Source: Fistulifera solaris (taxonomy: Eukaryota). Taken from it: a stretch of 64,000 bases of DNA. Numbering within the stretch: position 1 is the stretch's first letter; every line of letters starts with the position of its first letter. The translations under genes and the position numbers were made by a program. Location: positions 124,001-188,000 of the forward strand of contig AP026129.1 in the NCBI GenBank assembly GCA_030295235.1. Reading direction: 5' to 3'. Below the pieces are notes generated by a model. That model ran no database searches, was not told the origin of the DNA, and worked only from the letters and a program-made list of their open reading frames with translations. Positions 1-64,000 of the stretch are shown piece after piece.

Positions 1-78
1 TTGCAACGCCGGAGGCAGCGCCGCACCGGCAGTAGCTTTCATTGCATCGTTCCAAGCTTTTCGAGCTGTCGCGGCCAT
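1..78 (-). CDS. 5' end of an unidentified gene running off the window, divergent from adhE
   Basis: ATG at 78 after an A-rich leader; open to the window edge (MAATARKAWNDAMKATAGAALPPALQ...). Too short to identify. Confidence 0.45.
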   Translation of the reverse strand, partial: MAATARKAWNDAMKATAGAALPPALQ

Positions 79-618
79 TTTCTAATTGTTGCTTTTATGT
101 GAAGAGAACAATGAAACAAGAACGAATGGTTGATATCACAAATCAATATTAAGTAGCTCGTAAGTTTATCAAGGCGACAAGGTTGCCTGTATTAGTACAA
201 CAACACGCAAATGGTGGGACGCACGGACCGGACGGAAATAAGGACGATGTTCGTTTGTCGTTAATCGTGAAGAATAATCATCCCCGTGAACAACTTCTCC
301 GCTATGATCTAGAATACGCTTAAAGTGTAGGAGACTTTCGGGCTTCCACCAATGAAATAGTTCGCTTTCTTCTGCGAAAAGAATAGTATAGCATACTTTG
401 TACTTTGCAGAAACCCACGTTCTTTCCCAACGAATATCATCAGGAAGAGGATGATTCATTTTTCATTCGGAGATCGCATTCTGCGAAGCGAAACGAGAAC
501 GCTTTTGTGAGATTTTTTTTTCTCAATCTGATTCATTCATAAAATCAAAACATTCCGATCCAATCAAAAAGCCGAAAAAAAACAAACTAAACGACAAACA
601 AAAGAAGCATTCATTAGA

Positions 619-3488
619 ATGACTGATCTTCAAAAACTCGACGAACTCGTCAAGCGTGTCAACGCGGCTCAGAAAGTCTTCGCCACGTACTCACAAGAAC
701 AAGTCGACCAGATCTTCCGTCGCGGCAGCGTTGGCGGCCGATGCTCGCATCCCCTTGGCTACCATGGCCGCTGAAGAGTCCGGAATGGGTGTCATTGAAG
801 ATAAAGTCATCAAGAATCACTTTAGTTCGGAGTACATCTACAACAAATACAAGGATGAAAAGACCTGTGGAGTTCTCGGTCGATGACGAAATGGGCATCA
901 TGATCCTCGCAGAGCCCATTGGAACGATATGCGGCGTTGTTCCCTGCACGAACCCAACGTCTACGACTATTTTCAAGGTAAATACCATCATGATCATTTT
1001 CGTTAAACAATTGTCTGCTTCAACCGCTCACAAACTCGGTTTGTTCAACGCGAGCTCATTTGCTTGAAGACGCGCAACGCGATCGTCTTTTCTCCCCATC
1101 CACGCACCAAAAAAGTCTACCGCGTACACTCGCGAAATTGGTCTTGGACGCAGCAGTGGCTGCAGGAGCTCCTCCAGATATTATTGGCTGGATTGAAGAG
1201 CCTACTTTGGTCCTATCGCAAGCTCTGATGCATCATGACGGCATTGATCTCATCCTCGCTGACGGGTGGGCCAGCCATGGTCAAGGCGGCCTACTCTTCG
1301 GCAAAACCAGCTATCGGAGTGGGAGCTGGCAATACGCCAGTAGTAGTTGATGAAACAGCTGATGTCAAGCGCTGTATCGTCGATTCTCATGTCCAAGACA
1401 TTTGATAACGGGGTGGTGTGTGCCTCCGAACAATCGCGGTGTATTGTTGTCAATAGCATTTACGAACAAGTCAAAGAACGTTTTGCCAAGTACGGAGGTT
1501 ACTTCTTGAGTGCAGAGGAGGCGGAAAAAGTACGTGCTCTTCTCTTCATCAAGGGCTTTGAACGCTAAAATTGTCGGTCAATCGGCTCTCAAGATAGCTG
1601 AATTGGCTGGAATCACCGTCCCACCTTACACCAAAGTGCTTATTGGTGAGGGCAAGGTCTTGTCAGATGAAGATGACTTTGCTCATGAAAAACTCTCTCC
1701 GACTTTAGGATTCTATCGTGCCAGCAATTTCAACGGGCGGTTGACATGGCTGTTACGGCTGTCGCCATGGGTGGCGTTGGTGTAAGTTTTAAAAGTCATC
1801 ATTCTTTGTTGCTGACTCTCTCTTTATGGTGCCTAACTTTATTCTTCTGGATTCAACAGCACACATCTTGTCTATACACGGACCAAGATAAGAACGACGA
1901 CCGCATTCAATACTTTGCCAAGAAAATGAAGACCGCTCGAATCTTGCTCAACACGCCCCACCCTCGCGGTGGAATTGGTGACTTGTACAACTTTGCACTG
2001 GCTCCTTCTTTGACACTAGGTTGCGGTTCATGGGGTGGTAATTCAATCTCGGAAAATGTTGGACCCAAGCACTTGATCAACAAGAAAACGGTAGCCAAGC
2101 GAAGAAAATATGCTGTGGCACAAACTTCCTCCGTCGATCTACTTTCGTTTCGTGGGGCCATGGCAACCGCCATGGAGGATTTGAAAAGATTTCAAAAGGG
2201 CTGCCATTGTTACGGACAAGTATCTCTACAATAATACTCCACACGTCCATGAGTTGCATGACTTGCTGAAAGCACAAGGAATCGAGACGCAAACGTTCTC
2301 ACGAAGTCCAGGCCGATCCAACTCTGACTACCATTCGTAAAGGAACCGACATGTTGGAAAACTTTGTCCCTGATCTCATTATCGCCATAGGAGGAGGGAG
2401 TCCCATGGATGCCGCCAAAATGATGTGGGTCTTGTATGAGCATCCCGAAGTAGATTTCAAAGAGTTGTCGCTCCGTTTCATGGATATTCGCAAGCGTATC
2501 TTTCATTTCCCAAAAATGGGGACCAAAGCAAAACTTGTTTGCATCCCAACCACCAGTGGAACCGGAAGTGAGGTGACACCTTTCGCTGTCGTAACAGATG
2601 ACTCCACTTCCCAAAAGTATCCCTTGGCAGATTACGAATTGACGCCTTATATGGCGATTGTGGATGCTAACTTGATCATGGACATGCCAAAGGGTTTGAC
2701 GGCTGCTGGAGGCATTGACGCTGTCACCCATTCCATCAAGCCTATGTCTCTGTGCTCGCAAATGAATTCTCTGATGGACAGGCTTTACAGGCTTTGAAGT
2801 TGTTGAAAGCTTATCTCCCGCGTGCCTACAAAAAAAGGCGCCGATGACCCAGTAGCTCGTGAAAAGGTTCACAACGCAGCGACCTTGGCTGGTATAGCTT
2901 TTGCAAATTCGTTCTTGGGAGTTTGTCACTCGATGGCACACAAGCTTGGCGCTGAATTCCACATTCCTCATGGAATCGCCAATGCTCTTCTGTTGACCAA
3001 CACTATTCGGCTTCAATGCAACAAACTTGCCCACCAAGCAGACCGCATTTTCGCAGTACGATCGTCCAAATGCTCTTCGTCGCTATGGCGAGATTGCCTT
3101 GCACTTGGGTTTTACACAAGAGCACACGGTTGATCGTGTGAACGCGATGTTGGATTGGCTGGACGAGTTGAAACGCGATTTGGATATTCCAATGTCAATC
3201 CAAGAATGGGGGGTCGACGAAACCGAGTTTATGGAGAAGGTTGACCAACTGGCAGTGAATGCTTTTGATGATCAGTGCACTGGTGCAAATCCTAGGTATC
3301 CTTTGATAAGTGAACTCAGGAGCATACTCATTGATTCGTATTATGGCCGCCCTTATGTTGAGGAGTACGAGAGAGGACCTATCCGCAAGAACCAGTTCAA
3401 GGATTCTTTTACTATCATGAGCCCAGGAAATGGCTCTGAACACTCCTTTCAGATGGTAGGATCTACCGCAGAGGCTGAGAAGAATTGA
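619..3488 (+). CDS. adhE: Bifunctional acetaldehyde-CoA dehydrogenase / Fe-alcohol dehydrogenase AdhE; two introns and many frameshifts
   Basis: Stitched frames follow E. coli-type AdhE end to end: MTDLQKLDELVKRV, ADARIPLA, EDKVIKNHF, VPCTNPTST, GVGAGNTP, SKTFDNGVVCASEQS, HEKLSP, SLTLGCGSWGGNS, GGGSPMDAAK, GTGSEVTPFAV, CHSMAHKLG, HGIANA, AFDDQCTGANPRYP. Introns at about 978-1054 (GTAAAT..AG) and 1782-1859 (GTAAGT..CAG). More than 10 small indels. Confidence 0.93.
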
Positions 3489-3616
3489 AAGGCTGTTCAC
3501 TTGGAATGTTGTATAAAGTGAATGTATAAACTGAATTTGATTGCGCAACCTCTTCCTTCATTTTGCTTTTCGGTATAGATTGCATCAATTCTCTAATGTC
3601 GGTGCCTCTTCAAATG

Positions 3617-5025
3617 TCATTCTTCCTCATCCATTCCATTTATTTTTGCTAGAAAACAGTAACGACAATGCTCCAAACAAGCCGAAGCTTCCTGCTAAGG
3701 CGCAATCTGAACACCTAAGTTGTCTGCAAATAAGCCGAGAATAAAGGGAGCAATGATGTATGTTCCATCTCCGGTTGCCCTGGGCAATGCCATAGCTGTT
3801 GCCGGGCCTTGAGCTGTTGATCCAAAACTCCATAAGAGTACCACAGCGGAAAAAGCCAACACATGGCCTCGTTGTTGAAAGTAGCAAACGGAGAGTCGCC
3901 TTTCAAGGAAAGAGCCCATGGAATTGACATTAAGCCTGTTGCGCTGATCATTCCACCCAGTACACAAGTGGCACGCGCGCTTATCTTGTCTGTGCAGAAA
4001 CCACCTACTGCGGCACCAAGTAGTCCGGTCAACCCGGCCGCTGACAACAGAAGACCTGTGCCAGCAGCACCACCAGGCAAGCATTCTGTAGCCAGGATCG
4101 GTATTGACGCAATTTTCGCAGCAAATCCAAAACTTGCACCACTTTGACATAGGGCCAAGGCCTGCCAGCTGCGCTCTTTTAAGAGCAAAATCCAGTCCCC
4201 CGAACCAGCTGTGATATTCTCCGTTTCCTCATCATACCTATTTTCAGTGCTTTGCAAATTAACAATCGTTTCAGGTAAAATCCAATACAGGAACCAACAA
4301 ATAGTAGCAGCAGCACTGACACACAAGAACGACGCCGAGGTCCGTATTCTTCAACTATCAGACCTCCGATGGGTGCGCCAATAGCAATACCAAGAGCTGC
4401 AACGGCTTGTTGTGCGGCAACAACTTTCCCTCGCTGGCTTTCGACTCGTTGTGCTAAATCGGCCAGCATTCCCCGTTCTCCCGCTTTCGGACCAACTACG
4501 ACCCACTCCGAGACCAAATCGTGCTAAAATGAGCAGCGGCAGATTGGTAGCACAAGCGGTGCCGAGATCAGCTACTGCAATGATACCCATGCCCCAGATC
4601 ATTGCTACTTTTCGAGCCTTGTCGGCCTGCTTTCCCGACCAGTTGGCCAGAAGCAACAATCCTACTGCAGGTGTTGAAATCACGATTCCATTTGCTGGGG
4701 ACGAGGCCAATTTCCTTTCCATAGAGGGGGGATACTTGGGATAACAGCTCCTACTCCAAGAAAAAGTACGAACTGTGAAAGCAAAAGAAGCGCATGGCTT
4801 GGCGACACTTTCAGAAGGAAAGGCAAACCAATCAGGGCGCACGGTTTTCAGAAGGCAAACCTTTCACAATGGTGATAGGGACATTTGTTTGCACTGCTTT
4901 GGGGTAGACTTCGATGCGGAGGTTTCAGCACGGAGGGGTGGCGATAGTGTAAATGGTTTAGCACAGCGAAATAGCAGCAGAAGGACCCCGCAAAAGCATA
5001 AAGTTCTACTCCTTGCGATTATCAT
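3617..5025 (-). CDS. Major facilitator superfamily transporter (frameshifted), possible N-terminal signal/transit peptide
   Basis: Overlapping ORF fragments give successive TM helices with MFS motif A-like (SGKQADKARK; GGFCTDKISAR), ARFGLGVG and motif C-like (GIAIGAPIGG). ATG at 5025 begins MIIARSRTLCFCGVLLLLFRCAKPF. The 3' end is approximate. Confidence 0.75.
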
Positions 5026-5458
5026 CTTTTCGGGTTGAATATATTATTGTTATCGATCATTCCAACTAAATGAACAATGTAAGGAGCTAGAGCTTTGTTC
5101 CTCGATCGTCAGACGCATTTCGGCTTCATTTTTTCACCTCCGCCGTTGCTGACCTGCGCGTCGCGCGCTTTCGCGCTAAAAATACTTAAGCGGTGAAGAC
5201 GGCGCGCGCTTACCACTATGGGGTCGGGACAGCACCTATTCATAAATATAGTACTTTATGGCTTTTAAGTGACCATTTTTGATAAGACATAACGAATGAA
5301 TAAACGACCAAACACGAACAGCATCCCACCAATCATTCAAACGATAAACAAAATAACAAACATATTCTTTCTCGTTCTATCCTAACGAAACAAAGAAAAC
5401 CATTTGTATCTCTTTGAAGATAAAAGGTGTAAATAAAGTGAGTTAAGTTTATGCAGGC

Positions 5459-7477
5459 ATGACAGTATCATCTTTGTGGAAAGCGCTCAACTCCACAAAC
5501 TGTGGAAAGTCGATAGGAGAAAAAGAGCTCTCGACAGGATTGGCTGATCTTAGCGGCGTGAATCCTTGGAATTACAATGAGCGTGTGCGGTCACAAACAC
5601 TCGCCGTTGACCTATCCATTTGGATATGCGAATCCCTTACCTCTCACGGTCTCAATGAACACAATGTGAATCCGACACTTCATGTCGTGTTCTCGCGAAC
5701 TGTGAAATTGCTCAGTCTGGGCATCAAGCTTATCTTTGTTGTGGAAGGAAAGAGCCGCATTCGAACAAAGTCGGATGAAGATGATCGGTTTCGGAAACGA
5801 AGAAGCGGAACAGCTTTCTGGAAAGCGTGCCAACAGTGCCAGACAATGCTCGAACTACTGGGAGTGGTGGTGGTTACGGCCAAGGCGGAAGGAGAAGCGC
5901 TGTGCGCTTTGCTTAGTCAGCGTGGTCTCGTGGATGGTGTCATTTCGAATGACGGAGACTGCCTTTTGTTCGGTGCAGAGCGCGTCTATACAAAATTCTC
6001 TCTCGAAAACTTGGCAAAAGGATCGATCGTTCGCTACGACTTGAATGATTTGCGATCGTTTGTCGAGCGCAGTGGATCGTCCGACGACCAGTCTTCCAAT
6101 GCAGATGTACAGAAAAGCTCGGAGATGAAGATTAGTCGAGAAGATTTGATTGTATTTGCGCTTTTGACGGGTAGCGACATGGCCGGAGGTGGCCTGGAAA
6201 ACGTGGGGCACAAGAAAGCGCTAAGATTCATTCAAAAATGCAAGCACGACTATCCTCTCAGCGTAGACAGTGCAGCGCTTGATGAGATGAAATCTTGGGC
6301 CCGTGCTGCGAAAGCCGGTACTTTCCAGTCGCACGATTGGGAAGCCGACGAGAAACAGAAGCAAGAGGCTTGCTGCTCTCGATGTTGTCATGCTGGAACG
6401 AAACGCAACCACCGGAACCATGGCTGTGAAAAATGCGGGACTCAACCGGGAGAACCTTGTTTTAAATTTAGTGCAGACGACCGCTTTCGGCAAAGTTTAC
6501 GTATCAAGGCATTGCAACTCTATCCAAAATTCGATCCCTCGAAAGTCCTCGCAGCTTATACGTCTCCCAACGACAATCAATTGCCAATTCAGTTAGTTTC
6601 CCTATTGGGACAGGGAAGTGCTATTGAGATGAAGCCGCCACAGTTAAGAGAGTTGTTACAAACAAACCTGGTAATCAAAGGATTCACTTTGACGTCGAGT
6701 CACGAGTACATTCAGTATGCTGTGGGAGGCTTACTTTCTCGTTACGAATTGATGGAATCGGCTCCTGTAGACATGGATAGTGGATATGTGACGGAGACTC
6801 TTATGGCACATACAAAACGTGAACGACCCGTCCCAAAGTCCATTCAGAAATCGCTTACCCACCAAGGCGTCCCCTGCTATCAAATTCTCTGGCGTGTCAA
6901 TGGTACTGTAACGGATGAAAGCGGTGAAGGAATCGACGGATATGAGTACATGACCATCGAACAATGCGAAGTCTTCGAAAAGCGTTACCCAGACTTGGCT
7001 CATCAATTTCGAGAGGAAGAAGTGGAGCGTCTCAGACAGGGAGATAAGGAGAAGCAATGTCGTCAAAAGTTCTTGGAGGACATTTTATTCGAGACCAAAG
7101 CCGATGATGACGCTCAAAATCGAAAACGGAAACTTGCTTGCATCAAAATGCGGGGAGAATTTTTCGAGCAGAACATCCAAGCGCGCGCTAGCCATGAACA
7201 CAAGATTCAAGGGCGCCAGAGCCACGACGTCACTCAACTGCTGCGTTTTATGAAAAAGCCACTGACCCTGTCTTCTTCCCCTTTGACTACTTGCGCACGA
7301 AAGCCAACTTTGAAGTCGCAGCATTCTCAAATACCGCCGTTGAGCCCTTCACGAGAACTCTTCTGTAATATGGGTGAACTGTTGGTGCCGTTGACACCCA
7401 TCATGTCTCAACGGGGAGTTTTTCCTCCTCATCACATTCTCGTCGTCAAGAATATGACCGGCCATGACGAGCAGTAA
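5459..7477 (+). CDS. GEN1: XPG/Rad2-family flap endonuclease, GEN1-like Holliday junction resolvase
   Basis: XPG-N (MTVSSLW, LAVDLSIW, IFVVEG), XPG-I (EGEALCA, SNDGDCLLFG), H3TH (LLTGSD...G.G), Cys/His cluster CSRCCH..H..GCEKC as in plant GEN1, and a chromodomain-like CYQILW segment. Intact 672 aa ORF. Confidence 0.85.
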   Translation: MTVSSLWKALNSTNCGKSIGEKELSTGLADLSGVNPWNYNERVRSQTLAVDLSIWICESLTSHGLNEHNVNPTLHVVFSRTVKLLSLGIKLIFVVEGKSRIRTKSDEDDRFRKRRSGTAFWKACQQCQTMLELLGVVVVTAKAEGEALCALLSQRGLVDGVISNDGDCLLFGAERVYTKFSLENLAKGSIVRYDLNDLRSFVERSGSSDDQSSNADVQKSSEMKISREDLIVFALLTGSDMAGGGLENVGHKKALRFIQKCKHDYPLSVDSAALDEMKSWARAAKAGTFQSHDWEADEKQKQEACCSRCCHAGTKRNHRNHGCEKCGTQPGEPCFKFSADDRFRQSLRIKALQLYPKFDPSKVLAAYTSPNDNQLPIQLVSLLGQGSAIEMKPPQLRELLQTNLVIKGFTLTSSHEYIQYAVGGLLSRYELMESAPVDMDSGYVTETLMAHTKRERPVPKSIQKSLTHQGVPCYQILWRVNGTVTDESGEGIDGYEYMTIEQCEVFEKRYPDLAHQFREEEVERLRQGDKEKQCRQKFLEDILFETKADDDAQNRKRKLACIKMRGEFFEQNIQARASHEHKIQGRQSHDVTQLLRFMKKPLTLSSSPLTTCARKPTLKSQHSQIPPLSPSRELFCNMGELLVPLTPIMSQRGVFPPHHILVVKNMTGHDEQ

Positions 7478-7485
7478 ATCCGTTC

Positions 7486-8328
7486 TTATCCTTGTTGCTT
7501 CGTGCTCTTCTGATCATGGAGAATTTCCCCTGAACTAGTCGTAACACGAGCAATGTAATGCAACGATAGCTTTCCATCTTGTTTTCCAGGTGTCAATAGT
7601 ACCCCGTTCGCACTTTCATAAAAGAGAATCCCTTCATTGGCACATTTGAGAGCATCCGCATATATGTAGACTTGAGAAGACTTGCGCATTCCTGAGATGA
7701 CTTCTCCCAGCAACCCTTTCGCAAAATGAATATGCTGTCGATTCATTCGACTCAAATAGCCCGCGGCTTGTATATTCTTCCAAGCCTCCATAGAAGTCCC
7801 ATGTACAATGCACGGCATGTCTCTCAGTTGTTCGGGAGTGAGTGCCGTGAGCAAATGATCAGGATCGACAATGTGTTTGGGTAAGGAATGACCTTGATTG
7901 GCGCGAATGCACCAAATCATCTCTTCTGTTTCTGGTTGAACGAAAGGACTATCCGCATAATCACTAGCCGGCTTTTGTTGCAAAGCAAAGCGCTGTTTGT
8001 CATTGTTTTGTACAACAGCTTCCACTTGTTCTTTTGTATATCCTCGCAATTTCGGGTGCGTGCATTTTAGAATTTCGACGAGAGGAACAAAGCCATCCGT
8101 ACGCATCGTCAAATTCAACTGAGTGGCTTGATGACGCAATGCCCACGATAGTGCGTGTGACAATTGTTGCAACGGATTTTGATTGTTGTGATTCTTTTTT
8201 CGGTTATCGTTGCGTGGCCGTTTGGCTTTCGGAGGACGCGGTTGATGATGATGATTCGTATTTGTTGAAGGAGTTGCGGATGGCGTAGGAGACGAAGCAG
8301 AGGACAAAGCGTCGTTCATATTGCTCAA
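7486..8328 (-). CDS. TPT1: tRNA 2'-phosphotransferase (Tpt1/KptA)
   Basis: Motifs LSWALRH, NNDKQRF, IRANQGHS, HGT, LSRMNRQHIH, ISGMR, NGVLLT. Confidence 0.95.
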   Translation of the reverse strand: MSNMNDALSSASSPTPSATPSTNTNHHHQPRPPKAKRPRNDNRKKNHNNQNPLQQLSHALSWALRHQATQLNLTMRTDGFVPLVEILKCTHPKLRGYTKEQVEAVVQNNDKQRFALQQKPASDYADSPFVQPETEEMIWCIRANQGHSLPKHIVDPDHLLTALTPEQLRDMPCIVHGTSMEAWKNIQAAGYLSRMNRQHIHFAKGLLGEVISGMRKSSQVYIYADALKCANEGILFYESANGVLLTPGKQDGKLSLHYIARVTTSSGEILHDQKSTKQQG

Positions 8329-9182
8329 TAATATGCTTTTAGTGCTTTTTGTCCCCCTGTACCGGTATATTTAAGGAACAACTTTGTTGCTGCTCACGCA
8401 TTTGTCATGGTCATGATAGCGCTGTGTAATTATGCGTTATGCGGAGGAGTGTTGCTAATGCTTCATGTTTACTATAGGTTGAAGTGTTGTCTTGACGAAT
8501 CATCATCCGCGACTGTCATCCAGTCATGAGTCAAGATCATTCCGAGAAATAAGGCTGCTCTCTCGTTTCCTATCGTTCGGCTCGCTTCATAAAGCTACAA
8601 ATATTTTTTTTGGAAACAAATTACCTACAGCATTGCTCGAATTCCTAATGCAGATAATAACCATTGAAGTCGAAAAGTGTTCCAATTCTTTCTCGTCAGT
8701 ACTTTGTATTTACTATAGCGCAATGTGAATGCGACGTTTTCCCACGAGTGCATTCCGGTCACGGGTCAAGATTTTTCGAAGATAGACAGCAGACACATAG
8801 ACTATCCGTGCTAAAGGACTCTAGTATAAAACCTGCAAATTCTTTTCTTGCAATGCAATTACGATCAACATCATTTCTTATGCAGATAATGAGTGTGTTT
8901 TGAAAATTGCAAAGTCCACGAATACTTCTTATACTTACTTCCTTACTTTCAGGCATGATCACGTCTGAAGTCTGAACGTCACCGGGTAGCCACTGGAGAG
9001 ACACGTAACACGCACAGACCCAGCGGTCTACTTTCACGCATTATTTTTTTTCCTGTTGGATGAAATTGGCATTCTTTTATAGAATAAACATTATATCTTG
9101 CCTCTTCGTTTCCAGTTAGACTACAATATTTTACACTAACAGACAGAAAATAACAAAGAAGAACACGAAGAAGAAGAAGAAG

Positions 9183-11484
9183 ATGGCGAAAAAAGGCAAG
9201 AAAGACTCGGAAAAGAAAGCGGCATTACAAGCCAAAAAGGAAGCCAAAGCCGACAAGGCCGCTCGTAAACGACTCACGAAAGAAGCACGCAAAGATGCTC
9301 AGCAACAAGGCGATCATCTCTCCAATTCAAGCAATAAACTGATGGATTTTGATTTGGATGCTATGCTACAAGCCTATCGACAGAGCAATAATGCTGTCGA
9401 ACAGACTCAAGTTGAACCCATCGAAGGATTCCCACCGGCCCGGGCGAACGCCACATTGACTCTGACTGCCGATAAGAAACAGCGCAACGCTTCTCTCTAT
9501 CTGTTCGGCGGAGAGTATTACGATGGAGTCGAAAATATTGTACTGGATCAGTTATTCGTAACAGACTTGACAAATTGGAATTGGAAACGAATTCAAACAC
9601 CTCCACCGACACCGCCGCCACGATGTGCACATACAACCGTTTACTACAATCAGTCACTCTACGTATTTGGTGGAGAAATGGCGACGGCGGATGAGTATCA
9701 TCATTATAAAGATATATGGAAGTATCATATTCCGTCTCAGCAGTGGACGGAAATCAAACCTTCTTCTAAATTCGGGACACAACCAACACCGCGGTCGGGA
9801 CATTCGGCGGTGGTTTGGAAGCATTTCATGATTCTCTTTGGGGGTTTTTACGAAGCGATTCGTGATGTACCAAGATGGTACAACGATGTGACGGTGCTAA
9901 ACTTACAGACAGAGCAGTGGATGGATATACCACACAGTCGATTAACACAGCGTCCGGAGCCGCGATCCGCTTGCAATGTAGTAGTCTTACAAGACACCAT
10001 GCTCGTGCAAGGGGGCTTTTCGAAATTGAATCCTTCCGCCAATTCCACGGAAACAAAGGTACACACGGATGCATGGGTGTTGCATTTGGCGCCATTGTTG
10101 CAAAATAAGGCACCAACGTGGGAACGCCTTTTCTCGGCCAAAACAAAACGATCTGGGACGAGTGCTGTTGCGTATCAAGACAAACTGATGTTTGTCTATG
10201 GCGGAGTAGTCGATGCAGAAAAACTTAATCACAAAATCGAATCGGTTTTTTACAATGATATGTTTGCGTTGGACGCAACGCGGCGGAAATGGTTCCCATT
10301 GACGGTACGGAAGCTGAAACAGGATGTGACTACTACTAGTGCTGAGACAGAGAGCACACCTCAACAGGATAAAATAGAGGAAAAGGACGACGACAGAAAC
10401 AATGATTTTGGAGATGACGATGCTCTGCTACTGGAGGAAGAAAATCTCGACGAAGAAGCAGCATTAAACGCAGAGGGTTGGGATCTGGGAAAGCTTCGCT
10501 CCAACATGTTCGCCTTTATCGACGGAGAAGGTAACCTTGTCTACGAAAAGATTGATGATTCCGATGAGGAAGGTGATGGTGAGGAGCGCATGAATGATGA
10601 TGAAGAAGAAGAAAAGGAGGAGGAAAAAAGACAACGAGGAAAATGAAGAAGATGAGAAAGGGGAAGGAAAGGAGGACGAGGAGAAGGAGGAGGAGGAAGA
10701 AGAGGACGACGGGCACCTAAAGCACAAACAAGAGGGCCCAGCCGCGAAGGCACCATCAAATGCGATTACATCTTCGTCCGTCATGACATTACATCCCGAA
10801 ACACATGCTCCGGAAGCAGTGATTCAAAGTGAACCACTGCCGCGCATCAAGGCGTTATTGTTTGTGGCAGGCCATCACCTCTATATTTATGGCGGGTTGT
10901 TGGAAGTAGGGGACCGCGAAGTCACTTTAGATGATCTTTGGCGACTTGATTTACGGAAGCGCAATGGTTGGGAGTGCTTGTTCGTAGGGACGATGCATCA
11001 GCAGGTGTGGAGAGGTGCCATCCACGATGACGACGAAAGTTATGTTAGCAGTTCTGGTCCAGGCGGTGACGATAACGATGGGGATGATGACGACGATGAC
11101 GCATACCAGAGCCAATCAGCAAACTCGTCGTTACAGCAAGAAATTTCTGCGCTGAATCAACACTACGAGTTGACGGATGCGAATCGTACTCCCCAACCAT
11201 CCGAGATCTTGGCAGACTTTTACGCACGGACTGCGGACTATTGGAACGAACGAGCTGCCCAAATAGAATCCGGAGAAGAAATGACGCAAAAAGAACTCAA
11301 ACGCAAAGGATTCGGATTGGCGAAGGAACGCTACGAAGAGTTAGAGCCCATCTTAGAACGACTTCGTGAGTTGGAGATAACAACACCGCGCGCAGCAAAG
11401 ACCAAAAAGGACCGTAAAGTCCCGAAAGAAGAGAAGAAGAAGAGTTCAAAAGAGTCCAAGAAAATGCGTCAGCGCGAAAGATAG
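9183..11484 (+). CDS. KLHDC4: Kelch domain-containing protein 4 (Kel3-like) with C-terminal DUF4110; one frameshift near 10625
   Basis: Basic N-terminus, kelch repeats (LFGGEYY, PPRCAH, YVFGGE, PTPRSGH, LFGGFY), acidic tract, then YIYGG..E.GDREVTLDD and TPQPSEILADFYART in the shifted frame. The shift lies in an A-rich acidic tract. Confidence 0.88.
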
Positions 11485-11892
11485 TGAGGAGTATATACTT
11501 TGTAGCGCAGGACGATGATGCTAGACGCTAACCTTAGCTCCAAGTTAGTTACGATTGTTAATTTTTAACGATACGAAGGGAAAGAGGAAACAGACAAGAT
11601 AATGTAGCCTTAGAGAACTGACAACTTAAAACAGGATTCAACGTATTATAGAAAGATGGTTTATCATAAGTGACGACAGACAATATCCGGGTACCCCCTC
11701 TGTCGATAAATTTCCCTACGAGAGCTACGCGCAATTTACGTGGACATTCGTAGCGTTGCATCTGTCATGCTTTCTACGTCATAAAATAATCTAGTTATCT
11801 ACTTGTATGATCGCTCCACGTGAAGGCAGGAAATCTTTGTTCTCGTTCTTGTTGTCCCCTTAAAAAAGTATAGTAGGGAGTATTAGACAAAT

Positions 11893-12672
11893 ATGACAAC
11901 GGCCGGAGGAGTGAAACGAAAAGCGCCGGAAGACGGAGACGGCGACAATCCTGGCAGCCGTCCGATCGAAATCACGCCCAAGATTCTTCACCAGCGGTTG
12001 TTGGTAGGATTAGGAAACAAAGGAGGAGCGAAAGGCTCTTTAACGAAATGCGTAGCACGCGTCGGTGCTGTTTTGAGAGATCCGGATAATTCGACATTGA
12101 AAGAGGCTGCCGTCCGCGAATTCGAACATCAACAACTCGAATTGATGAAGCTATATTGGATGGTTTATCGAAATCAGATTGAATTGGAGACACTGAATTC
12201 TTCGATAAACATTACCAAACAACAAGCTTCTGAGGAGAGTGTTATTGTGCAAGAGAAACGAAAAGAGTTGCGGAAGCAACTTACGGTCACTGCTTGTGAG
12301 CGCGAGTACGAGGCCTTGGCTAAAGTGGCCACGACGCGGCATCCCACGTCCCGTAGGGCCCTGCAACAACAACTGGATCGCGTCCTAGAACAGTATAAAG
12401 AAACAGAAGAAGCTGTGAAACGAACGAAGAAAGAAGTGGCGATTCGACAAAGTCAATTCCAGTTATTGATGCAATCTTTGTTTGATTTGAAACAGTCTTT
12501 GCAAGAGCCGTTAGATGTCGCTGCAGATAATGATCCCGAAACAGCAAGAAATCATGAAGAAGAGGACGAGAATGGAGAAGAGGAAGAAGAGAAGGAGGGA
12601 ACGATCGTTGCTATGGATGTGGAGCCTGCTGCGCTCACAGGACCTGCTGAAGATCTCTACGACGATTTGTGA
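11893..12672 (+). CDS. THOC7: THO complex subunit 7-like
   Basis: ILHQRLL, EREYEALAKV...HP and RQSQFQLLMQSLFDLKQSL match the THOC7 pattern (RKRLL; QEYDALAKVI..HP; RRKQFHVLL..IHELQQTL); coiled coil. Confidence 0.75.
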   Translation: MTTAGGVKRKAPEDGDGDNPGSRPIEITPKILHQRLLVGLGNKGGAKGSLTKCVARVGAVLRDPDNSTLKEAAVREFEHQQLELMKLYWMVYRNQIELETLNSSINITKQQASEESVIVQEKRKELRKQLTVTACEREYEALAKVATTRHPTSRRALQQQLDRVLEQYKETEEAVKRTKKEVAIRQSQFQLLMQSLFDLKQSLQEPLDVAADNDPETARNHEEEDENGEEEEEKEGTIVAMDVEPAALTGPAEDLYDDL

Positions 12673-12919
12673 CCAAGTCCACTGTTGTGACAGCAAAGAC
12701 TAGGTATTCGTTTTATAATTTTCTTTCTTTCTTCGTTGGTTTTTGTTTTTGTTACATGTCTTGTAGTTTTGTTTGTATAGAGATAGTTTTGACTTCTTCC
12801 CCCGGCATGAATGTCTTCTTCCGAGGTTTCACATTCGCTACTCATCGCTTTGCTTTCTACTTATAGCATAACTTAAAAGCGCTACGCATTCATTGAAATA
12901 ATAGTAAAACAATGGTTTT

Positions 12920-13224
12920 TTATGCCTCTTGTGGTTCGGCGCTTTCGGTATTGTAATTGAGTAATTTTTCGATCAAATCAACGTGCGTTAATAGCATACG
13001 CCGACAGCAGTATCGTTTCAAACCCAACTCATCCAAAGCGTCACTGTTTGAAGAGAAAAGAATAAAGTAGAATTAAGAATATAATCAAGAAAAATTAAAT
13101 CAGATAAAAAAAAGAAGCCAAAAACGTACCCTTCCGAAAAATCGGCTTGCAACAAACTCAAATACGTTTCCCATTTGTTCCCAATCACCTTTCCACACGT
13201 AAAGCACCGAACTGGGATAATCAT
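12920..13224 (-). CDS. RPB10: RNA polymerases I/II/III shared subunit RPABC5 (Rpb10), one intron 13044-13129
   Basis: Spliced product [72 protein letters not shown]; intron GTACGT..CAG. Confidence 0.97.
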
Positions 13225-13631
13225 CTTCTATGAAAAGTCTTACTAATACAATGCAATGTGTATTTGATGACCCAGTGACCAAGAACGATGACAGCGAAAT
13301 TGACAAGAAGATTAAATAATACGGAGTAATAACAATGCAAAAGAGTTGATGGCTTTTGCCAGGATTTGTGACGCGACGACGGGCGACAGACGAGCCCCTG
13401 TTGAATTTGTACGAAGTGCAGACGCTCGGGCCTCGTGCGAACCACCCAACACCCAACACAAACACGTTTCGCCGTTCGTGACAAACCGACAACAGCAACG
13501 CATGCCTCTATCATCATCGGGTCTATATCATATCATTCGTCTTGTTATACATTTATCAAACTACAAGCACTTTCAAATCACGCAATAATAACATTTAAAT
13601 TTAATACACTGACACACGACAAAAAAAAGAA

Positions 13632-13988
13632 ATGGCACAAGGATTAGGAAAAGTCAACAAGGTCAAAAAGTCCGTCGGCTCGCAAAAGCGAAAAGTCGCA
13701 CGCAAAGCGCAATCACTTTCGAAAGGCCGCATGCAATTCAGTGCCAAGGGAAAGAAACACAATACGGAAGAAATCAACACCACGAAAACTATCAATCGCA
13801 ACATTGAATCACTCGTTGCGGCAAAAGCTGTAAGCAGCGGGGCCAAGTTCTTTCTTGGAGACGTGAAAGAAAAAGGCACCAAAGAGATCAAGAAACAACT
13901 ACAGGAACGTGACAAGAAGCAAAGCAAGTCTACCAAAATCAGCGATCGATTGAAAGCGCAGTTGCGTAAAGTACAAACCGGTGCTTAA
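13632..13988 (+). CDS. Small basic protein, UPF0390/L10K (DUF2462)-like
   Basis: 118 aa, Lys-rich, MAQG start and TKTINRNIESLVAAKA motif recalled from this family. Confidence 0.6.
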   Translation: MAQGLGKVNKVKKSVGSQKRKVARKAQSLSKGRMQFSAKGKKHNTEEINTTKTINRNIESLVAAKAVSSGAKFFLGDVKEKGTKEIKKQLQERDKKQSKSTKISDRLKAQLRKVQTGA

Positions 13989-14455
13989 GAGGTGTGCGTG
14001 GAAGGATCACGGAGTCGTTGTCGAGTGTAGGAGCGACAGTTCGATCCGAGACTTGCACAACAAAGAGCCGAGATTGTTTTTCCAAGGGATGGGACGTAGA
14101 TTTGATAGCCGTTTTGTGTTTGTTTTCTTTTCATTTTGTTGTTCTGCGAAGGTTCGGTGTTTCGTTTTCTGAAACAGGTACCGGAAAATTCGTGCACCAA
14201 TAACATTGCGGAATGAAACACGATTCGATCGTTGAGAATTGAGAACTCGAAAACGGGTGCTGATTTGATAACAATGGACAAGCACATGCAAAAATAATCA
14301 AGTAGCGAACAACTGTTTTGGATCATTTCCTTCCGTCTTCCTCATTCATAAGTTGCATTGGTTGAGAAATTCCATTTCCTTCGTTGCCAAAACAAGCACC
14401 AACCAGCATAAAGCAAAAGCCCGCTGCTCGACCTTTTCCATCGTTTCGTGAACAC

Positions 14456-16265
14456 ATGGATCTTCCGAAAGATGTTACGAGTCCGTACTCTGCTTCATCT
14501 CGGAGAACAGGTCAATCTAGCGACTACGACAGCTCAACCGAATCGGACGAAGACGACTTGAAACCTGCGGCAATCGATTTCGACGAGGACGTGCGACTTG
14601 CGGTTGCCCTTCAACAAGAAGAATTTCTGGCGCAAGAACGCATGTTTCACAAGGCTAGTAAGGACGAGACGTCATTGAACTGCGATGTGGATGAACTCTT
14701 GGCTCTCAGTCTGGAATACGCAGATGATGACGACGATGAGGAGACTTGGGTAGCCAAATTTGCTTCTCTATCCGAGACGAAGTATGTATCAGACGATGAC
14801 GTCGACGAATTTGACGAGAAGAGACAGGCCCAAATCGATGCGGATGCTGCTTTTGCCAAGGCGATGGCGGAGACTTATGAGCCTTTAGATGGGGAAACTC
14901 GTAAGCTGGTCGAAGAATTCGAAAAGGAGGCCATGTTTCTGACTATTTCGGGAAGAGCTACGCTTTTTGTTCAAGCTGTGCTTGAACTTGCAACCAAGAC
15001 AGAAGCGACCTTGCCAGCAATCATGCAGGCGAAGATTCGTGCGGTCAACCGGGACGACATGGTTTATTTTGCTGAGCGCCTTTTGAAAGCTCAAGAGAGT
15101 TTAGAGGAGCAAGGTAGAGACACGAGCGTTGATGTTGGGTATCACTATACCAATAGCGAAGAATGCATGACGCGGATTCGTGTTGATGGGTTAATGACGC
15201 TTGCCGAACGCGATGCAGCTGGCATTCCTCGTGTGTTTAATGGCGCCTCATATGGGGACGGAATTTACACCGCCAACAACCCCTCTTCCTATTCCGGATA
15301 CGGCCCTATTGGTCTTTTAGTTGCAAGGTTGAAAGGAACCACGACAAAAACCACAGGAACGCCTGCTGATCAAGCAAACAGTGTCATCGGACGAGCAGGT
15401 GCTGCTGACGAGATTTTGGTTCTCCGAAATTCTAGGCATTGTCTGCCGTTGATTGAGTACGAGACGGCTCTTGCAAGTAGCCACAAGGCCCTCTTGGAAA
15501 GCCTGGAACAAGATCTACAGGCGCTCATCTCAAAGTACATGCTCGTGATGGCGAAGAGCAGCTTAGATCAAGGTCTTGCCAAGACTTCGTTTCCGTCGGT
15601 CAAGATTGCTGCTTTCAATCTACCGGACAACTTGACTTACACGGCTCCGCCGATGCTAAGCATCGACCCAATATCGGCCACAACTCCTGCTGGTAGCTCG
15701 ACTGATGAATGCCCCATTTGTTTAGCCACCCTATCACAATCTGTCGTTTCTTTGGACTACTGCGGTCACAAGTTTCACCGCGAGTGTCTACTCCAAAGCG
15801 CCAGGGCAGGCCAACGATCGTGTGCCTATTGTAGAAAGTTGTTTCAAGAGCCGCAGGGATTGTGTCCGTCGGGAACTTTGACTGTGTCGTATTCGAGTTC
15901 GCAAACATGCAGCGGCTTCGCGGCAGGAGTTATTACATTGGATTACAAAGTCCCCAATGGAGTTCAACAATCGTATCATCCATCACCAGGTGTTTCGTTT
16001 TCCGGAGCTACTCGACAAGCATTTCTACCAGACAATAGAGAAGGTAGAGAGTTACTGAAACGACTGAAGTATGCTTTTACCAGAGGTCTTACATTTACTG
16101 TCGGTACAAGCCTGTCGAGCGGTACGTCGAACACTGTGACTTGGGCCAGTATTCATCACAAGACAGCTCTTTCGGGGGGCACACATGGCTTTCCAGACAA
16201 TGCTTGATAATTGTCACTGTGAACTTGACTACTTGGGTGTTCCTGCTGCAGATGCATTTCGGTAA
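14456..16265 (+). CDS. Deltex-family E3 ligase (RING + DTC) fused to a PARP-like ADP-ribosyltransferase domain, with N-terminal UIM/MIU-like helices; frameshift near 16200
   Basis: First ATG at 14456. ART-like motifs GYHYT, NGASYGDGIYTA, DEILV...LP; RING CPIC..CGHKFHREC..CAYC; DTC motifs PQGLCPSG, YHPSPG, RQAFLPDN.EG..LL..L..AF..GLTFTVG.S, VTWASIHHKT..GG.HGFPD. After a frameshift it continues LDNCHCELDYLGVP to TAA at 16265. Confidence 0.85.
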
Positions 16266-16401
16266 CGATGGCACGAACGGATGGAGTAACGTTGCATTCG
16301 AGAAAGGCATTATTTGTATGTTGACAGATAATTAGATTATTATTATTCAATCGTTGTCGAATGATCCGTATCATACAACTCGTTAAAGTAGCATATTATT
16401 T

Positions 16402-17076
16402 TTACGACATTCCGAGACTCTTGAGACTGGGTGCTTCATCCGGCACATTGACACAATACTGGTCTTCCGATCGCAAACATGTCGTAATTGCCTCCACAGC
16501 GTTTGTAATAGCCAAATCAATTCCATTGTCGCGTACATAGAAGGTGTTTCCAAATTTTGCCTGAAGTCGGGTCCAGAAGACATTCGGTAGATTAAGCTTG
16601 ACTCCATCACCAACATTGAAATTCAAAACGTTTCCTTTGCCTCCAAATTGATCGACTACGAGAACAATGTACTTGTCATCTTTCTGTCCTTCTTTACCGA
16701 GATCCCAATAATCGCGAATCGCCAATCCGGGTGTGTTGGGGTACGCTTGACATAAAACACGAACACGAAAGCCCGTGTCGCGTTCGAGTGCTTTGAGTAA
16801 ATCATTCATCCGACGCGCCTGCCCGGCCGTGAGAAACTTTTCCGTCTGAATGACATTCAAACCTGCTTCCGTCGGAAGCAAATCCGGACGATTGACTGCT
16901 TCTAGACGAGCATTGGCGGGAGGTGTCAAGGTTGTTGCCCCAGTCACAACAGCAGCGCCCCCACTGATCCAGGAAGCAATCACCGTTCGTCGTGAAGGAT
17001 TGGGTGCTACAGAAAACGCCGATGCCGTTGCGGCGAAGCACAAGAATGCACAGATGACTGTGCAACGAGAGGACAT
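16402..17076 (-). CDS. Plastid thylakoid-lumen TPM-domain protein (TLP15.2/Psb32-like)
   Basis: Signal peptide ending ASA-F, twin-arginine SRR, hydrophobic stretch and ANA cleavage site; mature part LE.DTGFRVRVL.Q.YP.TPGLAIRDYW, NVLNFNVG, FWTRLQ.KFGN.FY. Confidence 0.85.
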   Translation of the reverse strand: MSSRCTVICAFLCFAATASAFSVAPNPSRRTVIASWISGGAAVVTGATTLTPPANARLEAVNRPDLLPTEAGLNVIQTEKFLTAGQARRMNDLLKALERDTGFRVRVLCQAYPNTPGLAIRDYWDLGKEGQKDDKYIVLVVDQFGGKGNVLNFNVGDGVKLNLPNVFWTRLQAKFGNTFYVRDNGIDLAITNAVEAITTCLRSEDQYCVNVPDEAPSLKSLGMS

Positions 17077-17255
17077 ATTATATTGTGTCTCTTTTCAAGA
17101 TGACTATCAACTGCGGGCAACTTTTTTTTTTTTGAAGGCAAGAAGGTACCAGGTATAGTCATCGTCTGCCGATTATTATTGCGCTGACACAGTTTTGGTT
17201 TCTGTTTCACCATGACATCATCTCGGATTTTCAACTCGTCTCAAAAAGTGTCACC

Positions 17256-17505
17256 AACGTCAGAAATTTTGTGTGATGTGAGGTCGTTGAGTACTGAGTA
17301 CACAGAAAATCTGGGAATTTTGAATTGCACCTTCACGTCCCCAGAAAATCTGAAGGTATGGTGTTTTCACGTCCACAGAAATTATGGGGAGCTGGTGTTT
17401 TGACGTGCCCAGAAAATCTGGGGGTGTGGTGTTTTTCAAGTTTGCAGAAAATCTGTGTGTTTGGTTTCCAGAAAATCTGTGTGAGTGGTGTTTCAACGTA
17501 CCCAG
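17256..17505. repeat. Degenerate tandem array, about 34-bp period, about 7 units, core CAGAAAATCTG...TGGTGTTTT.ACGT
   Basis: CAGAAAATCTG or near variants recur at about 17261, 17303, 17342, 17376, 17410, 17445 and 17469, between two divergent genes. Confidence 0.85.
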
Positions 17506-17710
17506 TGCCAGGAGCCGGCGCCTGCCACAATCCCGTCGTGTCTTTTTCTGCTTCTTGTTGTTGTTGATCTGGAAAGCATTTGTCAAAGTCTATTCAAATA
17601 CGCAGCGAATAGGTTCTTATCCAACAATCATACCGTAATTAGTTACTTCACAGACACGCTGTAGCAAAGAGAAGCTTTTGTAGAATAGGAAAAAAGACAA
17701 CACGGTAATC

Positions 17711-19930
17711 ATGTCTCGATGGTTGAAATCCGTCAATAATTTACTCGACAAATTAGACGATCAAGTCGATATTGCCGATGCGGCTGCTTTTACACAGCGT
17801 ATGGCAGCACGTGTCGGAGGTGCTGTGCAGAGAACACAATCGGATGATGATGATGACGACGACGATGATGATGACGAAGAAGAAATGTCGGAGAGCTATG
17901 ACGATGAGAGTATGTCATCATTTGTAGACGATGAAGAAGAGCAACAAGTAGAAGAGGAATTGCAGCAACAGGAACAAGAAACAAGTGACAATTTAGACAC
18001 CGAAGAAAGCCTTTTACAAAGAGACGAAACGGTACGATTGCGCAACCATCCATCGGATCCGACCGCCACTCCAGCGGCAAGTAGTTATAGCTACGGTGAG
18101 GATATATTTTTCACACCCATGGATCAAATACGTCGAGAACATATTTCCGATATCATTTCGCCACCCAGAGAAGTCGTTTCGTCTCTCCCTTCCTCTCAGT
18201 CAGTGTCTTCACACCAATCGGATCTACCCATCAAGTCCGATCCGATCCTAGTGACAAGGACTCCTCCGAGTCAAACTCTCCTAGAAGGTCAGATATCGCA
18301 ACAAAAACTCCACAAACCGGTAGTCAAATCACCACCCAACAGCGGTATGCCTTCTTCTGTCGCTAACGCTAATAAATCGAAAGCAATCAAGAAACTCAAA
18401 GAGGAAAATCAACGACTGCAACAGCTTCAGGTTGCCTTGGAGAAATCAAACGCCGAGCTCAAGGACGAATTAGAGCACGCCCGGGCGGAATTGACGGCAC
18501 AACACGAAGAGTTGCAACTAGCGGCAGATCGAATGGAGAAAGATCGTATTCGTAATAAAGAAGATCGAGAAGAACTATTGGAAGAACAAGAAGAAGAGCT
18601 GCAGCAACAAAAAGAAGATTACGACCATCGATTGGCGGAACAAAAACAATATTACGAAAAGGAGTTACGAGAAATGCGAAAACGGCTTCAACAAGAAGAG
18701 CACAAACGACTTGAAGAGGGTGGAGATTGGACGAAAGAACTAGAAGAGGCTTTGCAGCGGGAGAGAGATGCGTTGAATGAATTAGTCTCAGTCAAGTCGG
18801 AAAAGCAGCAGCTAGAATCCAAAGTTGCCACACTGGATTCTCAAAGAGAGTCGCTGCAAGCCAAGGTTATGTCACTGAAAGAGAGTTTAAGGAATACCAC
18901 TGAGCGAGAGCGTATAGCGGAAGAAAAACTAGACAAGGAAATGAATCAGCACAAACGACAGTTGGGACAGCAGCGCGAACGAGAGGAACAGCTAGAACGC
19001 ACCGTTGCGGAACTGAGCGCTGCCTTGACCAGCGCGCAGCAACAAGCGACATCCTCGACCCCTCCGTCTGTAGACCACGGTTTTGTAGCTTACAAAGAAC
19101 GATATCAGAATGCAATGGAAGAGATGGAGGCGATGAAGTCGCAGCTTTCTCATGTAACACAACAAAATCAGATATTGCAATTGGAACTCCAGTCGATGTC
19201 TCGTGAACGGACAGCTGATGCAGAAGTGATGCAAACTCGACAGCGGAAACACGACGAACACGCTCATGAGCTACTTAGGCAAGTAGCGCATCTTGAAGCC
19301 ACTTTAAGAAGCTTGTCGAATGACCAAAATACCACCGAATTTAACGGTTCTTTGAGTAGTCCCGCTCCCCAGCAACAGGTCGAGCGACTCGTACGGGAAC
19401 TGGAACAGGCGCAGCGCAAGCTGGCTTTTTCTACGGGACAGATTGTAGAACTAAAAGGGCTTTCTGATTCAGCCAAGGCCGAAGTGCTTGCCCTGAAAGG
19501 GCGCCTTCAGTCGGCAATGGAACGCGCTGAAATGGCAGAGAACGCTTTGGCATCACAGTCTTCTTCAACATCTAGAGCCTGTGATATGGGCGAAGCGAGT
19601 TATGCGAACACAAGAACAGTGCGACGGAGAGTTCGAAGTGGTCGAGGTCGCTTCAGTCATCTTTCAACAAGGTCGATGTTTTCGGTGTTGGGAATGCATG
19701 TCACCCGTGGTAGTATAGGGGAGCAGATATCGACGACAATTGATGCTATCGACAATTGGATGCTCGAGACAGGTAATATTCTGCGTCATGAACCCTTGGC
19801 ACGTTTAGGATTTGCTATCTACTTCGCTTTGGTTCATCTCTGGTGTTTGGGTTTAGTCTTCTTCCATACTGTTCAGTCTGAGCGCGCGGATTTGGGGTCA
19901 CTCACAAATCATAAGAAACATGTGGCGTGA
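17711..19930 (+). CDS. Golgin-84 (GOLGA5)-like coiled-coil tail-anchored Golgi protein
   Basis: N-terminal MSRWLKSVNNLLDKLD motif, long coiled coil, C-terminal LRHEPLARLGFAIYFALVHLW transmembrane segment typical of golgin-84. Confidence 0.8.
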   Translation: MSRWLKSVNNLLDKLDDQVDIADAAAFTQRMAARVGGAVQRTQSDDDDDDDDDDDEEEMSESYDDESMSSFVDDEEEQQVEEELQQQEQETSDNLDTEESLLQRDETVRLRNHPSDPTATPAASSYSYGEDIFFTPMDQIRREHISDIISPPREVVSSLPSSQSVSSHQSDLPIKSDPILVTRTPPSQTLLEGQISQQKLHKPVVKSPPNSGMPSSVANANKSKAIKKLKEENQRLQQLQVALEKSNAELKDELEHARAELTAQHEELQLAADRMEKDRIRNKEDREELLEEQEEELQQQKEDYDHRLAEQKQYYEKELREMRKRLQQEEHKRLEEGGDWTKELEEALQRERDALNELVSVKSEKQQLESKVATLDSQRESLQAKVMSLKESLRNTTERERIAEEKLDKEMNQHKRQLGQQREREEQLERTVAELSAALTSAQQQATSSTPPSVDHGFVAYKERYQNAMEEMEAMKSQLSHVTQQNQILQLELQSMSRERTADAEVMQTRQRKHDEHAHELLRQVAHLEATLRSLSNDQNTTEFNGSLSSPAPQQQVERLVRELEQAQRKLAFSTGQIVELKGLSDSAKAEVLALKGRLQSAMERAEMAENALASQSSSTSRACDMGEASYANTRTVRRRVRSGRGRFSHLSTRSMFSVLGMHVTRGSIGEQISTTIDAIDNWMLETGNILRHEPLARLGFAIYFALVHLWCLGLVFFHTVQSERADLGSLTNHKKHVA

Positions 19931-20008
19931 ATAATAATGAAAGATTACTGAGTGTTACTATTTTTAAGAGAAAAAATCAGCGTAAAATATACCAAGAGGG
20001 CAAAGGCT

Positions 20009-22794
20009 TTATTTTTCCGATGAGATTGCTAGCTTTGGTCGTCGATCGACGCCACGAGGCTTGAATGCAAGGACACTAATTCCTGCTTTCTTCGCTTTCG
20101 AATGAGTTGCGATGCTCTCGTCCTCACCGTTGAGATTTTCTTGCCCAGGTTCCTGTTCGTTTTGTGGCACACCCTCGACCGTTTCGGCTTTCTCCCTCCG
20201 TTTCTGATTGAACTTGCTTTTTTTCCCTTGTCCTTTGGGATTTACTCGGTGCATACCAGCCGGAACTAGGGAAACCGCCGGCATATGAGACATTTCAATT
20301 TTCACAACTTTTTCTTTAATGCCTATTTCCTCATTGAGAGACAGAGCTTTTGCTGCCGATTCCTTTTCTTCGAATTGCACTAAACCCCATCCTTTCGACA
20401 ACGGTTTCACTCCATGATCCTGCTTGTCACGGATGATTTTGGCATGTACAATTGCACCGCAAAGGGGTCGAAAAATATCAACAAGATCCATGTCCTCTGT
20501 CGAGAGATCCAAATTCGACACGCGAATAGTGAAGGGATGCACCTTGTGATAAGTCTTTTTACCTTCACCTCAAGACTATCATCGTTTTCAGCAGGAGCTT
20601 CGCTTTTGGCATCTGCTTCATTGACTGTACTTGAAACAAGCTTTGCATTCGTGTCCGATTTCTCACTTGGGTCCTGTCGCTTCGACTTTTTGGGTGAGGA
20701 CTCATAGCTCGGACTGCCTTCAGTATGACCACGTTTCCGTTGTGTATTCACTTCCGCTATTGAGGCAACCGGTTCCGCGTGTGTAATAGTCGTTTGGCTT
20801 AAAGCTGATTCTTCAGCTGGGTCAGCAGTGACATGCTTCATCTTTTTTGATATAGTTTTCTCGGCCAAACTCAGACTTCGTTCGGACCCAAACATTTGTT
20901 CGAAATTGATCCATTCTTGGCACAAATCAGAAATTGCGCGACTGTAATGTCGAACACCAAAGAGAAGCAGATTTTCCTTACTGTACTGCGGCCCAACAGA
21001 TTGCACAGCCTTCTGAAAAAGAAAACGAATGTTGCGTATGTGTCGTCCGATTGCAATTGGATTGGATATCAACCATGAACCGCAACTTGCAAACTGCCGA
21101 ATGTACGATAAGTAAAGGTCTGGATACGGAGGGTTGTGCACTTTGCAACATCTCTCGAATTCATTCAAGATGGATTTGATCTTTTCCTTGGTTGAGTACG
21201 GTAAAGTGAAGGGTGGTTTCTCCGAAAATACTTGCTTACATGGTTGCAGTAAGAGAAGATCTGACGTAGCCCTCTCTTTCCAAAGCAGCGCTCGACCTTC
21301 GCTCCATGTTGGATGACTTTCTTGTAATCTTAATTCAATTTCCTCAAACATGTCTGGAACGTCGTCAATTAAATCTCCGATCTCTTCCTTGAATTTATCG
21401 TCTAGTTCAGGGTCAGAAAGCTGACCTTTAGACAATTCCTCCGGGTCATCGAAAGCAACCTTCTTAGAGTTCGTTTTCTTTGTCAATAATTCGAGAATCC
21501 GTTGCTTGACGATTCTGATGGTTTCTAGATACAATCCGAGGAAAACCGTGGGATTCGACGGCAGGAATCCTTTGCTCAGCGCATTTTGAACGGTGCTGAG
21601 AAGTTGATCCGGTTCAAGAACACTAACCCTGCAAGTGGCGCTCAACTGGAGAGCATGTAACTGCTTTTTGGCCAATTCATAGCTATACGGACAGTTTCGG
21701 CACGCGCGCTGAATCAGCCTCTGTAGTTGCGTCAACAGCGAGTACTGCGGCTCCCCAACAACTGAGTTGACTTTGTTGCTGATGTTGTAAGAATATGAAA
21801 TCCAGAGCTTCTCGACAGTTGGGCATTCCGCGACGGCCCGTTCGTATACCTGATTGATTATGTGAGAAATGCGATCAGGTATTGATTCTTCAAGCTCATC
21901 CAGATCGAGAGCTTTTCCTTTCTGTTTTGCAGATTGGCTGATGCGTAGCATCTTGATATACGAGAGGAAAGCATTCGCAGTTCTTTCTCCTCCCAAGCCC
22001 ATGGCGAACTTTTGATCACTGGATGACTCAAGCTCGGCGATCCATTCTTGCGGCATGACACCATTGATCGGCTGAGTCAAGAAATAACGTCCCAAAATGC
22101 CTTCCTCGTGCATCGCTACATCGATCTCGTCCTCGGCGGAAACAAACGAGCTGTACAGGCGAGCTTCCATTCTTCTACCAGTTTCCATCATTTCTTCGAC
22201 GTTACAGTCGGGCTCAAAGCCATTTTGCCGACAGCATTCTCGATACTCAGAGGCGATTGTATCGTTAACATCCTTCATTGGAGTTCGCGAGCGGCGAATA
22301 AAACTCTCATTAATTTTTCCGATTTTCTGCTCTGTATTTAGTGTCGGCGCCGTAGCGTATAGTTCAATCTGGAAACGAAACAATATAGCCGTCCAAGGTC
22401 CTTCATTACGATGCGACCCTGATCCAACTGCGTCTATTGCCATTTTTATTGCTTCATCCTTCTTTTCGAACGGTTCGGAGCTGCTCATAAGCCAGTAGCT
22501 ATAATAAATTTGCAGCAACGACGACGAAGGAAATTCGATAAGGCCCAATTCCAGCGTTTGTAATCGTATGACGGTTGCTTGGTCTTCAGAACCAACCTCA
22601 AAAGCTCTCAAAAAATCATACATCGTTTTTGAATACTGGATCCACAACAAGGGAGTCATCGGACAATGAGAAGAAAGCGTCTCAAAGCCCTCTATTGCGG
22701 TCTGCAGATGATCTCGACTCGTTCTATCATTCGAGGCGGCCTTCCTGCGTGCGTCCGTAATCGAGGTAACAAGGGCGCTGTAATCGTAGGACAT
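20009..22794 (-). CDS. SART3/Prp24-like U4/U6 recycling factor (HAT repeats + RRM); frameshift near 20550-20600
   Basis: PMTPLLWIQY, VYERAVAECP...LWISY, RACRNCP, WINFEQMFGS HAT motifs. The shifted frame has an RRM (TIRVSNL; KGWGLVQF) and a C-terminal FKPRGV. Confidence 0.78.
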
Positions 22795-23599
22795 GATTTT
22801 GTGTGTTTTCGATAAAAATTAGATACTGGTTTGATGATTAAAAGCTCAAACAAGCCCTCAATTGTTGTTGTTGTTGTTAATTAACAGGTACTCGTTGTAA
22901 ATGGAAGAGCTCATCGTGAAGCGTATCTCACAACATGACTGAAAATGCAGTCATGGTCATGGTGAAGTTACTCTCACACTTGGGCCTACAGTAAATTGGA
23001 CTGACACCGATACGCAACCAATTTTTGGAGGAAAGATCATCGACGTGTGGTAAATTGATGCTGAAATTCATAACTTATTGGTTAAAGTTAACAACTCTAG
23101 CGAAAAGGACGTACATTCTTGATCATGAACTCATGGTTTGGCTTGGAAATGTTTGTTCATGACTTAAATGCAGTCCCGGTCAAAAACAGACTACACTTTG
23201 TGCTACAGTAAATAAGGGTGACATGACTACAAGCAGATAAATTGCACCTTGGTTGCAAAAAACATGATGTAGCGTCGTAGCGTTTACAATTCCGTTGCGT
23301 GACTCTTTATGGCATAGCAAAAGTATCTGTTGAGCAAAGCAGTGTTTATGTGACTAGATATTCAACCAACGTATCTGTATACGCTAAATAGAAACGCGTT
23401 TCATTCTTTGCTTATCTATGATCCGACGTCTTCGCGGTATGCGTTCGCGGGCTTTGTTTTGTGATGAATGAAACGTTTCTTGCCATTTTTCTTTCTCTAT
23501 ACTTTAGCTAGCAAAGGTTGAAGGAAAAAAAGGAAAGAAAGAACGAGATTACTTTACGCCGTCTTTGTCTTTGGCTTTCATTTCGGTCATTCAAACATC

Positions 23600-24591
23600 A
23601 TGAGAGCTCTGGAAGACATACCCTCTCATACACCAGTTCTTACTCGAAAGCAGTGGCTGCAGAATGCATTCAAGCCGACCGAGAAGTTCAGAGCTCCGGC
23701 CCCTGGCCATGATCTTGTACACAGTCGGTTGTCGTGGCTAGAGGAACAGAAACGAAATTCTCGTTTGACGATGAGTCCGAACAACAAAGACGCCGCCAAC
23801 ATTCCGGAGCACTTGGTGGAGGATCGAAAGAAATGGTTGGACCAAGAATTACGTCAGATGCTCAAAAGACCGAGGGGAACCGTCGACACTCATTTCCCAC
23901 ACGAAGATTTGCTAGCATGGGAAATTTGAGAAGTATTGATGCAAGAAGCAACTCGGACTTTCGTGTGGCTCAGAGTTACAGCTACGACATGTTCGACAAG
24001 AATCAATGTGATTACATGGTCGAAATGAATTACGCTATACCTTGCTCGACAACTTCGACCGACACAGACATGACAAGCAGCAACTACTCCAGCAGCTTGC
24101 AGGAATACAAAGACTTTATGCAAGAAGGTAATAACCTTTCAATGGAGGCGGCCGTGCCGCTATACTACGATGACGATGTCTCGAACGATCTACAACGATA
24201 CATCACGAACGTAAGCGAAGATCTGGACTACAAGATTATCAACATCGGCCGCTTAGAGGATCAAAAGTCAAGCGTGACTAATCACGTCACGGTCCGAAAG
24301 CAAGTTCCGTTGCGAGGTGCACTTAACGATGTGGTGTCTCCTTCATCATCTTTAGCAGACTACGCCCGTCACAGTGCACACACGTTTACTCAGACGAAGT
24401 TCGGAGTGGAGCTTCAGGATGAAGAGCTTGTTCGACATTCTTCGCATGATTATCCGTTACGTACGCCACCAAGAAAGACCCAGCGACCCGTTGACAAAGC
24501 TTCAAGGACTAGAGACCAAAAAGCTGTTCTTAAGACGAAAGTAGTAATACAAAATCCAGCTGAAGCAAGATGTACATGCGCCATCATGTAA
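23600..24591 (+). CDS. Hypothetical protein ending in a CaaX motif (CAIM); two overlapping ORFs probably joined by a frameshift near 23900
   Basis: ORFs 23600-23929 and 23734-24591 overlap; no recognisable domain; ends RCTCAIM*. Confidence 0.5.
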
Positions 24592-25443
24592 ATGCGTGTC
24601 CCAAGAATGAACAGGACAATGGACGCAGAACGGGCATAAGACGTTGATTTTCTAAGAACGTCATTCAAGGCTTGATTGTAACTTCTCATTTTCTTTTATA
24701 TGTTACTTGTAAAATCATTTTAACGTACTATGGCGTATTTTAAAGCGAGAGATGGCGACAAAGGGAGGAAAACGTTGTCTAGCCAGACTTTTTCGTGCGT
24801 AGGCGTCGAGACAACACTGCAAAGGATGACATATGAGGTACGATGGTAAATGGAACAAAAAGCAGAGTTATTCTGCTTCGGAAAGAATCGCCTCCTAAAA
24901 TTACCTATAAGCGATGCGTCGAGCGTCCATCGAATCGGTGTAGAAACGTGGACGTTATAGATTCTAGCCGTCAAATACCGCTTACTCCGGGGTATTAATT
25001 TTCCGCTCAAATAGTGCACTGTAAGATTTTACTATAGTTTACACTGTAGGCTGGGGTTTTCCATGACTGGATTAAGCCCGAGACACGAGAAATGCTAATT
25101 TTGTATTCTGTCTAATACCATGTGGTCTATCGTCACTTAAATGTTCTATTGTGCACTTGAAATTGGATTGATGATGGTTGCATCACATAATGAAGTCGAA
25201 CCTCGGTCGGTCAATATCAAAGAATCCCTTGGATATCGTGCCTCCTTAAATCACTATAGTCGTAATGTGTTGATCGTTTTTCTCCAAGACTGGATTTCAG
25301 TCATGAGATACGATGGACTTTTTTCTTTTTGCGTATCGTTCCTTTTTGTCGGATGTGCGAGTTAACAGCCATCGTAACAAACAACAATATCAATCAAGGT
25401 TCCGAGCTTTTTTCGCTTTACTTTTTATCAAAGGAGAACCAGA

Positions 25444-26793
25444 ATGGCATCAAGGCGACGCGTCGTAGTCACAGGGATAGGTGCAGTGACGCCCTTGGGC
25501 TTATCGTTTGCCGAAACTTGGCAACGGCTTTTGCAACACGAAAGTGGCATCACAACATTAGAACAAGCGCTTATCGCGCAAGGAGATGTCGTTCGTGACA
25601 CGGAATGGAGTCTAGCTCGTCAATTGCCGTGTCAAGTCGCGGCTCCTGTTCTGAATTACGATAAACCTTCGTCTCGAACAACCAGTCGGTTTGTTCAGTT
25701 TGCTTTAGACGCGACACGAGAAGCAATTCGTGAAGCGAAGCTTGACAAATGGTTACCGAAACCCTCGTCAGAGGAAACCAAGTGGGATGATGAGCCCACT
25801 AATAGCACCTGCAGCGAGGACAGACGATACCGTGTAGGTGTATCGATAGGCAACGGAATGTCGTCAGTCCGAGAAGTTGTCAACGGAACAGAAACGATTC
25901 GAGATCACGGATTACGGAAGCTTTCTCCTCATTTTGTTCCCAAAGTATTAGGGAATAGTGCTGCTGGTCGTGTGTCTATCGAAATAGGGGCCAAGGGTCC
26001 CAATATTTGTGCTGCTACGGCTTGTGCAGCCGGGGCGCACGCCATTGGTGAAGCATTCCGTTGTATACGCGACAATCAAGCCGATGTTATGATAGCCGGT
26101 GGGGCCGAAGCCTGTATCGATGCTTGGTCTCTTTCTGGATTTTCTCGGTTACGAGCACTCAGCACTGCGTTTAATGATAATCCGACTATGTCGTCACGGC
26201 CGTTTGATGCCGACAGAGACGGGTTTGTCATGGGAGAAGGGGGTGCTGTTGTGGTACTGGAAGAAATGGATCATGCAGTAGAGCGATTGGGACTTTTTAG
26301 TGCGAACGGAATGATAGAGCTTGTTGGGTACGGTTTGACGGGAGACGCTTACCATGCGACTGCTCCAGATTCGCAAGGAAGAGGAGCGGAACGTGCCATG
26401 GAAATGGCCTTGAGAGAACTCGGGAATACACCTATCGACTATGTCAACGCGCATGCAACATCCACACCGAAAGGTGACGAAATCGAAGCCCTGGTATTAG
26501 ATCGATTAGTGAGTACGTATCAGCTTGATCGACCAGTCTATGTCAGCAGTACCAAAGGAGCGACCGGACATTTGCTCGGTGCAGCAGGGGCCCTCGAAGC
26601 TGCTATAACCATTCAAGGGCTACAACAGAACACTATTCCAGCAACGCTGAATTTGTTGGAGAGTGAAAGCAACTATTCTTCCTTCCACCACGCCCGCGAG
26701 GCAATCACGTCATCGTCTCTTCATGTCGCGGTCACCAATAGTTTCGGATTCGGTGGAACAAATGCTTCGCTTGCCTTCCGCAAAGTAAAGTAG
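25444..26793 (+). CDS. 3-oxoacyl-ACP synthase II (FabF/mitochondrial KAS, OXSM-like)
   Basis: RRVVVTGIG, catalytic TACAAG, SRPFD.DRDGFVMGEG, NAHATST, KGATGHLLGAAG, NSFGFGG. No plastid presequence. Confidence 0.92.
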   Translation: MASRRRVVVTGIGAVTPLGLSFAETWQRLLQHESGITTLEQALIAQGDVVRDTEWSLARQLPCQVAAPVLNYDKPSSRTTSRFVQFALDATREAIREAKLDKWLPKPSSEETKWDDEPTNSTCSEDRRYRVGVSIGNGMSSVREVVNGTETIRDHGLRKLSPHFVPKVLGNSAAGRVSIEIGAKGPNICAATACAAGAHAIGEAFRCIRDNQADVMIAGGAEACIDAWSLSGFSRLRALSTAFNDNPTMSSRPFDADRDGFVMGEGGAVVVLEEMDHAVERLGLFSANGMIELVGYGLTGDAYHATAPDSQGRGAERAMEMALRELGNTPIDYVNAHATSTPKGDEIEALVLDRLVSTYQLDRPVYVSSTKGATGHLLGAAGALEAAITIQGLQQNTIPATLNLLESESNYSSFHHAREAITSSSLHVAVTNSFGFGGTNASLAFRKVK

Positions 26794-26939
26794 ATTTCAC
26801 ATTGTTATTGTACATACGGATATAAAACTAGTTACCTGTGATCGTTGAAAACCACAGCTTCTTTCACAAGCCAAATGAAATAACTACAACTTTACAAGTA
26901 AAAAAAGAATTTCTTTGCCTCTATCGTATACTATCTTTG

Positions 26940-29088
26940 CTCAACTATGCCCCTTTTTTTGAAGTAATCAATGGCTTTCTTTCGCTTTTGTACGTTTGAG
27001 TTGCGGGGTGCAGTCACTTTTTGTTCCTAAGAATACCTTTTTCTGGTGAGCTGACACGCGACGGTGGCACAATCATATCGCGCAAGCCTTTCATGGACGC
27101 TTTCCACGAGCGAAACAAATTGGTTTTTCCAAATTTGACACGCTTGTTGTCGCTGGAGCTATCTTCAGAGAAAGCTTTGCGCTTCTTCTTCTTTAGTTGA
27201 TCGCTTATTTCCTTTTCGAAAGCTCGTTTGGCCTTGAGCTGGTCCTGAATCGAAATCGTTATTTCCTCAGACTGGCCAAGAATATCGCCGTCATGATTGT
27301 CTTGACTGTTTGTCTTTTTCGGACGCTTTCGTTTCTTCTTTTCACCTTCCACTGCACTTTTATGCTCCCCCGCTTCACTCTCCTTCATGGGTTCCCCGAC
27401 GCGCGTGGCAGGGCTTTTCGAAGCGTTTTGTTCAACAACTCGCTTATCCGAACTTTCTTTCTTTTCGGTTCTTCTAGTGATACCTTGGGTTCTTGCAGAC
27501 TTTGTATCTCTTCTACTTGCTTTTTTCTCCTTCTTCTTCTTCTTCTTTTTCTTCTTGTCGTGCTTTTCATCTGTCTTATCATCATCTTCTGCCTTTTCTG
27601 TGGTCTCTAGTTCAACCACATCTGCCTCCCCAGTATTGTCAAATTGCGGTTGAAAATCATGTTTGCTGTGAACAAGTTCGTCCTCATCATCTGCGTGAGC
27701 GTCCAAGGCAACATCTTTACCTACTTTCTTGAGCCTGCGATAGTAAAGTTTATTCAGGCCATAAACTTTTTTCTATGACAATCAAGCGTAGCCCCGTCGC
27801 TGGCCACACCAAAGATGAATTTTGCTACCGTGCCAACGTGAACCTGATCAAGAATGAGTTCTTTACCTTCATCGCTATCACTCTTGAGGTAAGTCTCGGA
27901 AAGAACGCTGTGCTCCTCCAGAAATTTTTTCATAATCTTTTCCGTAACTCGCTCATGAACAAGCGTTTCGGAAGTTTGCAACAAACCGAAATATGGCTCT
28001 AAGCAATCGAGAAACGTGGCTTCTGTGAGAGTCATGGGTGCAGTAGCATTGACCCTCGCTAGCTCTTCCATGGTAATGTCAATCAGATGGTATCGGATGC
28101 CGTTCGGCGTCTTACTAAGAACTTCCTCATAGATAGTGTCATTGAAAAGTCGTATGATTCCCAGGCTCCAATGACGCTTCGCCATATACTGAAAGCTTTC
28201 GCGCAATAGGAATCGTGTCAAGGTGTAGAACTTATCGATTCTGTACTTGTCCATATTTCCCCATTCACGACGAAGTGTGGAAAAGTACGTTCTCAGGAAC
28301 AAAGAGGCAAGATGGGCACCGCGGCAGTGACGAATTTCCGAAACATCTTCAGTGTCGCTTTCGTCATCTTGCACTTTATCACCATCCTCTGATTCCTCTT
28401 CAAAAGAAGTATTACCTTCGTTGTCTTCCTCTGACTCTTGATCATCTTCTTCTTCCTCGTCTTCGTCTCCGAGCGTGTTAGAGATTTCTTCCATAGTCAC
28501 TTCGTAGCTATCATCACTCTTTGAGGCATCCTCCTCCTCCATTTCGTCGTTATCGTGCTCTTCACAATCCTCATCACAGTCCTCACCACATCCGCTATCT
28601 GTCATATTCATGTAAGCCGTAGCGGCGTATTCGTCCTCTTCTTCGGTTCCTTCAAAGCACCAGATCAGACTCGCAATCTGCGCACTAAGCTCCTCTTGAA
28701 CCGGTGCCTTGTCTGCCATGTATAACGTGTACCACAATCCCTTCCACAATTTGAGCAAGTCCATCTCAGAAAGTCCATCTTTATCAACATCGCAGCGTGC
28801 CTTAAGATAAGCTCGTAGCTGCAAAACGGCAGCATGACGAGCTCGTTGGTCGGTCCCACCCAAAAGACGCCCCAACTTAATGGTCGAAGGATCTTGTAAA
28901 GGAAGACTTGCCATTTCTTTCGGCTTCAACAGACCCGCCGTACGCACATAAGCTTTCGCGCGTTGTTCAGGATTTCGAATATTGGGATGCTGAGGCCAGC
29001 GATTCTTGTCCGATTTTTTAAGTTTCTCGCGGCGAGCACGTTTCGTAGGAGGTTCCGCTCCGGCGGCTGCATCAGCTTCCGTCGTCAT
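26940..29088 (-). CDS. RRP1: Ribosomal RNA processing protein RRP1/Nop52; frameshifts near 27770 and probably 27020
   Basis: LLKLWKGLWYTLYMADKAPVQEEL and REWGNMDKYRIDKFY Nop52 motifs; Lys-rich C-terminal half with KRVKF and SPEKGIL. Adding one base in the A-run near 27020 gives a RKKAIDYF tail. The 3' end is approximate. Confidence 0.88.
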
Positions 29089-29553
29089 GATTATTCTTAA
29101 AGAAATAAAAGTGAATAAAATCAAGGATTGACAAATCAGAGATGAAACAAACTTCTATCTCGTTTCAAAGCAAATGAAGTTTTATGCAGAAAACAGAACG
29201 ATAGGTCGAAAAAGAATGGATGGCTTTGAGGTCAACGAGTAGTAAACTGAAGCAGTTCGACATAAAAAGCTATACTATGACGACGTATCATAATTGTATC
29301 ATACTACGGAGTACGAAATTGAAGAATGAATAAGTACCGCTGCGGCATCATAATCCTTCAAATACTACGTAATCACATCACTGGCGCCTGGCGCCGGCAA
29401 CCGTCTGACTTTTCTCCGAGAAAAGATCCGAATTTCTCCACCAACAAAATGAAACACTCGTTTTATTCATCACGGTAAAGTCCTTCGTCTTTTCTTTCGA
29501 AGAAAACGACATAAAAGCAACTCTTAACCAAAAATCGGCAGTAGAATAAAATC

Positions 29554-30462
29554 ATGAAAGAAAAGAGAAAAGAGAAAAAGAGAAAGCGGTCGGAAGCAGA
29601 AGCCAGCGACGAGAATTCGTCAATCGATGACAAAGAAAAACGTCGAGCCCGTAGAGAAGAACGCAAGCAATGGCTCGAGAAAGTGCCCAAAGTTGACGAA
29701 CACGGTATAGCATATACAAAGCTACAGCTTCGGCGAATGGCAAAGCGTATGGCTCGAGGACTGGATCCTATCGAGTCCGAAGCTGAAAAACAGGAACGAT
29801 TGAAAAATGAAGCGGAACTTCGTCGACAAGAACAGGATGAACTGGAGGGTATTATCCGCAAGCCTATTCCAGGCGACGAAGAAGACTCGGGACCTGAAGC
29901 AGTAGACAGTGACGAGGAGAGGGAAGAATCGCGTGATGCCGAACGCAACATCACCACGGCTAAACACAAAAGTATTGAACCCCAAACCGTATACAAAAAC
30001 AAACGAAAGAAAGAGGTCCCCGAAGACTACGTTTGCTCCGCGTGTCAAAATAAACACACTCCTGTTCATTGGATCTATGACTGCCCGAGCAAAAAGACTA
30101 TTCGTGGAACCAACCAGCTGTCAAAGAAACTGCACGGACTGCACAATCCTTCCACCACAAAAGTATTCGTATCAGGACTCCCATTTTCCATGACATCGAA
30201 GGAATTAAAGGACCTTTTCGATAAGGCTTGCGGCCCAGTAGCTCGTGCCAAAGCCATTACCTTTCCTGATTCGGGGAGATGCAAAGGACAAGGTATTGTT
30301 ACCTTTCAAGACGAAGAAAGTGCGCGTAAGGCATTGACTCTTATGAATGGTAAACAGCTGGATGTCAGCGGCGACTCGAAAAAGGTTGGAAAGCAATTGC
30401 AACTCAAGGTTACAAAGGTACTCAACAGGAAAGTGTCGAAGCAACAAATTGCGTCTAATTAG
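29554..30462 (+). CDS. Zinc-knuckle + RRM RNA-binding protein
   Basis: YVCSAC...HWIYDC knuckle; RRM with KVFVSGLPF (RNP2) and KGQGIVTF (RNP1); basic N-terminus. Confidence 0.85.
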   Translation: MKEKRKEKKRKRSEAEASDENSSIDDKEKRRARREERKQWLEKVPKVDEHGIAYTKLQLRRMAKRMARGLDPIESEAEKQERLKNEAELRRQEQDELEGIIRKPIPGDEEDSGPEAVDSDEEREESRDAERNITTAKHKSIEPQTVYKNKRKKEVPEDYVCSACQNKHTPVHWIYDCPSKKTIRGTNQLSKKLHGLHNPSTTKVFVSGLPFSMTSKELKDLFDKACGPVARAKAITFPDSGRCKGQGIVTFQDEESARKALTLMNGKQLDVSGDSKKVGKQLQLKVTKVLNRKVSKQQIASN

Positions 30463-30804
30463 GTATTGGGCTGTAAAGCTAGAAACGAAGTTGTATTGTG
30501 TATTGTGCAATAACTTACTTCTTTGTGAATGGAGTCGTTTAGACTAGCAAGCACTCCAAGATCGTTATTCACAAATGCTCTTTCTCAATTTACCTTGGCT
30601 TTTAAGCTAGCTAGGGGAACTCAACGGCAAGTCAGTCATTTGAGACGTTGACGATACCAGGTAGGAGATAGCCACAGGTGTTTGAAGTCGCTTTCAACTC
30701 CGTATACACTAACAAGTAAAAGGAAGATAATTGATATGATCTCTTATAAACTGCTTAATCAACTAGGACCTTTTGACATGGCACGTACTGATCCGCAACG
30801 GGTC

Positions 30805-31308
30805 CTAGAGCAATTTGACGCAAATGAATGATTCTCTGCAGAAGTAATCAGTCTTTTGAACGCAGTCAGTTCGGAATGTCTTGCCGACCCAAATGCACAC
30901 TTCATCGGCACCACCACCACAGTCCGAAGAGGACTTGCATTCTCCATTGCACTGACCAGTGTTACCACCGGTGCAGTAAGGGTTTCCTTCAATGCTGACG
31001 GCACATTCTCCCTGGACACCGCTCGATCCTGTGCATAAGGTCAAAGAGTCGAAGCCATCCTCGCATTGCCACTCACTGTTGGCACAGTTGCAACCATCCC
31101 TCTCAGGTCCGCTGCAGTTGGGGCGTCGGCGGATCTCATCGCAAAGTCCCAAAGGCAATTTGGTGTTGCCGATGGGACCAGGGAGGAACAAGTTCTCACG
31201 TTCGATGCTGCTCTCGTCGTATCCGACAACAGCCGACACGGAAGAAGCGGATGCAGCAAGCAGGACCGCAAGAAGGGACCATTTCTGGGAGAAGATTGTA
31301 GAAACCAT
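30805..31308 (-). CDS. Small secreted cysteine-rich protein
   Basis: ATG 31308; signal peptide WSLLAVLLAASASSVSA; about 15 Cys in a Gly-rich mature region. Confidence 0.7.
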   Translation of the reverse strand: MVSTIFSQKWSLLAVLLAASASSVSAVVGYDESSIERENLFLPGPIGNTKLPLGLCDEIRRRPNCSGPERDGCNCANSEWQCEDGFDSLTLCTGSSGVQGECAVSIEGNPYCTGGNTGQCNGECKSSSDCGGGADEVCIWVGKTFRTDCVQKTDYFCRESFICVKLL

Positions 31309-32526
31309 GATTGAACCAGCAACGATAAGGTCAAACAAGTGATGATTTATGACGCAATGCCGGGAAACCGAGCCTGAAGTCATGCGATGATTTTGCGGAG
31401 AGTCCAGTGAAATTTTTCAGCGATTGACATAATTGTGTACTAACATTATCTCTATTTAAATCTTGTCTCAATTGGTTGGCGCCAAATTGAGCGTTACCTA
31501 GAGTTCATGCCCTAACCGATTGCCGTTGATTTTTTGAAATCGATCCGGTGCGAGCTAAATAAATTGATATTCGTGCATTCGCAACAGTACACTCGCAGAA
31601 TTTTACCGCATTGGTTCTACTCTCTGTGTCTATGTGTGTCATGTCAAGTCATGCAAAAAATGTCTTGGGGACGGGCTATGGGCTTCAATGTAGCATGTGG
31701 ATCAGTTTCGGTCCCAACGGATCGTTTCTTTGGGATCGGCTTCTCCTTTTTCCTGGTTGTTTCAAAAGTAGCCAACGGCGACGCCGGCCAGTGACAGTGT
31801 ATCGATGAACTGTAACAGAAGATTGTTCTGCGTCGGTCAATAGGCAGGGCTTGCGCGGGAAGATGGATGGAATTTTCCGCACGCCGCTGATTGTTGACTT
31901 GGCTCGCTGAACATTGACATTGACGCCCAACGTCCGACTCATGACTGTTTCCTCACGACACACGATACGACAGTACCAGGTATCACGGCCGTGCCGGCAA
32001 ATTACGGCTTAGGGCTTACGGGCCGTCGTTTCCGGTGAGATTCTAGAGACATATAAACTTTTATTATAAATAGCCGTCAGCAGGATTTGCAGTCTACGCT
32101 TCGCCTTTGGTCCACATCTCGATTTTTTGTCCATCCTCTACAAAGTACTAGTAACCCAAATCGTGCATTTGAGTCATGAGTCAACTATTTTTGTGCACTG
32201 AGCAGATTGCTTGAGGAAGGAGGTGACTGTCCCTCTCATTTTGTCTTCAATACGATGCAATCTTATTCACAGCACCAAATACATAGAGTTCGATTCTTTT
32301 GTCGAAAATCCTGACGGGTAGCAGATAGTTCTCCTCCCAAATTTACTATAGACGCCAAGTGTGGGCTTGTATTTCAACCGAACCACGACTGTACATGCAT
32401 TTCAGTCATGAATTGTCTACGGTTGCTTTCTCGGAGTGATACTGCAAGTGATACAACATGATGATGTGAAACATTTATTTTGACATTCATTGTAAAATAA
32501 ATAAACGATGGATCTCTTTTGTTGTC

Positions 32527-33640
32527 ATGTCAACTACGTTTATCTGTGCTGGATGCAAAAGGAACCACATTGTGTAGACGGAGTTGTGATTCCGTTGCAG
32601 AGATGTTCGCGGTGTAAGAAAGCATTTTATCACGATAGAATATGCCAAGCAAAGCATTACAAACACCATCGTACGGCTTGTACGCTCGCATTGAATTCGT
32701 CGGCGAGTGGAACAGCAAAGGTTACACAAATTATTCAGATACCGCACAATCAATCCAAAGCAACCTGTGAGGACGACCGATCGTTCTATGCTATACAGCA
32801 CATTGCTGGCAAAGGGAAATCCTTGATTGCTAAATTCTCTCTCGATGCTGGCCGCTTCATACCAAGCAATCAAAGTGAAGGTATTCTTCCGTTCGTCCAC
32901 CCTGTTCTTTTCCGTCAGGTCGTAAGAGTCGTTGTGCTTGGTGTTTCGAAGAACTGTCGAGTTCTACGAGACAGATCCTATTATTTGATCACTCAGTGAC
33001 ATCTTACACCGTCTGTTCGCCAACTTGCCGAGAACAAGTTAGTGCTGTTCTCAAGGATGAAATTCAAGCGCTAAAGTTTCTGTATCCATCAACAGGGAAA
33101 GCATTGGGACCACCTATCTTGCTTCCAACAGCGCTTTTGGTGTTCCGAATGATACACAGCTTACAGAAAGGGACCGTCGACGAAGAAGTCATGGAAGCGA
33201 TGATATCACACAACATCCCTCTTTCCGAAAATGCAACAATACACCAAGAGGCGACCGTCATTACTGTGAAAAGCTTGTTGCGTGCTTCATCACTTCTTGA
33301 AGTGGAGAATGATACGATTATTCGATTCCTTGGGTACGCGAAATACAACTCATTTACAATCACTCACAACGGTGCATCAGTAGGTGTCGGCTTATTTCGC
33401 GACCCTGCCCATTTTGTGAACCATTCTTGTCGACCGAATGCAATGCAACTCTTTCAACTTCGAACCGGTAGCGCACCAATGCTTCGACTGGTTCTGACAC
33501 GTGGGGTAGAAGCTGGTGAAGAGATTTGCATTTCGTACAATTCAGAGAAAATGAACGCCCCGTCAAAAGAACGCCAAGATGACTTGTTTCAAAATTACAA
33601 CTTTCGCTGTAAATGCGAACTATGCCAAGAAGACAACTGA
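32527..33640 (+). CDS. SET and MYND domain (SMYD-like) lysine methyltransferase; frameshifts near 32560 and 32910
   Basis: Restoring one base in each homopolymer gives MSTTFICAGC..RCSRCKKAFY..CQ..H..HHR..C (MYND), GKGKSL, RCAWCF..CS..C, NSF, FVNHSCRPN, GEEICISY and post-SET YNFRCKCELC. Confidence 0.85.
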
Positions 33641-33836
33641 ATCTGTCGGTTTGTTTGCTTCATCAGGCTCCGATAGCTGAGTTCAAAGTATGTATGCATT
33701 ACTTTTTGTTCCATTTACACTCTGTCGATGGAGTTGACGAGGAGTACCTCTCTAAATTAGCTAGATCAATAACTCTAAAAGCAATCAATAAACGAAAGAT
33801 GATCAAAAATTCTGAGTGTTAATAGTTTAACTTTTA

Positions 33837-35995
33837 TCATTGAACAGTAAGCCCTCGTCGCAGCATGGGTTTTCTCTTGTTACCCACCTGCTTGGCATCC
33901 TTTGATGTCTTCGATCTAGGAGTGTTGAAAAGACGCAGTCCTCCATAAACAGGTCGAGGAGAATGTACATCTTTGCTCAGATCGCCCTGGCAGAGCCTAC
34001 CTGACGCCTTCCCACATGATAGAACCTCTCCTGTCCCAGTCACAAAAACGGAACAGTCAAATCCTGCGACAGCCTCTACAATCGGATCAGGCGCCTTGTC
34101 CTTTTGACCCGTTTTATTTTCGTCCGGATGCTTTGGAAAAGATAACTGGCACGGACTCCATTGAAACATGTTGGTCGCCTCTGTTGGCAGTCGAGAGAAG
34201 GATATTCTTCCCCACGAGTAGACATTTCCTTTCTTTGTTGTGGCATGAACGTGATGCGCTCCCACGCTGACTTTGACCAAATGTTCTCTCTCGGGATTTG
34301 AGGGAAAGGCTATTTCGGTTGGCTGAAATGCCTCCGGGTAATCCTTTCCGAGGCCGAGCATACCTTCGTCGCTGACACCGAAGGAAAAGCACCGTCCATT
34401 GGAAGTTGTCACGAACGAACATGCACGTCCGAGAGCAATTTGGGTTGGATATTCACCTGCAGCTAACATACTGGATGTCTTGGCATGTTTATTGGAAGAA
34501 CGCGACAGAGCTGCGACAAACGATGGGACGGGAACAACTCGCACTGGAGAAGGCGATGTCGATTCTACAACGTGCTTTCGTTGATCCGTCGATGCTTGCA
34601 GGATCCCCAACGCACCGTGCGTAGCATTTCCCCACGTATAGAGCTCGACATCACCAGATTCGCGGCGAACTAGCGCAGCCGAGTGCTCCGCTGACGCTTG
34701 AATAGAAAATATCCCATGTGGAGGATCGGAGTTGTCTGGAGAGGTGCTGTGTTCATGAGAAATTTGACATCGCAAGGCGACTCTTCGAGGCAGTATAACG
34801 TTTTCCATTTCGTCTTCCGAGCCCGATTTGGAAAGTTTGGGGCTCACAAGACCAATTTTCATGTAGTCATTTCTGCCGAAGCCATAAAGTTGGTGATGAA
34901 CTTCTGATTCCGTGGACCCTTCCTCTCGCCGACGCGTTGGTGTCTTGTTCGGTTGCGATTTGATTAACCGTCGGACTTCCGTGGCAACCACTACGAGTGA
35001 ATGGTTGACACCAGCCGCACACGCAATCGCTTTTCCTCCGTTTTCCACGAGTGGGGTGACAATGGTGGGCCCATAAATATGTTCGGAAGTGCTCCCTCTA
35101 CCTTTCAGTCCGATGCCTAATTGACCGTGGGTGTTCTTTCCATATGAATAAAGTAAGCCGGCATTTGAAATGAGAAGCACATGTGATCCAAGTGGATTAG
35201 CAGAAAGTTGTGTGATTTTGATTTGAGCAAAGGCGGGCGCAAACGTCGGCACACCCGGTGTGTAGATTTGATTCGGGTCAACCGCACAAGTCGTCTCGTA
35301 GTTGTAGCTCGTTATTCTTTTTGTAACTGATACACTGTCCGTGCAGTTTCTAGAAATGTCCTTGCCGCTTGCTAATGCCTGTGGCGATGTTGGCAGCATA
35401 TCATTTCCGCCCTCGGCAAAATGAGAATAATCAAACGACAGGATAGGAATAATGCTCTCGTCATGAAACGCGGATTCATCCAGACGCAAATTTCGAAAAG
35501 CGATGTTCATATTGGAGGCAGGTAACGTCCTCATGTCGACGCTTCTCTCTGGCGAGACGATCTGTTTGCTTTTTCGGACCGTACCATCTGGAAAGACCTT
35601 CTTTTCGATACAACAGGTTCGGAATAAGGAGCAACTTGCGCTGGAGCACCACCCAGTAAACCTCCTCTTGAAAGAGCTTTATTCGAATTTTCCCATGGAC
35701 TGCATAGGATTGCCGATTCACCTAAATGTGTCGTCAAATCATCACATTGTGCTTCACAACAAAGCATAGCAGGGTCGTCCTGACATTTTGATTCGGGTTC
35801 ATCGCGAAACGAAGAGCTCCGACATCGACTGATTAGAACATCGCCTGCCGAAGAAATCAGTATAGTTTCATTTTGAGACATTGCCACAATCGATGGAGTA
35901 TAACAAGAAAGATGAAGAGGAGAGGCGGAAGGATCGGAACCATTTTGCGCGTTTTCGTGACATTTTTCGAGATTGCTTTCGTCAAATTGTGTCAT
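33837..35995 (-). CDS. RCC1-repeat protein; frameshift near 35530, start uncertain
   Basis: YSYGKNTHGQLG, AAGVNHSL, YGFGRN, YTWGN..GALG, FSFG..GMLGLG, VGAHH..YSWG repeats. Confidence 0.8.
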
Positions 35996-36487
35996 TCTAG
36001 TTCAGCACAGTCCTCTTCTCTAGTTGCATTAATAAGAGCAGGAGAAGCGGGGAGGACGATGGACGATTTATGCAGCCTTCAGAAGTTACTAGTACTTCAC
36101 TCGCTTTGGTTGTTGTTGTTGGCCTCAGTTTGGTTGATACAAGTAATAGTAATCGCAGTTGGCAAGTTCGCAACCCATGATCTACATGGCCAATGGCGCG
36201 ATGCGCGAGGCGCTTCGTTTACTATTTGCTATCATGTAGAAGCCTATACCAACGGAAAAGTCTCGCACCAATGCGGCCTGGCCGGCAGGCAATGTTATAG
36301 CTTTGGATCAAGGGCTTAAGACGAGATAACGGATGTAACGGCTATCGGCCTACTAGCTCAAAATATGATGACTGGTGACTGACATCTTTGCAGTCACGAG
36401 ACGACGCTTTTTGTTTCGTTGTGCGCCGCACTTCTTGTTTTTTTTCCAGAGAGTCAAATACTCCGTACTTCGTATGGCCAAGTCACC

Positions 36488-39400
36488 ATGGCGCCTTTCG
36501 TTCAAGCAACTTCAAAAAAGCGGTCCTTGCTTGGAGTTCCCATAGTTGCTGCTCCAACAGAGACGTCACAAAGACTAGCTGATCTGCTTTCCGAGGCGGA
36601 ACCAAAAACGAAAAAGAGAAAGCCGTCAACTGCATATGCACCAAAATCGACCAATGACAACAAACTACAAAATCATCATGCTTGGTCTAAGTGGTCGCAA
36701 AAGACAAAGTTGGGAGCTTCTGGGTCGCTTCGATTAGATACGTCTCTCCAGGGACTTGAGGGGTTGGGAGGAAAACCGGAAAAATCACAGAAAACTATAC
36801 CGCCTGTCATCATCAAGTCGACAAAGTCTCAAACATCCAAAGCAGCTCTCATAAGCAAAACAGACCCACGAAACAGGGAAAGAGAAAATGAAAATCAAAA
36901 GAACAAAAAGGAAGTTTTGGCTGTAAAGGCGAGTGTAGATGCTGCACTTGTACGTGACAGCGCTTTCCATCAGGAGAAAGCAGATCGTATCTATCCGTGC
37001 AAGCGCATTTCCGCCATGTCAAAAGGAACGGCTAAAGTCAATCTTGCTTTACGTGCACGTTCATCAGTTTCTCAGCCAAAGAACGTAGAGGGAATTCGCA
37101 GTCGTTACCTGGGACTCGTCACCACCGATAGCCCGTCAGAGGTAATTCCTCAACGATTCGATCACCCTGACGAGCATTCATCACCCGTCGTTGACTCGTA
37201 CCCGTCCAAGAATACTGACTCCACCGAAAGTCACAATGCAACTAAACAGGAGGATCCCTTGTCGGATCTCTTGGCATTGGTCAACAGCACTGAGAATATC
37301 CCACCTCCATCAACTGTGCGTGAAGTCCACAACTCCGAGAGGATAATTCCTGCGGCTTGTATGGAAATACCAAGGCCCAACACAGCTACGGAGAATGAAG
37401 CCGCAACTAAAACGACTTTAAATGACAACTTTGTGCGTCTGAATTTAAAGAATGGTGCAGGAGCATGCCGAGGAGCAAGAAACAAAAAGGCGTTACGAAA
37501 GGCCGCCGTCATTCATCGACAACGGCTAGAGCGGACTAAAGCTCCAATCGATCAAAGAACTCCACCAGGTGTCGAAGCTGTGGTTGTTTGTCAGTCAAGA
37601 ACAGGCGTCGACCCTTTGGATGACCTACTGGATGGAACGTATAAAGTTGCTAACAGCAAAAGCAAAAAATCACGACGCGGAGCTGCGCCCTGTTGTTCCG
37701 GTCATCAACAGCCCTGCAAACTTATCACCGTGAAGAAGAACACTCGTGGGAACAAAGGTAGAAAATTCTATGGGTGCTCCTTTCCCCGTGGAGAGCAATG
37801 TGATCATTTTGAATGGGCGGATGACACTCAGGAGGTGAGCAGACTTGCGACGGCCAGTTTCATTGTGGTATGCATTCTCTTATGTCGTTTCTTCTTTTAG
37901 GCTATCAATGCTGCGCTTCAAAACAACGATTCGACTTCGGGCTTTATCGCGCGGCAGGTTACAGGATATGTAAATCAAATTCGTTCCTTTACTGTTCCAG
38001 AATTGCGAACCCTGACAGAGAAGCACAGGTTACCAAAGACCGGCAATAGAGCGGAATTGCTGGCGAGACTTGCGATCTGGGCGCGCGACGAAATTGCAAA
38101 GGAACAGAAGACTGGCAAAAAGCGAATCCAGTCAGCTCAAAAAGGTGGAAAACGTGTCACTGAATACGAAGGATCCTGTGACGGGAAAAGACTTCGAAAA
38201 CGCCGACGGGTCAATACGTGGAGCTTCCTCAGAGGTTATGTCGAAAACAGAGGAAGAAGACAACAACGATGATGATGACGATGTCCACAGCTTTTTCTCG
38301 TCCGAGGACGAACTTGAAATTGTGAACTATTCAAAGACCGTGCCTGACTGTGGACACGAATCTGGAGGTGATGGCGGACTTCCAAATACTTTCTTGAACG
38401 AAAGTAATTGTCGCATTTTGTCTGCTCTTCAAAATACTTTTGGTTTTAGCTCCTTTCGAGAAGGCCAAGAGTGGGCAATCAGACGATGCCTCGATAAGAA
38501 AAAATCGTGTTTCGTCGCACCTACTGGTTTTGGCAAATCACTTTGCTACACACTTCCTGCTACTCTGATGGATGGCGTTTGCATTGTTGTATCACCGCTG
38601 GTATCGCTGATGGAAGATCAACTCCGTCTACTACCTCCACGTATTCCTGCTGCTACACTATCTGGTTCTTTGTCCGCTTCGACCATGACGGCCACGGTCG
38701 ACGACATCATGCGTGGAAGAATAAAAATAGTGTTTGTGTCCCCAGAGAGGTTGACAAGTCCCTCCTTTCGACGCATGTTCTTGCCTACCTGGAATGCCGC
38801 GGAAAATCGCTTTGATCGGCGTTTCCCAGATGTTTCTTTACTCTGCGTGGATGAGGCTCATTGTATGAGCCAGTGGGCGCATAATTTCAGGCCGTCTTAT
38901 ATGAGACTAGCTACGATGTTAGAAATCATACAACCAAAGAGTGTTTTGGCTATGACGGCAACAGCTGGTCCTCGCGTCGTCGATGATATATGTCGCTCGT
39001 TGAGCATTATCGCACCAAGCGAAGGGGTTGATTTATCAGAGGCGGTACATATAATGTCGTCTGATCGAGATAACATAAATGTCGAGAGCATCTTTTGTCT
39101 TCGCAGGAGGAACGGTTATCGAAGGTAGGATTTTTCGCAGTATCTATCAGTTTCCTGATGTCGCTTTCCTCACTTTTTGACCGTTGGCAGTTAATCGATA
39201 TACTTTCTCCAGTCTATAAATCGGAGCAGCGCAAATCGCCTCTGAATGGTCAGCTCGCTAACGGCAGTGTAATTGTGTATGTATGGCGTCAGCGGGATGC
39301 GGAAGCTGTTGCCGAAAGTATAGTCACCGCAGGCGTGGAGGGCGGTGTAGTATTTTATCATGGCGGTATGAGTTCCGACGCTCGTAGTCGTTCACAAAGC

Positions 39401-40855
39401 AAGGTAAGCCCCAGCGGCGCTTTTTTGAGACGAAAACTATTCGGGTTTCTAACAACTACTGGCATGAAGTTCATGAGAGGAAAAGCTCGCATTTGTGTCG
39501 CAACTATAGCTTTCGGATTGGGTATAAACAAGGCTGATGTAGCTGGTGTGATTCACATGTATCTTTCTGCTTCACCAGAGCATTATGTGCAGGAGATTGG
39601 ACGCGCTGGTCGCGATGGACGCCCGGCGAAAGCGATAGCACTCGTATTAAACGACGAAGTAAGCGTTCGAAATTCTCTCGCGCACTCGGATCTCATTTCC
39701 AAAACACAGATACTTGGATTGCTGAAAACATTGCAATCCCTTGTGTTAGCCGCAACTTCTAAGTTGTCGAAGCCTAGAGAAACGCTCAACGTTTCTGTTC
39801 CATTGCAGGACACTGTTCTCTCCACTGACATGAAATTCGAAACTATTGAAACGATACTCTCTCTTTTGGAGGGACGTGCGAAAAGGAGCCTTCTCCTTGT
39901 TCACGGAGTTTCTTATGACAAGGCGGTCGTATCGCCGAATCATATGAACCTGTCACGCCTAAGTGAAAAAGAGCCGGTTGTTAGATCACTCCGATCTTGT
40001 GCAACGTGTCTAGAGTTGCCTGTTATTAATACGGAATCGGATTCCATATTACACTCAATGCCGATGAGTCTTGGTAACCACTATTCGGGGTCGAGTTTTG
40101 GCACGTACGCATTTTCGGTATCGGATTGTAGCAACATATTGGGAGAGACTGCGGAACCTCGGCACGTTTATGCTGCTTTCCGCAGACTAGAAGCCTCGGG
40201 TGATATGAAACTATCTCTTGACACATCACCGAGAGGACGTGCGCTAGGTATCACTGTGACCAAGGCAGGCATTGACGTTTTTACTGATATGACAACGGCC
40301 GCGTTGGAAGATCTTGCAAGCGAGCTCTTTAATCAAATCGCCACCACGATCTTTGCAAATGCCCAAAAAGTTCTCGACATAGATTTTATACTGCGTGAAG
40401 TCAGTAAGAAAGATTCGTCATCTGATATCGACCAACGCAAGTCATCGAAATCCCCCAGCCTGGAACATTTTCAGGAGCTTGTAGGACAATATTTCTGTGC
40501 ATGCGGCTCGAACTCCCTCATCCCATCAGATGGAGGTGGTACAGCTTGTTTTCATGGGGTGCCAGCGGCGAAAACTCTCCAAGAACATTGTGAAACTGTC
40601 TACCGCTTTTTGATGGAAATGGAAAGTTTTCGTGGAGAAACTAGAATTGTTCAGCTGGGAGACTTTGCGAGCAAAGATTATACGTTGCTTGCTATTACAA
40701 AATTCCTTCACGGTATCCCCTCGGCTTCGTACCGATTGAATAACCTCCGTGCCCATCACCTTTTTGGACAATTGCAGCAAACGCACTTCAACCAACTGCT
40801 AAATGCGTTGCGCGATTTTTTTTTGAAAAGGTGGACATTGATCCGATATTCATAG
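36488..40855 (+). CDS. RECQL4: RecQL4-like ATP-dependent DNA helicase with GRF zinc finger and SAP motif; introns 37835-37900, 39125-39190, 39404-39469; frameshifts near 38120 and 39095
   Basis: NDNFVRLNLK (RecQ4/Sld2-like), GRF-ZF C.GH..C....VKK...NKGRKFYGC......CDHFEWAD, SAP LTVPELR...RLPKTGNRAELLARL, FG...FREGQE, APTGFGKS, SPL..LM.DQ, VDEAHC.SQW.HNFRPSY, MTATA, YHGG, ATIAFGLGINK, QEIGRAGRDG. Confidence 0.88.
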
Positions 40856-40901
40856 AATGATGATTACCATGATAAATAAAATACATAAGAAAAAAATGAT
40901 T

Positions 40902-42943
40902 TTAGCCGTCGTTATCCTTGATAGCCGTTGGAAGCACATCATCTGTTGAAGGTTGCGGCGCCACATGTAGTGCCACTTTTTGGACAAGCTGCTCCGTGTT
41001 ATTAACACATTTGTTAAGATGATTCATCGCTCCAGGAGACGAGTGCATGCTAGGCGCGTTAGAGACATCCTGTAGGGCTACCTGTTGCTCGGCCGCTGAC
41101 GCATCGACAGCGGCATCGAAACGAACCCGATTAATACGTATACACCTACAAGGGCCACTCGACACAAAAGCATCAAAGTCAGGTTTGTACACCGGATTCG
41201 TTAGCGCACCAATTCCTAACACCGACCAAGACCCCAAGTCTGTGCGGAACTTTTCTTCGCCGACAAACACAGTGACTTTTCCCGAGAGAAGTAATGTACA
41301 AACATCCGTTTCTTCGCCTTTCGTGTACAACAAAGTCCGAGGCAGATCTTGTCCGATTTCTCTTTCTACCTCAGGTAACGTGATCACCTGAGATCCTGAC
41401 ACTAGTAGTTCTGCTTGTCGATTGCTAAGGAGTTCCCAAGTGCTAAAGTGATTCCGTTGCAAGTGAGCGGTGATGGCCCTTGTTTCTTCGACCGATAATC
41501 TTTCGTCCACTAATTTAGAGTCCAACAAGCGAAGACGTGCCCACTCGAATACATCTGTACGCGTCACGAGCTCCGTATGCGTACCATCTACGAAAGCATC
41601 TGTTTCGTCGACAATTTCGTCACCAAGTATCTCTTCGATGATATCCTCCAACGTAATGATGCCTTTGACCTCATAAAACGGATCCTGATCCTCGTCCTCA
41701 TTGTTGACATCCCGAACCAGCGCCATATGCGTGCGTCCTGTTTTCAGTTCACGCAAAACATCACCGAGTTTATCATCAGGCCAAACCGTGTTGAGCGACC
41801 GTCCAAATATGTTGATGACATCTGATACCCGCGTATCATCTTCGGGATCCACGAAAATAAGGTCCTTGACCAAAAGTAGTCCAATGACATTATTCTACGT
41901 CACAAAAAAGAAACGCGTTTAGTGGCCCGACCCCACAAATTCAAATTCAATAGCAAAACGACGACGACAACGAACGACAAATTACTTACTCGATTGACTT
42001 CATAGATCGGTATTCGCGAATAGCCCGTCTTGAATATATTCGAGATAGTTTGAAAGTTAAGTTTCTCATCGACAGAAAGCATGAATGTATTGGCAATCGG
42101 TGTCATGACTTGCTTAACGGGGATGTTTTTGAACAAAAGTGCCCCCGTCATGGTGTTGGCCGTCTCCTTGTCCAGAGCATTTTCCTCCACATGTATTTCC
42201 AGTATCTTTCGTATTTCCGAACTACTGTAAATAGTAGCCAGTTCAGTTCCCAAAGTATAATCTAGAGAAAGAGCCAGAGGTTTGGTGATGGGATAGAGAA
42301 GCACCATGACGACCCGAACAAGAGGTACGGTCATACTCCCCACTCGCAATCCGTATCGACTGCAAAACGCTTGAGGTGCAATCTCACCAAAAATGACAAT
42401 AATAAATGTCGAGGCAAAGAAACCCACCAGTCCTCCCGCTTTGTCAGCTAATAAAATGGATAAGAGAGCATTTACAGCGACATTTCCCCAAACCAAAGTA
42501 CACAACAGCAAGTTCCCATCTTGACGAATGGGGTAGATTTTCTTGGCATACTCGGCCGCTTGACGGTCTTCTCCCGACATGACAATTTCGAGCCCGGTGA
42601 TATCAAGACTCATGAGACCAAGCGTTAAACCGCTAAATACAGCGGACATGACAATCAACAGTACAATAAGAATGATTTGTATAGCGAGGGGCAGAAAGTT
42701 TAGAGGGTTCCCTGAAGGACATTCTTGCTGATATTGCTGACAACAGGCTTCTGTACATGTTTCCTCTGTATCTTGTAGAAGACGCGTGACTCTTAGATGT
42801 TGAGATGAAACAATGTCGGCTTGACTTGTTCGTTTTTCGAAACAAGAAAAGAGAGTCGTGGGAATGGCGGCCGCAATCAACATGACAAAAACGAAACGAC
42901 AAGTAACGTTCTTTTTTTTCGTGCGCTTGTGCTGTATCGTCAT
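40902..42943 (-). CDS. CNNM/CorC-family Mg2+ transporter (DUF21 + CBS pair + cNMP-binding-like), copy A; intron 41895-41989
   Basis: FSGLTLGLMSLD, LLCTL..GNVAVN, FGEIAPQA (DUF21); VMTP, GYSRIPIY, HMALV, GIITLEDIIEEILG.EI.DETD (CBS); LLLSGKV.V..G (CNBH). Confidence 0.92.
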
Positions 42944-43372
42944 TCAGAATCAGTATATACTTTATTTGAGACACTTTTCTTGTGCGTTTGGTGACTTCGA
43001 TAATACCTGTTATCAATCAATCCAAAACAACAAGGAAAAAAGGATCGATCATCTCGCAAACACCCGTAACAACTTGTCACGATTCACGATAGATTAATGG
43101 TGTGCGCGTGCAAAGCGTGTCTTCTCTACTTGGATTTGGGATATTTCGAAGTATTCAAGACTGACTATCAGTCATGAATGTAAATATCATGTACCCGGTA
43201 CCGGTACCGGTACCGGTAGAATCATGTGTTCAGGATTGCGAATAAGCCCGAGACAAATTGGCATGAACTCCCTTTTAGTTCGTGACGATTTGTTAGCAGA
43301 GGTACAGGAGGGCATGTTGGCTGCATTGAAATCACTGTCTTAGAAAGAAGCAGATGAACCTCGACCTTGTCC

Positions 43373-45234
43373 CTAAAACTTGACCGCGGACGCATCGACA
43401 GCAGCATCGAAACGAGCCCGAGTAATACGTATACACCTACAAGGGCCACTCGACACAAAAGCATCAAAGTCAGGTTTGTACACCGGATTCGTTAGCGCAC
43501 CAATTCCTAACACCGACCAAGACCCCAAGTCTGTGCGGAACTTTTCTTCGCCGACAAACACGGTGACTTTTCCCGAAAGAAGTAATGTACAAACATCCGT
43601 TTCTTCGCCTTTCGTGTACAACAAAGTCCGAGGCAGATCTTGTCCGATTTCTCTTTCTACCTCGGGTAACGTGATCACCTGAGATCCTGACACTAGTAGT
43701 TCTGCTTGTCGATTGCTAAGGAGTTCCCAAGTGCTAAAGTGATTCCGTTGCAAGTGAGCGGTGATGGCCCTTGTTTCTTCGACCGATAATCTTTCGTCCA
43801 CTAATTTAGAGTCCAACAAGCGAAGACGTGCCCACTCGAATACATCTGTACGCGTCACGAGCTCCGTATGCGTACCATCTACGAAAGCATCTGTTTCGTC
43901 GACAATTTCGTCACCAAGTATCTCTTCGATGATATCCTCCAACGTAATGATGCCTTTGACCTCATAAAACGGATCCTGATCCTCGTCCTCATTGTTGACA
44001 TCCCGAACCAGCGCCATATGCGTGCGTCCTGTTTTCAGTTCACGCAAAACATCACCGAGTTTATCATCAGGCCAAACCGTGTTGAGCGACCGTCCAAATA
44101 TGTTGATGACATCTGATACCCGCGTATCATCTTCGGGATCCACGAAAATAAGGTCCTTGACCAAAAGTAGTCCAATGACATTATTCTACGTCACAAAAAA
44201 GAAACGCGTTTAGTGGCCCGACCCCACAAATTCAAATTCAATAGCAAAACGACGACGACAACGAACGACAAATTACTTACTCGATTGACTTCATAGATCG
44301 GTATTCGCGAATAGCCCGTCTTGAATATATTCGAGATAGTTTGAAAGTTAAGTTTCTCATCGACAGAAAGCATGAATGTATTGGCAATCGGTGTCATGAC
44401 TTGCTTAACGGGGATGTTTTTGAACAAAAGTGCCCCCGTCATGGTGTTGGCCGTCTCCTTGTCCAGAGCATTTTCATTCACGTGTATTTCGAGCATTTTT
44501 CGAATCTCCGAGCTGCTGTATATCGTGGCAAGCTCAGCGCCTAGGGCAATATCCAGTGAAAACGCCAGCGGCTTGGTGACAGGATACATGATAAACATAA
44601 TGACGCGAACAAGTGGAACCGTCATACTCCCAATTCTCAACCCGTGTCGACTGCAAAAAGCTTGAGGAGCAATCTCACCAAAAATGACAATGAGAAAGGT
44701 CGATGCAATAAATCCTACGATGCCTCCCGCTTTATCTGCCAGTAATATCGATAAGAGAGTATTTACTGCCACATTTCCCAAGAGCAAAGTACACAGTAAA
44801 AGGTTCCCATCTTGGCGGACAGGATAGATTTTCTTGGCATACTCGGCATTTTGTCTGTCCTCTCCTGACATGACGATTTCGAGTCCGGTGATATCGAGAC
44901 TCATAAGACCAAGCGTTAAACCACTGAATAGAGCAGACATACTGAGCAAAACAACAATAAGAATGATTTGTATAGCGAGGGGCAGAAAGTTTAGAGGGTT
45001 CCCTGAAGGACATTCTTGCTGATATTGCTGACAACAGGCTTTTGTACATGTTTCCTCTGTATCTTGTAGAAGACGCGTGACTCTTAGATGTTGAGATGAA
45101 ACAATGTCGGCTTGACTTGTTCGTTTTTCGAAACAAGAAAGGAGAATCGTGGGAATGGCGGCCGCAATCAACATGACTAAAAAGCATCGATGATAAGCGT
45201 CATTTTGTTTCGTGCGCTTGAGCTGTATCGTCAT
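43373..45234 (-). CDS. CNNM/CorC-family Mg2+ transporter, tandem copy B; intron 44186-44280; different, shorter C-terminus
   Basis: Same motifs as copy A at a constant offset of 2291 nt. Stops at AVKF*; a one-base change would extend the frame to 43222. Confidence 0.9.
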
Positions 45235-45689
45235 TCAGAATCGATAATTGTCAGGACAAGTTACGGAGTTTGTAGAATTGATGGTAAGCCAAGTAGATGA
45301 TTTTCAGAGATTGGTTTTTTGAAAAGATGGAGCAATTATGTAGTAAGGTGATGCTCAAATTTGCAGGTGACAAAGGAGAAAATGCAACGAAAAACGCTTT
45401 GCAGCAGATCGCGAAGATCGCAAGAAGTTGTTGTTGGCGGTTCCGGTACCGGTACCCGGTACCTGGTACAAGCTACAAGGTACAAGTAGCTCTGTTGTTC
45501 GCGGACAGACATATATTTGTGCAGACAAACAACAGTCGTAAACATAGTACTGGTACCGGTACCTGGCACAGCAATAAAATAATGGATTCCGCTGTCCGCT
45601 GCAAATAATAAAAACGTAATTGTACATTGGGTAAATGGATAGTAACTCCTTTGTCTTCCTCTGATATCGTTTGACAACTACCAGCATAG

Positions 45690-47016
<1,327 letters not shown>

Positions 47017-47075
47017 CTGACATTTTCAAATTAATGATCTTTTATGTACAGACTTATCTGTGTAGAGACAGGCGA

Positions 47076-48379
47076 TCATTGAAGCGTCAAAAGGCTTATC
47101 TCACTATTGCCCTCGTACTTTACGGATGATGAGACGACGCGATAGCCCAAGTCTTGTGCTAATGCTATTGATGTTTTCAATAAATAGTCGTTTCGGAGTG
47201 GAGATTTCTGGAATGCTAGAGCTTTTCCTCCCCACAATGTCGCTGGTGATTGTAGCGTCAGGCTAAATGTAGCTCCGGAAGCACTCCCTGGAATAGCCGA
47301 GGCTATCTTTACTTCAGCTACTCCATCGAAAGCGTAGCCGTTAATCAAAAACAACTTTATCTGTAGGACGAAGGTAGATGATAAGATATTCTACACGCAA
47401 GGTAGGGAGAAGTTGAACGCACGATCATGGTCTACTCACAAGTTGAGAGAGGGATGCCATTATTTCATCTAAGCAGACACAACGATGACAGGCCAACACA
47501 TGAAGGGTGTGAGACGCAATGATTGCGAAACATTCCCAACACCAAATCCATTCTTGAAGCAAAACTTACCAGCTCCTGGCCGACTACCATTAAGGAACTT
47601 TGGAAGCGATGATGGCGAATCTCCAAAGGTTTCATTGAGTTTGTCCAAAATCTTCTTTCCAACCCTTTCGTTGTGTTCGGAGAGCAGACGGTCGTTGGTG
47701 ATGGACGGATCCCGTCGCACGATAACCTTTACAAATTCATTCGGAACATCATCACCTTTGTTGATGGCTTGCTGTTCTTCAAACACCACAGGAGGATCGT
47801 TAATCAATATTCGATTGATAGTAAGATATTGAGCGAACGAAATGAAATCAAAATAATATGGATCGGTCAAATCCCCTTGCGAAACCAATCCAGGTCCCAG
47901 GTCGTTGACATACGGTTCATATTCTGCCGAACGAATGAGAAAAAAGTCTCGTTGAAATTGATCCATGGGAACAATATCCAGTTCATCTGTAAATAGCAGG
48001 TGGAAAATTAAGTAACGCCCAAAGAAGCTTATCGGCAATCGGCACGCTCCCACCTACCTGTCACGGCATAAGACGATCTCATCAGCGATACAGCAAAATC
48101 CAAATTTAATTTTTGTCGAAGAATGCGGGGAGGTTTGGGTCGGAATCTTCGCAACGTTTGGGCTCCAAGATTTTGTGTTTCGCCTAAAGTTATTGGTGCT
48201 GCCACAGCTTGAGCCGCTTGTGGATTGGTGAGGAGTAAGGCTCCGGGTAGAGCAGCGTTTGACGTTACCCGAAACAGAAAATTCCGACGATTTTGGCCAC
48301 CGGGGATATCGTAACCGTAGCACACATCAAAGTAGCAAAAAAGCAGCGAAATCAGCAATCGAAAAAGGTCTTTCGTCAT
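47076..48379 (-). CDS. Multi-exon plastid/thylakoid-targeted protein of unknown function
   Basis: Signal peptide, RRNFL twin-arginine motif and AQA cleavage site; spliced core FAVSLMRSSYAVT/DELDIVPMDQFQRDFFLIRSAEYEPY..QGDLTDPYYFDFISFAQY; about three GT-AG introns, boundaries approximate. Confidence 0.65.
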
Positions 48380-48734
48380 AATAGCTATTTTATATAACAC
48401 GAGCTGATAATTAGACGCTTCGCATCGCATGAGCAGGAGTTATTTGTTTTCTCGTTATGCTCATTGCCATCGTCGCCACCGTCGGCTTATTCACTTCATT
48501 TTTTCATCACACGTCACAAACAAAGAGACCCGGAGGTTAAGGGATCGCGGTTGTCTTTCTGTCGTCAGTCTTTCATGGGATGCAGCAAGACCGCCACCGC
48601 CACGCGGCATTCAACGCAACAAGGCAAAAAGTTGTTGCTTTGTTGGTGTACCAGTACCAGGTACCAGGTACTGCATTATTTATTCGATTGCTCTCTTTCG
48701 AGTTCATTATTAAAGTAATTCAACGAACAGGACC

Positions 48735-49047
48735 ATGGATTACGAAGGCCAGAAACTCGCAGAATTAATATTTTACATTATCATACTGACCTTCGGGTGC
48801 ATCGGATGGGTAATTGGTTACTTTCAGGAAGATTTCACCGTAGTATTTCAAGCTTGGCTGGCCGGAGTCGTCCTCTCTGTGATTGTAAGTGGCTTGTCAG
48901 ATTGACGTTACCTAGTTGTCGTGTTCCTTTCATTTTTCTGACTTTTTAAAACAGCTCTGTGTTCCAGATTGGCCGTTCTATAACCGACATCCTATCAAGT
49001 GGTTGGAATCTGTGCCCGATCGAAGGCAACACGCGAAATCATCGTAA
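48735..49047 (+). CDS. SPCS1: Signal peptidase complex subunit 1 (Spc12); intron 48885-48954; absent from the ORF track
   Basis: Spliced product MDYEGQKLAELIFYIIILTFGCIGWVIGYFQEDFTVVFQAWLAGVVLSVI/LCVPDWPFYNRHPIKWLESVPDRRQHAKSS*. Confidence 0.93.
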
Positions 49048-49881
49048 AGAACAATGCCGCCGCACACACACTGCCTAGGTTACATTCTTTTTCTTGGATT
49101 TTTGACGAAGAGTTGTAAAAGCAGCTGATCAAGTTGCCTCGAAATGACAAAGCGTTTACATGGTCTGTTGCTTATCCGCACCTATGGTTTCAGTGATGTT
49201 AGCTTGACAAAACTTGTAGGTGGCGGATGTAATTAACTAAATATTATAGCAAGAGGAATAAGCTGGTTGACGACGTTGTGGATGTTTTTTAAGCTGAAAG
49301 TTATCGTTTTGAAACCTGTTTGTAGGTTCGTATTAAATTTTCAGGCGTCGAGACAAGACGGATGTGTGAAGATGATGAATGATCGGATTCAATCTGGTGC
49401 CTTGAGAAATTTTTTCTACGCATTTTGAGCGATAAGCACAGGATAAGCTTTTCATATTATTTCAAAAACTAGGCCGTTGCGAATTTTTTCGCTGGGGCTC
49501 TATCTTCCATCGTCATTATTTGAGACTTGTATCCAGCCTCAATCCCTCATACTATTCCCGGATGATAGTATTCATGCAAGTTGCGATGAACTCCCGTTTT
49601 CCAAAATAGTTTTTCGGGACCTTAGCCCACTTCCTTTCATGCTTGATAATATGCTGCACAGATTCGTCCCAGCGCATGATCCATAGGCTGTAGCGTTTCT
49701 CCTCATTCAAACGGCAAGTCAAGTCGACAGCAATAATCTCATCTCCGATAGGTACGAAAACCAACTACCAACTAAATAGCAATATATAATGAATAAAATC
49801 GTTCTAAGCGATATCTTATGAAATCTGATGTTCGAATGCAATAGGTCAAGCGCAAATTCGGGACAGAGAGTCCACCCGTAG

Positions 49882-51322
49882 CTAATGCCCCAAGTCTTCG
49901 CCTTTCTGTACAGAAGGATAGATTACTCCCAAGGTACCTACAATCACCATAAGGTTTCCCACCCAACCCATCGGTCCAGGGAGCTCGCCGACGCCCACTG
50001 CAACTGCAATCAGAGTGGCAATCATTGGTTCAAGTAATGTTGCGACGGCAATGACAATATTCTCAAAGTGCTTCATAGCTCGCACAAACCCCATCGTTCC
50101 AACTACATTACAGATCAAAGCAATGTAAGACAAGACAAGAATTCGACTGTGTAATAAATTGGCCCATCCGAAAAGACCAAAGTAAGGATCGTTGTTCCAT
50201 TGAATGTCGACTCGTGTTATGAGCATAAAAAGAAGAACCAGAAACGAACCACAGAACATGATCATAAACATGAAAACAGTCACAGGAAGGTCGGCTCGAA
50301 GGACTTTGGCAAAAGTCAAGTATCCTACTCCCATGATTCCCGATCCAAGCGCCAGTAGATCACCCATGGCTGCGGAAGCGGCAGTATCGTTGACGTTGGT
50401 GTTTTCCGCCGACTCGCGGGCTTCGTCCGTGGAACAGAGCATGCACCCCATAAATGCCAGAACGACTCCCCCAGCTTCCATTGGAAGAACCGATTCTCCG
50501 ACAAGGAATTTACCTAATATCAGTAGAATCGCCTGTGAATTGGCACTGCAAGCGGGCAAGCGAAGAGCACATTAAGTGAGAGGCACATTTTCGAGATTCG
50601 TAATTGAATGTTTTCGTGCCAAGCAACCTACCCAATGACAGCATTCCCAATGGACGTAAGCTCGAGTGCCAGAACTAATAGCAGAGCGTAACACGTGAAC
50701 GAAATGCAAGCCGCAGCAAACGTAACCCAGAGTGCTCCATTTAGGTGAGGCAGACCTTTCTTGCGAATAGTTTTGCACACAAACGGCAATAAGACAATAC
50801 ACGTGCATATCATCCGCCAGTACAGTTTCAAAGGTGGAGGTACATTGTCGAGAAGGGCTAGTGCAGTTCCATTCGAAGATACACTCAAGACTGCCGCCAC
50901 CAACCCCACCGCGGGTAAGAATGCGTTCTTTCCGATTGAACTTGTATACCAACCGCTTCCTCTACCAAATCCGGTATCGTTTCTGGTACAACGGACAAAG
51001 AACGCGTCATCGACATGTCTAAAAAATAAGTTTTCCCTTCATCTGCATCACGAAGTTCTTGCTCCCATGTGGCGCGAAGCAATTCCGCTTCCAATTCAAT
51101 GCCTTCTTGAATTCCGATCAATCCGTGTCCCAAACTCCCCGAAAAGGACTGAAAGAGTTCCCCGAAAGATGCCCGTTGTCGGTGACGCCGTCCTTCGTGT
51201 CGTTGTCCTGCGGGGATACCGACAAACAATGATTGTGTCTGACGATGGTTTCGTTTCGGGGGCGCGTGCAGCGGATGCAATAAAGCATCTTTCTCACTTA
51301 ATGATTGTTCGTCCCGTTGCAT
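49882..51322 (-). CDS. EamA/DMT-superfamily membrane transporter; intron near 50547-50627 and frameshift near 50910
   Basis: About 10 TM helices; LYWR, ALELTSIGNA, GDLLAL, VATLLEPMIAT...GELPG EamA-type motifs. Confidence 0.82.
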
Positions 51323-51874
51323 AACTGTTTCTTGTTTCTGATTGTTTACCAGTATGTTGTGAATCCGGTTGCGTTCTCTCTAGCTTATGAGAGATAGAGA
51401 GAATTAAATTCACCTTATGAAGGAAAAGAAGAAAAGACACCTGGAACCGTTTTTAATTAAGTGTCTGGTTCGTGTTTCTTCGGAAAAGGGAGGCAGGTTC
51501 TTCTTCGTCAACGACAAATCAATGGCTGGCTATTTTAATGCCACTCTGTGTAGCACAGTATCTTTTTGGAGGACCGGTATTAAGACAACGAGAAAGGCAA
51601 AACCGCAATGACATGGCCTAGAGGTGAACACTTTTTGCGCGATTTTTGGGTGGGAAGATTTTTGGGACTTCATATTCATTTCGTCGTGTTGATGTGGTGA
51701 TGTGTTGTTGTTGTTGTTGTTGTTGTTGAAAATTAATGACTCCGTATCCGTATGGATAAGCAATTATAGTGTAGCAACTCTGACATCTTACTCTCCTTTA
51801 CAAGTTTGAACTCCTATAACACGAGCAGAGCGATTAATCTTCGAGCGAAAGCAGTCTACACGGAAACAACAAGA

Positions 51875-52125
51875 ATGATTATTGATGCCAAGGCGATCGT
51901 CTTTACTCTTCTAATAGTAAGCTTCGGAGCATATTTTGCGTTGAAAGTCATCCGTGCGTTTGCTCTGCAAATCGCAAGAGAAAATCATGACGCTATAATG
52001 GCACTCGATCAAACAGAAGAACAAGAACGGAAAGGAGAGTGGCGGCAGCAGATGCCGCAGAGAAAATGGCGTTTGCGAAAGTGCAGCCAATATTGACAAA
52101 CCCTACGGAGGCAAACGCTATATAG
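51875..52125 (+). CDS. Small single-pass membrane protein; probable frameshift near 52030
   Basis: MIIDAKAIVFTLLIVSFGAYFALKVIR TM helix then charged helix; the shifted frame continues RRVAAADAAEKMAF to TAG. Confidence 0.5.
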
Positions 52126-52227
52126 AAGAAACTCCTTATATAGAAGGAGCACTCTGGTTGTTGTATCTTTTACATAAACTATACAAAGAAAAAAAACGTT
52201 ATGGGGTCGGAAAAGTATGAATTATAG

Positions 52228-55200
52228 CTATAACACAGGTAAATTCGTTCTGCAGATAGGGCATTCCATTTTCACATCCATCCACTGCACGAGACACTCG
52301 CGATGAAACAAATGATTGCAAGGAGCCAGCATATACTCGGATCGTTTTTGAATATCAATGCCTTCGTAACAGATACTGCACTCCAAGCCGTGCACCAAAC
52401 TTGCATTCGAAACAGCTGTTGTTGATCCGACCAAAGGACTGCCATTCAGACCAGTTCTGTGTTGTTCCGTTGTCATTACGCCCTCTGCTCGTGATACAGC
52501 GCGATTCCCTCGCATACGATTCCGAGTGGTCATGGCTGTTTTGTGTCTTCCGCTAGGCGGACCGCTGGACAAAGATTGCTCTATGGAATAGTGAGGCGCT
52601 GCATCACGGTCTTCCATCGATTCTGTAGCAGGAACATGCGGATCCAGAGCACCAGGCGGTAACATCGAAGCGGGGATGGGTCGACTGTAGTCGAATTTTG
52701 GCGGAAGACATCTTGCTGGTATCATAAATCGAGCACCATACTTGCGTTGTCCGTACAAAACCGCTGTCTGGAGACCAACCCAAAGCACCAACAGATTGCA
52801 GGTAAAAGTATCATGCGGGGCTTCTGGATACACCTCTTTCAAAAAGTTGTTTCGAATAGCAAAAAAGTATAGAGGAGCGAAAAGACGCGATATGCTCATA
52901 CCCAATATGTAGGAGTTGTGCAACGGAGTCTTGGCCTCCGTATAGATATTCATGATGATCTGAGGGACCCAGAATGAGAACAATGCCAATATGTATAGAG
53001 CTCGATACTTGTCGTTGACGTAGAAGAATAGCACAAAAGTTCCGGCCAAGACAGTATAAAACCTCACGTGAAGTAATGCGATTTGCCGTCTCAGAACGTC
53101 CATCGGCTGGCCACCGTTTGAACTGTTTCGGGCTTGAATAATAATTGCCATGTACTTCATTTGAATAACACAAAAGATTAAAAGCTTGAAAAAAGCAACA
53201 CTGGCAAATGCAGAAAATAGAGGCTGAATGGACAAGCTCATGTAAATATGCATTATGCACAGGAGTGCGTCCAGCAGTGTCTGCCAGCCGACACAGAGGA
53301 TCGAGACGCGTGTTGCTGCAGAAACGCCCTGAGAGTGAAGAACTTGCCTCAACAAAACCAGCATTTGTGTTAAACATATCAGCATCATCACAAATGAGTA
53401 GTTGATCGCTTTGCTTGTCGCGGTCTCCCAATCTGTTCGGAGCGCCGTTGCGTTTAGTGCTGCAGTAAAGTTACAATTCGTCGAATGAATAGTACCCACG
53501 AGTGTCATAACAACAGCCTGGTCTTGAATTGGTTTACCCCAAGATCCACGTAGATATATTGGCGTATCTGTCGTATCATAATTGTCTTCTGTATCGTCCT
53601 TTTGCAGTGGGTTCAACCGTTTGGTATCCATTACTTTTCGACTGACGAGCTGTCTCCAAGCCCCTACAGTCCAATCCACCGTTCCGACATCAAGGCTGAT
53701 TTCGAAGCCACATCCTGCTGCATTTTGTTCCAAGTCTTTTTCCCGCGCCGGCATTTCCCTGGCAGCAGGCGTCTTCACACGTCTTATCGTTTCTTTCGCA
53801 TCATCTCGAACAAATGGGTACGGCAATACAGCGTCGGACCAACCAGATGTTGCCTGAAGGTGACGATCTTGGGTGCTCGTGCGACCCGGAGAATTTTTCA
53901 GCTGCTGTAAGGCGCGTTCGTCAGTCAAAGCTTTCAACGCTACTACATGTTCCTGTATAGATTCGACACTTTCTTCGGCAAAATCGCCGGCAGATACCAA
54001 ACTCCAGTCGACAACCCCCTTTCCTACCGACTCGGCGAAGAGAGCGTGAGCGTCCTCACGAATCGCATTCATGTCGGCGTCATCGAGTTTGTTAAGGGAT
54101 TCTTCCAGTCGACGCTTCACGGTTTCTCGTTCGTCTCCCGGCACATACATGACAGTCTGAGAAACTTCGGTAGTTGATACAAGCGAGAGACGACCAATCG
54201 AATGTATCACCACACCCCGCACGCGAAGCAAAATGTCTTTTCTCGTAGAATACCCGATACTGTTTGAATCATATATTTTGATGAACCCATCCACCAGGCT
54301 GAGTTCTTTCATGGCCGGAACGGATCGAGAGAAGAATTGAAAAACCGCACGACCCGAATCTTGTGTCAATGGTATCGCCACGGGAAGGTCACTGGATGGT
54401 GGTGCCACGTTAGAATCCGACCGGACGATCGCATTGTGTCCGTCGGTTCTCAAGTCTTCCCATTTCATCGATGTCAAATTGTTATCGTTTCTCATTTGTA
54501 CTTGCATACCGTCACGAAGAAGGAAAACACCTAATCGATCTCCGTGCAGCATGGCTATTTTCTCCATCGGTTCTTCCAGTGATTTTGCGTCGTAAACAAC
54601 AGTAGCCACTGGTTGTGATGTTGAGTTTCGACTCTGTTTCGTGATGGGATGCTGTTCGCCCGACTCCAAGGACTGATTGAAGGGTAACCGCATCCACTGT
54701 CCCCGATAAAAGCCTGTGGCATTCCAGGGATAATGAAATACTTTCCGAGCGTCATCAGGATCACTATCCGAACCAGGCTGAAAACGACTCGAACGCTTGG
54801 CACTTTCCGGAAACTGATCCTTCTCTTGTTCGGCTCGCTGTTCGGCCCAATGATAGACACTGCTTTCCAAATCCTCTTTTCCGTTCATCTCTACTAATGC
54901 CGCATACCGCTTGTGACCTTTGACATAGGACCGAATGCGCTGTTCTTGTACTTGCCTGGATTGAAAGACGTCTGCGTCTAATTTCTGCATTTTACCCCAT
55001 TCTTTTTGCGATCGTTTGTGCATAGCATTCTTTCGCTGCTGTCCTTCTTCTCCGTCCATTAGAAGCAACATCACCAAAAACATCATAAATAGACGTATTG
55101 TGCGCTGCCTTCGTTCACGTTCTCGCCAAATTGCCGTGAAACTTTCATCATTCATGTTGTTATTGATGTTGTTGTTATTGATATTGTTGTTATTGTTGGT

Positions 55201-55263
55201 GGTGGTCAAATCGAACTCAAAGACTTCGAGATCGTCCGGTTGCGGTGGGTCGCCTATTTGCAT
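52228..55263 (-). CDS. Transmembrane E3 ubiquitin ligase Tul1/Dsc1/FLY-like
   Basis: Large lumenal region, about 7 TM helices (RVSILC, FASVAFFK, SFWVPQI, GMSISRL, YGARF.IP..LP..FDY) and C-terminal RING-H2 CSIC..YMLAPCNHLFHRECLVQWMDVKMECPICR. First ATG at 55263. Confidence 0.9.
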   Translation of the reverse strand: MQIGDPPQPDDLEVFEFDLTTTNNNNNINNNNINNNMNDESFTAIWRERERRQRTIRLFMMFLVMLLLMDGEEGQQRKNAMHKRSQKEWGKMQKLDADVFQSRQVQEQRIRSYVKGHKRYAALVEMNGKEDLESSVYHWAEQRAEQEKDQFPESAKRSSRFQPGSDSDPDDARKVFHYPWNATGFYRGQWMRLPFNQSLESGEQHPITKQSRNSTSQPVATVVYDAKSLEEPMEKIAMLHGDRLGVFLLRDGMQVQMRNDNNLTSMKWEDLRTDGHNAIVRSDSNVAPPSSDLPVAIPLTQDSGRAVFQFFSRSVPAMKELSLVDGFIKIYDSNSIGYSTRKDILLRVRGVVIHSIGRLSLVSTTEVSQTVMYVPGDERETVKRRLEESLNKLDDADMNAIREDAHALFAESVGKGVVDWSLVSAGDFAEESVESIQEHVVALKALTDERALQQLKNSPGRTSTQDRHLQATSGWSDAVLPYPFVRDDAKETIRRVKTPAAREMPAREKDLEQNAAGCGFEISLDVGTVDWTVGAWRQLVSRKVMDTKRLNPLQKDDTEDNYDTTDTPIYLRGSWGKPIQDQAVVMTLVGTIHSTNCNFTAALNATALRTDWETATSKAINYSFVMMLICLTQMLVLLRQVLHSQGVSAATRVSILCVGWQTLLDALLCIMHIYMSLSIQPLFSAFASVAFFKLLIFCVIQMKYMAIIIQARNSSNGGQPMDVLRRQIALLHVRFYTVLAGTFVLFFYVNDKYRALYILALFSFWVPQIIMNIYTEAKTPLHNSYILGMSISRLFAPLYFFAIRNNFLKEVYPEAPHDTFTCNLLVLWVGLQTAVLYGQRKYGARFMIPARCLPPKFDYSRPIPASMLPPGALDPHVPATESMEDRDAAPHYSIEQSLSSGPPSGRHKTAMTTRNRMRGNRAVSRAEGVMTTEQHRTGLNGSPLVGSTTAVSNASLVHGLECSICYEGIDIQKRSEYMLAPCNHLFHRECLVQWMDVKMECPICRTNLPVL

Positions 55264-55692
55264 TGTGAATGTTTGTCGTAAGAATAAAGTTGAAAGTAAG
55301 GCGTGAAGTCCGTCTGGAAAGGTTGATTGATTCGATTTGCTGGAAAAAAGCAAGGATAGTAAACAAATATTATAAAGAGAATAAATGATGAATGATGAAT
55401 GATGATGGAATGCAGTGTTCGTTTCGTTTGTTTTTGACGTTACCTATGTTGCGTCAAATGGCGATCGCCGTTCCGTGTCCCGTGTTATCTTTTCAGCAGT
55501 AGACATGAAATGAACCGGTACTCAATCACGAATATTAAGCACAAGCTTCTTGTCGTTCTGTGGTTTGAAATTTATTTATCAGGCCATTACTACCTGGTAC
55601 CAGGTTGCCATAAGCCATAATCAAATACTGACTGTTGTTACCATGAATCATCTCTACAATCAATACGTAACACATATTTCATTATTATATAC

Positions 55693-56199
55693 TCAAGTAA
55701 GCTGATTGTTCTCTTTGACTTGCTTGTATTTGAGGGGATCGGCTTTTCCTAAAGGATTCGCCCGCGCCCACTCTTGAATCTCATCCACAATCGTTCCTTT
55801 CAATTCATCGGGAACAGGCAAACGCAATGTTATAATGTTGTAAATATCAATCGTTTCTTGGTTCACAAATGATTCGTACTCATCGAGTTGTTGCGCCGAC
55901 AATTGCGGAACATTCTGGTGGGCCCAAGTTCCCAACAATAAGTCGACTTCCAACCATCCGCGTTGCTTGGAACGATAAATCAATCGCTTACGACGGACTT
56001 GTAGTTCTTCTTCTTTGTCGGTTAGATTCGGAAGACGCGTGTGCGATGTCATGATGGCTTCGGCACGGGGCAGTGCTACTTGTAAGAGTGCTTCTTCGCG
56101 CGACGAAAGTGTGGGAGTGCCTTCTCCGGCTTGACCGCGATACGTACGAAATGCCAGTCGGCGGGTGTAGGTTCGTAGCAACGGAAGGGACTTGAACAT
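55693..56199 (-). CDS. SDHAF2: Succinate dehydrogenase assembly factor 2 (Sdh5), mitochondrial
   Basis: Arg-rich presequence; RRKRLIYRSKQRGWLEVDLLLG signature. Confidence 0.93.
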   Translation of the reverse strand: MFKSLPLLRTYTRRLAFRTYRGQAGEGTPTLSSREEALLQVALPRAEAIMTSHTRLPNLTDKEEELQVRRKRLIYRSKQRGWLEVDLLLGTWAHQNVPQLSAQQLDEYESFVNQETIDIYNIITLRLPVPDELKGTIVDEIQEWARANPLGKADPLKYKQVKENNQLT

Positions 56200-56317
56200 T
56201 GTATCGTTTTATTTTGTTACGATCAAACGATTTTATATATGTGGCGAATGCTTTTGGAATGAAACCAACCCAAAAGAAAAGAAGTGTGGCAGCGCAGCAC
56301 TTTTTGCTGACGCGGTC

Positions 56318-56481
56318 AGCGAGAGCATTATACAGCGGATTCAAAACTTCTCTATCGAATGTTATGTAGTCTTGAGCGAGAGCATTATACAGCGGATTCA
56401 AAACTTCTCTATGGAATTTTATGTAGTCTTGAGCGAGAGCATTATACAGCGGATTCAAAACTTCTCTATAGAATGTTATGT
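56318..56481. repeat. 57-bp tandem repeat, about 2.9 near-identical copies
   Basis: AGCGAGAGCATTATACAGCGGATTCAAAACTTCTCTAT... starts at 56318, 56375 and 56432. Confidence 0.95.
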
Positions 56482-56619
56482 GGACTTCCTCGGTGGGACG
56501 CATTTTTTTAATAATACGGAGTATTGGCCAAACAACGTTTTTCTCAACATCTTTTTCCTTTCGACCCTCTTCGACCATGATGACAAAAAACTCACCAGTA
56601 TCTTAAAAAAACAATACGC

Positions 56620-58619
56620 ATGATAGGTTCTCGGAAACATGCTGTTCTCAGACTCTCTCTTGTTCTGTTCGTTCATTTCAGTCGTAGCGTGAGTGTGTTT
56701 GGTAACGAAGACGAAGAAGAGGAAGAAGGAGAAGAAGAACAAAACAATGACTTCTTGTATGCTTCAGAGGACGCTCTGCCGGTGATAGAATATCAGAATA
56801 AAGACGACGGAGAGCAGCAAAGTCATCCCGACTTTCTCTATGAATCCAGCAATATCCCTCGTCTTGTTGTACGTGCCTCTTGAAGAAAACGCAATCTGGT
56901 GTTGTCCCTTTTTCTTGTCGCTCATACTCTTCGGCCTTGTCGCTCAACTCTTTCTGCCATTCATCGTCCCTAACAAAAGGAATTTTACGCTCCCTGGTGT
57001 CCTCATGTAAGTCCCAAGAAATGAAATGACCCTCGGGCTCAAAATTTCAAGGCGACATATCTCAAAAGATTTTTCGTCCCTATTGGGCAGTGTCAACATT
57101 TCCGAAATCATTTCGTCGAATTCGCCAGACAGGTCAATGCCGTGACAGAAGAAGCCGGATCGGAGTCCATTGAATTTCATGCCGTATCATGTGTCGCACA
57201 TAAGTCGATTTGTCGTGGTATGTTTGCTGTTTGCTTATCGTAGTTCTATGTAAGGGGCGTCACGAAATGGGGATTCTCACACGACCATTGTTCATTATTT
57301 CTCAGATTTCTCTATTAAAGGATATCCACGGCTCCTTCTTTGTAGGTTTCCTTGATCAATTTCCTTTTGTACTGCGCACGTGACGTTGCTCACACACTTG
57401 TCTATAGTTCCAGCAGGAGTCCGGAAAGAGAATGCCATCGACATGAACTATTGGGAGCTCCATCCGTTTGATCTGCTCAATCGTCTGGGGATTCAAGTTG
57501 AGGAAATGCACTTAGGTTCTATCGTAGATGCTATTCCTCCGGCAGCTCAACTGAAAGGATCAGAAAACAGAATTCAGCCAACAATTCGACGTACAAAGCA
57601 AGATATTTACAATGAAGCATACTTGGCTTTCGACTTTAGTTTACGAAACGGCGTATTCACTTCGAACGACCCCTTGACGACTAACACAAAACAAGCATTG
57701 CACGAGTGGCTGGAACTTTTACGACGATCGCTTCCTCCCGTTTGGAAAATTCATCGCATCATTCGTGCACTTTTGGACGACTTTGAACGGGCCACGACTG
57801 GCGAGAAACAATTGCTCCGAATCATGGATCAGTTACCACCACCACCCGTCAAAGTCTGGTCTGACTTCTGCACCAAAGGAATTGCAGGAATGGGATATAC
57901 CTGTGGCCTCTGGGGTCTCTTTCATATCATGTCGGTAGGTATCGTTGAATGGAACATGATGTTGGATGAAGAGCAAGGTGATATGGCTCTATCTCCAATC
58001 AACGCAGCTAACGTGCTGCGCGACTTCATCGCTAATTTCTTCGGCTGTGAAGTGTGCCGGACCAATTTCCTTGCATCTTTTGATGATTGTGCATTTGATC
58101 GATGTAACCGGCTCACGGAGGACGATCTAGACTATGAACATTGGATACAATTTCCGATTTGGCTCCACGACATGCACAATGGAGTAAATTTGCGCCTGGT
58201 GAGAGAAGCTGCGGAGCGAGAAGGTAGCACTCTGTCTCATATCGACGAAACACGCTCTCAGTGGCCTTCTCAATCAGATTGCCCCAAGTGCTGGTATGAA
58301 GATGGTTCACGTGATGAATGGATCTACAAGTTCCTACGAGTGGAATATTGGTATGTGATCATGGCGTTTTTGATGAATGTATCAGCATTACTTAAAGGCA
58401 CTCTATTGCAGGCCGGATGACTTTCTAACCACCGACTATAAAGCTGCTCTTGTGGAAATGTCTCATGATGAGATAGTCGATGATGATGTTTCAACCCCGC
58501 CCCCGCTTCACCGTTCTTGGACCCTTCCAGCAATTGTTTTTCTAGCTATGGTCGCTTTCTTGCGGTTCAAGAAAATGAAGCGCTTCAGAACGGGAAGACA
58601 CAAGAAGATAGATTCGTGA
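56620..58619 (+). CDS. Quiescin sulfhydryl oxidase (QSOX)-like: thioredoxin + Erv/Alr FAD domain + C-terminal TM, paralogue 1, five introns
   Basis: Signal peptide; spliced EFYAPWCPH/CQHF; HAVSC; GYP; YTCGLWGLFH; FFGCEVC; WLHDMHNGVNLRL; WPSQSDCPKC. Introns start at about 56869, 57007, 57218, 57342 and 58351. Confidence 0.88.
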
Positions 58620-58678
58620 CCGATCTCTTGTCAAACAATAGCACGATGATGATCATCGTAACAGGAAATAAATTGACA

Positions 58679-60846
58679 TTACAATTTGCGTTTCTTGGGT
58701 GCCACCTGTGGGCCAAGATTCTTCGCTAGCCATAATGATCGCTGAATATGGGGTGTTGAAATGCTTGTCTGCAGAAAATAGAAGAGAACGATCAAAGCTG
58801 TTGCCAAGAAATACATCAACCCTCGATTCGCAGGAGTGTCACCTTCAAACCAAATTAGACCGTTGTCCATGTGATCAAAGTCGAAGTCGAAATCAGGCCT
58901 GAAGACTCAGTGTTAGAGATAGTTACCTGGTATTTGAATTTCACATAGAATATACAATCCTTACCAGTAGGTCTCTTCCAAATGTCGAAACACGGCTGCC
59001 TCGTTCCAAGTACCGTCAATGTTGAAACAAACGAGACAATCCCCCATGTCAGGCCACAACGCCTCAATTGTTGTTTCAGGAGAAGCGATACCTGGACCAG
59101 CACCCGCGCGACTGAGAAACGCCTTTTGCTTTTTCTTCAGTTCCGCATCAGCCGCTTCATTTACAAGTTCCACATTCAGCGAGTTGTGAACTTCCCAAAA
59201 CCACATGGCAAACTCTTTCCAGTCCTCGTCCGACGCACTGTACGTGTCGCTCGAAAGTCGGACGCAACGACGGTGTTTCTCGCAGTCGTCGTAGTCCTCC
59301 AGGAAGGATTGAGCGCATTCTTCGCAGTGAAAGAAATGAGCAATATAGTCGCGCACTGTGTCCGCTGCTTCTTCGGGAGAAAATGTTCTTGTGCCAACCG
59401 GACGCGCTTCGATGTCAATCAAATTCAGGCCGCCTCTGTGTTCCGCAATACCGACCGAAATGACGTGAAACAATCTCCAGTAACCACAACCTAATTTTGC
59501 GGGTAGTGTTTTATTCTTGATCCCACAGGTCGGACTAAAATACTTCCTTCGGATCTGATATCGGTCGACTACTTCTTTCATATTTTCGAAACGCTCCGAG
59601 ATGTATGCTATATTCTGGCGTAGGTCGTAAATGAGAGAATGAAGAGCCCATTCGGGTGGCAAGGAGATGTCTAGCAAGTCCAACCAGTTGGTCAACGCTT
59701 TCTGTTTCGCCGGTGTCAGCGACCCACCCTTTTGAAGACGCTAAACGTCAGACCGTGCCAGATCGCCATGGTGCAATCCAGAATGAGTTGCTCTTCGGCG
59801 CCCATGCGAACGACGCGCTTTACAGCTGGAATTCGTTCCACAAGTTTTGTTTTAGTAACATCTTTTTGAAAAGCGGGTTTACCAAGAGGAATACCAGGAC
59901 CCGCATCAAAGACAATTTTGTTGTTCTTCTTTTTTGCTGTTTCATAAAGTTTATATATTTGCGTTTGCGTTCAAGGAATTCCGCTGTCTGCACTTTGTTT
60001 CCTTTCATGGTAGGCGTGGCTCCTTCATCTTCATCAATGGGCATAACGGGCGGCCCTTTTTTGTTTCCAGCCCCTTTGACTCCCCTTCGGCTTTTGTTTC
60101 TGCATCTTGACTTTCATCTGATCTTTGAATTTATCCATGTCACGCTGACGATTCTTCGCCAGTGCTGCTCCAGCCTTGGGACGCGGGGGAGAGTTGTTTG
60201 CAAGATCGTCGTCATCGTCGGACGGCTTGTGGCTATCTTTCGTGTCAATGCCACTGTCTTCGTCAGCCGGGCTTTTCTCAATCACTTCTCTCGCAGTATT
60301 CGACAGGACTTTTGATTCTGATAGTATATCTTCGGGAGGGTTCGGTCCAATAGGTCGAGTAGGCAAAAGCTTATTGATATTATCCCATTTCAATTCCGGT
60401 TGGCCGAGCGCAACAGCATTGTCTTTGAGGGGTTCGGCCCCTGGTGGTACAACGAACATAGACGGGACACCGCGTATAGCCCATTTCGAGCACAATTCCC
60501 TGTGCACAGCGCACGAAACAGCCTTTACATGGATTTCATCTCCGTGTTCTGCCAGCAAAGTCTTGGCGGCTTCTATAAAATGTGGCTTGAACGCTATGCA
60601 ATGTCCCTAATAGAAAAAAAGGTGGGGGTTGAGAGAAACGTCGCGACTTACTTGCAGGGAACAGTTTAACTCAACTCGACAAGCGAAACTTACACAATAA
60701 GGGCTGTAGAACTCAATGAGCAAAATTTTGTTGTCGCTTTTCTCGAGTTCGCCAACATCTTCGACCTCAAGGACATCTTCGTAGAGGAACGTTTTGTCGG
60801 CCGAGCTCTTGGAGAGCAAAAGCAGCCAGAAAAACAATCGGAACAT
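58679..60846 (-). CDS. QSOX-like sulfhydryl oxidase, paralogue 2; introns 60607-60693 and 58899-58964; several frameshifts around 59700-60060
   Basis: Signal peptide; EFYSPYC/GHC; KAVSC; GVP; GCGYWRLFH; FFHCEEC; WFWEVHNSLN; WPDMGDCLVC; C-terminal TM. Confidence 0.85.
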
Positions 60847-61830
60847 CGCACCCTCAATACACAATACGTTCAAGAGTCTTTTCAAATCTTAGCGTGAGAA
60901 AAGAATTGCTTTCCCATCTAAACTCCGTTATTTTTTCGCTTTGTCCTTGCAAACGGTCTTTGTCGAGCATCCAGCATCCAGCCATCGAAGATGGAAACAG
61001 GCATGTTTCACCTTTCGACAAATGTATCGTACTGGCACTCATTCCAGCACACATGACAAAAACGTTGCACTTGCTTTGCCCTTACCAGGTACAGCTAGAG
61101 TCCAATGATCCACATAAATTCACCTCGAAAGCGTGTTCGTATTTGCAAACGATAATAGGCATCATTTTAAACGAAAGATACAACGCTGCAATGTCTACGT
61201 GAAATTCACGTTGGCCGCGTATAGGCTCGTAGGGGAATTGATCGACAGAGGGAGTACCCGGATATGGCAGCTACCATCGATGGCATGGTTACTAGAGAGT
61301 ACTTGTTGTACGAGGGACAGCAGCAATGAAAAACGTTTGCTAAAAAATAAGGATACCCAAGCGAAACCGCAAACGAATACTCTACTAGAGAGCTACAATA
61401 CAATACAATACCATTTCGGGAACTTAGAACGCTGAATTTCTCGAGAGCAGTCAACATCAGTGAAGAGAATTCAACAATCAACAATCAACAATCAATAAGC
61501 AGATTCATTTCTTGCTGCAAGCTGTGATCTTCTATCGCAAGTCTCATCACCGTGGCCTGGAGAAGGACAAAAACCTTTTCAAGTGGCTGCTGTGTCGTTA
61601 CCTTGCTTGCTAAGTGATCCTTCCAGCTAGTATTTCAATTGCCTGTTCTACGTTCTTGTCTGCAATGACCTCTTTGTGCTGCTGAACAAATACGGCCAGG
61701 ACTATGGAGCACAATTACATTTGAATCTTTCCTTGTTGTGCTTTTATCATTATGGGAAAGAAAAGGATACTGATAGGTGTGCACGACCACGGCGTATGTC
61801 CATCAATCGATGTTTTCGGTAGATCGCTTC

Positions 61831-63131
61831 TTACAAGTTTCCCCGGGTTAGGCGTAAAAGATCATCCTGTCTCTGCTTCTCTCTCAGTAATTGCAACTGC
61901 AGATCCTGCAAGGTTAGTGGCCGTCCAAGCTGATCATATCGTGGTATCATGGATCCCAGTCTTTGTTGTCGACTAAATGGCGATGCTAGTGATGTATTTA
62001 TGTTTGGCAAACTGGTAGCGTACGAGGGTATTAGGTCTGGACCGTCATACAGGCTTCGCTGCATCGCGAAATCAAGCAATGAACGCCGTTCTGTCAGTAC
62101 TCTAGCGATTTGTATGTTCTGTTGTTGGATCAGTTCTTGTTGCTGCAGAATATTGTGCCGAACTAGAAACTCGGAGAGAGATGGTTGATTGAACTGTGTA
62201 TCAGTGACTATGAAGCTTGTTGGTTCAGTTCTGGCTGCATTGAACCCGCTTGCAAGAAAGTGTGTTGGTATTTCAATATTTTGGTTCGGTAAATTCAAGC
62301 CATGCGTATTGAGGTCATTTGTTGCAGCAGTATTCACTTGTTGATTCCGGATAAAAAGTTCCGATGGGGTCAGTCCAGCGCTCTCAACTATTGGAAGATT
62401 TCCACCTGGGGAAGAATCCTTGAGTCTAGTGTCTGAAGCAGAAGAGATGCCAGGTTTAGCATCTGCCTCTTGTTCCCTTGTCGTTTCGCACTCTTTCCCT
62501 GGTGGTAATTTACGCTTTCTTACGCCTTTTATCTGTTCCATGAGCTCAGGCTTCCCGCGAAGGAAGAAGTCGTGATAGTACTTGTGCGTGCCAGGAGGCA
62601 TGCTATCGTCTGCCACTCGTGAAAACCCGTGCCGTGTTAATCTACGGGCGAAACTATCGAACTTGGCACCCTGAAACTCTTTGTCCAAAACTTGCGATTG
62701 AAAGTTCGTTGGGTAAATACATATAGCATTTCCTGCTTCGTTCCACCAAATGACATTCTGATTTTGAGGATTTTCAATGATATGATATACTTTCTCTGGG
62801 AAAGTTCTCCCCGCTGCTCTTTTACGATGGCTCCCTTTCGCTCTTTGCAAAGTGCTGAGTGTCTCCTCTACGTGCGAGGCTTCACTTTTCCGAATTCTTG
62901 AAGGCGGCTTGCTCTTTTGGAAGCGACGCTCTCCGTCAATAAACTTTTTGGAGGAGACCTTCTCCGCGACTTCTTGGAAAGATGTTGCTCTGAAAGGTCA
63001 GGCAGATTTAGAATCCGCGTAGAATCAACAGTCGACAGCTTGAGAGAGGGGAACCTACCATTTCGCGCTCCCTGTTCGTTATCATATCGTATACCAGATT
63101 CCATGTCCGGACTATATGATCTTCGTTCCAT
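61831..63131 (-). CDS. Heat-shock-factor (HSF-type DNA-binding domain) transcription factor; probable frameshift near 62860
   Basis: TFPEKVY..I....IWW..G.A, F....FDSFARRLTRHGF, YYHDFFLRGKPEL; Gln-rich C-terminus. The upstream ORF 62868-63131 probably supplies the N-terminus. Confidence 0.88.
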
Positions 63132-64000
63132 TGGTTAGAAATAAGCAAACTAGGCAATGAATGCTTTTAAACTACTTGATAGGTGATGATTCTTGTTTCT
63201 CTTGTCGTCGCAACGAAAAGGAAGACGATTGTTCAGAGGTTAGATCCTCGCATAATTTCAGACAGAGTTTTTAGCAAGGAGGTACTTCTACCAGGGTATA
63301 AGCAGTACGTATTAGTGCAACTTTGCAAGATACATCAAACTGGTACATCGTTAAACTGTCAAATGGAATGACCGGGCTTAATGGTCATTGAAAATGAGTC
63401 ATGACTCATGACGAATGACGACCGAATTCAGACGATAAGGGCAATATTGTTACTTGTTTGTTAAATCTCGCCGATTAGCAAATAGTATAGAGCTTATTGT
63501 CTCTCTTTGTCTATTCTGAATCATCAGCGAATAACAATAAGCTTTTTTACGTTTTGATCCAATAACAAAAGATTTATTGCGCCAAAAGGCCTTATCCAAT
63601 ATCCGAGCCATACAAGAATTTAAAGAACTTCGCGGACCCGACTCGGGACTCCTCGGTCCTCGGCCCGTGCCCCGCATCCTCGACGTTAAGGTAAAAACGA
63701 TTCCAGGTTCCAGGTTCACGCCCGTTGACTGACTCAACTTGTAAAGTCGTTTCTTTTATTTTCACCTACTTTCTGTGACTAGCTACTGGCTACTGGCTAC
63801 TGGCTGACTCTGAAGACCAACTTACTGATCCTTCAATGGATCCTTCGCGCTTCGTTCGCGCTGACGACTCACCCATTTGTCATCTCTCATCTCATCCAGA
63901 TCTCGTCTACAGTAACGTCTGTCAAATGTTTAATGCAAAGTAACGAGTCTCGTTTCTCGTTTCTCGTCCATATTCTTTGTCCTTTGTCCTTCCTCCGCGA

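Follow-up and report, generated by a model that had tools for sequence, protein, structure and literature searches.

Positions 619–3488 of the forward strand of the window, as we call the whole 64,000-nucleotide stretch of DNA analysed here, contain a full-length gene of a bifunctional aldehyde-alcohol dehydrogenase (AdhE), composed of three exons and two short introns. It is a true nuclear gene of bacterial origin. The best explanation of the locus is an intact, expressed nuclear adhE, the homeologue encoding protein GAX26579.1, of Fistulifera solaris, a raphid pennate diatom, or of a strain almost identical to it. The probability of this explanation is about 0.8, which is a joint figure for the identity of the gene, its transfer, the enzyme, its role, and the errors in the window.

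The translation of the window is identical to GAX26579.1 of Fistulifera solaris in 893 of the 897 aligned residues, with the four mismatches positioned at indel sites, and matches the homeologue GAX23271.1 in 875 of 896 residues. Because the translation equals GAX26579.1 apart from the indel sites, the gene has already been deposited and named. The two GenBank and UniProt entries, which are 98% identical to each other, carry the name "acetaldehyde dehydrogenase / alcohol dehydrogenase". They are automatic annotations of intact proteins, whereas the version in the window contains 15 frameshift errors. The gene is therefore not new, and the value of the locus lies in its evolutionary and physiological reading rather than in gene discovery. 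No discussion of a diatom AdhE gene was found in the searchable papers, which were all unrelated. The main text of a preprint survey of horizontal gene transfer in diatoms (10.1101/2020.01.24.918219), in its accessible part, mentions no adhE, alcohol dehydrogenase, ethanol, or fermentation; its supplements may list the gene.

Gene structure and expression

The protein-to-DNA alignment gives a protein of 905 residues, with both enzymatic domains on one polypeptide. All features of the gene are on the forward strand. Exon 1 (619–977), delimited by alignment to GAX26579.1, contains the start codon and encodes the first approximately 121 residues, which belong to the aldehyde dehydrogenase domain. 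Intron 1 (978–1054) is about 77 nt long, has a GT donor at 978, and is in phase 0. Exon 2 (1055–1781), placed by protein alignments, encodes the remainder of the aldehyde dehydrogenase core, including the catalytic Cys at 1419–1421. Intron 2 (1782–1859), also in phase 0, has a length of 78 nt and clean GT..AG borders. Exon 3 (1860–3488), identified by alignment and Pfam, encodes what remains of the aldehyde dehydrogenase domain, followed by the linker, the domain of the iron alcohol dehydrogenase, the tail, and, at 3486–3488, the stop codon; Pfam domains Fe-ADH and ADH_Fe_C are found on the pieces of this exon in the window. The 5′ untranslated region covers at least 541–618, and the 3′ untranslated region occupies 3489–3546, with the poly(A) site placed approximately at its end.

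The adhE gene is expressed. RNA-like contigs from run X2, a run labelled as RNA by guess, skip each of the introns, and one of them terminates in a poly(A) tail. The contigs that provide this evidence of splicing and polyadenylation differ by 5–8% from the window, and both processes are thus shown on the sister homeologue. The window's own copy is represented in X2 by two short exon contigs with zero substitutions. The two introns claimed in the preliminary description are both present, and both are removed in the contigs of the sister homeologue. At intron 2, position 1781 is joined to 1860, whereas at intron 1 the contig jumps from 978 to 1058 with five letters in between, yielding FKALICLK. 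The acceptor of intron 1 near 1050–1054 is blurred in the window by assembly errors, so that the exact site is unreadable there: the mRNA requires one codon (Ala) beyond what the AG of the window permits, and a read contig from run X1 contains 1053 A>G at the acceptor. The protein P0002 opens with a read-through of the 3′ part of intron 2. One RNA-like X2 contig reaches back to 541, which sets the minimum extent of the 5′ untranslated region, and the contig of the sister homeologue that marks the 3′ end stops at 3535 and continues with 11 letters and a run of A.

Enzyme, role, and cellular location

The protein encoded by the window (P0225) scores 1387.1 bits against the NCBIfam equivalog NF010378, the cut-off of which is 951, over positions 12–869 of the 872 in the model. 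It contains Pfam domains Aldedh (E = 1e-26), Fe-ADH (4e-46), and ADH_Fe_C (5e-51). The fragment 2270–2794 of the window matches PDB chains of E. coli AdhE with E-values from 5e-72 to 1e-71, and blastn detects adhE in 5,422 of 5,426 E. coli genomes, where 75% of the query aligns at 68.6% nucleotide identity. The preliminary description had characterized long stretches of the protein as nearly identical to E. coli AdhE. This is correct for the stretches it quoted, as ADARIPLA, HTSCLYTDQD, PTKQTAFSQYDRP, and AFDDQCTGANPRYPLISEL are all identical in the alignment, but it overstates the overall likeness, which is approximately 70% (596 of 855 residues) in a frameshift- and intron-aware protein-to-DNA alignment.

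The Cys of the motif FDNGVVCASEQS, encoded at 1419–1421, is aligned to C246 of E. coli AdhE, the nucleophile of the aldehyde dehydrogenase. The metal ligands of the iron alcohol dehydrogenase site, D653 (2717–2719), H657 (2729–2731), H723 (2927–2929), and H737 (2969–2971) in E. coli numbering, are all conserved. By homology, the N-terminal CoA-acylating aldehyde dehydrogenase and the C-terminal iron alcohol dehydrogenase would convert acetyl-CoA to acetaldehyde and further to ethanol, with the use of two NADH, and the reaction presumably runs in this ethanol-forming direction in vivo. According to the accessible part of Kim et al. 2019 (PMC6778083), the contact between alcohol dehydrogenase domains in the spirosome has F670 inserted into a pocket formed by I460, F462, and I712. 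The F. solaris proteins retain F670 (2767–2769) and the three residues of the pocket unchanged, and position 670 is occupied by F or Y in 14 of 14 aligned sequences. Since the residues holding the E. coli filament are preserved, the diatom AdhE probably forms spirosome-type filaments.

The likely role of the enzyme would be the regeneration of NAD+ in benthic cells in dark, oxygen-free sediment or biofilm, and we infer that it forms ethanol under dark anoxia. It is rather unlikely that the main role is other than anoxic ethanol fermentation, such as an oxidative use of ethanol or acetaldehyde that supplies acetyl-CoA (for example for lipid synthesis), the detoxification of aldehydes, or a function in cold or other stress. 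Transcripts, in the form of RNA-like contigs, are present in runs without stated anoxia, which would fit such functions; however, the named carriers of the gene are raphid pennate diatoms, which are benthic or biofilm-forming. Furthermore, the reaction of E. coli AdhE was measured in both directions (accessible part of PMC6778083), whereas the established role of AdhE in bacteria and Chlamydomonas is the reduction of acetyl-CoA under anoxia, as given in the available portions of PMC3660698 and PMC12924338. Benthic diatoms outlast burial in dark, oxygen-free sediment, and in the available excerpts of the literature their survival is explained by nitrate respiration and by fermentation, with no enzymes named. 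The putatively cytosolic, bacterial-origin AdhE of Fistulifera, Cylindrotheca, Entomoneis, and Amphora is a candidate for the NAD+-regenerating step of fermentation. In the oleaginous F. solaris, AdhE may also bear on the budgeting of acetyl-CoA and redox equivalents.

The protein has no N-terminal targeting extension, as was noticed in the preliminary description: the ATG at 619 corresponds in the alignment to the first residue of the diatom proteins and to the third of E. coli AdhE, and an in-frame stop directly precedes the open frame beginning at 532, which contains this ATG. The lack of a presequence is most simply read as a cytosolic location, which appears the most likely. Import into the plastid or mitochondrion by means of an unrecognized signal or an upstream exon, as in chlorophyte algae, is improbable; import into diatom plastids requires a signal peptide. 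The chlorophyte enzymes are organellar (PMC12924338, accessible part), and the mRNA has been traced at its 5′ end no further than 541. However, in addition to the upstream stop, the N-terminus of the diatom protein is acidic (MTDLQKLDELV) and can be aligned to the bacterial proteins at every residue, four proteins of the Fistulifera/Cylindrotheca type share this start, and Entomoneis, P0020, and P0027 have short N-terminal additions only. The C-terminus does not have an SKL-type ending.

The polypeptide ends in a eukaryote-specific, Ser-rich tail of 37 residues positioned after YYGRPYVEEYER (3375–3485), which contains the motifs DSFTIM (3402–3419) and SFQMV (3444–3458). The pattern [DEST][FWY]xx[LIVM] occurs in 24 of 27 eukaryote-type tails, compared to five of 115 bacterial ones. 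The core DSF[TA][VI][LM], in which an acidic residue or Ser precedes an aromatic-x-x-aliphatic sequence, is conserved, in contrast to the variable remainder of the tail, and 14 of the 27 eukaryote-type tails have an R/K-x-x-S/T site upstream of the motif. The AdhE tails of Reinekea and related marine Gammaproteobacteria are rich in Lys and Ala (28% K, 23% A), whereas those of diatoms are rich in Ser (17% S) and contain S-F-x-x-L. The C-terminal tail had been described as distinct, which applies to its Ser-rich part with the motifs, whereas the first part, the stretch YVExYER shared by Reinekea-type and diatom AdhE, came with the gene from the donor group, which was Reinekea-like. It is conceivable, albeit unlikely, that the tail which replaced the Lys/Ala-rich end of bacterial AdhE in the diatom lineage is a short regulatory module that is lacking in bacteria. 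The motif has the shape of a candidate Atg8-interacting (LIR/AIM) motif; if it is one, the host could clear or sequester AdhE filaments by selective autophagy when oxygen returns. Alternatively, such a module could enable phosphorylation to switch the filaments on the return of oxygen. It would represent a eukaryotic layer of control over a bacterial filamentous enzyme.

Frameshifts and the nuclear context of the gene

Aligned to GAX26579.1, the reading frame of the window shows 15 frameshifts; in addition, one codon is missing and one is in excess. Exon 1 has frameshifts at 721 and 878 and the missing codon at 733; reads drop one base at 721, insert GGC after 732, and insert AA after 878. The frameshifts of exon 2 are located at 1109, 1131, 1261, 1373, 1557, and 1735, together with the extra codon at 1437–1439. 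Those of exon 3 are at 2100, 2149, 2184, 2299, 2738, 2830, and 3011, in addition to a compensated pair of indels at 1959/1962, and reads mend this exon at 1959, 1962, 2148, 2184, 2300, 2737, 2833, and 3009. Contigs from run X1 differ from the window by four gaps and one substitution in 955–1206, and by seven gaps and no substitution in 1300–1632. At least nine of the 15 predicted frameshift sites recur as indels of read contigs among the 12 of 40 indels listed. Because short-read contigs of the same genotype do not contain the indels, the frameshifts are local errors of the assembly consensus, confined to approximately the first 5 kb of the window, and not decay.

Within 2.7 kb the adhE frame is interrupted at 15 sites, while other genes of the window keep intact open reading frames of 1071, 803, 748, and 676 amino acids, as would be the case if the window copy were a decaying pseudogene with real frameshifts. 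Nevertheless, this is highly improbable and is rejected on the evidence of the read contigs, which have 0–1 substitutions and yet remove the indels, since the accumulation of many indels without substitutions is implausible. Moreover, the convergent MFS gene at 3698–4863 is likewise split across frames, and therefore the errors are regional, and an intact protein of the same sequence is deposited in GenBank.

Pfam assigns the open reading frames neighbouring adhE to XPG+chromo, Tpt1, Kelch, Deltex, Nop52, RCC1, SET, HSF, and other families, which confirms the eukaryotic neighbours reported from the sequence. The GC content of adhE is 0.46, similar to that of the rest of the window. Read contigs span 300–711 and 3362–3802 and thus cross both ends of the locus into the flanks, providing the linkage whose absence the preliminary description had named as speaking against its reading. 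It is practically refuted by the splice joints that bacterial contamination or chimeric assembly put a bacterial adhE on a diatom contig: the protein is 74–79% identical to gammaproteobacterial AdhE, but two spliceosomal-type introns are removed in RNA-like contigs with a poly(A) tail, read contigs bridge the locus to its eukaryotic surroundings, the GC content agrees with that of the host, and other diatoms carry the same gene with a common intron position, in line with the earlier view that this is not simple contamination. Introns, polyadenylation (on the sister homeologue), and linkage to host genes, the marks of integration after horizontal gene transfer, are all present.

Origin of diatom AdhE and comparison with known systems

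All 22 eukaryote-type rows of the trees group in a single clade (SH-aLRT 99); 17 of them were assigned to eukaryotes on the basis of tails and intron read-throughs. This clade lies within marine Gammaproteobacteria, with Reinekea as its neighbour. The clade belongs to a set of Reinekea-type and Teredinibacter-type sequences (SH-aLRT 99), and the successively outer groups are Celerinatantimonas/Moritella, Vibrionaceae, Aeromonadaceae, and Enterobacterales. The trees come from quick searches, with SH-aLRT as the only support and an arbitrary outgroup and root, and contain, apart from the row of the window itself, five eukaryotic sequences with organism names. The named members of the clade are five raphid pennate diatoms: Fistulifera, two species of Cylindrotheca, Entomoneis, and Amphora. 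The AdhE of C. closterium is 79% identical to a protein of Reinekea sp. and 78% to that of Entomoneis. In the relative P0006, the sequence opens with the read-through of an intron whose K|A position is that of intron 1. No sequences named as Phaeodactylum, Thalassiosira, Fragilariopsis, Pseudo-nitzschia, or Seminavis are among the best 120 matches, which gives a weak hint that the distribution of adhE in diatoms may be patchy. Environmental runs X3 and X4 contain small shares (0.13) with 90–99% likeness, which are taken as relatives only.

The nesting of the eukaryotic clade bears out the proposed horizontal acquisition from bacteria. In contrast, the idea of a special acquisition of the F. 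solaris genome fails, since Cylindrotheca, Entomoneis, and Amphora also have the gene, and the position of intron 1 is shared with P0006. As judged from the compared sequences, the transfer is old and common to several diatoms. It is likely to have been a single event, in which the gene would have passed from a marine gammaproteobacterium near Reinekea to an ancestor of several raphid pennate diatoms. Subsequently, the gene would have acquired introns of the spliceosomal type, polyadenylation, a base composition like that of the host, and the new Ser-rich C-terminal tail.

In both trees, the bacterial sequences closest to the diatom clade are the AdhE proteins of R. blandensis, R. forsetii, Reinekea sp., and related marine Gammaproteobacteria, which are 76–79% identical to the diatom protein over the full length. 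Their catalytic and interface residues agree with those of the diatom protein, position 670 being occupied by Y, whereas the genes of Reinekea and related bacteria do not contain introns. The locus may therefore serve as a clean case of gene domestication, in which, with bacterial relatives 76–79% identical, intron gain, tail replacement, and the drift of base composition can be read directly.

The AdhE spirosome of E. coli (PDB 6AHC, 6TQH, 7BVP) has the same two-domain layout as the F. solaris protein, to which it is 68–70% identical, and the two enzymes do not differ at F670, I460/F462/I712, C246, or any of the four iron ligands. The filaments of E. coli were solved structurally, whereas those of the diatom protein are predicted from the conserved residues, and the C-terminal tails differ.

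ADHE of Chlamydomonas and Polytomella, ADH2 of Entamoeba, and the enzymes of Giardia and Piromyces exemplify the same type of event with the same enzyme. Bacterial AdhE has been fixed in microbial eukaryotes for redox balance without oxygen, according to the accessible parts of PMC1484493 and PMC12924338. The trees cover the diatom clade and bacteria, with the chlorophyte, Entamoeba, diplomonad, and fungal lineages of AdhE outside them. The relatives of the diatom clade are gammaproteobacterial ones of its own, which are much closer. Chlorophyte AdhE is targeted to organelles (PMC12924338, available portion), whereas the diatom protein has no presequence.

Identity of the adhE gene

The window contains an AdhE-like coding sequence at positions 619–3488 of the forward strand, which is distributed across all three reading frames. 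Among Protein Data Bank entries, the piece at 2270–2794 matched AdhE chains of E. coli (E = 5e-72 to 1e-71). With blastn, adhE was matched in 5,422 of 5,426 E. coli genomes; the match spans 75% of the query and is 68.6% identical at the nucleotide level. A protein-to-DNA alignment that permitted frameshifts and GT..AG introns, guided by the translated annotated E. coli adhE, contains two phase-0 introns (978–1054 and 1782–1859) and 14 frameshifts. The preliminary description of the locus is borne out in that the four stretches it quoted are identical to E. coli and its two introns were recovered. However, its near identity to E. coli holds for the most conserved blocks only, since the whole protein is about 70% identical (596 of 855 residues).

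In the protein homologue search, the frameshift-free fragment 2300–2734 matched a 559-residue JGI protein (99% identity), proteins of Cylindrotheca closterium (92%) and C. fusiformis (90%), an MMETSP0725 transcript (84%), and proteins of various Gammaproteobacteria (74–77%). Two proteins deposited in GenBank for the diatom Fistulifera solaris, GAX26579.1 and GAX23271.1, belong to the 90% cluster of the best match; each is 905 residues long and is named 'acetaldehyde dehydrogenase / alcohol dehydrogenase'. The window is identical to GAX26579.1 in 893 of 897 residues, as opposed to 875 of 896 for GAX23271.1, and therefore carries an F. solaris gene that GenBank already contains. The four mismatches to GAX26579.1 are located at a compensated indel pair (1959–1965) and beside a frameshift at 2299. 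The two GenBank proteins are 98% identical, which fits the allodiploid nature of F. solaris with its two subgenomes. Contigs of sequencing run X1 over window 300–3900 represent two forms of the locus, one without substitutions relative to the window and one about 5–8% divergent, which match the two GenBank homeologues.

The F. solaris adhE is present in both GenBank and UniProt, and the lateral acquisition of AdhE by microbial eukaryotes is of a known kind, as described in a section of PMC1484493. No discussion of AdhE in diatoms was found in the literature searched, and the main text of a preprint surveying horizontal gene transfer in diatoms (10.1101/2020.01.24.918219) does not mention adhE; its supplements may list the gene. 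The present analysis adds that Reinekea-type sequences stand closest to the donor lineage, that several raphid pennate diatoms share adhE, that the apparent damage to the gene in the window is an artefact, and that a motif in the C-terminal tail is kept while the remaining tail varies.

Genomic context, splicing, and frameshifts

Pfam was run on 47 of the 57 window ORFs of 150 aa or more. The families on these ORFs are clearly eukaryotic, as the neighbours of adhE had been described, and include XPG nuclease with chromodomain, Tpt1, Kelch repeats, Deltex RING, Golgin, Syf1-type HAT repeats, Nop52, SET, RCC1, GRF zinc finger, TGS1-type cap methyltransferase, Sdh5, Erv1, and the HSF DNA-binding domain. 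The GC content is 0.46 across adhE and 0.42–0.48 elsewhere in the window. The locus is eukaryote nuclear DNA, and adhE has the host composition. The window also contains a tandem pair of CNNM-type metal transporter genes on the reverse strand (40905–42943 and 43376–45234), in each of which an ORF for the CNNM transmembrane domain precedes one for the CNBH domain, and two convergent ORFs with Erv1/Alr sulfhydryl oxidase domains (57356–58417, forward; 58964–59740, reverse).

Run X1 is DNA-like because it covers introns and flanks; its contigs span 300–711 and 3362–3802 and thus tie adhE to its surroundings. Run X2 covers the exons but not the flanks, with zero depth at 300–420 and 3567–3900. In one X2 contig, 978 and 1058 are joined across five intervening letters, and the translation there, ...FK-A-L-ICLK..., agrees with all diatom homologues. 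A second links 1781 to 1860, skipping 78 nt with GT..AG ends, and in a third the match stops at 3535 and is followed by 11 letters and then a stretch of A. The X2 contigs look like spliced, polyadenylated mRNA, the RNA label of the run being a guess. The joint and poly(A) contigs are from the sister homeologue, since they are 5–8% divergent from the window, whose own adhE copy is represented in X2 by only two short exon contigs without substitutions. The exact acceptor position of intron 1 is not readable in the window: X1 has A>G at 1053, which abolishes the modelled AG, and the mRNA requires one more codon.

Relatives share the F. solaris intron positions: the homologous protein P0006 starts with an intron read-through ending just before ALICLKTRN, and P0002 starts inside intron 2. 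In P0012, P0021, and P0027, which are also relatives, there is an intron at GDLY|NF (GDLY|NFALAPS) that is absent from F. solaris, and intron gain in adhE has gone on since the transfer. In P0027 this intron is read through in frame.

With GAX26579.1 as the guide, the window contains 15 frameshifts (721, 878, 1109, 1131, 1261, 1373, 1557, 1735, 2100, 2149, 2184, 2299, 2738, 2830, 3011), lacks a codon at 733 and the Ala at the intron 1 boundary, and has an extra codon at 1437–1439. Logan contigs from four runs, aligned to window 300–3900, have indels at 12 listed places (721, 732, 878, 1260, 1959, 1962, 2148, 2184, 2300, 2737, 2833, and 3009) and at 28 others. Nine of the 15 frameshift sites coincide with indel places among the 12 listed, and contigs spanning the other six carry gaps. 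X1 has four gaps over 955–1206 and seven over 1300–1632. Several X1 contigs have only 0 or 1 substitutions relative to the window, yet 4–7 gaps, so this genotype also occurs free of the indels. Gene decay was rejected as the cause of the frameshifts, because many indels without substitutions are unlike decay; the adhE frameshifts are assembly errors. These errors are limited to about the first 5 kb, because long ORFs of 1071, 803, 748, and 676 residues are intact from 5447 onward, and the convergent MFS transporter gene (3698–4863, reverse strand) is likewise split across several frames. The clustering of indel errors in window 1–5400 gives it the appearance of a locally unpolished or low-coverage assembly stretch.

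Relationship to gammaproteobacterial AdhE

A search with full-length C. closterium AdhE returned diatom sequences, then Reinekea sp. (79% identity), Teredinibacter (76%), and Celerinatantimonas (74–75%); identity to Tolumonas, Aeromonas, Photobacterium, Vibrio, and Moritella is 72–74%. For scale, the Entomoneis and Cylindrotheca proteins are 78% identical. Two maximum likelihood trees were calculated, the first from 83 full-length rows (LG+G4), drawn from 195 proteins at least 800 aa long with near-duplicates collapsed, and the second from 52 rows, of which 11 are partial proteins of eukaryote type (LG+C20+F+G4 by PMSF). Both were quick searches with SH-aLRT support only and an arbitrary root (a Holophaga-like pair), and their eukaryote-type rows are the named diatoms and their relatives, with other eukaryotic AdhE lineages outside the sampling.

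The 22 eukaryote-type rows of the second tree, 17 of which were classed as eukaryotic from tails and intron read-throughs, all fall into one clade (SH-aLRT 99). Its position inside gammaproteobacterial AdhE, in quick trees with an arbitrary root, agrees with the horizontal acquisition proposed previously. The nearest neighbours of the clade are P0040, P0089/P0036, P0033, and P0122, and together with these and the Teredinibacter group it forms a set supported at 99. Farther out are Celerinatantimonas/Moritella, Neiella/Agarivorans, Vibrionaceae, Aeromonadaceae, and Enterobacterales. Reinekea sp., R. blandensis, and R. forsetii are the organisms named in the clusters of P0040, P0039, and P0057; R. 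forsetii is a bacterium of diatom blooms. The named eukaryotes of the clade, F. solaris, C. closterium, C. fusiformis, Entomoneis sp. CCMP467, and Amphora coffeiformis, are all raphid pennate diatoms. The simplest reading of these sequences is a single transfer from a Reinekea-like marine gammaproteobacterium to an ancestor of these diatoms.

The genus Reinekea has two AdhE types (P0056 and P0107 versus P0089, P0039, and P0057): those of R. thalattae and R. marinisedimentorum cluster with Vibrionaceae, whereas those of R. blandensis, R. forsetii, and Reinekea sp. adjoin the diatom clade. This hints at transfer among bacteria too. X4, an environmental RNA library, contains a 1,400-letter contig that covers the alcohol dehydrogenase half (2101–3490) and differs from the window at 60 letters and by seven gaps, which suggests the presence of a close relative's adhE.

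Protein features and putative function

The C-terminal tail had been described as distinct, which is correct past the sequence YYGRxYVExYER; that sequence itself is common to eukaryote-type and Reinekea-type proteins. Bacterial tails are rich in Lys and Ala (28% K and 23% A in 143 tails), whereas eukaryote-type tails are rich in Ser (17%). The motif [DEST][FWY]xx[LIVM], typically DSF[TA]VL, occurs in 24 of 27 eukaryote-type tails (18 of 21 when only distinct tails are counted), compared to a mean of 2.1 and a maximum of 7 in 1000 shuffles, and in only 5 of 115 bacterial tails. An R/K-x-x-S/T site is positioned upstream of the motif in 14 of 27 eukaryote-type tails (shuffled mean 6.6). As the sequences are related, these counts are not independent. 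We take the form of the motif to be like that of an Atg8-interacting motif, a resemblance that is only a lead.

GAX26579.1 scores 1387 bits against the NCBI equivalog model of bifunctional acetaldehyde-CoA/alcohol dehydrogenase, passing the cut-off of 951, and contains the Pfam domains Aldedh, Fe-ADH, and ADH_Fe_C. In the alignment, the catalytic Cys246 and D653, H657, H723, and H737 (E. coli numbering) are kept. By homology, the enzyme would reduce acetyl-CoA to ethanol with two NADH. F670 and the pocket formed by I460/F462/I712 are also kept; in E. coli AdhE these residues bind the filament together and activity depends on them, according to PMC6778083. The F. solaris AdhE probably forms filaments.

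The N-terminus lines up with that of bacterial AdhE and is acidic, and an in-frame stop lies ahead of it, in accordance with the previously noted lack of a targeting extension. Four Fistulifera/Cylindrotheca-type proteins have the same start, and three others have only short N-terminal additions. A cytosolic location of the diatom AdhE is the simplest inference. Nitrate respiration and fermentation are reported to carry benthic diatoms through dark anoxia (PMC3660698, PMC8443593), and a role of the diatom AdhE in anoxia is plausible. The AdhE of Chlamydomonas is, in the relevant passages of PMC12924338, the main ethanol producer in dark anoxia; it is plastidial, whereas that of the diatoms would be cytosolic.
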